Source: Clostridia bacterium (lineage in GTDB: Bacteria; Bacillota; Clostridia; TANB77; CAG-465). From it: a stretch of 64,000 nucleotides of DNA. This document shows, piece by piece, positions 1 through 64,000 of the stretch. The notes under the pieces are model-generated. The model made no database searches. It was not told the origin of the DNA and saw only the letters and a program-made list of their open reading frames with translations. The position numbers and the translations under genes are program-made. The stretch's first letter is position 1. Every line of letters starts with the position of its first letter. The stretch spans positions 4,979-68,978 of the forward strand of contig JAQUGQ010000003.1 in NCBI GenBank assembly GCA_028684095.1, in the 5' to 3' direction.

Positions 1-1205
1 TTGTTATCTTCAGTTATCATAAAAACATTTATAATATAAAAATCACTATCTTCTATTACATCATATATTATTTGATAATCTTTTATTTTATAATTTATTC
101 CGGATTTATCAGTTAAAATCTTATATTTAATATTATCTTTCAAATATTGTTTAGAAAATGTAAAAAAATTATTATTTTCTGATAACATTCCAAATATTAA
201 ATTATTACCTTTTATATTAGCCACAGTACCATCTGTAAATTTAATTGTAACAATACTGCTTAATTCATTTGAAACAAATTCAGATGCTATTTTACTTAAT
301 TTTATCTCATATTTTTCTAATACATTATCTACTTTTAATAATGATTTATCAGATACACTTAAATAAAAAAGTTTATTATCATTAGTTAATATATATACAT
401 TAGTAACATCACCCTCTATTGAACACTTAAAATCTTTCGCTAGTATAACTTTATCAGTTTCATCCTTCAAATATATATAATTAGTTATATCTGTATCTGC
501 ATTTATCCATTTTTCTTCTAATATGCTAAAATATTTATCCTTATTAACATCACCTATTCTTATTTTATTATCATTTTCAATTAAAATATAATTTTTTCCA
601 AGTGAAAGTATTTCACATCTTTTACCAATGAAATAATTTATAGGTGCTAGTAATATATTACGAGGTCCAACAACTCTTGTTTCACCATTTTCAAGTTCTA
701 CAACAGTTATTTCATGATACAAAATACTTTGTATTACTTCTAATTTTATATCTTTGATTTTTTGATTAAAAGTATATTTATATATGTTTGTATTATCTAA
801 CACAGTTTGTCCTAAATCACAAATGTATAAATTACCATTTTCTGTTAACATTAACACATTTGATGGAGTTCTATTTTCTTCTATTAATTCAAATACTTCT
901 ATTTTAACTACTCTTTCATTTATATTAATAATAGTTCCCTCAGAATAAATATTAACCATTTCCAAACCACTAGATTTTATTAAAACTGTTCCATTTTCTT
1001 TTGTATAAAAATCATATCCTAATAAATTCTTGTATTCTTTTTCTTCAAAAGGTAATTTAAATTCAACATTACTATTATTTTGTTTGTTATATTTTTTAAA
1101 TAATTGAGTGTTGAATAAAATATAGATAGATACAGAAACTAAAAGCAAAATAAGTATAATAATTATAAAACTTTTGAAGAAACTTCTTCTTTTTTTACTT
1201 TTCAT
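1..1205 (-). CDS. Hypothetical membrane-anchored/secreted protein, partial; C-terminal end runs off the window start
   Basis: Open reading frame on minus strand from ATG at 1205..1203, preceded by an AAGGGG RBS. N-terminus MKSKKRRSFFKSFIIIILILLLVSVSIYILF is a TM/signal anchor. No stop before the window edge in my manual translation. It is absent from the ORF track because it is truncated. Confidence 0.45.
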   Translation of the reverse strand, partial: MKSKKRRSFFKSFIIIILILLLVSVSIYILFNTQLFKKYNKQNNSNVEFKLPFEEKEYKNLLGYDFYTKENGTVLIKSSGLEMVNIYSEGTIININERVVKIEVFELIEENRTPSNVLMLTENGNLYICDLGQTVLDNTNIYKYTFNQKIKDIKLEVIQSILYHEITVVELENGETRVVGPRNILLAPINYFIGKRCEILSLGKNYILIENDNKIRIGDVNKDKYFSILEEKWINADTDITNYIYLKDETDKVILAKDFKCSIEGDVTNVYILTNDNKLFYLSVSDKSLLKVDNVLEKYEIKLSKIASEFVSNELSSIVTIKFTDGTVANIKGNNLIFGMLSENNNFFTFSKQYLKDNIKYKILTDKSGINYKIKDYQIIYDVIEDSDFYIINVFMITEDN

Positions 1206-1217
1206 AATTAGTACCCC

Positions 1218-2588
1218 TTATATTTCAAATTTATTTAAAAACCAATTTTCAAGTTCTTTAATCTTAACTCTTGTTTGTATCATCGTATCTCTGTCTCTTA
1301 TTGTAACTGAGTCATCTGTTTCTGAATCAAAATCATAAGTTATACAATATGGAACACCTATTTCATCATATCTTCTATATCTTTTACCAACACTTCCAGC
1401 ATCATCAAAATCACACATATATTTTTTACATAAATTGTGATATATTTCTTCGGATTTTTCACTTAATTTTTTAGATAATGGTAAAATTCCTATTTTTATA
1501 GGTGCTAAGAATGGATGAAGTTTTAATACTATTCTAGTGTCATCCTCTGAAACATTTTCTTCTTCATATGCATTACATAAGAAAGCAAGTAATGCTCTAT
1601 CACAACCAAGTGAAGGCTCTATACAATATGGAATATATCTTTCGTTTGTTAATATATCTAGATAATTCATATCTTCACCAGAAAACTTCATATGTTGCTT
1701 TAAATCAAAATCTGTTCTGTCTGCTATACCCCATAATTCTCCGAAACCAAACGGGAATCTGAATTCAATATCTGTTGTTGCATTACTATAATGAGATAAT
1801 TCTTCTTTTTCATGATTTCTTAAGCGTATATTTTCTTCTTTCATTCCTAAATTAATTAAGAAATCTACTGCATATTGTTTCCAATATTCAAACCATTTTA
1901 AATCTTCTCCAGGTTTACAAAAAAATTCAAGTTCCATTTGTTCAAATTCACGTGTACGAAATATAAAGTTACCTGGTGTTATTTCGTTTCTAAAAGATTT
2001 ACCAATTTGAGCTATTCCAAAAGGTATTTTTCTTCTTGTAGTTCTAGCTACATTTTTAAAATTAACAAATATACCTTGTGCAGTTTCTGGTCTTAAATAT
2101 ACTGTACTAAGTGAATCTTCTGTTACTCCTTGAAATGTTTTAAACATTAAATTAAATTTACGTATTTCTGTATAATTTAATTTACCACATTTAGGACATA
2201 CTACTTTATGTTCATATAATAATTTAACTAAATCTTCATCACTTATACCTTCAACTTTTATATCTAATTTGTGTACAAAAGCATATTCTTCAATTATTTT
2301 GTCAGCTCTAAATCTAGACTTACATTCCTTACAATCAATAAGTGGATCAGAAAAACCACCTAGATGTCCAGAAGCTTCCCAAGTTTTTGGATTCATAAGA
2401 ATTGCACAATCTAATCCTACATTATATTTAGACTCTTGTACAAATTTCTTAAGCCATGCTTTTTTCACATTGTTTTTAAATTCTACTCCAAGTGGACCAT
2501 AATCCCATGTATTTGCAAGACCACCATATATTTCACTACCAGCATATATATATCCTCTAGATTTACATAAGCTAACAATTTTTTCCAT
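1218..2588 (-). CDS. glyQS: Glycine--tRNA ligase (class II, homodimeric GlyQS type)
   Basis: ORF track 1218..2600. Protein [40 protein letters not shown]... is a typical GlyRS N-terminus and class II core. Probable start is the ATG at 2588 (MEKIV). Confidence 0.9.
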
Positions 2589-2626
2589 TGAATCTACCAT
2601 TTATTTGTTCATTCCTTTCTGATAAT

Positions 2627-3436
2627 TTATATTGTAATATCTAATATACTATATTTTTTATCTACTAACACTTCTGGATTAAATATGAAATGAATCTTAT
2701 TTTCTTCTATATAGAAAGTTTCAAGTCCAGTATATGAATAATTATATTCAGATTCTTTAATATTACAATTACTTATAACATAATTTTTAATTCCTATTTT
2801 AATTTTATCTTTATATGTTGAACTTAATATATCAAGTATCACGTCTTCTTGTTTTAAAATCATTCCATCCCTTTGATTTATATTATATGTATATATTTTT
2901 TCCATAGAATTAACTTTTGCACTATCATCAATCATTCTTTCATATATAGTTATAGATATTACATTCTTTTCTGCTATAATATTATCATATACTTTATATG
3001 TAACAGTATATGTAAAATTGTTATCTACATTCTCCATTGTCTTCTTAAATGAATTATAAGTATTATTAAATTTATTATATATTTGATCATTTATTGTAGT
3101 TAATACCTCATCATTTATAGATATTACAGGTATTGTTATATTTGCTTTTATCTTTTTTATTGTTTTATCTGAAATATAGTTATTAGTTATTTTATATAGC
3201 TCTGATGCATTATTTAATGGCTCTTCAACATCAGTTAAGGCATTACTTTCATCTAAATTTGATTTATTAACAATATCTGACCCAGATTGTCCTATTAAAG
3301 TAGGTTCTTTTTCAGTACAAATTGCAAAATATGTTATTGTAACTCCTATAAGTAAAAACAATATAATAAAAAAAATTTGTCCCTTATAACTTGCTTTTTT
3401 CGTTTCTCTAAATCTCATAGTTTCCATATACATCAA
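2627..3436 (-). CDS. Hypothetical membrane-anchored protein (single N-terminal TM, extracytoplasmic domain)
   Basis: ORF track 269 aa with N-terminal hydrophobic segment IFFIILFLLIGVTITYFAI. It is packed tightly between the Asp23-like gene and glyQS. Confidence 0.45.
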   Translation of the reverse strand: MMYMETMRFRETKKASYKGQIFFIILFLLIGVTITYFAICTEKEPTLIGQSGSDIVNKSNLDESNALTDVEEPLNNASELYKITNNYISDKTIKKIKANITIPVISINDEVLTTINDQIYNKFNNTYNSFKKTMENVDNNFTYTVTYKVYDNIIAEKNVISITIYERMIDDSAKVNSMEKIYTYNINQRDGMILKQEDVILDILSSTYKDKIKIGIKNYVISNCNIKESEYNYSYTGLETFYIEENKIHFIFNPEVLVDKKYSILDITI

Positions 3437-3442
3437 CCCCCA

Positions 3443-4252
3443 CTATCTAGAAATTCCTTTTATATTTATATTTATACTAAATATATTAATACCAGTTGCT
3501 CTGTCAACTTCAAGAACTATAATATTCCTTAATCTGTTACTTATACTAGGAATATTTATTCCATATTTAACTTCAACATCTATTTCTATTTTAATACCAT
3601 CTATATATTTTGTTGATAGTACTTTATATATCCTAGTTATTCCGTTTATTCTGGTAGTAGCATGTTCAATAATTGAATTTATAACTTTCTCAGCTATGTA
3701 GTACTTTCCTAAATAACTAAAAGTTGGTCTAATAATAGTTTTTTCATTATTTATACCATCATTTTTCATAAACGAATTGAATATTCTAAGTGGATCTAAA
3801 AAATATCCTGAAAATTGCTCCTTAATCTCAAATGTCGGAACTGGAACAACATGTTTTCCATCTTCTATTCTTGACTTTCTAGCAAGATTAATATTTTCTG
3901 CCGTTACAACATCTTCAATATATATCTTACGATTAATTTCACCTAAATTTAAGTTATTGGCAATTTTTTCTACCATTCCATCTGATGTACCTAGTATAAG
4001 TAATTTATTTGGATTTTCAATTCTTATTGCATTTATCATTTCATTTTTTTTATCAGTATCTACAAAAATTGCCGCCTTAACGGATGCAATTTTTGTATCT
4101 TCAGTTTTTGCAGATTTCCCACATATAACTTTATTATTTTTAATTAATATTGCGTCATCAATTATATATTTAATATCATATTTATGTGCAACATGAAGAG
4201 CATTATAACTCTTCCCTGTGCCTGTTTTACCAACAAATGCATAAACTTGCAT
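3443..4252 (-). CDS. Two-domain protein: N-terminal P-loop domain (HprK-C-like Walker A GKTGTGKS ... IIDD) fused to a C-terminal Asp23/Gls24-like (alkaline shock protein) domain
   Basis: Motifs FVGKTGTGKSYNALHVAHKYDIKYIIDDAI resemble the HprK-type P-loop. The C-terminal 110 aa (YIAEKVINSIIEHATTRINGITRIYKV...VEVKYGINIPSISNRLRNIIVLEVDRATGINIFSININIKGI) look Asp23-like. The start is 4 nt after the pnp stop. Confidence 0.5.
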   Translation of the reverse strand: MQVYAFVGKTGTGKSYNALHVAHKYDIKYIIDDAILIKNNKVICGKSAKTEDTKIASVKAAIFVDTDKKNEMINAIRIENPNKLLILGTSDGMVEKIANNLNLGEINRKIYIEDVVTAENINLARKSRIEDGKHVVPVPTFEIKEQFSGYFLDPLRIFNSFMKNDGINNEKTIIRPTFSYLGKYYIAEKVINSIIEHATTRINGITRIYKVLSTKYIDGIKIEIDVEVKYGINIPSISNRLRNIIVLEVDRATGINIFSININIKGISR

Positions 4253-4256
4253 TAAA

Positions 4257-6371
4257 CTACCCCTCTTTGTTTACTAAATCATTAGCTATTAAACTAAACT
4301 TACCATTTTCTTTATCTATATCGATTACTTTTACCATAACATTATCCCCAAGATTTAATACTTCTTCTACTTTATTTATTCTAACTTTTGACATTTTAGA
4401 TATATGAAGAAGACCTTCTTTTCCAGGCATTACTTCAACAATAGCACCACAAGCAATTATTTTAGTAACTTTACCAAGGTATACTGCATTAATTTCAACA
4501 TCTCTAGTTATACCTTCAATTATTGATATAGCTTTATTTACCATTGCAGAATCTGCCCCAGCTATAAATATTTTACCTGTATCTTCAATATCTATTTTAA
4601 CTCCAGTATCTTCAATTATTTTGTTAATGATTTTTCCACCACTACCTATAACATCACGAATTTTATCTGGATTTATCGTAATTGTAATAATCTTAGGTGC
4701 ATATTTAGAAATTTCTTTTCTAGGCTCTGCTATTTCTTTAAGCATTATTTCATCTAATATATAGCATCTAGCTTTATATGTCTTTTCAAAAGCTTCTTCG
4801 ATTACTTCATATGATAATCCATCGATTTTTATATCAACTTGAATAGCAGTTATACCTTTTTTAGTTCCTGCTACTTTAAAGTCCATATCTCCGAAAAAAT
4901 CTTCAATACCTTGAATATCTGTTACCATTATATAATCATCTACATTATCATCTTTAGTAAATAATCCTGTAGATATTCCTGCTACTGGTGATTTAATTGG
5001 TACACCTGCATCCATTAGAGCAAGTGTTGAAGCACATATACTACCTTGTGATGTAGAACCATTAGAACTAAGTATTTCAGATACTACACGTATAGTATAT
5101 GGGAATTCTTCAGTAGAAGGTAAAACTGGTACTAATGCTTTTTCAGCTAATGCTCCATGTCCTATTTCTCTTCTACCTGGACCTCTTGAAGATCTAGATT
5201 CACCAACACTATATGGTGGAAAGTTATAATGATGGATGTAATTTTTTGATTTTTCTTCATCAAGTCCATCTAAGTTCTGTTCTTCAGCCATAGTTCCAAG
5301 TGTTACTACAGATAAAACTTGTGTTTGTCCTCTACTAAATAATGCACTACCATGAGTTCTCTCTAATATATGAGTTTCAGCACTAAGTGGTCTTATTTCA
5401 TCTAGTCCTCTTCCATCTGGTCTCATACCATTATTTATTATTTGACTTCTTGCAGCTTTCTTTTGTAATTTATATACAGCTTCTGCTATCATACTCTTAT
5501 TTTTAGCATAATCTTCTTCGGTGTGATTTTTTATATATTCTTCTTTTATGAATTTTTTTAATTCGTCTATATTTACATCTCTTACGTTTTTGTCAGTTGT
5601 ACTTGTTGAATTAGATAATTTATCTCCAATTATAGTAGATATCTCATTTATTAATTCTTTAGGTACTTCAAAAGATTTATATTCAGATTTTGGTTTTCCT
5701 ATTTCTTTTCTTATATCTTCTATAAATACACATAATTTTTTTATTTCTTCATGTGCAAATTTTATAGCTTTTATCATTGTTTCATTGTCTACTTCACTAG
5801 CACCTGCTTCAATCATACAAACTTTATCATATGTAGCAGCAATTGTTAAATCCAATCTAGATTTTGCTCTTTCTTCTAAGTTAGGGTTCAGAACAAGATT
5901 TTCATCTATTAATCCAACTTTTATTCCTCCAACAATTTTATCAAAAGGTATATCTGATATATTAAGAGCTATAGATGCACCTATCATTGCTGGTATTTCT
6001 GGAAGTACATCTGGATCCACACACATAACAGTAACATGAATTGATGTATCATTTCTATAATCATGTGGAAATAATGGTCTAAGCGGTCTATCAATTGCTC
6101 TAGATACAAGTATTGCTTTATCTGTAGCTTTTCCTTCTCTTTTCATAAAACTTCCTGGTATTTTTCCTATAGCATATAGTTTTTCTTCATAATCTACTGA
6201 TAATGGTAGAAAATCAATTCCATCTCTTGGTTCTTTTGACATTGTTGCATTTACAAGTACTGCTGTATCTTCATATCTCACAAGACATGAACCATTACTA
6301 AAACAAGCCATCTTTCCTGTTTCTATAACAAGCTTTTTGCCTGCAAAGTAAGTTTCAAATTTTTTAAACAT
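4257..6371 (-). CDS. pnp: Polyribonucleotide nucleotidyltransferase (PNPase)
   Basis: 704 aa with two RNase PH domains plus KH and S1. The N-terminus MFKKFETYFAGKKLVIETGKMA... and the C-terminal S1 stretch (GAIVEVMPGKEGLLHISK) are typical PNPase. No rpsO upstream. Confidence 0.95.
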   Translation of the reverse strand: MFKKFETYFAGKKLVIETGKMACFSNGSCLVRYEDTAVLVNATMSKEPRDGIDFLPLSVDYEEKLYAIGKIPGSFMKREGKATDKAILVSRAIDRPLRPLFPHDYRNDTSIHVTVMCVDPDVLPEIPAMIGASIALNISDIPFDKIVGGIKVGLIDENLVLNPNLEERAKSRLDLTIAATYDKVCMIEAGASEVDNETMIKAIKFAHEEIKKLCVFIEDIRKEIGKPKSEYKSFEVPKELINEISTIIGDKLSNSTSTTDKNVRDVNIDELKKFIKEEYIKNHTEEDYAKNKSMIAEAVYKLQKKAARSQIINNGMRPDGRGLDEIRPLSAETHILERTHGSALFSRGQTQVLSVVTLGTMAEEQNLDGLDEEKSKNYIHHYNFPPYSVGESRSSRGPGRREIGHGALAEKALVPVLPSTEEFPYTIRVVSEILSSNGSTSQGSICASTLALMDAGVPIKSPVAGISTGLFTKDDNVDDYIMVTDIQGIEDFFGDMDFKVAGTKKGITAIQVDIKIDGLSYEVIEEAFEKTYKARCYILDEIMLKEIAEPRKEISKYAPKIITITINPDKIRDVIGSGGKIINKIIEDTGVKIDIEDTGKIFIAGADSAMVNKAISIIEGITRDVEINAVYLGKVTKIIACGAIVEVMPGKEGLLHISKMSKVRINKVEEVLNLGDNVMVKVIDIDKENGKFSLIANDLVNKEG

Positions 6372-6521
6372 AATTTATCCTCCTAGATTTAATATATTTT
6401 ACATGGTCATTATACCATTTATTTATATAATATACAACAAAATTTAGAAAAAAAGATTAAATATATTTTAAATACCTAACCTTTAATAATAATCTATTAA
6501 TTTTGTTATTTTAATGTAATA

Positions 6522-7559
6522 TTATACCTTTTTTTTAAGTAATATTTTAATAGTATTTTTTTCTTCAATCAAATCAACATTTCTAATTGATAATATAACA
6601 TTTTTAAGTATATATAAATCATTATTACTTATTTTTTCTATTTCATTACTTTCAACTATAAAATACCATTCTAACTCATCTTCTGTTAAAGTAAATGTTA
6701 TACTAGATGTTGCTATAGACATTTTAATAAGTTTGAATATAATTTCGCATATTATGAATATAATGTCATTTACATTTCCTGTTATATAACTACTAGCTCT
6801 AAGTGAAACTCTCGTATTAAAATCAACACCTTTTTGTTTAAGTTCATTAGATAAAATCAAATTAATAACTTCAGTTATTTCACTATCGGACATTATATCT
6901 TGATCACTTTCATTTATTTCTCTTATTATTGCAGTAAGAACCTTATCTATTTTTTCTAAATTTGTTTTGTTATTTTCATAAAAATTCCCAAGTTTAGCTA
7001 TGTTATCTAATCCTACATCGCTTTTAGATTCGCTTATGATCATATTTGTTATTTCAAGTCCTGCACCTATTGACATCAAACTAGATTTTATATTTAGAAC
7101 TATTGAACTTATCAGTTTACTAATTGCATTACTCTTATACTTGGAAATAGCAATTTGATTCTGTTGATTAAATATTTTAACAGCAGAAATTAATTCTAAA
7201 TTTAACTTGTCCATTCCTTCTGTTTTATCATGGTAATTCTGTATATTTAATCTTTGCATTGTATCAATTGGTGGTTTTTGACCAGCAAATCCTGTCTGCA
7301 TAATAATAACAACTTCTTGATTAAATTTACGTACTTCAACTACCACATCCTCACCTGAAAGATTTGGCATAAAGTAGTCAAGAAGAACAATTTGGTGTTT
7401 TTCTTGCTTTATAATTTCAATTGCTTCTGCTCCATTATCTACAACATCCACATTATATCCTTTTGATTTTAGATAAATATTAGCAATATTTACAAAATCC
7501 TCATCATCATCTACAAGTAAAACATTTATATTTTTTATTAATTCATCATACGTTATCAT
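6522..7559 (-). CDS. Response regulator receiver protein with an uncharacterised ~220-aa C-terminal output domain (orphan, no adjacent kinase)
   Basis: N-terminal REC domain LLVDDDEDFVNIANIYLKSKGYNVDVVDNGAEAIE...VLLDYFMPNLSGEDVV has the acidic pocket and conserved D. The C-terminal region has no recognisable HTH. Confidence 0.65.
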   Translation of the reverse strand: MITYDELIKNINVLLVDDDEDFVNIANIYLKSKGYNVDVVDNGAEAIEIIKQEKHQIVLLDYFMPNLSGEDVVVEVRKFNQEVVIIMQTGFAGQKPPIDTMQRLNIQNYHDKTEGMDKLNLELISAVKIFNQQNQIAISKYKSNAISKLISSIVLNIKSSLMSIGAGLEITNMIISESKSDVGLDNIAKLGNFYENNKTNLEKIDKVLTAIIREINESDQDIMSDSEITEVINLILSNELKQKGVDFNTRVSLRASSYITGNVNDIIFIICEIIFKLIKMSIATSSITFTLTEDELEWYFIVESNEIEKISNNDLYILKNVILSIRNVDLIEEKNTIKILLKKKV

Positions 7560-7572
7560 ACATAAACCCCTT

Positions 7573-8382
7573 TCAACCTACAAATACTTTTATAAGAACA
7601 ATAATTGCTATAATTATTCTATAATATGCAAATATAGCAAACCCATTGTTTTTAATATAACTTAGTAAAAACTTAATCGCTATTATACCAACTATTGCAG
7701 CTGTAAATATTCCCACAACTAATTCTAAATTAAATCCTTTAATTAATTCATCAGCTTTTAACATCGCAGCACCAAATATAATAGGTGTTGATAATAAAAA
7801 AGTGAATTTAGCAGATGCTTCTCTAGTTATTCCCATAAGCCTTGCAGTTAAAATAGTAGTACCAGATCTAGAAAATCCTGGAATAATAGCTAATGCTTGT
7901 GATAATCCTATTATAAATGTTTGTTTAAAAGTTAGACTTTCAAAATTCGTTTGTTTCGTGTATTTTTTTTCTGCATATTTATCTCCAATATATATAAGTA
8001 CACCCATTATAGCTAAAGTAAAAGCTATAATAACCATCGAAGATCTAAATACAGTTTCAATTTGTTCCTCTAATAAAAATCCAATAAATGCACCTGGAAT
8101 AGTAGCCGCTACTAAATACCAAAACATGTTGTTTTCAAAAGAAGATTTTTTATGTATAACTTTTTGATAAACACCATTAATATATGTTAACCAATCTTTC
8201 CAAAAAATAAACATTACTGCTATAAGTGTACCAAAATGAAGTGCAACATCAAATGATATTGACATTTCTGGAAATCCAAATAAATACCTTACAAATATTA
8301 AATGTGCTGAACTTGAAATAGGTAAAAATTCACCTAAACCTTGTATAATTCCAAGTATTACAGCTCTAATTATTTCATCCAT
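7573..8382 (-). CDS. uppP: Undecaprenyl-diphosphatase (BacA/UppP)
   Basis: MDEIIRAVILGIIQGLGEFLPISSSAHLIF... and polytopic membrane protein features fit the UppP family signature. Confidence 0.9.
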   Translation of the reverse strand: MDEIIRAVILGIIQGLGEFLPISSSAHLIFVRYLFGFPEMSISFDVALHFGTLIAVMFIFWKDWLTYINGVYQKVIHKKSSFENNMFWYLVAATIPGAFIGFLLEEQIETVFRSSMVIIAFTLAIMGVLIYIGDKYAEKKYTKQTNFESLTFKQTFIIGLSQALAIIPGFSRSGTTILTARLMGITREASAKFTFLLSTPIIFGAAMLKADELIKGFNLELVVGIFTAAIVGIIAIKFLLSYIKNNGFAIFAYYRIIIAIIVLIKVFVG

Positions 8383-8395
8383 TATATCCCCCTTA

Positions 8396-9412
8396 TTATT
8401 TTAACAGTTCTCTTATTATAATTGTATTGTCTTTTGTTTTTAAATATACTGTATTATTTTTGATAGATTCAAAAGTAACATAATTTGAAAGTTTTATTAA
8501 CCTTTTATTAGGATTTTCAGAAGATATATTAATTATATATGTAGGGTAAATCAAATATACATTTGTATTATCACTATAATAACTAAGAACATCTGTGTCA
8601 GTTAAATCAATTGTATCAACTATTTTATTGTTTTGTACTTTGTATACCTTATTCTTATTTTCAGATGATATAAAATAAATATTATCATCTAAATCTGTTC
8701 CTATAAGGTTTACTTTTTCTTTAAATATACTTAATTTACCACCTGAATAATAAATATTACTCTTGTTATCTTCATAATAAAGTCTATCTTTCGCTTTTAA
8801 CATACAAAGTTTTGATATAATTTTATCTGATACAACTTGAGAACTACCTTTAAATAAATCAATCCTATAAATAATATTATTTTCTTTTATACCAGATTTT
8901 GTTTCTATATTCATGTATATAATATTTATAACTGGTGAACATTCAAATTCTTTTATTCTACTGAAATTATTTACTGTATATTTCTCTTCTTGTTTTTTGT
9001 TTTTTGAACTAATTTCATAAGTTCTAAGAGTTAACTTTGAGCTTGTTCCAACCTTTTTATGTGTAAAATATACAATTTGATTTTTATCATATAATAAGTT
9101 ACAAAAGCAGATAGGATCAGTTTCTTCTATTGTTGTTATTAATTCTTTCTTTTTAGTATCATTTACATATATTTTACCATCTTTTAAATATATGTAATAT
9201 TTGTTATCATATGCATATTGTACAAGTGTACTTTCACTTTCTAATTTTAAATTTTCAGTAGTTGATATATCTTTTAAACTATCACTGTCTTGTATAATTG
9301 TACTCGAATTATTAAGTGAATATACAAAATCATCAACAAGTGTAAGACAAACCACTGTTATAATAAAACTTATAGTCATAAATGTAAATATGTATTTTAA
9401 TATCTTTTTCAT
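8396..9412 (-). CDS. Hypothetical membrane-anchored protein
   Basis: 338-aa ORF with N-terminal TM ILKYIFTFMTISFIITVVCLTLV. No recognisable catalytic motifs. Confidence 0.4.
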   Translation of the reverse strand: MKKILKYIFTFMTISFIITVVCLTLVDDFVYSLNNSSTIIQDSDSLKDISTTENLKLESESTLVQYAYDNKYYIYLKDGKIYVNDTKKKELITTIEETDPICFCNLLYDKNQIVYFTHKKVGTSSKLTLRTYEISSKNKKQEEKYTVNNFSRIKEFECSPVINIIYMNIETKSGIKENNIIYRIDLFKGSSQVVSDKIISKLCMLKAKDRLYYEDNKSNIYYSGGKLSIFKEKVNLIGTDLDDNIYFISSENKNKVYKVQNNKIVDTIDLTDTDVLSYYSDNTNVYLIYPTYIINISSENPNKRLIKLSNYVTFESIKNNTVYLKTKDNTIIIRELLK

Positions 9413-9423
9413 ATCTGCACCCT

Positions 9424-10410
9424 CTATTCTGCTGATTTTTCTGAATTTGAATCAAAATTAGGTTTTGTAACTATAAATGCACATGGAACATATCGCTCTC
9501 CCAATGTATCACTTGGTGTATTTACAAGTTTTAAATCATATATCATTGTGCTAGAAGCTCCACCGTCTAAATTATATGCATTATATGCACCATATTGTAA
9601 AAAAATATCTTGTACATTTTTAAGTGTTGCACCTAAACTATCAGCTTGTCTACCATCAATAACTAGCATTAGAATAGTACCATCTTTTCTTTGTCCAATT
9701 GCAGTTCTAGGTTGAATGCCCCAACCACCATTTCCACTTCTTATAGTTGGTATTCCATTAACAATAATTGTTGGTCCAAATGTAACAGCATCCCTTATAT
9801 TTTTACTTACCATATTAGAGTAAGTCATAGAGTTTGAAACTATCATTCTATCTGATTTATCAAGTCCTACAATACTATAACTACCAATTGATTTAGTGGA
9901 TTTAAGTTCACCAAATGAAATCAAAATCCCGCTTGGTTTACCTCCAGTTCCTAATGCATCGTCTGCAAAACCGCCAGCATTTATACCTGCAACACCATCA
10001 TAATATTCTACTATTTGTGATGTAGTTGCTCCAACTTTCCCAAGTTTTGGAGCAGTTGCAAGTTTAACTCTTGAGGGATCATTTACTATAAGTAAATATC
10101 CCTTAAAAGTTTTTGAACTAACATCTTTAAGCTCTATTCCATCTGTATTATTTTCACTTACTTGTATATCTTCAACAACTTGATCTGCAATGTCTCCATT
10201 AGGTCTATTTTTTTCTAATATTTGACTTATCTCTGTATCACTTAAAAACAAAGTTGCAAAATATTGATGACTCATTGTTGTCATAGCTGTTGTTACAATC
10301 ATTTCTTTTATATTTGTAAACGGTCCATAATATATTAATATAATTGACAGTATCGGTATTAATATTACTTGAGATAATATAAACATACCAAACATCTTAA
10401 GCTTTTTCAT
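9424..10410 (-). CDS. Phosphodiester glycosidase family protein (NAGPA-like), membrane anchored
   Basis: N-terminal TM and the motifs GINAGGFADDALGTGGKPSGILIS ... NLDGGASSTM are typical of the DUF2233/phosphodiester glycosidase family. Confidence 0.6.
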   Translation of the reverse strand: MKKLKMFGMFILSQVILIPILSIILIYYGPFTNIKEMIVTTAMTTMSHQYFATLFLSDTEISQILEKNRPNGDIADQVVEDIQVSENNTDGIELKDVSSKTFKGYLLIVNDPSRVKLATAPKLGKVGATTSQIVEYYDGVAGINAGGFADDALGTGGKPSGILISFGELKSTKSIGSYSIVGLDKSDRMIVSNSMTYSNMVSKNIRDAVTFGPTIIVNGIPTIRSGNGGWGIQPRTAIGQRKDGTILMLVIDGRQADSLGATLKNVQDIFLQYGAYNAYNLDGGASSTMIYDLKLVNTPSDTLGERYVPCAFIVTKPNFDSNSEKSAE

Positions 10411-10444
10411 TAATTACTCCTCTAATTTTTATTTGTATTTTTGA

Positions 10445-12841
10445 TTAATATATATTTACTTCATTATTATTTGGAGATGTTAATATTGCACTTGTATGTA
10501 TATTACAAGTTGCTGTAGGTATCATAAATCCCCAATCTTTTGGTTTTACACCTGGAACATAATCTCTAGTTATAAATGATTTAGTTACAGGATTCGGACA
10601 AAATTCTGTCGCTAGAAGACCTGTTTCACTGCATATACTAACTGATTTATGTATATCACATGTTTTAGTAGGTACACTGCCACTTGCAAATATATCAGTT
10701 ATAGTTTGATCTCCTCTAGGATCATTTCTACATGCATCTGTTGCAACAAATCCAGATATTCTACACACTGAACCTTTTACTATCGTAGAAGGTTTATCAA
10801 ATTGTTTAATTTCCTGACCTTTACTTATTGTATTTAATACAGTATTAAATAGCACCATAGAAGTATATGGATATGCTCCTATACCAGTCCTATATCCTAT
10901 AGATTTATTTGTATCATAACCATTCCAACAAGCTATAGTATAGTATGGTGAAAAACCTATAAACCATTGATCATAATCATCATTTGTATTACCAGTTTTA
11001 CCTGCTACTGGCATATTTCCAAGTTTAATTGTACCTGCACCAGTACCAGTTTTTATAACTGTCTCCAAACAATCTGTAAGCATAAACGAAGTAGAGTCTT
11101 TCATTACTTTTTTAGCTATAGTATCTTGTTTTAATACTTCTTTTTCATTTTTATCTAATACTTTTGTATATAATTTAGGTGTCATATATATTCCACCATT
11201 TGCTATAGTTGAATATGCATTTGCCATTTCAAGAACTGTGAATCCTTTTGTCACACCTCCTAATGCAATTGAAGCTAAGTTTTTATCTGCCTCTACTAAA
11301 TCTACAAGACCAGTATTTTTAGCAAATAGAAATGCATTATCTACTCCGGCTCTTTGAGCTGCTCTAACTGCTGGTATATTCATTGATTTAGATATAGCAA
11401 GTCTTGCTGTAACATAACCATTAAAGTATCCATAATAATTTCCAGGTGTCCAATTACCAAGTGTAAATTGACTATCATCAAGTCCCATTCCTGGGGCTAA
11501 AACTCCCTGTTCAAAAGCAGGTCCATATGCTCCAAGTGGTTTCATTGTAGAACCAGGTTGCCTATATGTTTGTGTTGCTCTGTTTAAAGTAAGTGTTCCT
11601 GATTTTACATCAGCTCCACCTATTAATCCTAATACATTACCTGTTGATTGATCCATTACAACCATTGAAGATTGCATAAAATCTCCTTTTTTATCTGTAT
11701 AGAATAATTTTGTATTATTGTAAGCATCGTCAATTGCTTTTTGAACTGCTTGATCTTGTGTTGAATATATTTTATATCCATCAGCATATAACATTTTAAT
11801 TGCAACTCCACGTGTTACACTTTTTTGTTCTTGTAAATCTAATATAACTTGTTCTATTACAGCATCAACAAAATATGTTTGAATTTTCTCAGTGCCAGAT
11901 ATTGATTCTTTTTTAAATATAATTTCATATTTAGAGGCTTCATCATATTCAACTTGAGATATTTTACCTAATTTTAACATTTGTTTTAATACTAAATCTT
12001 TTCTTTCAAGTAATCTTGTTTTAGCATCTTCACTTTTATATGGATTTGTATTTTCTGGAGTTTGTATTGCAGCAGCAAGTATTGCTGCCTCCGCAATATT
12101 TGTTTCCTTAATAGATTTTCCAAAATAATTTTGTGAAGCAACTTCAACACCATACGATCCATCGCCTAAATATATTGTGTTTAAATATGATTCCATTATT
12201 TGTTCTTTAGTAAGTTTACTTTCTAAAGATATTGCCCTATACCATTCTCTTATTTTTCTAGTCCATGAAGTTTCTTTGTCTGAAGTTATAGTTTTAACTA
12301 ATTGTTGAGTTATAGTACTACCACCAAAACTAGATTTACCACCATTGAATGCAAAAGTAAACACAGCTCCAGCTGTTCTTTTTATATCTACACCACCATG
12401 ACTAAAAAATCTTTCATCCTCTATAGATATAACCGCATCAACTAAAGATTTTGGTAAATTTTTATATTCTACAGTTACCCTATTTTCACTATCATATAAA
12501 TTTCCTATTTCAATTCCATCTTTATCATATATAAATGAAGTTAATTTAAGAAGTTGTAAATCTTCTAATTCAATACTATCAGTTTTGTCTATTACTCCAG
12601 AAATAACACCAAAAACAATACCTGTCCCGATTATGCCAAGAGCAACCATTGTGAACAAGAAAATTTTAAATATTTTCCATCTTAATTTTTTATTCTTTTT
12701 ATTTTTAATATTATTAGTATTCTTATCGTTACTTTTTTCATTAATGTTTTTGTTTCTACTATTATTAAAAATATTTTTAAATTTAAATAATTGTTTTTTT
12801 TCTGCAATATTTTTTTTTCTTATTTCTTGACCTTTTCTCAT
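10445..12841 (-). CDS. Class A penicillin-binding protein (bifunctional GT51 transglycosylase / transpeptidase, PBP1A-like)
   Basis: 798 aa with N-terminal TM, GT51 motifs (EDERFFSHGGVD, GGSTITQQLVKT) and a transpeptidase domain (STMKPL ... KTGT). Confidence 0.9.
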   Translation of the reverse strand: MRKGQEIRKKNIAEKKQLFKFKNIFNNSRNKNINEKSNDKNTNNIKNKKNKKLRWKIFKIFLFTMVALGIIGTGIVFGVISGVIDKTDSIELEDLQLLKLTSFIYDKDGIEIGNLYDSENRVTVEYKNLPKSLVDAVISIEDERFFSHGGVDIKRTAGAVFTFAFNGGKSSFGGSTITQQLVKTITSDKETSWTRKIREWYRAISLESKLTKEQIMESYLNTIYLGDGSYGVEVASQNYFGKSIKETNIAEAAILAAAIQTPENTNPYKSEDAKTRLLERKDLVLKQMLKLGKISQVEYDEASKYEIIFKKESISGTEKIQTYFVDAVIEQVILDLQEQKSVTRGVAIKMLYADGYKIYSTQDQAVQKAIDDAYNNTKLFYTDKKGDFMQSSMVVMDQSTGNVLGLIGGADVKSGTLTLNRATQTYRQPGSTMKPLGAYGPAFEQGVLAPGMGLDDSQFTLGNWTPGNYYGYFNGYVTARLAISKSMNIPAVRAAQRAGVDNAFLFAKNTGLVDLVEADKNLASIALGGVTKGFTVLEMANAYSTIANGGIYMTPKLYTKVLDKNEKEVLKQDTIAKKVMKDSTSFMLTDCLETVIKTGTGAGTIKLGNMPVAGKTGNTNDDYDQWFIGFSPYYTIACWNGYDTNKSIGYRTGIGAYPYTSMVLFNTVLNTISKGQEIKQFDKPSTIVKGSVCRISGFVATDACRNDPRGDQTITDIFASGSVPTKTCDIHKSVSICSETGLLATEFCPNPVTKSFITRDYVPGVKPKDWGFMIPTATCNIHTSAILTSPNNNEVNIY

Positions 12842-12955
12842 TTAATTCACCTCAAAATGATTATTATTTAACACAAATATTATAACATTAAAAATATTTA
12901 TTTACAATACATATCTTGTTTTTTTCACAAAAAGTAAGTAAATTCCAAAAATAGT

Positions 12956-13327
12956 TTACCAAACTCCAAATAACTTTTCAAAATCACATCTTAAGCTAAA
13001 ACTTGTTTTAAGGGCTTCTTTTACTTTAAGCATTGTTTGAACATCTAAAAATCCGATTTTTTCTTTCAACCTTGATTTATCCAAAGTTCTTATTTGTTCC
13101 GCTAAAATTATAGATTCTTTTTCTAATCCGTACTTTTCGCCATCTATCTTTATATGAGTTGGTAAATAATTTTTAACTTTTGATGTTATTGCAAGTGCTA
13201 TTATTGTTGGACTATATTTATTTCCAATATCATTTTGTACTATTAAAACAGGTCTTATACCATCTTGTTCACTTCCAACTACAGGACCCAAACTAGCATA
13301 AAATATGTCGCCTCTTTTTATATCCAT
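12956..13327 (-). CDS. mazF: EndoA/MazF-type endoribonuclease toxin (PemK family)
   Basis: MDIKRGDIFYASLGPVVGSEQDGIRPVLIVQNDIGNKYSPTIIALAITSK... is near-colinear with B. subtilis EndoA (NdoA). Probable start is the ATG at 13327 with a GGAGTG RBS; the ORF track extends to a TTG at 13330. Confidence 0.9.
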   Translation of the reverse strand: MDIKRGDIFYASLGPVVGSEQDGIRPVLIVQNDIGNKYSPTIIALAITSKVKNYLPTHIKIDGEKYGLEKESIILAEQIRTLDKSRLKEKIGFLDVQTMLKVKEALKTSFSLRCDFEKLFGVW

Positions 13328-13339
13328 CAAAAATCACTC

Positions 13340-14065
13340 CTAAAATTCAAATATATCATCAGATATTTCATTGTTTAGTTCAAACTTTATAAATTTAATA
13401 TTAATATATACGTTGTTATCATTTGAGTATACCATTATATCTATTGGTTTATTATCTGATATAGTCAATTCTATTTTAGATAATTTTAAACCATTTGAAA
13501 ATAAATCTGAATATTTACATATACCTTCAGTGGTACATATTGTATCATGTATTTGTTTATCTAGAATTAATTCATATTTCTTTATGGCTTCTTCCTCTGT
13601 TACATTCAAGCACATACATTTTATACTATCTATATTATTAATTATATCTATATAAGTTGCTAAACTAAATAGATTAGTTTTTTTAAAGTTATTCGAATTT
13701 ATAATATAACTACTTATCTGTGAAGTATTTTCTATCTTTACTCTATCATTACAGACTATATATGAAATATCATTACCTAAAATATCTTTATAACCAAATT
13801 TAAAATATTCATTAATTCCATCTTTTTTATATATTTCATTCATGACATATATATTTCTATTTTTATTTGATATATCTGTTATTTCATACTCTGCAAAGTA
13901 TGAGTTACCAATAAATATATCTGATTGTTTAAGTGAATTATCAATTGGTGATTTTATAACAGAATAAAATGAAACATATATTAGTATAAAAGCAATTAAA
14001 ATAGCTAAAATTACTACAACGTACAATTTATTTTTTACAAAAAAAGAAATGTTAAAAACATGCAT
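13340..14065 (-). CDS. Hypothetical membrane-anchored protein directly upstream of mazF and translationally coupled to it (sits where an antitoxin would be)
   Basis: 241 aa with N-terminal TM VVVILAILIAFILIYVSF. Its stop overlaps the mazF RBS. No AbrB/MazE-like or RHH fold is evident. Confidence 0.4.
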   Translation of the reverse strand: MHVFNISFFVKNKLYVVVILAILIAFILIYVSFYSVIKSPIDNSLKQSDIFIGNSYFAEYEITDISNKNRNIYVMNEIYKKDGINEYFKFGYKDILGNDISYIVCNDRVKIENTSQISSYIINSNNFKKTNLFSLATYIDIINNIDSIKCMCLNVTEEEAIKKYELILDKQIHDTICTTEGICKYSDLFSNGLKLSKIELTISDNKPIDIMVYSNDNNVYINIKFIKFELNNEISDDIFEF

Positions 14066-14146
14066 ATAAAAACCCCTTCAATCTAATTATATAACATTAT
14101 ATTTAAATTATATATGTTATATTACTAAATTGAGGGGGTTAATTTA

Positions 14147-15769
14147 TTATTGATTAGTTTTTGTTCCTTTGATATTAGCAATTGCTTGCCCAATCTCAGC
14201 AAGTTTTTCTTTAATTCCTTGTAAATCTTCCTCTACTATGTTATGTTTTATTTCTGTTTTAACTATATTAGTAACATCATCTATATCTTGTTTCAAGAAT
14301 GATAATTCTTCTAATATATCAAATCTAGCACTATTATATGTAGCCTTAGTTTCAATTAATTTACCATCTAATGTGTATGTTTCTTCAAGACTTGGAATAA
14401 TTGAATTGATACCAAATCTATTAAATATTTCATTTTTAAATACTTGTTGATTTAAATATTCACCATGAACTATAAATATATTTTTTGGTTTTTCTTTTAT
14501 TTTATCAATCCAATTTAATAATCCATTTTTATCTGCATGCCCTGAAAATGAATCTAAATATCTAATTTCAGCTTTTACTGCTATTTCTTCACCAAATATT
14601 TTCACTAATTTTTCACCTGACATTATTCTTTTACCAAGTGTTCCTTCAGCTTGAAATCCTACAAATAACACTGTAGATTCTGGTCTATACAAATTATGTT
14701 TCAAATGATGCTTTATTCTACCAACTTCGCACATTCCAGAAGCAGATATAATAATTTTTGGTATATTATCTTCATTTAAAGCTTTTGATTCTTCTGGAGA
14801 TACAATGAAGTGTAAATTTTCAAAGTTTAATGGATTTTCTCCTTCAAGCAAATATTTTAAAGTTTCTTCATCATAATATTCAGGATTTTGTTCGAATATT
14901 TTTGTAGCATTAACTGCAAGAGGACTGTCTACATAAACAGGTATTTTTCTAAGTTTATCTTCTACCCCTAATAAATCTGCATATTTATTTATTTCATATA
15001 ATATCTCTTGTGTTCTACCTACAGCAAAAGAAGGTATTATTAAGTTACCGCCTCTTTCAATAGTTTTTAATATTATATCTACAAATTCAGCTGATTGGTC
15101 TTTTATTTCACCATGTAATCTATTACCATATGTAGATTCTATTACTAAATAATCAGCTTTGTCAATAGTATCCGGATCATTTAAAAGTGGCATGTTAATA
15201 TTACCTAAATCACCTGTAAATACTAATCTTTTAACAGTATCATCTTCTTTTATATCTAATAAAACTATACTTGAACCTAACATATGACCTGCATCTATCA
15301 ATTTAAATGAAATATTTTCATCTATAACTACAGTTTGATTATATTCTAAGCCTTTAAATAATTTTATAGAATCACTACCATCTTGAGCTGTATACATAGG
15401 TTCTGATTCCTTTTTACCAGCTCTTCTTCTTTTTTTATTTACCCATTCAATTTCCTTTTCTTGTATATGACCACTGTCTGCTAACATTATAGTACATAAA
15501 TCAACTGTTGCATTTGTTGTATATATTACACCGTTATAACCTTGTTTATATAATTTTGGCAATCTACCACTATGATCTATGTGTGCATGTGTTAAAATAA
15601 CAAAGTCTATTTCTTTTATGTCAAAAGGAAAATCTTCGTAGTTTAACATTTGTTCTACAAGTTTTCCTTGAAACATTCCACAATCAACTAAAAATTTTTT
15701 ACCACATGCTTCAACCATGTGACATGATCCAGTAACTGTCCTAGCTGCCCCATAAAACGTTATATTCAT
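14147..15769 (-). CDS. MBL-fold beta-CASP RNA-metabolising hydrolase (COG1236 / CPSF73-like family)
   Basis: MNITFYGAARTVTGSCHMVEACGKKFLVDCGMFQG ... LTHAHIDHSGRLP is colinear with TTHA0252-type beta-CASP nucleases. 540 aa with a C-terminal extension. Confidence 0.8.
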   Translation of the reverse strand: MNITFYGAARTVTGSCHMVEACGKKFLVDCGMFQGKLVEQMLNYEDFPFDIKEIDFVILTHAHIDHSGRLPKLYKQGYNGVIYTTNATVDLCTIMLADSGHIQEKEIEWVNKKRRRAGKKESEPMYTAQDGSDSIKLFKGLEYNQTVVIDENISFKLIDAGHMLGSSIVLLDIKEDDTVKRLVFTGDLGNINMPLLNDPDTIDKADYLVIESTYGNRLHGEIKDQSAEFVDIILKTIERGGNLIIPSFAVGRTQEILYEINKYADLLGVEDKLRKIPVYVDSPLAVNATKIFEQNPEYYDEETLKYLLEGENPLNFENLHFIVSPEESKALNEDNIPKIIISASGMCEVGRIKHHLKHNLYRPESTVLFVGFQAEGTLGKRIMSGEKLVKIFGEEIAVKAEIRYLDSFSGHADKNGLLNWIDKIKEKPKNIFIVHGEYLNQQVFKNEIFNRFGINSIIPSLEETYTLDGKLIETKATYNSARFDILEELSFLKQDIDDVTNIVKTEIKHNIVEEDLQGIKEKLAEIGQAIANIKGTKTNQ

Positions 15770-15796
15770 AATCTTATCCCTCTTTCATATGTACAT

Positions 15797-17479
15797 TTAA
15801 CTTTTTTTAAAGTCTTTTATAATAAACTGTATAGTTTTTGGACTAGTAAATGTATTTATACTAATATTACCAACTATAACAATCTTATCACCTACTACAA
15901 GTTCATCTCTTCTGTGTCCAGAAGAAAATGCAATACCAATTAATAAACTATTCATATCTCTAAGTGTTAGTTTCAAATGTTTTCCGTCTTTTATAGTACT
16001 AATTGCTTGAACTTTTAATCCTTTATATATAAATACTGGTTCTTTATTGCCCTGTCCATAAGGTTTCATTGAAATAGTATCTATAATTGTATTTATATTT
16101 AAATCATCTCTAGTTATTTCCGCATCTATATCTATAATTTCTTTATTTTCACCTGGACTTATTTCATTCACAATTTCATCAAATTTATTTTTAAATTGTT
16201 CGATTTTATCCGATTCGATTGTCATACCTGCTGCAAGTTCGTGACCACCAAATTGAATTAATAAGTCTTTACATTTAGTTAAAGCTTCATATAAAGAAAA
16301 ACCTACTTCACATCTACCTGAACCACGTATAACACCATTTTCTTTTGTAAATAATATTACAGGTTTAAAATATATATTTACAAGCTTAGATGCAACTATT
16401 CCAATTACCCCATTATGCCAATTTTCATCATATAGTACAATAGAACTTTTTTTATCTGCCTCGTTTTCTTCTACCATTTTAAGAGCTTGATCAAATATAT
16501 TTTTTTCTACTTGTTGTCTTAATTTATTTTGTTCATCAAGTTTAAGAGCTATTTTATTTGCTTCGTGCAAATTTTTAGCAAGTAGTAATTCAACAGCTAA
16601 CCCCGCATTTCCCATTCTTCCGCAAGCATTAATTCTAGGTGCTAAAGCAAATGAAACTAAAATACTATCTATTTCATTTGAACCAACTAGTTTTAAAATA
16701 GCAGAAAGTCCTATATTTTTTGTTACTTTCATTGCTTCTATACCAAATTTAGCTATTATTCTATTTTCACCAGTAAGTGGTACAATATCAGATATTGTAC
16801 CCACTGCTGCTATATCTAAATATTTTAAATATCTATCCTTATTTAGATTATGCTTCATACTTAGTGCAGTTATACATTTAAATGCTACTCCTACACCTGC
16901 ATGAAATTTAAATTCTGATTTATCACCACTTTGTTTAGGATTAACTATACATATTGCATCTGGAAGTTCATCACTACATTCATGATGATCCGTCACACAT
17001 ACATGTAGTCCAATACCACTTGCATATTTAATTTCCTCTATAGCCGTAATACCACAATCTACAGTTATAAGTAAACTTGTACCCTTATCTCTTATATTAT
17101 TTAAAGCATCTCTATTTAGTCCATAGCCTTCAGATAATCTATCAGGTAAATAATAACTAACATTTGCACCTAATTCTTCTAAAAATTTATACATTATTAT
17201 TATACTTGTAATTCCATCAACATCATAATCACCATATATACAAATCTTTTCACCTTTAGAAATAGCATTTGAAACTCTATCTACAAATTTGTTCATATCT
17301 TTAATTAAATATGGATCTTTTAAATTTTCTAAATTAGCTTTCAAAAAATCTTTTATATCATCAAAAGCAATACCATGAGACACAATTAATTTACTTAAAA
17401 TTGCTGATATTTTATATCTATCCATTATCTTAGAAATATACTCTTCATCATAACTTTTTACATTCCACAATTTCTGCAT
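15797..17479 (-). CDS. recJ: Single-stranded-DNA-specific exonuclease RecJ (DHH/DHHA1)
   Basis: DHH motifs ICIYGDYDVDGITS ... ITVDCG ... DHH, then a DHHA1 region (GGHELAAG). Confidence 0.85.
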   Translation of the reverse strand: MQKLWNVKSYDEEYISKIMDRYKISAILSKLIVSHGIAFDDIKDFLKANLENLKDPYLIKDMNKFVDRVSNAISKGEKICIYGDYDVDGITSIIIMYKFLEELGANVSYYLPDRLSEGYGLNRDALNNIRDKGTSLLITVDCGITAIEEIKYASGIGLHVCVTDHHECSDELPDAICIVNPKQSGDKSEFKFHAGVGVAFKCITALSMKHNLNKDRYLKYLDIAAVGTISDIVPLTGENRIIAKFGIEAMKVTKNIGLSAILKLVGSNEIDSILVSFALAPRINACGRMGNAGLAVELLLAKNLHEANKIALKLDEQNKLRQQVEKNIFDQALKMVEENEADKKSSIVLYDENWHNGVIGIVASKLVNIYFKPVILFTKENGVIRGSGRCEVGFSLYEALTKCKDLLIQFGGHELAAGMTIESDKIEQFKNKFDEIVNEISPGENKEIIDIDAEITRDDLNINTIIDTISMKPYGQGNKEPVFIYKGLKVQAISTIKDGKHLKLTLRDMNSLLIGIAFSSGHRRDELVVGDKIVIVGNISINTFTSPKTIQFIIKDFKKS

Positions 17480-17752
17480 TTTTACTCCTCTCTATAATTA
17501 TATATATCACAAATATATTTTACTATAAAAAAAGAAAAAAAGAAAGAGAAAAATAAAAATTTGTCAATTTTTCCATCAAATTGCTATTTAAAATATTTTT
17601 TCAATTAATTTTGAAAATTTCATAGAACAATACCCCTTTATAATAAAGTAGAAAACTTGTGTAGTTTAAGACATTTACAACTTTATATTTTCTACTCTAC
17701 TAGAGTAGCTCACTAGAAATTTCTCATAATCATTTAATTGTTAATTATATAA

Positions 17753-18442
17753 TTAATCTTTAATTATTCCTTTATCTTTAATTATTACCATGATATGCTC
17801 TACTACTTCTTCAACACTCATATACGTAGTATCAATTAAAATAGCATCTTCTACTTTAATAAGTGGTGAATGATCTCTATTCATATCTTGAGAATCTCTT
17901 TTTTTCATATCTTTTTCTATTTCTTCTAATGACAGTGTACATCCCATTTTTTCTAAATCCTTTTTTCTTCTTAAAGTTCTGGTTTTTATATCTCCATCTA
18001 AATAAACTTTAATATCAGCATTTGGAAAAACAACACTTCCTATATCTCTACCATCCATAATTACAGATATATCTTCTCCCATTTTTCTTTGCATATCAAC
18101 TAATCTCTCACGAACATATGGTATTTTTGAAATATCAGATGCACCCATTGATATTTCTGGTGTTCTAATATCATCAGTTACATCTTGATTATTTAGATGT
18201 ATAATAATTTTACCATCTGTATAATTTAATTTAATATCTATTTCTTTCATATATTTTTTTGCATTTTCTTCGTTTATTTTTATGTTGTTTGTAATGAAAT
18301 AATATGCACATACCCTATACATAGCACCTGTATCTACATAAATTATAGATAATTTTTTAGCTAACAGTTTTGCAATACATGATTTACCTGTAGCACACGG
18401 TCCATCTATTGCAATTATATATTTTTTTTGAATATTTTCCAT
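17753..18442 (-). CDS. cmk: Cytidylate kinase
   Basis: IAIDGPCATGKSCIAKLLAKKLSIIYVDTGAMYR is the canonical CMK N-terminus. Confidence 0.9.
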   Translation of the reverse strand: MENIQKKYIIAIDGPCATGKSCIAKLLAKKLSIIYVDTGAMYRVCAYYFITNNIKINEENAKKYMKEIDIKLNYTDGKIIIHLNNQDVTDDIRTPEISMGASDISKIPYVRERLVDMQRKMGEDISVIMDGRDIGSVVFPNADIKVYLDGDIKTRTLRRKKDLEKMGCTLSLEEIEKDMKKRDSQDMNRDHSPLIKVEDAILIDTTYMSVEEVVEHIMVIIKDKGIIKD

Positions 18443-18524
18443 CTTTTTTACCTCTATTCTTTATTTTTAACTTTAAATATGTTATCATATATATATATAA
18501 AAGTAAAGAGAAGGTGAATGTTTT

Positions 18525-19047
18525 GTTTGAAAATTTAGAAATATTTGATAAAAGAATTCTTGTTTTATACATTCTTGACATTGCAAAAAAGTCACTTACA
18601 GTTGACCAAATAGTAAGTTTTTGCTGCGAATTTGATGATATAACATATTTTGATATATGTGACTATATACAAAATTTAAAAATCAATAACTATATTGAAG
18701 AATGTTCTGAAGACAATATTACATTATATAGATTAACAAATCAAGGTATATTAATTTTACAAGAACTTCTAGAACTTATACCAGGTGTTAATTTATATAA
18801 ATTAAAAAAAATTTTATCTAAGAATATAATTAATGTAAATACAGAATATTCAATTGGTAGCAATGTAATACCTGTTAAATCAGATGAATACAAAATATCT
18901 TGTTATATAAAAGATGGAAATGATGAACTTGTTAATTTAACAATATATGCAGGAAATAAAGATAATGTAAGAAAAATATCTAAAAATTGGGTAGAAAATT
19001 CAGAAAATATATATGTAGAGTTATTAAAAATGATGACAAAAGAATAA
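18525..19047 (+). CDS. Hypothetical cytoplasmic protein (DUF4364-like?)
   Basis: ORF track 18409..19047, but its 5' part overlaps cmk on the other strand. The likely start is the TTG at 18525 after a GAAGGTGA RBS (MFENLEIFDKRILVLYILDIAKK...). Confidence 0.4.
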
Positions 19048-19069
19048 TTTCATTGTCATCATTTTTATT

Positions 19070-19660
19070 CTATACTTTAACAAATATATAATTTAAAAGA
19101 CTATTTATTATAATATCAGTAGTTTGACTTAATACCTCATCATTTAATTTGTTTTTATTTGCTACCATAAGTGCAAATATTTTTATATAATTAGCTATTA
19201 TTTTATAATCACAATTATTTCTTTCTTTAATATCTATACTATTTAAAATCATAAGTGCAACATCTCTGTCAAATGCTTTACTACTAGTAGCTTCAGGTAC
19301 TTTTAATTCTAATACTATCATATCATCATCATTTAAATAAGTGTATATATTATTATCCCCATAAGTTAAATAATCAATAAACTTTTTCAAACTTTCTTTA
19401 TCTAATTTACCATTTTTTAATATAATTTCATTTAACATATCTTTTATACATTTTCTTTTATATACAATAATCTCATATATAAACATTTCTTTGGATTCAA
19501 AAAAATTATAAAAAGTTCCTTTTGCTATTCCTGTAACTTTTGTTATATCTTCAACTAAAGTTTTTTTAATACCATGTTTTTTTATCAAATTATAACCATT
19601 TTCATACATTGTATTTTTTGCTCTTTCTCTACTTTCATTTTTAAAAATAATCGGCGACAT
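19070..19660 (-). CDS. TetR/AcrR family transcriptional regulator
   Basis: HTH KTLVEDITKVTGIAKGTFYNFFESKE is a classic TetR N-terminal domain. Confidence 0.8.
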   Translation of the reverse strand: MSPIIFKNESRERAKNTMYENGYNLIKKHGIKKTLVEDITKVTGIAKGTFYNFFESKEMFIYEIIVYKRKCIKDMLNEIILKNGKLDKESLKKFIDYLTYGDNNIYTYLNDDDMIVLELKVPEATSSKAFDRDVALMILNSIDIKERNNCDYKIIANYIKIFALMVANKNKLNDEVLSQTTDIIINSLLNYIFVKV

Positions 19661-19848
19661 CGAAGATTCGCTCCTTTCAACAAATGACTATATTATGTTT
19701 TGTAGTCATTTGTTCTATATTATCATAAACTATTTCAAATGTCAATAGTTTTTATTTAATTACAAATAAAAATATCCCTATATATTACAATAAGGATATC
19801 CATTGTGTATTATTTTATCTTTCACATATATTAATTTTTTTCATATTA

Positions 19849-20895
19849 TTATTCAATACTTACTTCTTCATTTATTTCTTCTGGAATAATCTTAGGTTTA
19901 TAAACTAAGAATATTAAACCAACTATTATTGGTAAATAAAATGTATACATTCTCCAAAATAATATTGAAATATCTATTGTATTAGGAGTGAAAAATGTTT
20001 TAAACATAATATAAAATCCACCTTCAGCAGCAATACTTGCTCCAGGAGTAGGCATGTATACAGTAATAAGTGCAAGTATCGTTTGAGCAGAAAGTATTGT
20101 TATAAAATCAACTGAATTTTGTCCAAATGCTCTATATACAACATATGTAATTGTATACAGAACAGTTATTTCAATAGCTGTATATAAACAAATTTTGAAT
20201 ATCATAAATTTTTCTTTTTTTATTATATTAAGCTGCTTAACAAAATCCAATATAATTTTTTTTATATTATCTGAGCTTTCATCTACATTTTTAATTATTT
20301 TGAATTTACTGAGAAATATAATCATACTTCTAATTATATTATATACAATTCTTTCGTTTATTATAATAGCTATTAAAAACATTATTACTAACATATTTAT
20401 TATAAAACCAATAATAGCTAAATACATATAGTTATTAAGTAATTGCTTAAAATATGAGTACTTAAAAATAACTATTATTAATGTATATATAATCAGTACT
20501 GCTTGGTATACTATAAATCTTGTTAATAATATGCTAACACCATTACTTAAAGATTTCCCTTCATTTTTCATTGTAATCAACTGTGCTGGCTGATCTCCAC
20601 AAGAAAATGGGGTAATATTATTAAAAAGTCTCCCTATCATAGCAAGTCTAAAACTACTTATAAATCTTTGCTTCTTATATATTTTTTTAGTTAACACATA
20701 AAAACATAATCCCTCTAATAACCAATATATTACTATAAGTATTATACCCATGATAACCCACCAATAATTTACACTCTTAAGTACTTTTATTATATTATCT
20801 ATACCATCAACCTTAAACATATATATAGGTAATCCTATAAACACTAATAATATGAAAGTTATGTTTATTATACTACTAATTTTTATTTTTTTCAT
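19849..20895 (-). CDS. Polytopic membrane protein, flippase-like / LPG-synthase-TM (UPF0104) family
   Basis: 348 aa with about 8 TM helices and a GDQPAQL motif. Confidence 0.5.
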   Translation of the reverse strand: MKKIKISSIINITFILLVFIGLPIYMFKVDGIDNIIKVLKSVNYWWVIMGIILIVIYWLLEGLCFYVLTKKIYKKQRFISSFRLAMIGRLFNNITPFSCGDQPAQLITMKNEGKSLSNGVSILLTRFIVYQAVLIIYTLIIVIFKYSYFKQLLNNYMYLAIIGFIINMLVIMFLIAIIINERIVYNIIRSMIIFLSKFKIIKNVDESSDNIKKIILDFVKQLNIIKKEKFMIFKICLYTAIEITVLYTITYVVYRAFGQNSVDFITILSAQTILALITVYMPTPGASIAAEGGFYIMFKTFFTPNTIDISILFWRMYTFYLPIIVGLIFLVYKPKIIPEEINEEVSIE

Positions 20896-20967
20896 CTATT
20901 TATCCTTTCATAAATGATATTTATATTATAACCTATATTAACATTCATATTTATACATCATATATAG

Positions 20968-31232: not shown

Positions 31233-32618
31233 CTATTTAATATTTATAGATATATTGCATATAACATCTATAAAACCTTTTGCTGAATTTTCACTTATAA
31301 CAATATTATTAAATTTTGATTTTAAATCCTCTAATGTTACATCATCTAAAAATATTTCTTCATCTTCTTTTAAACATACATCTGGAATCACAATTACTGC
31401 ACTATTATGTGCATTTTTTATAGTTTCTAATATATCATTACCAGTCATAAGTCCAGTAACAGTTATATTAGTTCCAAAATAGTTATTTTCTACATATCTG
31501 ACATCTATATTAACGTTACATAGTATTTCTTCTAATATTTTAGCTTTCTGTTTAATAAAATTATATGTTATTTTTCCCGTAAGTAATATTATATTTGTTT
31601 TATTATTTATATTATTTACTCGTATCTGTTTTAATATTTTCTTTTTTAATTTAAGTATATCTTTATTAAACTCATCTTCAAAAACAGCAATCATTCCTAC
31701 ACCATTTTCAAGCTGAGCAAAATCTTCATACTCTTTATATTCAGGTATATCAATTTCTGCTTTTATATAAAATTCATCAGATAAATATACTAAGTTTGTC
31801 CCAAACTCTTCTTTGAACTCTTTTTGAAATTTACTTACATTTTGTATTACATCTAAACAGTCTTCTTTTGTCTGAGGAAGTAGTTTATATAAATTATCTC
31901 TATGTTTACTTATTCCTACAGGAACAATAGATATACTTTTGATCATAGGCATGTACTTAGATACGTCTTGTAACGTCTTATACAGTACCTCTTTATCGTT
32001 TATATCCTTGCATAGTACTATTTGTAAGTTCATGTCAATTTTAGCTTCATATAAGCTATCTATATACTTTAGTACTTTACCAGCATTTTTATTATTTAGC
32101 ATCATGCAACGAATTTCTTCATCTGTTGTATGTAATGATATATTTATAGGTGATATTCTGTATTTTATAATTCTTTCAATATCGCTTTGTTTCATATTTG
32201 TAAGTGTTATATAGTTACCAGAAAAAAATGATAATCTATAATCATCATCCTTAAATATTAATGTATCTCTAACTTGTGCTGGCAATTGTTCCATAAAGCA
32301 GAATATACATTTGTTATGACAATTTTTAGGTTTATCTATAAGTTCTGTTTCAAATACTAATCCTAAATCATCATACTGATCTTTTTCTACCTCATATATT
32401 TCTGTTTCACCTTGTAAATTTTCAAACTCTATTTCTAAAAATTCATCCACAATCAAATATTTATAATCTAATATATCTATTATTTTAGATCCATTTATAC
32501 TTAGTAATTTAAAGCCTTTATTAATACCCATTTCATCGGATATACTACTTTTTACTACATCTTTTATTATGTTAGCTCTATCTTTTAAATTGTAACTAGT
32601 TTCATATTTATTTTTCAA
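31233..32618 (-). CDS. DUF512/TIGR03279-type radical SAM-like protein with N-terminal PDZ-like region
   Basis: CHNKCIFCFMEQLP cysteine motif. 461 aa. Confidence 0.6.
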   Translation of the reverse strand: MKNKYETSYNLKDRANIIKDVVKSSISDEMGINKGFKLLSINGSKIIDILDYKYLIVDEFLEIEFENLQGETEIYEVEKDQYDDLGLVFETELIDKPKNCHNKCIFCFMEQLPAQVRDTLIFKDDDYRLSFFSGNYITLTNMKQSDIERIIKYRISPINISLHTTDEEIRCMMLNNKNAGKVLKYIDSLYEAKIDMNLQIVLCKDINDKEVLYKTLQDVSKYMPMIKSISIVPVGISKHRDNLYKLLPQTKEDCLDVIQNVSKFQKEFKEEFGTNLVYLSDEFYIKAEIDIPEYKEYEDFAQLENGVGMIAVFEDEFNKDILKLKKKILKQIRVNNINNKTNIILLTGKITYNFIKQKAKILEEILCNVNIDVRYVENNYFGTNITVTGLMTGNDILETIKNAHNSAVIVIPDVCLKEDEEIFLDDVTLEDLKSKFNNIVISENSAKGFIDVICNISINIK

Positions 32619-32684
32619 GAATAATATACCTCCTTAAATAATGTCATATAAATAAAAAACTCCACAAGCTGTGGAGTAAAATAA

Positions 32685-32882
32685 CTATTTTGTTTCTTTT
32701 TCTTTGCTTTTAATTACTATAACTTGTTTATTATCATAGAATCCGCAACTTGGACAAGTAATGTGAGAAAGTACTGCTTCACCACAATTTGAACATTTAG
32801 ATAAATTAAGTTTGTCTAATTTCCATGTAGAACGTTTTAGATGTGTTCTTTCTTTCGACCATCTTCTTTTTGGACATGCCAT
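32685..32882 (-). CDS. rpmF: 50S ribosomal protein L32 (zinc-ribbon type)
   Basis: MACPKRRWSKERTHLKR...CSNCGEAVLSHITCPSCG. Confidence 0.85.
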   Translation of the reverse strand: MACPKRRWSKERTHLKRSTWKLDKLNLSKCSNCGEAVLSHITCPSCGFYDNKQVIVIKSKEKETK

Positions 32883-33146
32883 TTATATAATCCCCCTTTT
32901 GTATAAAAGAAATATAATAATATTCAAGTGAATGATTATATAATTTCTATGTTTTATTTATTACCAATATATTATATCCTATATTTAATTCAAAGTCAAT
33001 ATGTTTTTTAAAAGTTTACTTGTATTTAGTTATTTTTAAGTAAAACTGCTAGTTTTAGATTTTATATTACAGCAATCAATACTTATTTTGTAAAATAACT
33101 TGATAGTTTAATTTGTTTTATGATATAATTAATTCAGGTGATTTAT

Positions 33147-33426
33147 TTGAATATTGGGTTATGTCTAATTATCTATATACTATTAATCAATATTATATCA
33201 TTTTTCGTAATGAAATCTGATAAAATTAGAGCTAAAAAAGGTCAAAGAAGAATAAGTGAAAAATCTATATTTATATTCGCTTTGTTTTTACGGTGCAACC
33301 GGTGTATATGCTGGAATGCAGAAATATAGGCATAAAACCAAACATTTTAAATTTGTTGTTTTTATACCTATATTAATTTTCTTTAATATTTTAACCATTT
33401 ATTATATTTTTACTAATTTAGTATAA
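33147..33426 (+). pseudogene. DUF1294 family small membrane protein interrupted by a one-base frameshift at 33291 (CGG codon)
   Basis: The zero frame reads ...KIRAKKGQRRISEKSIFIFALFL RCNRCICWNAEI*. The +1 frame reads GATGVYAGMQKYRHKTKHFKFVVFIPILIFF..., which is the conserved DUF1294 core (ALxGGxxGAxxGMxxFRHKTKH). Deleting the C at 33291 joins them. AGGTGA RBS and TTG start at 33147. Confidence 0.6.
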
Positions 33427-35778
33427 TACTTGACTGTTACCAAATTTACTTACTACAATTGTTATATCATCATGTAATACATTTTTAAATTCTTTTAAAA
33501 CATGTTTATGTAGCTCATTTGCAATTTCTCTAGAAGTTCTTGAAGTATCTATATTAGTTAATATTTTTGTAAAATAATTATCGTTTATGTTCATATCATC
33601 ATTTACTATACCATCAGAAATTTGTAATATTATATCTTGTTTGTTTAACTTTTTAGATATTGGAACATACTCATTATCATTTATAAGTCCTACAGGTATA
33701 TTACATGAACTTATTGTAATTATTTTACCATTTTGAATTATATATGTTGGAGCAGCCCCGAGTTTTATATACTCAGCTTCTCCATTTTCTAAATCTGCTA
33801 TTACTATATCTAGTGTTGCAAAATTATTTTCATCCTGTTTCATTTTTATTATTGTATTTATAATCTGTATTGCTTTATCTTTTTCAAATCCACCTTTTAA
33901 TAATTTCTCTAACATATCAATTACAATTTTACTACTTTTTTCTGCCTCTGGACCACTACCTGCACCATCACTTATGGCTGACATATATTTACTAATTCCT
34001 AAATCCATAGATAGATATGAGTCCCCTGATATTAATTCATTAGTTTTACAACTTTTTGCTATTCCAACTTCCAAACTATATTTTGGCATTGAAACAAGTT
34101 TTATTCTTGATCGTTCACTCTTACTTATATTTAATAATAACTTAATATGCATAGGTTTTTCTAACATATTTGATACTAGTTTAATTATTTCTTTCTTTTG
34201 TTTATCTATATCATTTAGTATATCAGTTATGAAGGTGTATTCAATATAATTATTATCTATATTAAAATCATCCTCATATACCATATATCCATGTAGCTTT
34301 AATTCATCTCTTAAATTTTTAACATTTTTTTCGGATTTTGCTGGTACATTTTTAATATTTTTAGATATATTAGATATTATGTTAGAAACTTCTTTATATT
34401 GCTTTGATAACTTTTTACTTGTTTCTTCTTCTTTCTTTTTAAGCATTCTCATTATTTTCATACTACTATATACTTCATTTATATCTTTAATAATTTTAGT
34501 TGATTCTTCGCATTTTACGTTAAGCATAGAATTAGATATATCTTCTTTATTTTCAAGTTTTGATGATATATAATCAACAGACATTTTAAGATTTTCATCA
34601 CCTATGCATTCATATTTTTTTGCACAACCAATACAGTTGTTATGAGCATAATCTTCTATATATCTTTGTATAACTTCTCTTGTTTCTATTTTATCTTCAC
34701 TAGTTGTCTCAAGTGTTATTTCTGATAGACTATTAAAAACTCCAGAAACCGCATCTAATCTATTTCTAACGTCACTTCCAAAATCCAATAAATTTTCGTA
34801 TGAACTTTTAAGTGTAGAATTTATATTAAAAAATTCATTTATTTTTTTCTCTAACTTTTTAGGCATAAATAAAAGTGGTATTGAAGCAATTAAAATTTCT
34901 ATTAAAGTAGTAGAAAAATATGAAGAACTACCTACAAAATAGTTTACAACAAATGTCCCTGCAACAAATCCAATAATTACTGCTATTTTACCTATTTTAC
35001 CTAATAGTCCTGCAAGCATACCACTAAATGCAAGTGTTACAATATATGTCAAGTTTGTTTGTCCTAAAGAAGATATAATAAGGCCTATTATAAGACCAGA
35101 ACAGCAGCCTAATATTGGACCATTTTTCCATCCATATATTAGAACACATGCTATACCAAAAATATTCATAACTGAAATATCTAATATACTTGTATATCTA
35201 AGTCCTGCTATTAAAAAAGCTATTATACAAAGCATAGCGATATTTTCTTCTTGCGAAAAAACATATCCCTTTTTGTAGTTCAATATTACATAGATACCAG
35301 ATAAAAATACAATGTACAGTATAGCTACCAATAATATTTCATATATTGATAAAACTATAGTTAAATCTTTTATTAATAATAAATTTATTATTTTAACAAT
35401 TGATACAGATAATATGAGCTTAATCATTGCACTATATTTTCTGCTTATTCCTTCTACATTAATCATTACAGTAAAGAAAGTAAATATCACAAAAAACAAG
35501 GTTAAGCTAATTATTTCAGTTATTGAAAATGCAGATATTATCATACCTAGTACACTAGATAAAAATACTGCTAATAATGGAACATTAAATATGCTAGCAA
35601 CTCCAAGCATAACATATCCAAATGGATTAAGTCCACCTGTCAAAGTTTGCATTGATAGAATTATAGATAAAACTATAAATACTATCGTTTTAAAGCTAAC
35701 AATATTTTTTTTAATTTGTGAAGTATGACTCATATCATTATCTAATATATCATCTTCCAAATATTCATTATACACCAT
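33418..35778 (-). CDS. spoIIE: Stage II sporulation protein E (PP2C phosphatase with ~10 N-terminal TM helices)
   Basis: 786 aa with a polytopic N-terminal half and a C-terminal PP2C domain (GDSYLSMDLG...ISDGAGSGPEAEKSS...DNFATLDIVIADLENGEAEYIKLGAAPTYI). Confidence 0.85.
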   Translation of the reverse strand: MVYNEYLEDDILDNDMSHTSQIKKNIVSFKTIVFIVLSIILSMQTLTGGLNPFGYVMLGVASIFNVPLLAVFLSSVLGMIISAFSITEIISLTLFFVIFTFFTVMINVEGISRKYSAMIKLILSVSIVKIINLLLIKDLTIVLSIYEILLVAILYIVFLSGIYVILNYKKGYVFSQEENIAMLCIIAFLIAGLRYTSILDISVMNIFGIACVLIYGWKNGPILGCCSGLIIGLIISSLGQTNLTYIVTLAFSGMLAGLLGKIGKIAVIIGFVAGTFVVNYFVGSSSYFSTTLIEILIASIPLLFMPKKLEKKINEFFNINSTLKSSYENLLDFGSDVRNRLDAVSGVFNSLSEITLETTSEDKIETREVIQRYIEDYAHNNCIGCAKKYECIGDENLKMSVDYISSKLENKEDISNSMLNVKCEESTKIIKDINEVYSSMKIMRMLKKKEEETSKKLSKQYKEVSNIISNISKNIKNVPAKSEKNVKNLRDELKLHGYMVYEDDFNIDNNYIEYTFITDILNDIDKQKKEIIKLVSNMLEKPMHIKLLLNISKSERSRIKLVSMPKYSLEVGIAKSCKTNELISGDSYLSMDLGISKYMSAISDGAGSGPEAEKSSKIVIDMLEKLLKGGFEKDKAIQIINTIIKMKQDENNFATLDIVIADLENGEAEYIKLGAAPTYIIQNGKIITISSCNIPVGLINDNEYVPISKKLNKQDIILQISDGIVNDDMNINDNYFTKILTNIDTSRTSREIANELHKHVLKEFKNVLHDDITIVVSKFGNSQVLY

Positions 35779-35949
35779 TTATTACACCTCTTTTATTACT
35801 TTTTATACTACGTATTATACTATATATCTTATAGATATTTTGTCATATTTTATGCTTTATCAATATTTTTTTAATTTCGAACAAATATATCAAAACAGTA
35901 CTTTATTAATACCATTTTGATATATTTTCTTTTGTATAAATTATATTAT

Positions 35950-37179
35950 TTATCCTTTATTTTTTGCTTTAATCACTTTCTTTTCTTTTTTAGGCTTCTT
36001 TTCTTTTACTTTATCATCTTTTTTTGTTTTTTTAGATTTAACACTACTAGTAACATTTTTTATTTTCTTAACTATTTTATCTTTCAAACTAACTTTTTTA
36101 ATTAAATTTTCATTATTATCAATAGTTATTTCTTCATTTTTTTCTATAATTTCTACTTTTCCAAGTGCATTACCAATGATTTTTTTAGCTACTTCATCTT
36201 CTGCTGTTTCATAAGCTCTATCAAGTATAAAAGTATCTAATTCATCATACATAAAATTAGTAACTAATTTTGAATACTCTAAATATTCATCTTCTGTCTT
36301 TATAGTTCTATGAACATCATTTACCATAGTTTTTATTTTCATATCATAAATTTCTTTATACATTCTTATATAATCTTTTAAAGTTACGACATCAGAAGCT
36401 AAACTTTCATTATATATTTTAATTAATTTAAAAAATACCTTATCTACAATTTTAAAATATCTATAAGAGTTTTTGCATATATTAATTAATATTTTAAATT
36501 CATACATGTGTCTATCTAAATCTGATCCTATACCTTTAATCATTGTTTCTATAACAAATTCTATAAGTTCTCTTTCATCACTAGGTAATCTTGCTATATC
36601 ATAATTATCATTTATATATCCTACATAATCATCTATTACTTCAAACATTTCTTTATACATATTTTCTATATACTCATCTGTTTGAATTTTTGTATCAATT
36701 TCACTAGCTGCTTTTACTAAATTATTATATCTCTTATTTTTACCTTCATCTTTTATATTTTGCTTAACTTCTTCTATTACTGAAGATAAAATAAGTAAAT
36801 GATATTTTACATCCTCTTTAAATTTAAATTTTGATTTTGTAACTCTATCATATTCCATTTCAAGAAATATTTTTTGAAGTTTAAGTCTTTCTGTTTTATC
36901 TGTAGAATTAATACCTGAAATAATATCTTCTGAATATGATATTTTAAGTTCATACATTTCTCTTTGCATTATATCATATTGGTACTTAACAAATATTATT
37001 TCTCTTAATATATTTTGTTGATATTCTTTTTGTTCTTCTTTTTCTAATTTATTTATATTATTTAAATGCTCATCAATCGCTCTATTCATCTTGCTCATGT
37101 TAACCATTATAACAACCGCCTGAATCACTCTGTCAAATATATTAATTTTTTTCTTTTCGCTAACTACTATATCTGCCAT
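35950..37179 (-). CDS. Hypothetical protein with a Lys-rich C-terminal tail
   Basis: 409 aa ending KSKKTKKDDKVKEKKPKKEKKVIKAKNKG. No recognisable domain. Confidence 0.4.
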   Translation of the reverse strand: MADIVVSEKKKINIFDRVIQAVVIMVNMSKMNRAIDEHLNNINKLEKEEQKEYQQNILREIIFVKYQYDIMQREMYELKISYSEDIISGINSTDKTERLKLQKIFLEMEYDRVTKSKFKFKEDVKYHLLILSSVIEEVKQNIKDEGKNKRYNNLVKAASEIDTKIQTDEYIENMYKEMFEVIDDYVGYINDNYDIARLPSDERELIEFVIETMIKGIGSDLDRHMYEFKILINICKNSYRYFKIVDKVFFKLIKIYNESLASDVVTLKDYIRMYKEIYDMKIKTMVNDVHRTIKTEDEYLEYSKLVTNFMYDELDTFILDRAYETAEDEVAKKIIGNALGKVEIIEKNEEITIDNNENLIKKVSLKDKIVKKIKNVTSSVKSKKTKKDDKVKEKKPKKEKKVIKAKNKG

Positions 37180-37331
37180 ATTCTAGCCCCCTTTATATTT
37201 CAAATATATTATACATTGTTTTAAATGATTAAGCAAGTATTTTATACAAATATTGATAAAATTTATTGTTTTTCACACGTAATAAATAAACAAACTGCTG
37301 ACAAATTTATTGTCAGCAGCTTGTTATAATG

Positions 37332-38006
37332 TTATTTAACATAATCTTTAATATTGTATTCTGTTATTCCTTTAATAGAGTCAATACATATAAGTGGTGG
37401 GATAGTTTCACTAATTTCGTCTCTAAAAACAGTCCTTATGTATTTACATCCAATAGAAAATGTAATACTATCATTTTCTTTTGAATAAATACAGTATATT
37501 CCTCTTGTAAATTTTATTAATTTTCGACTTTCAATCTCATGTTCAATAGCCTGATTATTCCATTTAGAAATATTATCCATACATTCAAATGGATTAGAAA
37601 ATTTACCACAATATTGTATTACTCTTAGAACTTTTTTACCAAAGAATACATATTTTGTATCCCTAGTTTGTTCCATTTTTTTCTTCTTAGCAAGTGTAAT
37701 GATTTCAATAAATTCTTTATATTCTGTATTACATATACTAATTAAACCTATTTGAATTAAATCAATTTTTGGAGTAATTTGAGCATATCCAGATTTTGCA
37801 ATCAGAAAATTATTTAATTCATCGCTCACATTTTGATTGATTACACTATCTTCTTCTGTTATAATCCAAGAATATTGAAATGTATAATCTTCAAATTGTT
37901 CATAATACTTTACTAAGATTGTTTCTTCATTAAATATTGCAATCACTGATTCATTCGTTTCTTTTGATATTCTCATCATTTTTTTAATTTCGTCAAAATA
38001 ACACAC
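37332..38006 (-). CDS. Hypothetical protein
   Basis: 224-aa ORF with no recognisable motifs. Confidence 0.35.
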   Translation of the reverse strand: MCYFDEIKKMMRISKETNESVIAIFNEETILVKYYEQFEDYTFQYSWIITEEDSVINQNVSDELNNFLIAKSGYAQITPKIDLIQIGLISICNTEYKEFIEIITLAKKKKMEQTRDTKYVFFGKKVLRVIQYCGKFSNPFECMDNISKWNNQAIEHEIESRKLIKFTRGIYCIYSKENDSITFSIGCKYIRTVFRDEISETIPPLICIDSIKGITEYNIKDYVK

Positions 38007-38084
38007 AATACTTCTTACCTCCTAATTATATTTGGTAGCATCATAATTTATAATTAACTATTATACCATAATTTCCATCAAAAG

Positions 38085-40517
38085 TCAATATTTAACCATT
38101 AAACCGCCATTTTTTTCTGTTATACGAGTTTCTATATTATATTTTTTAAGTATATCTTCTACAATATAACTTGGATGACCATATACTGATTTTTTAGAAG
38201 AAATAACTGATAGTTTAGTATTTATATTTTTAAGTAAATAATCTGAAGTAGATGTATTAGAACCGTGATGACCAATTTGCAGTGCCTGTATATTATTTAA
38301 TTTATCTATATACATATTATTATTTTCTAAATTAAAGATATCATCTAACATTACTTTTTCACTTTCTATGGTGCTATCCCCCATAAATAAAAAATTTGAA
38401 TTTTTAATTGATATCATAGCTATTATGGAATTAGAATTAACTTTATCCTTAGAAATAATTATTTCTCTGTCTCTAGGATTTAGTATATGTATTATGGTAT
38501 TTTTATCAATCATAATTTTATCAAATTTTTCTACCATTATCTGTTTTATTTTTAACCTATTTAAAAGATTTTCAAATTCTAAATAACTAACACTATTTTC
38601 TGTAAAATTATTTGAAGAAATATAATCTTTATTTTTAGGAATTGAATATATAACTGATTCTATATTTATACTATTTTCATTCGTTTTTTCTTCTAATTTA
38701 AACAAACCACTTATATGATCACTATGAAGATGTGTTACAATAAAAAAATCTATTTTCTGTATATTATAAGCATTTAAAAAACTCTCTAATATACTTTCAA
38801 TACTAGCTTTTCCAGTTGTACCCATATCAATCAGTATTACTTTATTTCCACTTTTAATTAAAGACATATTTCCCTGTTCTACATTAAAGTAATATGTAAA
38901 ACTTAAAAAATATGTTGTATATATATTAAAATATATTATATACATAATACATAAAATAAATATCATTTTAATTATTAAATTGGTATTTATGTTTTTAAAT
39001 TTATATTTAAAATAAAAACCTATTTTATAACCGTAAAACATAAATATAACAAGTACATAATAGCACAACATAGTTAAAAAATTTGGTGTTGGTAAGCTTA
39101 TTTCCATTATGTTAAAAGTCATTAAAATATTAACTATTTTAATGATAATCCATAATATCAGGTAATTAAGATTGGATAAAACATCTGATATATAAGGTAT
39201 TTGACATAAAAAAAGAAATAAAAAGCCTATCATAAGTTGTATAGTTGAAACAACATATATGACTATATTTGATAATATTGAAATAAATGTAAAAGAATTA
39301 AATATATATATTTGAATTGGCAGTATCAAAATTTGAACTGAAAAATATAAAGACAGTATCATTGATAACAATTTTAATAATTTGTACACTATAAGTATTC
39401 CTAATGTACTTTCATTTACTTTTATCTTTTTAACATTATTATAACCAATTATTTTTATTATGCATACCTCAAACAAACTATTAATTTGATTGTTAAACAA
39501 TATTATTCCAATAAATGCTGAAAATGACAATATAAATGATATATTAAAGATACAAAACGGATTATATATGATAATTAAAAAAATTGCTAAAATAATGGAA
39601 AAAAAAACATTTAACTTGATTGATATTAAAGAAGTTAATAAATAAATGATTGATATTATACTTGCTCTTATTACAGATATTTCAAACTCTGATATCGCAC
39701 AAAAAACAAATATAAATATAGAAATGACTACAAATGATATAACTTTATTTGTTTTAAACTTTTTAAATATGAAAGTAAATATTAAAATAACTATTCCAAC
39801 ATTACTACCAGATACTGCTAATAAATGTGATAACCCAAGTTTAGTAAAACTTATCTTTATATCTTCATCTAAATTAGAGTCATCACCATATATCATACTT
39901 TTAAATAAATTTGCCTCTATATATGGTAATTTACTATCTATCTTACTTTCTAAATTTTCTCTAAATTTATATATATATGTAAGTATATTAAACTTTAATT
40001 TATCTTCCTTAACTGCTTCATATGTCATTATAGTTGCAACTATATTTTTTGAATTTAAATACTTTTTATAATCAAACTCATGTAAATTATTAAGTGATTT
40101 AGGTATTACTATCTTACCTTTTATTTTAACAATATCACCATACTTGAAATTACTATAATTCATATAATAAATTTCTTCATCAGTTTGAGTTATTATATTT
40201 TTATCTTTATATATATTTAATATAAATCTATCTGTAAATTTTTTTTCTTCTTTTATCTTTACTAAATAGCTTATGTAAGTTTCAGTTTGTTTTTCTTTAC
40301 TAAGTATAAGTAAAGAAATATTTTTATTATATTCTTCATTTGTATATTTATAATTGAATAAATATACACTAAATATAATCCTAGTTATTATTAATACTAT
40401 AGTAATAATAATAACTAAATATTTATGTTTATTTATATATTTATGTAAGCTTTTTAATTTTATATAATTCAATATATTAAAAACAAAAAAGTTGTGTAGA
40501 TTGATTCTTTCTTTCAT
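38085..40517 (-). CDS. comEC: DNA internalisation competence protein ComEC/Rec2 (with C-terminal MBL domain)
   Basis: Polytopic competence domain (LSHLLAVSGSNVGIV) plus a C-terminal metallo-beta-lactamase motif FFIVTHLHSDHISG. Confidence 0.85.
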   Translation of the reverse strand: MKERINLHNFFVFNILNYIKLKSLHKYINKHKYLVIIITIVLIITRIIFSVYLFNYKYTNEEYNKNISLLILSKEKQTETYISYLVKIKEEKKFTDRFILNIYKDKNIITQTDEEIYYMNYSNFKYGDIVKIKGKIVIPKSLNNLHEFDYKKYLNSKNIVATIMTYEAVKEDKLKFNILTYIYKFRENLESKIDSKLPYIEANLFKSMIYGDDSNLDEDIKISFTKLGLSHLLAVSGSNVGIVILIFTFIFKKFKTNKVISFVVISIFIFVFCAISEFEISVIRASIISIIYLLTSLISIKLNVFFSIILAIFLIIIYNPFCIFNISFILSFSAFIGIILFNNQINSLFEVCIIKIIGYNNVKKIKVNESTLGILIVYKLLKLLSMILSLYFSVQILILPIQIYIFNSFTFISILSNIVIYVVSTIQLMIGFLFLFLCQIPYISDVLSNLNYLILWIIIKIVNILMTFNIMEISLPTPNFLTMLCYYVLVIFMFYGYKIGFYFKYKFKNINTNLIIKMIFILCIMYIIYFNIYTTYFLSFTYYFNVEQGNMSLIKSGNKVILIDMGTTGKASIESILESFLNAYNIQKIDFFIVTHLHSDHISGLFKLEEKTNENSINIESVIYSIPKNKDYISSNNFTENSVSYLEFENLLNRLKIKQIMVEKFDKIMIDKNTIIHILNPRDREIIISKDKVNSNSIIAMISIKNSNFLFMGDSTIESEKVMLDDIFNLENNNMYIDKLNNIQALQIGHHGSNTSTSDYLLKNINTKLSVISSKKSVYGHPSYIVEDILKKYNIETRITEKNGGLMVKY

Positions 40518-40621
40518 ATATATATTCTAGCATAGGTATTATACGATGTAAATACAAAATCTATCCAAAAAATGCCGAAAAAAAGAAGATATAAATATCC
40601 TCTTTTTTTACAAGTATGTTA

Positions 40622-40942
40622 TTAAACTTGAGTTTCTTCTGTCTGTTGAATCTCTTGAACTTGTTGTTGAGGTTGATATTCTTGAGCTTCTTCAGTATCA
40701 TTGTATTTTTCGATAACCATAGCTTGTATCATTTCTCTTGTTTCAGTGTTTATTGGATGAGCTATATCTTTAAATTCTCCGTTTGGAGTTTTTCTACTAG
40801 GCATAGCAATAAATAAACCTTTATCACTTTCAATGATTTTTATATCATGTATTACAAATACATCATCGATAGTTATAGAAGCTATTGCTTTCATCCTGTT
40901 CTGAGAAATTACTTTTCTTACTCTTATATCAGTTATTATCAT
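40622..40942 (-). CDS. spoVG: Septation protein SpoVG
   Basis: [65 protein letters not shown] is a near-canonical SpoVG. Confidence 0.9.
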
Positions 40943-41045
40943 AATGTTACACCGCCTTCCTTTATTAGTATAATATATTATACTTAAAAGATTTCAATAA
41001 GTCAATAGTATATTTTAAAAAAAGCAAAAATTACCAAATATATTA

Positions 41046-41732
41046 CTAATTAAATAGAATTTTTTCTCTTTTTATATTATACTCTAGATTTTGTGATATA
41101 TATTCACAAAAACCACTCATTATTATATCTGGCTTCAAGTTACTTTTGGAACCTGCATTTACAGTAATTTCTAAATTTCCATCAAGTAAAAAATCATATG
41201 ATATTATCATTGGCTTTATATCAATTCTTTCTATTCTTTCTATTCTTTCTGTAGATTTTTTAATAACTAACAAAAAATCTTGTTCTAAATATTCTGATAA
41301 TTTTAATTTATACCACATTTTTAAATTTTCGATTTGTCTTTTATCTTTTCCTAGCAACATCACATTGCTATAACATATTTCAATTGTATATGTTGCTGCA
41401 TATACTCTAGACATTATACTTTTTTCACTTAAATTTATATACTCTGCTGATAATATAGTAATTGAAACGGGTAGAACTTTATTTAATTCCCTAACCAAAT
41501 ATGCTATAGGTAACTCTTCTACTAATATAGCCTCAAATATTTCTCCCTTACTTTCAATTCCTACTGATAAAGGATGTGCAAATACAATTTCAGGTCTAGG
41601 ATTATAACCTTTGCTATATTCTAGTGGAATATTAGCCCTTCTAAAGGTTTTCTCAAAAACTCCAATTATATCCAAATGAGACAAAAACATAGACTCTTTT
41701 GATTTACTATATACTGCTCTTAATTTAACCAT
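41046..41732 (-). CDS. TIGR03936/DUF2344 radical-SAM-associated protein
   Basis: MVKLRAVYSKSKESMFLSHLDIIGVFEKTFRRANIPLEYSKGYNPRPEIVFAHPLSVG matches DUF2344. Contains a 9-bp x3 in-frame tandem repeat (ERIERIERI). Confidence 0.6.
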   Translation of the reverse strand: MVKLRAVYSKSKESMFLSHLDIIGVFEKTFRRANIPLEYSKGYNPRPEIVFAHPLSVGIESKGEIFEAILVEELPIAYLVRELNKVLPVSITILSAEYINLSEKSIMSRVYAATYTIEICYSNVMLLGKDKRQIENLKMWYKLKLSEYLEQDFLLVIKKSTERIERIERIDIKPMIISYDFLLDGNLEITVNAGSKSNLKPDIIMSGFCEYISQNLEYNIKREKILFN

Positions 41733-41849
41733 TTTTTTATCCCCTTTTCATTCCAAATTTTCAATATTCTTATGTGTAAATAGTATATCACAATAATAAC
41801 AAATGTCAATATTTATTATATACATAATTAAAGCCACCTTATTTAAGTA

Positions 41850-41903
41850 AGATGACTAATATTTTAATTGGAGCAATATTCCAACAGGCATTAAACCTTT
41901 TTT
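41850..41903. repeat. Intergenic conserved repeat, copy 1 of 5 (core TTGGAGCAATATTCCAACAGGCATTAAACCTTTTTT)
   Basis: Immediately 3' of the MTase stop. Shares the 36-bp core with the other four copies. Confidence 0.7.
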
Positions 41904-41904
41904 A

Positions 41905-42654
41905 TCATTGTTTTTTAATTAACTTCATTATTAAAAATGATGGCTTATGTATCTCTTTTATTCGATCAGGAAATTTTTTGATTATTTCCTTTGATGGTAT
42001 TGGTTCAATTAATTGAACTATTTCAAAACCAGTCTCTGTTATAGTGTTAATGATCTCAGCAAAGGTACGATGAAACATTTCTAATTTTCCACTAAAATAA
42101 TTAGTTTCTCTAAAACCACTTTTACCATAATCTGATAAATGATAGTAATCATGTCCTTCTTCGTCTTTTGACCACGATCTACCATTTAATGGTGCTGTCG
42201 AAAATGGATGGATTTGAGAAAAAACAACAATTCCTTTTTCCTCTAATAAATTATATATATTTTTCATAGCAATTTTAAAATCACTAATATAGTTGAATAC
42301 AATGTCACTAATCACGATATCAAATTTGTCATTCAATTTATCCAAATCATAAATATTCATCTCTTTATATTCCACATTTTCATTTTTATTATGTCTGTTA
42401 GCATAATCAATAGCTCTTCTTGCTATATCTATACCTACTACTCTTTTAGCACCAATTTGAGAAAAGTAATAAACAAAATCACCAGTACCGCAACCAACGT
42501 CTAAAACTTTTTTGCCTTCAACACTTCCGACTAAATCAATAATAGTTGGATTTACCTCAATACTGTGCGGACTATTTTCATCATGCCTATATTTTAGATA
42601 CTCATCAAATATTTGCTCATCATCATAAATACTATAATTACTCATCCTAATCAC
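41905..42654 (-). CDS. Class I SAM-dependent methyltransferase
   Basis: Motif I VLDVGCGTGDFVYYFSQIGAKRVVGIDIARRAIDYA. Confidence 0.8.
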   Translation of the reverse strand: MIRMSNYSIYDDEQIFDEYLKYRHDENSPHSIEVNPTIIDLVGSVEGKKVLDVGCGTGDFVYYFSQIGAKRVVGIDIARRAIDYANRHNKNENVEYKEMNIYDLDKLNDKFDIVISDIVFNYISDFKIAMKNIYNLLEEKGIVVFSQIHPFSTAPLNGRSWSKDEEGHDYYHLSDYGKSGFRETNYFSGKLEMFHRTFAEIINTITETGFEIVQLIEPIPSKEIIKKFPDRIKEIHKPSFLIMKLIKKQ

Positions 42655-42687
42655 CTCTATTAATCATATCTCATTTTACTAAAAATC

Positions 42688-42744
42688 AAGGGTTTGATTA
42701 CTCTTTAAATGGAGCAATCTTCCAACAGGCATTAAACCTTTTTT
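42688..42744. repeat. Intergenic conserved repeat, copy 2 of 5
   Basis: AAGGGTTTGATTACTCTTTAAATGGAGCAATCTTCCAACAGGCATTAAACCTTTTTT. Confidence 0.7.
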
Positions 42745-42778
42745 ATATATTATTACTAATAAAAAACAATTACTTATA

Positions 42779-43210
42779 TTAAATAATATTAATATCTTTG
42801 TCATAAAATTTATTCTTTAAATACAATTCAATATTTACACTAGTTCCTTTAAATAAACTAGGAAATTCTTTAACATTAAAAAATCTTTGATCATCACATT
42901 TGTCAGGCTCACATATCTTTGGTATTCCCTCATATTTTTTTACTAAAACACCAAATTGGATGTTTTCATTAGTTCTTGCAACGTTTATAACCTCAACATC
43001 TTCTAATTTAACTATTAGTGAGGTTTCTTCCCTTATTTCTCTTATAGTAGCTTCTTCTATTGTTTCGTTGTTTTTTAAATGTCCACCTGGTAACCCATAG
43101 GTTCCATATCCTGCTTTTTTTAATCTTCTACCAAGTAATATTTCTCCAATTTCATTTATAATAATAGGATTTACTCCTACTTTTAAATCATTATTTTCCA
43201 TATAAACCAC
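42779..43210 (-). CDS. NUDIX hydrolase
   Basis: Nudix box GGHLKNNETIEEATIREIREETSL. Confidence 0.8.
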   Translation of the reverse strand: MVYMENNDLKVGVNPIIINEIGEILLGRRLKKAGYGTYGLPGGHLKNNETIEEATIREIREETSLIVKLEDVEVINVARTNENIQFGVLVKKYEGIPKICEPDKCDDQRFFNVKEFPSLFKGTSVNIELYLKNKFYDKDINII

Positions 43211-43284
43211 CTTAAATATAAATTATACATTATAATACATATTAAAACAATGAAAATTTCATTAATATGTAAATCATAAAAAGT

Positions 43285-43341
43285 AAAAGGTTTGATTATC
43301 CTTTAAATGGAGCAATCTTCCAATAGGCAACAAACCTTTTT
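43285..43341. repeat. Intergenic conserved repeat, copy 3 of 5
   Basis: AAAAGGTTTGATTATCCTTTAAATGGAGCAATCTTCCAATAGGCAACAAACCTTTTT. Confidence 0.7.
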
Positions 43342-43371
43342 ATACTTTTCACAACATTTAATTTCTACTGT

Positions 43372-43788
43372 TTATTTAATTTCCTTTAATTCGCCATATT
43401 CTTTAATAAAATTTATAATTGGTAAAAATAACGGTCTTGGTAAATTATTAGGTTCAAACCATTCCCATTTTTCACATTTATCAGGTTCCATTCTAATAAG
43501 TTCTCCTGATTTATAATCTGCTCTCATAAATATAGTAATATAATGTTTATTTTCTTCTTCAAATATATCATTGGTAACACCCATCATTTTTATATTATCT
43601 ATTTCTATATTTATTTCTTCCTTTATTTCTCTAATTGAACATTCTTCCCATGACTCATTAAACTCTAAATGCCCTCCGGGAAAACTCCATGTATTCTCAC
43701 CATGGGCGCCTTTCCTACAACCAAGTAATACTTTACCTTCTTTAAAAATACATACTCCAATTCCAACCCTAACATTCATCTCTTTCAC
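43372..43788 (-). CDS. NUDIX hydrolase (second, divergent paralog)
   Basis: Nudix box [25 protein letters not shown]. Confidence 0.8.
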
Positions 43789-43838
43789 CTCTATATTAAT
43801 TATACAATAGTTTTCATGAAAATCAAACTTTCGAACAT

Positions 43839-43892
43839 AAGGCTTGCTTGTACTTTAAACGGTGGAATCTTCCAACAGGCGGCAAACCTTTT
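43839..43892. repeat. Intergenic conserved repeat, copy 4 of 5 (most divergent)
   Basis: AAGGCTTGCTTGTACTTTAAACGGTGGAATCTTCCAACAGGCGGCAAACCTTTTG. A sigma-A-like promoter (TTGATT-16-TATAAT) lies just downstream toward the next gene. Confidence 0.65.
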
Positions 43893-43969
43893 GTATATTA
43901 TATTATCTAATTTTTATTCTTTATTATATTTCGTTTTCTGTGGTCTACCAGTATTACTCTCATCAGTAA

Positions 43970-44656
43970 TTATATATTATTTTTGAAAAAATCAGAAGTT
44001 TTATCACAATTAATTTCTATTCCGTTAATAATAAATGTATGTTTTTTATTCAATTGTTTAGCTATTTTCTGTGGAATAGTAATTGCTTTTTCCCAAGCTT
44101 TTAATATATTTACATCAAAATTACTATCTGTTGTATAACTTACAATAAAATCATTATCTTTAATTTCAATATATACATTTTTTATTTTTTGTATTTCAAT
44201 ATTCATTTCATCTTGAATACTTGAATTTTCTGTTCTATGATAAGTTACATCTAATTTATCTGCTAAAACTAATGCTAATCCAATTAAATTTTTTATATCA
44301 TTTCCTTTTGAATGGTCTCTAATTGCTTGTCTTAAAATCTCTTTTTCATCTTTTGTAACATTAGTATTTTTAATAAATTTGACAAATAATTTGCTACTTT
44401 CAATAGCATGGTCTATTTTATCACCTTTACTTAAACCAATATCATGTAATAATGCTGAAGCCATTCCTAAATCAATAGTTCTTTCATCAACTTTTAATTG
44501 TGTTAAAATATTTTTCACATATTGAGCAACTCTCTTATAATGACCAAGTCCATGTTCCCAGTCCCATTTTCCATCAGTAATAAATTTAATTTTTTCTGTT
44601 TTTTCTACTATTTTCAAATATTCACTATTATTTAATATTAATTCATATAACGCCAT
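43970..44656 (-). CDS. HD-domain phosphohydrolase
   Basis: HGLGHYKRVAQYV ... LLHDIGLSKG are HD motifs. Confidence 0.7.
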   Translation of the reverse strand: MALYELILNNSEYLKIVEKTEKIKFITDGKWDWEHGLGHYKRVAQYVKNILTQLKVDERTIDLGMASALLHDIGLSKGDKIDHAIESSKLFVKFIKNTNVTKDEKEILRQAIRDHSKGNDIKNLIGLALVLADKLDVTYHRTENSSIQDEMNIEIQKIKNVYIEIKDNDFIVSYTTDSNFDVNILKAWEKAITIPQKIAKQLNKKHTFIINGIEINCDKTSDFFKNNI

Positions 44657-44747
44657 AATACCCCCTATATATTTTAAATTATATTCTTAAAAAATGTCTT
44701 GTTTTATAATGATATTAACTGGTTTATAATGAATTTAAACAAAAATA

Positions 44748-44797
44748 TTCGATTACATATTATTTGGAGCAATATTCCAATAGGCGACAAACCTTTT
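44748..44797. repeat. Intergenic conserved repeat, copy 5 of 5
   Basis: ...TATTTGGAGCAATATTCCAATAGGCGACAAACCTTTTT. The T-run overlaps the stop of the small membrane ORF. Confidence 0.7.
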
Positions 44798-45069
44798 TAA
44801 TAGTCTGTTTTGTTTTTATAAACAAGATATTTTATAATATTAATCATCCAAAACAAAATTAATATTATAAATGCAATTGTATATACTATACGTCCCCAAA
44901 AAATTATTAATAATTGAATAATTACACCATCTATAATTTGGATTGTTTTATCTTCTGATAATGATGATAAATTCAAGGTATACATCAATATTACATCTAA
45001 AATTATTATTCCTACAATAATTAGAGTAAATATTATTTTGGATTTTGTTATTAATTTAAATGATTTCAT
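44797..45069 (-). CDS. Small hypothetical membrane protein (2-3 TM)
   Basis: 90 aa, hydrophobic (IIFTLIIVGIIILDVILMY ... IAFIILILFWMINII). Confidence 0.4.
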   Translation of the reverse strand: MKSFKLITKSKIIFTLIIVGIIILDVILMYTLNLSSLSEDKTIQIIDGVIIQLLIIFWGRIVYTIAFIILILFWMINIIKYLVYKNKTDY

Positions 45070-45202
45070 TTTATCACCATCCTTATTTTAAAAAACATAT
45101 TCGTTATCTATATTAATAAAACTAGTACTAAAACTTTGTTTTTATTTAAAATAAAATATTTTCTTATCCTTTCAAGCCTCAAAGGTTCGATTAAATTTAA
45201 TT

Positions 45203-45276
45203 TGGAGCGGGCTGTGGGAATCGAACCCACTTCGAAAGATCGGAAGCCTTTTATTCTACCACTAAACTAAGCCCGC
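45203..45276 (-). tRNA. tRNA-Gly (anticodon TCC)
   Basis: Minus strand reads GCGGGCTTAGTTTAGTGGTAGAAT...GGCTTCCGATCTTT...GGGTTCGATTCCCACAGCCCGCTCCA. Cloverleaf verified by hand; the 3' CCA is encoded. Confidence 0.85.
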
Positions 45277-45521
45277 ATATTTGTCGTATATATAATATTA
45301 TACATTAAATTTACACTCTTTTCAATACTTTAATAAATATTTTACTGCATTAGTATTAAGTTTAATCAAATATATCTAAAAGCAGAAAAAGTATTCTTTT
45401 TATATTCTATATAATTTATTATGAAAATTTAATTTTGTATTTTGAATAATGCAAAAAAATACAAATCATTTTATATAAACAATTTGTATTTTATAACTTA
45501 TTTTAATTAAAACTTTAATCT

Positions 45522-45608
45522 TGGTGCCGAAAGTGGGACTTGAACCCACACGATATCGCTACCATCAGATTTTGAGTCTGACGCGTCTGCCAATTCCACC
45601 ATTTCGAC
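45522..45608 (-). tRNA. tRNA-Leu (anticodon CAA), long variable arm
   Basis: GTCGAAATGGTGGAATTGGCAGACGCGTCAGACTCAAAATCTGATGGTAGCGATATCGTGTGGGTTCAAGTCCCACTTTCGGCACCA. Confidence 0.85.
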
Positions 45609-45669
45609 ATAAATAAAAGATATAATAATATATTAACACATCTTTTATAAAAAATCAATAGTTTTGAAA

Positions 45670-46842
45670 TTATTTTTCAGTTAATTTCTCTCTTTCAATA
45701 TCTTCGGCTATTTTACTTTCAAGTAATGATTTATTTTTAGAAGCTATTTCTAGCTCTTTCATATAATCATGTTTATCTCTACTCTTTTTTTCTAATTCAA
45801 TCAAACCATTTTCGTATTCTATTATCCTATTTTTAATATTTTCAAAAACAAGTTCTTCTTTTGCATCTTTTAAATATTTAGGCTCTATTTGTATTGCATA
45901 TTCTAAACAACTCATAGATTTTTCGTATTCTCTTGTAGCTGCATATACTGTTGCAAGTTTATAATATGCTCTACCTCCATACATTGTTGATGAACGTGCA
46001 AGTTTAAAAAACTGTGTTGCTTTTACATAATCACCTTTTAAATAATTTATTATTCCAATATTATAATATGCACTATATAGTTTTGGCTTTAAATCAGCAG
46101 CCTTTTCAAAGTTTTTCTCAGCATCATCATATTCACCAATCTCCAATTTAACCATAGCAATGTTATAATATAATTCAAAAGAATGTGAATGATATTCTAA
46201 AGCATTTTTATATATTCTTAATGCTTCTTCATATCTAGCTTGTGATGTATAACATATTCCTAAGCTTTCTGCAGCATCATAAAAATCTGGTTTTATTCTT
46301 AATGCATTATTAAACATAATTATTGCTGTTTCTTTTTTATTTGTTTCATCTAATATACATGCTAATTCATAATATGATAAATAATCTGTTTTGTCAAGTT
46401 CAACTGCTAAAGCGAATGAATCTCTTGAGTTTACAAAATCATTTATATGCTTATAACAAATACCTAAATAGTTATAATACTGAGCACTTCTTCCTGTTTG
46501 TTCTATAAGTTTATATAATAAATTCTTAGCTTTTTCATAATCTTGTAAATACATATTCCATTTCATTTTGTAATATAATATTTTTCTTGTTAATATAATA
46601 TTATTATATTGTAACACAACAAAAATCAATGGTATGAAAAACATTGATATAATAAGAAATATTTGGATAAGTTCAGGTATATATATTCCATTAATTGTAA
46701 AAACTAAATATGAACCAAAAGCAAATGATGATAATGCTTCTATAAATACATTTTCTGGAACGTATCTTTTAACAAATTTATGGCATAAGAAAAAATTTAA
46801 TACAACTATTATTACTACTGTTATTACTTTTTCTATTAACAT
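45670..46842 (-). CDS. TPR-repeat protein with N-terminal TM segments
   Basis: 390 aa with two N-terminal hydrophobic helices, then multiple TPR-like repeats (YYNLGICYKHINDFVNSRDSFALAVELD...). Confidence 0.7.
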   Translation of the reverse strand: MLIEKVITVVIIVVLNFFLCHKFVKRYVPENVFIEALSSFAFGSYLVFTINGIYIPELIQIFLIISMFFIPLIFVVLQYNNIILTRKILYYKMKWNMYLQDYEKAKNLLYKLIEQTGRSAQYYNYLGICYKHINDFVNSRDSFALAVELDKTDYLSYYELACILDETNKKETAIIMFNNALRIKPDFYDAAESLGICYTSQARYEEALRIYKNALEYHSHSFELYYNIAMVKLEIGEYDDAEKNFEKAADLKPKLYSAYYNIGIINYLKGDYVKATQFFKLARSSTMYGGRAYYKLATVYAATREYEKSMSCLEYAIQIEPKYLKDAKEELVFENIKNRIIEYENGLIELEKKSRDKHDYMKELEIASKNKSLLESKIAEDIEREKLTEK

Positions 46843-47032
46843 TTGCCTTCCTCCAATTTTTTCATATTATATACTATTCTATAGCATATTTCAAGTTTTT
46901 TTAGTACTTTACCCTTTTTTAAACAAAAAAAGACAATAAAATATATCAAAATCTTTAAAACATTTGACTAATTGTATTTTCTTTTGTATAATTAAAGTAA
47001 AATATTAATAGATAATATAAGGATGTGATCTC

Positions 47033-48469
47033 TTGTTAGATAATTCAAATTTTAACATAAAATCAAAAAATATTGGATTGAATAGTATAAAAAAAATTCA
47101 TATGATAGGTATTGGTGGAGTTAGCATGAGCGCTATTGCTCTAGTGTTAAATGATGCTGGATACACAGTCACAGGCTCAGATAAAAATGACTCAGATATG
47201 ATAAAAATATTAAAAGATAAGAATATTTCTGTTTTTATCGGTTCAAATGCTGAACTTGTTAAAAATGTAGATGCAGTTGTATATACATCAGCTATAAATC
47301 AGCATGATGTAGAATTTGTTAGAGCAAAATCTTTAAATATTCCAACGTTTGAAAGAGCTGTGTTTTTAGGAATATTACTAGAAGCATATGATAAAACAAT
47401 ATGTATATCTGGAACACATGGAAAAACTACTACTACCTCAATGACTGCAGCTATCTTTATAGATGCTGGTTTGGAGCCTAATGTTCAAGTCGGTGGTAAA
47501 TTCAAGAAATTAAATGATTTGAATTATTTAATAGGTAATTCAGATTACTTCATACTTGAATCATGTGAATACGTAGATAGTTTTCTAAATTTTCCACATC
47601 AAACAGCAGTTATTTTAAATATTGATGAAGATCATTTAGATTATTTTTCTGGTATTGATGATATAAAAAAATCATTCAAAAAATTTATACTAATGCTACC
47701 TAAAAATGGTATATTAGTTATAAATAAAGATGATTCAAATTGTATAGACGTTTTGACTGATATATATGATGAATTAGATAAGAAAAATATTAACACATAT
47801 ACTTTTTCACTGAGTGATCCAACCTCTACAATATATGCTAAAAATATATTTTGTAATGTAAAAGGTTTCTATTCATTTGATATTACTTGTCCTAAAACAA
47901 AAATTGTTTATGAATTCTACTTAACTGTACCAGGAATTCATAATGTTTATGATGCCTTAGCTTCCATTACTGTAGCTTATGCACATGGTATAGATTTTAC
48001 AGTAATGCAGAAAAGTTTGAATGAATTTTGTGGAGCCAAAAGAAGATTTGAACTAAAAAAAGAATTACCAGGTAATATATTAGTTTATGATGATTATGCT
48101 CATCATCCTACTGAGATAAAAGCAACACTTGCTGCTGCAAAGCAAAAAAATAAATCAAGAGTTATAGCTATATTTCAACCACATACATATACTAGAACTA
48201 AAGAATTGTTAGACGATTTTTCTACCTCATTCTTTGATTGTAATATTTGTATAATTACAGACATTTATGCGGCAAGAGAAATTGATGATGGAAGTATTTC
48301 ATCTAAAGATTTAGTTAAATTACTTAAACAAAACAAAGTAAATGTAGTGCAAATATCTGATTTTAAAGATATTGTAAAACACTTAAAAGAAATTTTAAAA
48401 CCAGGCGACATAGTACTTACTATTGGTGCTGGTAATATAACAGATCTTAGCAATATGATTGAACTATAA
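47033..48469 (+). CDS. murC: UDP-N-acetylmuramate--L-alanine ligase
   Basis: KKIHMIGIGGVSMSAIALVLNDAGYTVTGSD ... GTHGKTTTTSM. TTG start at 47033 per the ORF track; the exact start is uncertain. Confidence 0.9.
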   Translation: MLDNSNFNIKSKNIGLNSIKKIHMIGIGGVSMSAIALVLNDAGYTVTGSDKNDSDMIKILKDKNISVFIGSNAELVKNVDAVVYTSAINQHDVEFVRAKSLNIPTFERAVFLGILLEAYDKTICISGTHGKTTTTSMTAAIFIDAGLEPNVQVGGKFKKLNDLNYLIGNSDYFILESCEYVDSFLNFPHQTAVILNIDEDHLDYFSGIDDIKKSFKKFILMLPKNGILVINKDDSNCIDVLTDIYDELDKKNINTYTFSLSDPTSTIYAKNIFCNVKGFYSFDITCPKTKIVYEFYLTVPGIHNVYDALASITVAYAHGIDFTVMQKSLNEFCGAKRRFELKKELPGNILVYDDYAHHPTEIKATLAAAKQKNKSRVIAIFQPHTYTRTKELLDDFSTSFFDCNICIITDIYAAREIDDGSISSKDLVKLLKQNKVNVVQISDFKDIVKHLKEILKPGDIVLTIGAGNITDLSNMIEL

Positions 48470-48584
48470 AAGAAAAATAACCTTTTCAAAGAGTAATCCT
48501 TGGAAAGGTTATTCTATACTTTCTTAAGATAAAAAAATATAAGTGAAATTTTATATTTTCCACTTATATTCTTAAAATATACTT

Positions 48585-50258
48585 CTATTTTAAAATACTA
48601 CTAATTATTCTACCCGTTGCTATACTTTCTATAATTCCATCATTTGAATTATTAGACCATTCAAAAGCATATTGTGCATTTTTATCATCAGTAGCATCTT
48701 TAACCATTACACTTATTATGCTTCTTTTTATATCAGATATTTTGTGTGTTTCATTCTTGTTAATTATATTTTGTAACTCCAGATACATACCAATATTAAT
48801 ATTCTCAAAATAAGATAGTCTATCTGTATTGTCATCATTTTTTAAATCCGGAGTACCATCCATATTATATTGTCCATAGAATAAATTATTTTCTTGCATT
48901 TCATCAGCTTTAGCAAGAATTTGAGTTCCTAAAGTTCTATTAATTTTTGCTATTCCTAACGCACTATAAAAAAACATATCTGTAGTGAAAGGTTCATTTG
49001 ATCCCCAATTGTTATCTATTTGATCCCAATTTTGTGCCATCCATCCATCACCTTTATCTGCATAATATTCGTATATATAACCAGCTGCATTCATACAACC
49101 CTGGCTATTAAGCATATTATTCATAAAGTATGTATACCACTCTAATCTACTTGTATATTCAGTATTTCCTGTAACTTCAAAAGCTGTTTGAAAAGCAGAG
49201 ACTATCATATCTGCATTTCCTAGTGAGTAAGTTGTTAATGAAGGATAGAATACATTATCACCAGCATGACTGAAAAATTCCGGAAATCCACCTTCAAGAA
49301 CATTTGGAAGTGTTCCACCTCCAGCTATTGTTGAGTAATATGCAGTATCTTGTAACCAACCTAACGTATTCATTAACTGTATACCAGTATTTTCATATTC
49401 ATGATTTTCTGTAATAGTAAATATTTTTAATTGTGCAATTGCTGCTAATGCAATATCCTGTATATATACCTCTTCATAATCATTTGCCCATCCTGTACTT
49501 TGTTTTCTTTGAGTTACTAAAAGCTTAATTGCTGCATTACCATAACTAGTTCCAGATACTATAGAACCATTTATTTGATCTCCAATTTCTATAGCCCTAG
49601 ATAAATATTCAATATCATTTGTATGTTGATATGCATCTAAAAGAGCAATTTCAATTATTGCATTACTTAACATACTTGTTCTTGGATTATTAGTGAAATT
49701 TGAAAATTGATTTGTATTTAAATTATAATTCCATAAAACACGTCCATACGGATAGCCAGTAACACCACCATTAGCAAGTGTAGTTGAATCTGCAAGAAAA
49801 TCTGTAATCATATCTGTTGTTTTAAGCCACACTAATGATTTCAGTAAATCTGCCTCAAGCATATCCAGTGTAATACCTACTTGTGTTGCCCATATTTCCT
49901 CACTTTCATTGTTTCCAACATATACTAACTTACCTTGTTGAATTTCATATTTTGCTGCATCCACTTCAGACATACTTGTTATATATTCCTTTATTGTTCC
50001 AGTTCCATCGCCAGTTCCATCCCATACTCCTACGTCAAATGTTGCTGAATCAAAAGAATTATCTTGTAAATATTCATTTGTTATAGCCATTGCAAGTTCT
50101 GAATTATATTCCGCTACATTTGATTTAAACACTGCTTCATTTGCTGATTCTATTGGATTATTATTTGCTAAGCTTAATATTACTGCTCCTGCTAATATTA
50201 TTATAACTATTATTGTTATAACTAATACAATTAATGATATACCTTTACTTTTTTTCAT
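48585..50258 (-). CDS. Pilin-like N-terminal module protein, paralog 1, with a large C-terminal domain possibly of glycoside-hydrolase-like (alpha/alpha) fold
   Basis: N-terminus MKKSKGISLIVLVITIIVIIILAGAVILSLANNNPIESANEA... is a prepilin-like leader with Gly-1 but Val at +5. The first ~110 aa are shared with three paralogs. The C-terminal 450 aa are unique. Confidence 0.6.
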   Translation of the reverse strand: MKKSKGISLIVLVITIIVIIILAGAVILSLANNNPIESANEAVFKSNVAEYNSELAMAITNEYLQDNSFDSATFDVGVWDGTGDGTGTIKEYITSMSEVDAAKYEIQQGKLVYVGNNESEEIWATQVGITLDMLEADLLKSLVWLKTTDMITDFLADSTTLANGGVTGYPYGRVLWNYNLNTNQFSNFTNNPRTSMLSNAIIEIALLDAYQHTNDIEYLSRAIEIGDQINGSIVSGTSYGNAAIKLLVTQRKQSTGWANDYEEVYIQDIALAAIAQLKIFTITENHEYENTGIQLMNTLGWLQDTAYYSTIAGGGTLPNVLEGGFPEFFSHAGDNVFYPSLTTYSLGNADMIVSAFQTAFEVTGNTEYTSRLEWYTYFMNNMLNSQGCMNAAGYIYEYYADKGDGWMAQNWDQIDNNWGSNEPFTTDMFFYSALGIAKINRTLGTQILAKADEMQENNLFYGQYNMDGTPDLKNDDNTDRLSYFENINIGMYLELQNIINKNETHKISDIKRSIISVMVKDATDDKNAQYAFEWSNNSNDGIIESIATGRIISSILK

Positions 50259-50712
50259 TTAAGATATCCTCCCATTTTTTTTAACTACATTAATTACAAT
50301 ATAAATTAACTAACAAGTCTATTATATATTATATATATTTTTTTATCAATGTTTTTCTAATAAATGTTATATTTTTTTAAAATTTAGAGAAGTGAAAAAG
50401 TAAATTTCACTTCTCTAATATCAAACCAGAAGTTACCTTTACAGTAAATTCTGGTTTAAAACAAAAGAAATGTTCAAATTACGAGAAATTTAAATGTATT
50501 AAAAGAGATTGTTCACTTGGTGCTTGTAACAAATGTCCAAGTATTATTAAATGTCATCTAAACAAGTACTTCTACTCTGCTTTAGATGCTTATGAAACTT
50601 TCCTTTTTAAATAATATGTGCAGATATATATTTTTAACACTAAATATTAAATAGGTGGTTTTGCTTGACAAACAACAGTTTTTAATATATAATTATATGA
50701 AAAATAAAGGAT

Positions 50713-51816
50713 GTGTTTAATTTGAAATTAGGAATAGTTGGACTTCCGAATGTAGGTAAAAGTACTCTTTTTAATGCAATAACAAAAGCAGGAGCAGAAA
50801 GTGCTAATTACCCATTTTGTACAATAGAACCAAATATAGGTATTGTTACAGTACCAGATACAAGAGTTGATGTTTTATCAAAAATGTATGATACAGATAA
50901 AACTACATATGCTACAGTTGAATTTGTAGATATTGCAGGTTTAGTAAAAGGAGCTTCTCAAGGTGAAGGTCTTGGTAATAAATTTTTATCTCATATACGT
51001 GAAACTGATGCTATTGTTCATATAGTTAGATGTTTTGAAGATGAAAAAATAATTCATATAGAAGGTAAAATTGATCCGTTAGACGATATAGAAACAATTT
51101 CTCTAGAACTTATATTAAGTGATACTGAAACAGTTAAAACTAGAATTGAAAGATTAGCTAAAGCTTTAAAGACTGGTGATAAAAAGGCATTAGTTGAGAT
51201 GAATTTATTAAATACTATACTATGTACTCTATCTAGTTTAAAACCCGTTAGAAGTATTAATATGACTGATTTAGACAAAGAAATATTAAAAGATACGTTT
51301 TTACTTACAAGTAAACCACTTATATATGTTGCTAATGTTTCTGAAAGCCAACTTCCAAATATAGAAAATGATAAATATGTTAACCTTGTAAAAGAATTTG
51401 CTAAACTAGACAATAGTCAAGTTATTTCACTTTGTGCTAAATTCGAAGAAGATTTATCTGAACTTGATGATGAAGATAGAATTATGCTTATGGAAGAATA
51501 TAGTATAAAAGAAGCTGGACTTGATAAATTAGTAAAAGCTAGTTATTCTTTACTAGGACTTATGTCTTTCCTTACAGCTGGAAAACAAGAAGTTAGAGCT
51601 TGGACTATAAAAAAAGGTACAAAAGCTCCTCAAGCTGCTGGTAAAATTCATACAGACTTCGAACGTGGCTTTATAAAAGCTGAAGTTGTTTCATATGATG
51701 ATTTAATAACTAATACAACAATGATTCGTGCTAAAGAAAAAGGGCTTGTTAGATTAGAAGGAAAAGATTACATTATGCAAGATGGAGACATCGTTCTATT
51801 TAGATTTAATGTGTAA
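50713..51816 (+). CDS. ychF: Ribosome-binding ATPase YchF (Obg family)
   Basis: KLGIVGLPNVGKSTLFNAIT...TIEPNIGIV plus a C-terminal TGS domain. True start is probably the TTG at 50722 (AAGGA RBS), not the GTG at 50713. Confidence 0.9.
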   Translation: MFNLKLGIVGLPNVGKSTLFNAITKAGAESANYPFCTIEPNIGIVTVPDTRVDVLSKMYDTDKTTYATVEFVDIAGLVKGASQGEGLGNKFLSHIRETDAIVHIVRCFEDEKIIHIEGKIDPLDDIETISLELILSDTETVKTRIERLAKALKTGDKKALVEMNLLNTILCTLSSLKPVRSINMTDLDKEILKDTFLLTSKPLIYVANVSESQLPNIENDKYVNLVKEFAKLDNSQVISLCAKFEEDLSELDDEDRIMLMEEYSIKEAGLDKLVKASYSLLGLMSFLTAGKQEVRAWTIKKGTKAPQAAGKIHTDFERGFIKAEVVSYDDLITNTTMIRAKEKGLVRLEGKDYIMQDGDIVLFRFNV

Positions 51817-51842
51817 TTTACATAAGATTTTGAGTTAAAAAT

Positions 51843-51873
51843 GAGTGCAAAAAGAATTTGCACTTTTTTTTCT
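51843..51873 (+). terminator. Rho-independent terminator after ychF
   Basis: GTGCAAA-aagaat-TTGCAC followed by TTTTTTTTCTTTTTTT. Confidence 0.75.
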
Positions 51874-51938
51874 TTTTTTCACAAAAAGTATTGACTTTCA
51901 AGTCAAAATTAGTTATAATATTAATGTCCACAACGTGT

Positions 51939-52015
51939 GGGCCTTTAGCTCAGTTGGTTAGAGCAACCGGCTCATAACCGGTTGGTCCGCGGTTCGAATC
52001 CGTGAAGGCCCACCA
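51939..52015 (+). tRNA. tRNA with CAT anticodon (Ile2-lysidine type or elongator Met; body resembles the Firmicutes tRNA-Ile2)
   Basis: GGGCCTTTAGCTCAGTTGGTTAGAGCAACCGGCTCATAACCGGTTGGTCCGCGGTTCGAATCCGTGAAGGCCCACCA. Confidence 0.8.
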
Positions 52016-52027
52016 TTTTTTATATCC

Positions 52028-52112
52028 GGGAAGATGTCCGAGTGGTTAAAGGAGGCAGACTGTAAATCTGTTAGCGTCGCTTACGATGGTTCGAATCCAT
52101 CTCTTCCCACCA
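52028..52112 (+). tRNA. tRNA-Tyr (anticodon GTA), long variable arm
   Basis: GGGAAGATGTCCGAGTGGTTAAAGGAGGCAGACTGTAAATCTGTTAGCGTCGCTTACGATGGTTCGAATCCATCTCTTCCCACCA. Confidence 0.85.
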
Positions 52113-52122
52113 TATAAAAAAT

Positions 52123-52155
52123 ATAACACATAACTTAGGTTATGTGTCTTTTTTT
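52123..52155 (+). terminator. Rho-independent terminator after the tRNA pair
   Basis: ACACATAAC-ttagg-TTATGTGT followed by CTTTTTTT. Confidence 0.75.
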
Positions 52156-52203
52156 ACTTAAATATGTGATATCTATTAAATACCATCTATTTATTTATAT
52201 TAA

Positions 52204-64000: not shown

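What the first reader, a model, noticed from the sequence alone, without database searches (positions are those of the whole stretch)
41850..44800. Cassette-like array: five consecutive same-strand small genes, each followed by a copy of a ~55-bp conserved repeat, abutting tRNA-Gly and tRNA-Leu
The genes SAM-MTase, NUDIX, NUDIX, HD hydrolase and a 90-aa membrane protein all lie on the minus strand. Each is followed within 0-75 nt of its stop by a copy of TTGGAGCAAT(A/C)TTCCAA(C/T)AGGC(NNN)AAACCTTTTT. This core contains an inverted repeat, TTGGA-N6-TCCAA, and is flanked upstream by a semi-conserved GGTTTGATTAYCCTTTAAA that can pair with the 3' CAAACC. Recognisable promoters (e.g. TTGATT-16-TATAAT before the 43788 gene) lie between each repeat and the next gene, so the repeat appears to belong to the 3' end of each unit. 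The functions (NUDIX, HD, MTase) are typical accessory cassette cargo, and the array ends at a tRNA pair, a classic island insertion point. Candidate roles: a recombination site of a novel cassette-accumulating system (no integrase is in the window), a shared operator for a dimeric regulator, or a structured RNA terminator/attenuator. I do not recognise it as any named riboswitch or REP family.
Basis: seen in the sequence. Interest (0 to 1): 0.8.

Follow-up and report, generated by a model that had tools for sequence, protein, structure and literature searches.

The report
Gene cassettes stacked behind tRNA-Gly
In an uncultured Clostridia genome, five small accessory genes each end in the same ~35-60-bp sequence, which finishes with the last bases of the neighbouring tRNA-Gly gene; related genomes have this spot empty or filled with other genes, so it looks like a gene-collecting site built by site-specific insertion, with no recombinase gene nearby.

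Summary
Five same-strand copies of a conserved element (AAAAGGTTT-NNN-GCCTRTTGGAAKATTGCTCCA) follow five consecutive minus-strand genes, and there are no other copies in the 64 kb. The element has no match in Rfam, phages or plasmids. Scans of 185,579 species genomes and of JGI metagenomes found it only in six other AT-rich Bacillota/Clostridia loci, always as 2-3 same-strand copies separated by one to three small genes (or none).

Three findings point to recombination:
- The conserved arm ends in GCTCCA, which is also the 3' end of the adjacent tRNA-Gly(UCC).
- The sequences that follow the arms also follow the tRNA itself.
- A relative has the site empty (tRNA-Gly, hairpin, DUF2344). Others hold 2, 3, 5 or 6 different genes between the same two landmarks.

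I read it as a tandem array of small cassettes inserted by site-specific recombination at the tRNA-Gly 3' end, each carrying a ~33-bp 3' site. This resembles an integron in layout and tRNA-island accretion in target.

No recombinase lies in the window or beside any array. No excision product was seen. Shared cassettes are about as diverged as the flanking core gene. The mechanism is therefore inferred, not shown. I rate it a new variant of a known kind, interest 0.7.

The parts
45203..45276 (-). tRNA-Gly(UCC), 'type A'. Its 3' end GCTCCA is the proposed primary insertion point (attB/attI-like).
   Evidence: ARAGORN and Rfam. The same tRNA heads the arrays in L086, L094, L097 and L106, and heads the empty site in L100/L101.
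45170..45202 (-). tRNA-Gly trailer AATTAAATTTAATCGAACCTTTGAGG..., a member of the 'R1' right-half family that also follows arms.
   Evidence: It is 82% identical over 28 nt to the sequence after arm c1 (family D10). It is near-identical to the sequence after arm L084_1195.
44797..45069 (-). Cassette 1 cargo: 90-aa predicted membrane protein.
   Evidence: ORF. No Pfam hit. Called as a gene in the source MAG.
44760..44800 (-). Arm c1 (AAAAAGGTTTGTCGCCTATTGGAATATTGCTCCA); it overlaps the stop codon of the 90-aa gene.
43970..44656 (-). Cassette 2 cargo: HD-domain hydrolase, 228 aa.
   Evidence: Pfam PF01966, E 7.9e-7.
43836..43895 (-). Arm c2 plus R1-type right half (most diverged copy: ...GATTCCACCG TTTAAAGTACAAGCAAGCC).
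43372..43779 (-). Cassette 3 cargo: NUDIX hydrolase 'NudA', 135 aa.
   Evidence: Pfam PF00293, E 2.4e-21. It is 84% identical to the NUDIX gene in array L094, which has different neighbours.
43278..43342 (-). Arm c3 plus R1 right half (TTTAAAGGATAATCAAACCTTTTACTTTTT). This is the only copy that folds into one long hairpin.
   Evidence: ssDNA fold -9.0 kcal/mol, z -3.0.
42779..43201 (-). Cassette 4 cargo: NUDIX hydrolase 'NudB', 140 aa.
   Evidence: Pfam PF00293, E 1.4e-15. Only 34% identical to NudA.
42681..42745 (-). Arm c4 plus R1 right half (TTTAAAGAGTAATCAAACCCTTGATTTTT).
41905..42645 (-). Cassette 5 cargo: class I SAM-dependent methyltransferase, 246 aa.
   Evidence: Pfam Methyltransf_31/11/25. 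Its ortholog (91% identity) holds the same distal position in L086.
41864..41904 (-). Arm c5, the distal boundary of the array. It is joined at GCTCCA to chromosomal sequence.
   Evidence: The junction is homologous to L086_11667.
41826..41863 (-). 'R2': ancestral tRNA-Gly trailer with terminator hairpin (CATCTTAC..TAAGGTG), followed by the DUF2344 promoter TTGACA-16-TATACT (41809-41782).
   Evidence: It is the only terminator-like hit in 41.5-45.7 kb. In the empty site of L100/L101/L102 the same hairpin directly follows tRNA-Gly GCTCCA.
41046..41732 (-). DUF2344/TIGR03936 radical-SAM-associated protein: a conserved core gene that marks the distal chromosomal flank.
   Evidence: Pfam PF10105, E 2.7e-44. 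Its orthologs were used as the anchor for comparison.

Best explanation
The locus is a tandem array of small mobile units (cassettes) inserted one after another by site-specific recombination at the 3' end of tRNA-Gly(UCC).

Each unit carries a ~33-bp conserved site at its 3' end: the 'arm' AAAAGGTTT-NNN-GCCTRTTGGAAGATT followed by GCTCCA(A). The last 6-7 bases of this site are identical to the 3' end of the tRNA gene. Recombination at or just after GCTCCA(A) joins the tRNA, or a resident arm, to the 5' end of an incoming unit. It joins the incoming unit's arm to whatever lay downstream.

Many units begin with a copy of the tRNA trailer/terminator family R1 (ATTTAAAGGGTAATCAAACCCTTGATTTTT) followed by their own promoter. 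R1 terminates the upstream transcript. Other units are promoterless and start 25-45 nt before the ATG.

The recombinase acts in trans and is encoded elsewhere. Its class is unknown; a tyrosine recombinase is the default guess. Arms that are no longer used decay.

What is shown:
- The repeats, their sharp boundaries, and the shared GCTCCA register with the tRNA.
- The interchange of right-hand sequences between the tRNA and the arms.
- Empty versus differently filled sites in relatives.

What is inferred:
- That the units moved singly.
- That the arm is the protein-recognised site.
- The kind of enzyme.
For: 1. Register with the tRNA. In relative L086, tRNA-Gly ...CCCGCTCCA is followed directly by ATTTAAAGGGTAATTAAACCCTTGATTTT. 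This is the same right half that follows arms c3 and c4 and arm L086_10827 after their GCTCCA. The window's own tRNA trailer matches the sequences after c1 and L084_1195.

2. A second right-hand family (R3, ATTTTAWAARWTTTGCCATAA...RBS) follows tRNA-Gly in L094. It follows an arm in L086, ahead of an unrelated gene.

3. Empty site. In L100/L101/L102, tRNA-Gly GCTCCA is followed directly by the hairpin CCACCTTAC..GTAGGGTGG, then the TTGACA promoter and DUF2344. In the window, L086 and L098 the distal arm is joined to the homologous hairpin. In L094 the hairpin directly follows the last gene, with no arm.

4. Variable content between the same landmarks:
- window: 5 genes
- L086: 2 genes (serine hydrolase, methyltransferase)
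- L098: at least 2 genes (OLD nuclease, isochorismatase); the contig starts inside the array and no tRNA is in view
- L094: 6 genes (S51 peptidase, two small proteins, two GNATs, NUDIX)
- L097: 3 genes

5. Shared units have different neighbours. NudA is 84% identical between the window and L094, where it is flanked by GNATs. The methyltransferase is 91% identical between the window and L086.

6. A prediction was fulfilled. In L027 the only tRNA-Gly in view lay 3.4 kb downstream of the arms. A wider view (L106) showed a type-A tRNA-Gly with an R1-like trailer at the head of the array.

7. A NudA homolog (81% identical) outside any array has no arm and an ordinary GC-rich terminator. An 85% homolog in an array has arms on both sides.

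8. Gene-free units exist: two arms 142 bp apart in L084, and tRNA-R1, about 250 nt, then an arm in L086.

9. The repeat has sharp boundaries. Conservation is at the sequence level, including the would-be loop AAGATT, with no covariation. This fits protein recognition.

10. The element is rare and lineage-restricted, and is found only in such arrays.
Against: - No integrase, serine recombinase or transposase domain was found in any window ORF of 110 aa or more, nor beside any array examined. An ISL3 transposase next to one arm looks incidental.
- The identity with the tRNA is short: 6-7 bp, at most about 13 bp if the AT-rich ATTWAAA is counted.
- No circular junction or excision product was observed.
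- No near-identical cassette was found in two places. Shared cassettes (84-91% aa) are about as diverged as the flanking core gene (78-89%), so there is no sign of recent movement.
- Some inserted genes lack arms: all of L097, the distal genes of L094, and two genes in L057. The hotspot therefore also changes by other routes, or arms decay quickly.
- The arm lies in the 3' UTR of every cargo gene, on the sense strand, so an RNA-level role cannot be excluded.
Confidence: 0.6

Rival explanations
1. Decayed islands rather than cassettes. Each unit is the remnant of a full-size integrative element (phage, ICE or IME) that carried its own tRNA-Gly-specific integrase. These elements accreted in tandem and then lost everything except one cargo gene and the attR-side arm. 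This is the classical route that produces cis-mobilizable elements (CIMEs).
For: Insertion at a tRNA 3' end, a direct repeat that includes the tRNA terminus, and tandem accretion with integrase-less remnants are all documented for ICE/IME/CIME and tycheposons. Degenerate arms are present in L094 and L098.
Against: All 24 arms seen sit in units of about 0.14-2.4 kb, and no integrase fragment appears in any of them. Repeated independent decay to just one intact small gene plus both ends is unparsimonious. Units have compact, similar layouts: R1 terminator, promoter, gene, arm.
Confidence: 0.12
2. Transcript-end module. The arm plus R1 is a functional RNA or terminator unit, for example a 3'-end stabiliser or insulator. 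It mimics the tRNA-Gly 3' end and trailer so that the same processing machinery trims the mRNA to ...GCUCCA, sealed in the UUGGA/UCCAA hairpin. Under this view, gene-content variation at the locus comes from ordinary homologous recombination after DNA uptake, with the repeats acting only as portable homology.
For: - The element is always on the sense strand, 0-76 nt after a stop codon.
- R1 and other hairpin-plus-T-run sequences follow the arm.
- c3 and c4 fold better than shuffles (z -2.6 and -1.95).
- The lineage encodes ComEC.
Against: - There is no covariation in either small hairpin: 88.9% paired against 88.1% in shuffles, with 69 of 500 shuffles reaching the observed value. Variant copies break pairs rather than compensate.
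- The 'loop' is as conserved as the stems.
- c1 and c5 have no significant fold (z -0.06 and -0.69).
- Arms decay in situ next to intact genes.
- An 81% homolog of NudA works with an ordinary terminator.
- No Rfam family matches.
- This view does not by itself explain why the distal arm is fused at GCTCCA to the very trailer that follows the tRNA in the empty site.
Confidence: 0.13
3. Single-strand transposition. The units are non-autonomous cargo-carrying relatives of IS200/IS605 elements (PATE-like). A Y1 HUH transposase encoded elsewhere moves them. It inserts them 3' of the short target ...CTCCA, without target duplication, using subterminal hairpins. Each right end also ends in CTCCA, so every insertion would create a new target, giving co-oriented tandem arrays.
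For: From established knowledge of IS608/ISDra2 (not tested here), this family shows strict co-orientation, insertion immediately 3' of a fixed short sequence, and small hairpins near both unit ends. Here, AAGG..CCT lies in the arm and AAGGGT..ACCCTT in R1. The tRNA end and every arm end share GCTCCA.
Against: - No Y1 transposase or TnpB was found in the window or beside any array.
- Several units lack the R1 hairpin at their 5' end (R3-type and promoterless units).
- The two hairpins are not clearly alike.
- Spacing to the cleavage point differs from known family members. This last comparison is recalled from memory, not tested.
Confidence: 0.08
4. Shared operator. The arm is the DNA-binding site of a regulator that co-controls the promoters downstream of each copy, forming a regulon of housecleaning enzymes.
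For: Conservation is at the sequence level and includes a short inverted repeat, TTGGA-N7-TCCAA. Promoter-like sites lie downstream of each copy.
Against: - Distance from arm to the -35 hexamer varies widely, about 35 to about 58 nt and more.
- One arm precedes a tRNA gene, another precedes alanine racemase, and another precedes DUF2344.
- Some arms are followed directly by an RBS with no promoter.
- This view does not explain the tRNA-end register or the empty site.
Confidence: 0.04

Closest known systems
Integron gene-cassette arrays, including CALINs (clusters of attC sites lacking an integrase)
   Same: - Co-oriented tandem array of mostly single, small accessory genes.
- Each gene is followed by a conserved, partly palindromic site of about 35-60 bp.
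- Gene-free units occur.
- Content differs between close relatives.
- Some units are promoterless.
- No recombinase lies inside the units.
   Different: - No intI and no attI/Pc platform in 64 kb.
- The site lacks the R''/R' boxes RYYYAAC/GTTRRRY on either strand and is conserved in sequence rather than only in structure.
- The junction lies at the end of the conserved arm, next to a tRNA terminus.
- In the window, promoter-like sites precede most units.
- The host is an AT-rich Clostridia lineage, whereas integrons are essentially a Gram-negative feature (established knowledge).
tRNA-targeting integrative elements with tandem accretion, and their integrase-less derivatives (CIMEs) (PMC5704250)
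   Same: - Insertion at the 3' end of a tRNA gene.
- Direct repeats that contain the tRNA terminus.
- Successive insertions stack in tandem.
- Units without recombination genes persist, flanked by att sites.
   Different: - Units here are 0.14-2.4 kb and mostly hold a single gene. They are not kilobase-scale decayed ICEs/IMEs.
- The repeat shares only 6-7 (at most about 13) bp with the tRNA region.
- The bulk of the conserved site (27 nt) is not tRNA sequence.
- No integrase-bearing member has been seen.
Tycheposons of Prochlorococcus (bioRxiv 10.1101/2020.12.28.424599)
   Same: - Genomic islands seeded at specific tRNA genes.
- New arrivals push older ones inward.
- Partial att repeats are scattered through the island.
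- The cargo consists of accessory genes.
   Different: - Tycheposons carry their own tyrosine recombinase and replication genes.
- Their att repeats are partial tRNAs of about 40 nt.
- Here there are no hallmark genes, and the repeat is a non-tRNA arm.
Xer-dependent modules (pdif modules of Acinetobacter plasmids; IMEX elements such as CTX/TLC at dif). This comparison is from established knowledge and was not tested.
   Same: Small gene modules, or tandemly integrated elements, bounded by short recombination sites and moved by a host recombinase encoded elsewhere.
   Different: - Those sites are 28-bp dif-like sequences, and the target is dif or plasmid pdif.
- The arm shows no convincing dif likeness by eye. 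No formal test was possible.
- The target here is a tRNA 3' end.
IS200/IS605 family and its non-autonomous PATE derivatives. This comparison is from established knowledge.
   Same: - Orientation-specific insertion 3' of a fixed short sequence, without target duplication.
- Small subterminal hairpins.
- Possible mobilisation in trans.
   Different: - No Y1 transposase was seen.
- The 5' ends of units are heterogeneous.
- Cargo-carrying single-gene PATEs stacked at a tRNA are not described, to my knowledge.

Membership tests
Integron / attC cassette array | An intI tyrosine recombinase with adjacent attI and Pc. | tested here: not met
   Pfam scans of all window ORFs of 110 aa or more, plus precomputed Pfam for +/-10 kb, found no Phage_integrase domain. 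None was found next to arrays in L086, L094, L098 or L106.
Integron / attC cassette array | attC sites with R'' (RYYYAAC) and R' (GTTRRRY) boxes at the ends of an imperfect palindrome. | tested here: not met
   Neither box occurs on either strand of any of the five copies. A long hairpin forms convincingly only in c3.
Integron / attC cassette array | Co-oriented small cassettes, one site per cassette, with content that varies between relatives. | tested here: met
tRNA-integrated genomic island / tandem accretion | The insertion lies exactly at the 3' end of a tRNA gene, shown by comparing empty and occupied sites. | tested here: met
   The empty site in L100/L101/L102 can be compared with occupied sites in the window, L086, L094 and L097 (with the tRNA in view) and L098 (distal junction only). 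Insertion starts right after GCTCCA.
tRNA-integrated genomic island / tandem accretion | Direct repeats at both ends that contain the tRNA 3' segment. | tested here: met
   GCTCCA(A) occurs at the tRNA end and at the end of every intact arm. The repeat is short, 6-7 bp.
tRNA-integrated genomic island / tandem accretion | An element-encoded integrase (and excisionase). | tested here: not met
   None in any unit or flank examined.
Dispersed REP/MITE-type repeat | Many copies scattered through intergenic regions genome-wide. | tested here: not met
   There are no copies in the other ~61 kb of the window or outside arrays in the related DNA fetched, about 240 kb. The whole genome could not be scanned.
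Known structured RNA (riboswitch, attenuator, T-box, sRNA) | A match to a curated covariance model, or covariation that supports a fold. | tested here: not met
   Rfam found nothing at gathering scores and nothing relevant at E up to 10. There is no covariation signal.
Intrinsic terminator | A GC-rich stem-loop followed by a T-run. | tested here: inconclusive
   The arm alone does not qualify. The scan flags only the R2 hairpin at 41857-41832. R1 (AAGGGT..ACCCTT plus T-run) is a weak terminator-like hairpin below the scan's threshold.
IS200/IS605-type (HUH Y1) element | A tnpA (Y1 transposase), and similar subterminal hairpins at both ends. | tested here: not met
   No such domain in the window. 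The 5' ends of units are heterogeneous. Action in trans cannot be excluded.

The most novel reading that the evidence does not exclude
This would be a previously unrecognised integron-like gene-capture system of Gram-positive, AT-rich Clostridia. Single-gene cassettes carry a ~33-bp sequence-conserved 3' recombination site (AAAAGGTTT-NNN-GCCTRTTGGAAGATTGCTCCAA). A dedicated, non-IntI recombinase encoded elsewhere in the genome inserts, excises and shuffles them. The 3' end of tRNA-Gly(UCC) serves as the attI-equivalent. Many cassettes bring their own terminator and promoter, so they are expressed wherever they sit in the stack.
Probability: 0.35. Interest if true: 0.85.

Novelty: new variant of a known kind. 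Interest (0 to 1): 0.7.

Why it matters
Integrons are the textbook way bacteria stockpile single genes, but they are essentially confined to Gram-negative lineages. Firmicutes are thought to rely on larger elements. A cassette stack at a tRNA end, with a short dedicated site and no resident integrase, would show that the same 'gene shelf' layout evolved on a different recombination chassis.

It would give a defined pair of DNA sites for finding a new site-specific recombinase: the 33-bp arm and the tRNA-Gly 3' end. Such enzymes are useful genome-engineering tools.

It would also explain micro-diversity in an uncultured Clostridia lineage. The cargo is a coherent set of small 'housecleaning' and modification enzymes (NUDIX, HD, GNAT, methyltransferase, hydrolases) plus one OLD-family nuclease.

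Even the conservative reading is a clean, compact example for annotation pipelines, which currently call nothing here. That reading is decayed tandem islands at a tRNA.

Tried and rejected
1. Riboswitch or known RNA. Rfam at gathering scores and at E up to 10 found nothing relevant.

2. tRNA remnant. I aligned the arm to the T-arm/acceptor of tRNA-Gly by eye. Only AG...GCTCCA (8 of 11 bases) matches, there is no T-loop, and the arm cannot form a minihelix. I rejected the idea that the arm is a partial tRNA copy.

3. Phage or plasmid origin. A degenerate 16-base core hit 17 IMG/VR contigs, all chance matches without the AAAAGGTTT part. blastn of the arm plus R1 against phage and plasmid records gave only sub-significant partial hits.

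4. Long attC-like hairpin. It forms only in c3. Other copies fold as three separate small hairpins, or not significantly. The attC boxes are absent.

5. Covariation for the two arm hairpins. There is none.

6. Foreign base composition. The GC content of the array equals that of its flanks.

7. Hunt for a recombinase through more arrays.
- Loci found with homologs of two cassette genes added one wider array (L106) and one armed cassette (L110/L111).
- No recombinase was linked to arms.
- The Xer-like integrase in L113 lies in a locus without arms.
- More distant DUF2344 orthologs (62% identity; L103-L105) have neither the tRNA nor the array.

8. dif-likeness and T-box-likeness (UGGA facing UCCA). 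I considered both from memory. No formal test was available, and the Rfam T-box model did not hit.

Full report
**Source and setting**

The window comes from contig JAQWEW010000004.1 of MAG GCA_028704735.1, labelled 'Clostridia bacterium'. It is 25.7% GC. Around the finding, the minus strand reads:
- tRNA-Leu(caa) 45608-45522
- tRNA-Gly(tcc) 45276-45203
- a 90-aa membrane protein
- an HD hydrolase
- two NUDIX hydrolases (34% identical to each other)
- a SAM methyltransferase
- the core genes DUF2344/TIGR03936, SpoVG and ComEC

Five copies of one element lie on the gene strand. One follows each of the five small genes, 0 to about 76 nt after the stop codon.
The fifth copy is more diverged.
- A profile of 18 family members finds no further copy in the 64 kb.
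- Read in the sense of the genes, the conserved part is AAAAGGTTT-NNN-GCCTRTTGGAAKATTGCTCCA. I call this 'the arm'.
- Mean pairwise identity among the five rises from the AT-rich background of about 0.4 to 0.8-0.88 exactly at the A-run. It falls back to background 50-60 nt later.
I call it 'R1'. It is present only after the three inner copies. The first copy has a variant of it, and the last copy has unrelated sequence.

**What it is not**

- Rfam has no match at gathering scores and nothing relevant at E up to 10.
- IMG/VR hits to a degenerate core are chance matches that lack the AAAAGGTTT part.
- Phage and plasmid records give only sub-significant partial hits.
- The integron attC boxes RYYYAAC/GTTRRRY are absent on both strands of all five copies.
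- A single long hairpin forms well only in copy c3. The other copies give three small separate hairpins or no significant fold.
- I aligned 24 distinct family members. The two small hairpins in the arm (AGGT-N5-GCCT and TTGGA-N7-TCCAA) show no covariation. Paired cells are 88.9%, against 88.1% in shuffles, and 69 of 500 shuffles reach the observed value.
- The 'loop' AAGATT is as conserved as the stems. Only the triplet NNN varies freely. The constraint is therefore on sequence, as expected for a protein-recognised DNA site. It is not demonstrably on RNA or ssDNA structure.

**Distribution**

An 18-specified-base pattern was scanned over one genome for each of 185,579 species. It gave 24 hits, of which two carry the full element:
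- L027, Bacillota MAG
- L037, Clostridiaceae MAG

The same scan of JGI metagenomes gave four true loci among 49 hits: L056, L057, L084 and L086. All true loci are 22-27% GC.

In every true locus longer than 1.3 kb there are 2-3 copies on one strand. They are separated by one small gene, by three genes in L057, or by none.

Cargo seen across the family:
- NUDIX hydrolases (several)
- GNAT acetyltransferases (several)
- HD hydrolase
- methyltransferase
- serine hydrolase
- S51 peptidase
- isochorismatase
- an OLD-family nuclease
- a Sel1-repeat protein
- a widespread ~105-aa protein
- small membrane proteins

**The key anatomy: the arm ends with the tRNA's own 3' end**

L086 is a syntenic relative; its methyltransferase is 91% identical to the window's. 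There, tRNA-Gly ...CAGCCCGCTCCA is followed immediately by ATTTAAAGGGTAATTAAACCCTTGATTTTTTTT. This is R1, the same sequence that follows ...GATTGCTCCA of arms c3, c4 and L086_10827.

The window's own tRNA-Gly trailer is AATTAAATTTAATCGAACCTTT. It matches the sequences after arm c1 (82% over 28 nt, family D10) and after arm L084_1195.

A second right-hand family, R3 (ATTTTAWAARWTTTGCCATAA...RBS), follows tRNA-Gly in L094. It follows an arm in L086, in front of unrelated genes.

So the tRNA 3' end and the arm are interchangeable left partners of the same right-hand sequences, and the joint is always at GCTCCA(A). Arms of one loop subtype (for example NNN = AAT or GTC) are joined to different right-hand families in different places.

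**Empty and filled sites**

I used DUF2344 orthologs as an anchor and recovered the same chromosomal spot from relatives.
- In L100/L101/L102 (76% identical anchor) the site is empty. It reads ADK(-), tRNA-Gly ...GCTCCA|AACGATT-CCACCTTACTAGATGGTAGGGTGG (a terminator hairpin, 'R2'), a TTGACA promoter, then DUF2344.
- In the window the homologous hairpin lies at 41857-41832. It is the only terminator-like hit in the region. It sits just after arm c5, and the same TTGACA-16-TATACT promoter follows it.

Content in the corresponding interval:

| Locus | Genes | Content | Arms |
|---|---|---|---|
| window | 5 | membrane protein, HD, NudA, NudB, methyltransferase | 5 intact |
| L086 | 2 | serine hydrolase, methyltransferase | 3 |
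| L098 (contig starts inside the array; no tRNA in view) | at least 2 | OLD nuclease, isochorismatase | 2 (one degenerate) |
| L094 (GCA_036681025.1) | 6 | S51 peptidase, 112 aa, 132 aa, GNAT, NUDIX, GNAT | 2 intact, 2 visibly degenerate |
| L097 | 3 | 407 aa, HTH, DUF6773 | none recognisable |

NudA is shared by the window and L094 (84% identity) but has different neighbours in each. The methyltransferase is the distal unit in both the window and L086.

More distant orthologs of the anchor (62% identity) have neither the tRNA nor the array.

**A prediction that held**

In L027 and L037 the only tRNA-Gly in view lay downstream of the arms. This seemed to contradict insertion at a tRNA 3' end. 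A wider view of the L027 genome (L106) resolved it for that genome:
- A 'type A' tRNA-Gly(tcc) close in sequence to the window's sits at the head of that array.
- It is followed by an R1-like trailer (ATTATAGAGTAATCAATG...).
- The downstream tRNA is a different 'type B' tRNA-Gly(tcc).

Arrays thus start at the type-A tRNA-Gly in at least two different chromosomal contexts.

**The arm goes with the array, not with the gene**

- A NudA homolog 85% identical (L110/L111) has arms on both sides.
- One 81% identical (L112), in an unrelated context, has no arm and an ordinary GC-rich terminator.
- Homologs of the ~105-aa cassette protein at 81-86% identity in other genomes also lack arms.
- Gene-free units occur: two arms 142 bp apart in L084, and tRNA-R1, about 250 nt, then an arm in L086.

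**Mechanism proposed**

The simplest account is site-specific recombination between two sites:
- the tRNA-Gly 3' end, or any resident arm
- a site on an incoming circular unit, made of the arm, GCTCCA(A) and the unit's own 5' end

Integration puts the unit's 5' end after the tRNA. Often this 5' end is R1, which then terminates the tRNA or the upstream gene, followed by a promoter. The unit's arm ends up in front of the previous trailer. Repetition builds a co-oriented stack bounded distally by arm-GCTCCA-R2, as observed.

Some units are promoterless, with the ATG 25-45 nt after the joint (L086 hydrolase, L094 S51 peptidase, L098 isochorismatase). These would be read through from upstream.

What is shown: the repeats, their boundaries, the register with the tRNA, the swapping of partners, and the empty and filled states.

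What is inferred: movement as single cassettes, and the enzyme.

**The main weakness**

- No recombinase or transposase domain occurs in any window ORF of 110 aa or more, nor next to any array.
- The ISL3 transposase beside one arm looks like an unrelated insertion.
- No circle junction was seen.
- Shared cassettes are about as diverged as the core anchor, so there is no evidence of recent movement.
- Some genes in the hotspot have no arm.

**Rival explanations**

The rivals are:
- Remnants of full-size islands (CIME-like decay).
- A transcript-end RNA module, with variation coming from homologous recombination.
- IS200/IS605-like single-strand transposition in trans.
- A shared operator.

The operator idea fits worst. 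Distances to promoters vary, arms precede a tRNA gene and core genes, and some arms are followed directly by an RBS.

The RNA idea cannot be excluded, but it lacks covariation support. It also does not explain the fusion of the distal arm to the ancestral tRNA trailer.

**Comparison with known systems**

- In layout it works like an integron array or CALIN. It fails the integron membership tests: no intI, no attI, no attC boxes.
- In target and repeat logic it works like tandem accretion of integrative elements at a tRNA 3' end with integrase-less units (CIMEs, PMC5704250; tycheposon islands). However, its units are single genes, and the bulk of its site is not tRNA sequence.
- From established knowledge, it also recalls Xer-dependent pdif modules, which are small modules moved by a recombinase encoded elsewhere.

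I therefore rate it a new variant of a known kind. There is a substantial chance (about 0.35) that it is a distinct integron-like capture system of Clostridia with its own recombinase.

**Verdict**

- The mechanism is plausible but unproven.
- Interest 0.7.

Noticed in passing
L106:8213-8286 and L106:13791-13864 (also L037:6865-6938): Two different tRNA-Gly(tcc) genes bracket the array in the L027/L106 genome. 'Type A' is like the window's. 'Type B' reads GCGGGCGTAGTTCAATGG.... Both end in CCCGCTCCA, yet the array with arms starts after type A. Small genes also follow type B, but no arms were found there.
   Followed up: partly
L106:9950-10000, 11540-11578, 14190-14223, 14960-14990: Several cassettes in this array share a near-identical leader just before the start codon (AATAGTAATTTGTAGGAGG). 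In the window lineage a different shared leader recurs (TAATATAGAGGTGA) before NudA, the methyltransferase and L094 NUDIX. Cassettes seem to share a promoter/RBS backbone as well as the 3' arm.
   Followed up: no
L098:376-2394: One unit of the hotspot in a relative carries a 672-aa OLD-family nuclease (AAA_15/AAA_21 plus OLD-like TOPRIM). This is a typical anti-phage defence gene, so the stack also collects defence genes.
   Followed up: no
window:44766-44782 and equivalents (arm hairpin TTGGA-N7-TCCAA): The arm contains UGGA facing UCCA. UGGA is also the sequence that, in glycine T-box leaders, pairs with the UCCA end of tRNA-Gly (recalled knowledge). The Rfam T-box model does not hit, so this is probably a coincidence of the shared GCTCCA.
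   Followed up: partly
window:12956-13330 (with 13340-14065 upstream on the minus strand): A PemK/MazF-type toxin gene (E 1.1e-34) lies next to a 241-aa ORF with no Pfam hit where an antitoxin would be expected.
   Followed up: no
window:57884-62896: Three consecutive large ORFs (366, 410 and 490 aa) have no Pfam match at E up to 0.001. So do the ORFs at 2627-3436, 8396-9412 and 37332-38006.
   Followed up: no
L110:712-1887: An ISL3-family transposase gene sits on the opposite strand about 200 nt after an arm, at the edge of a NudA cassette. It may be an IS insertion into the array.
   Followed up: no
window:38085-40517: The precomputed Pfam list for the ComEC homolog includes the Anti-Pycsar Apyc1 family alongside Lactamase_B. 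This probably reflects only the shared metallo-beta-lactamase fold.
   Followed up: no
L108:2491-11845: A relative without arms has a long run of about 18 small co-oriented accessory genes (DUF1093, DUF1706, flavodoxin, alanine racemase, DUF1848, RhuM, Fic, the ~105-aa protein, YjbR and others). This resembles an arm-free version of the same kind of gene shelf. In L057 an arm directly precedes alanine racemase.
   Followed up: no
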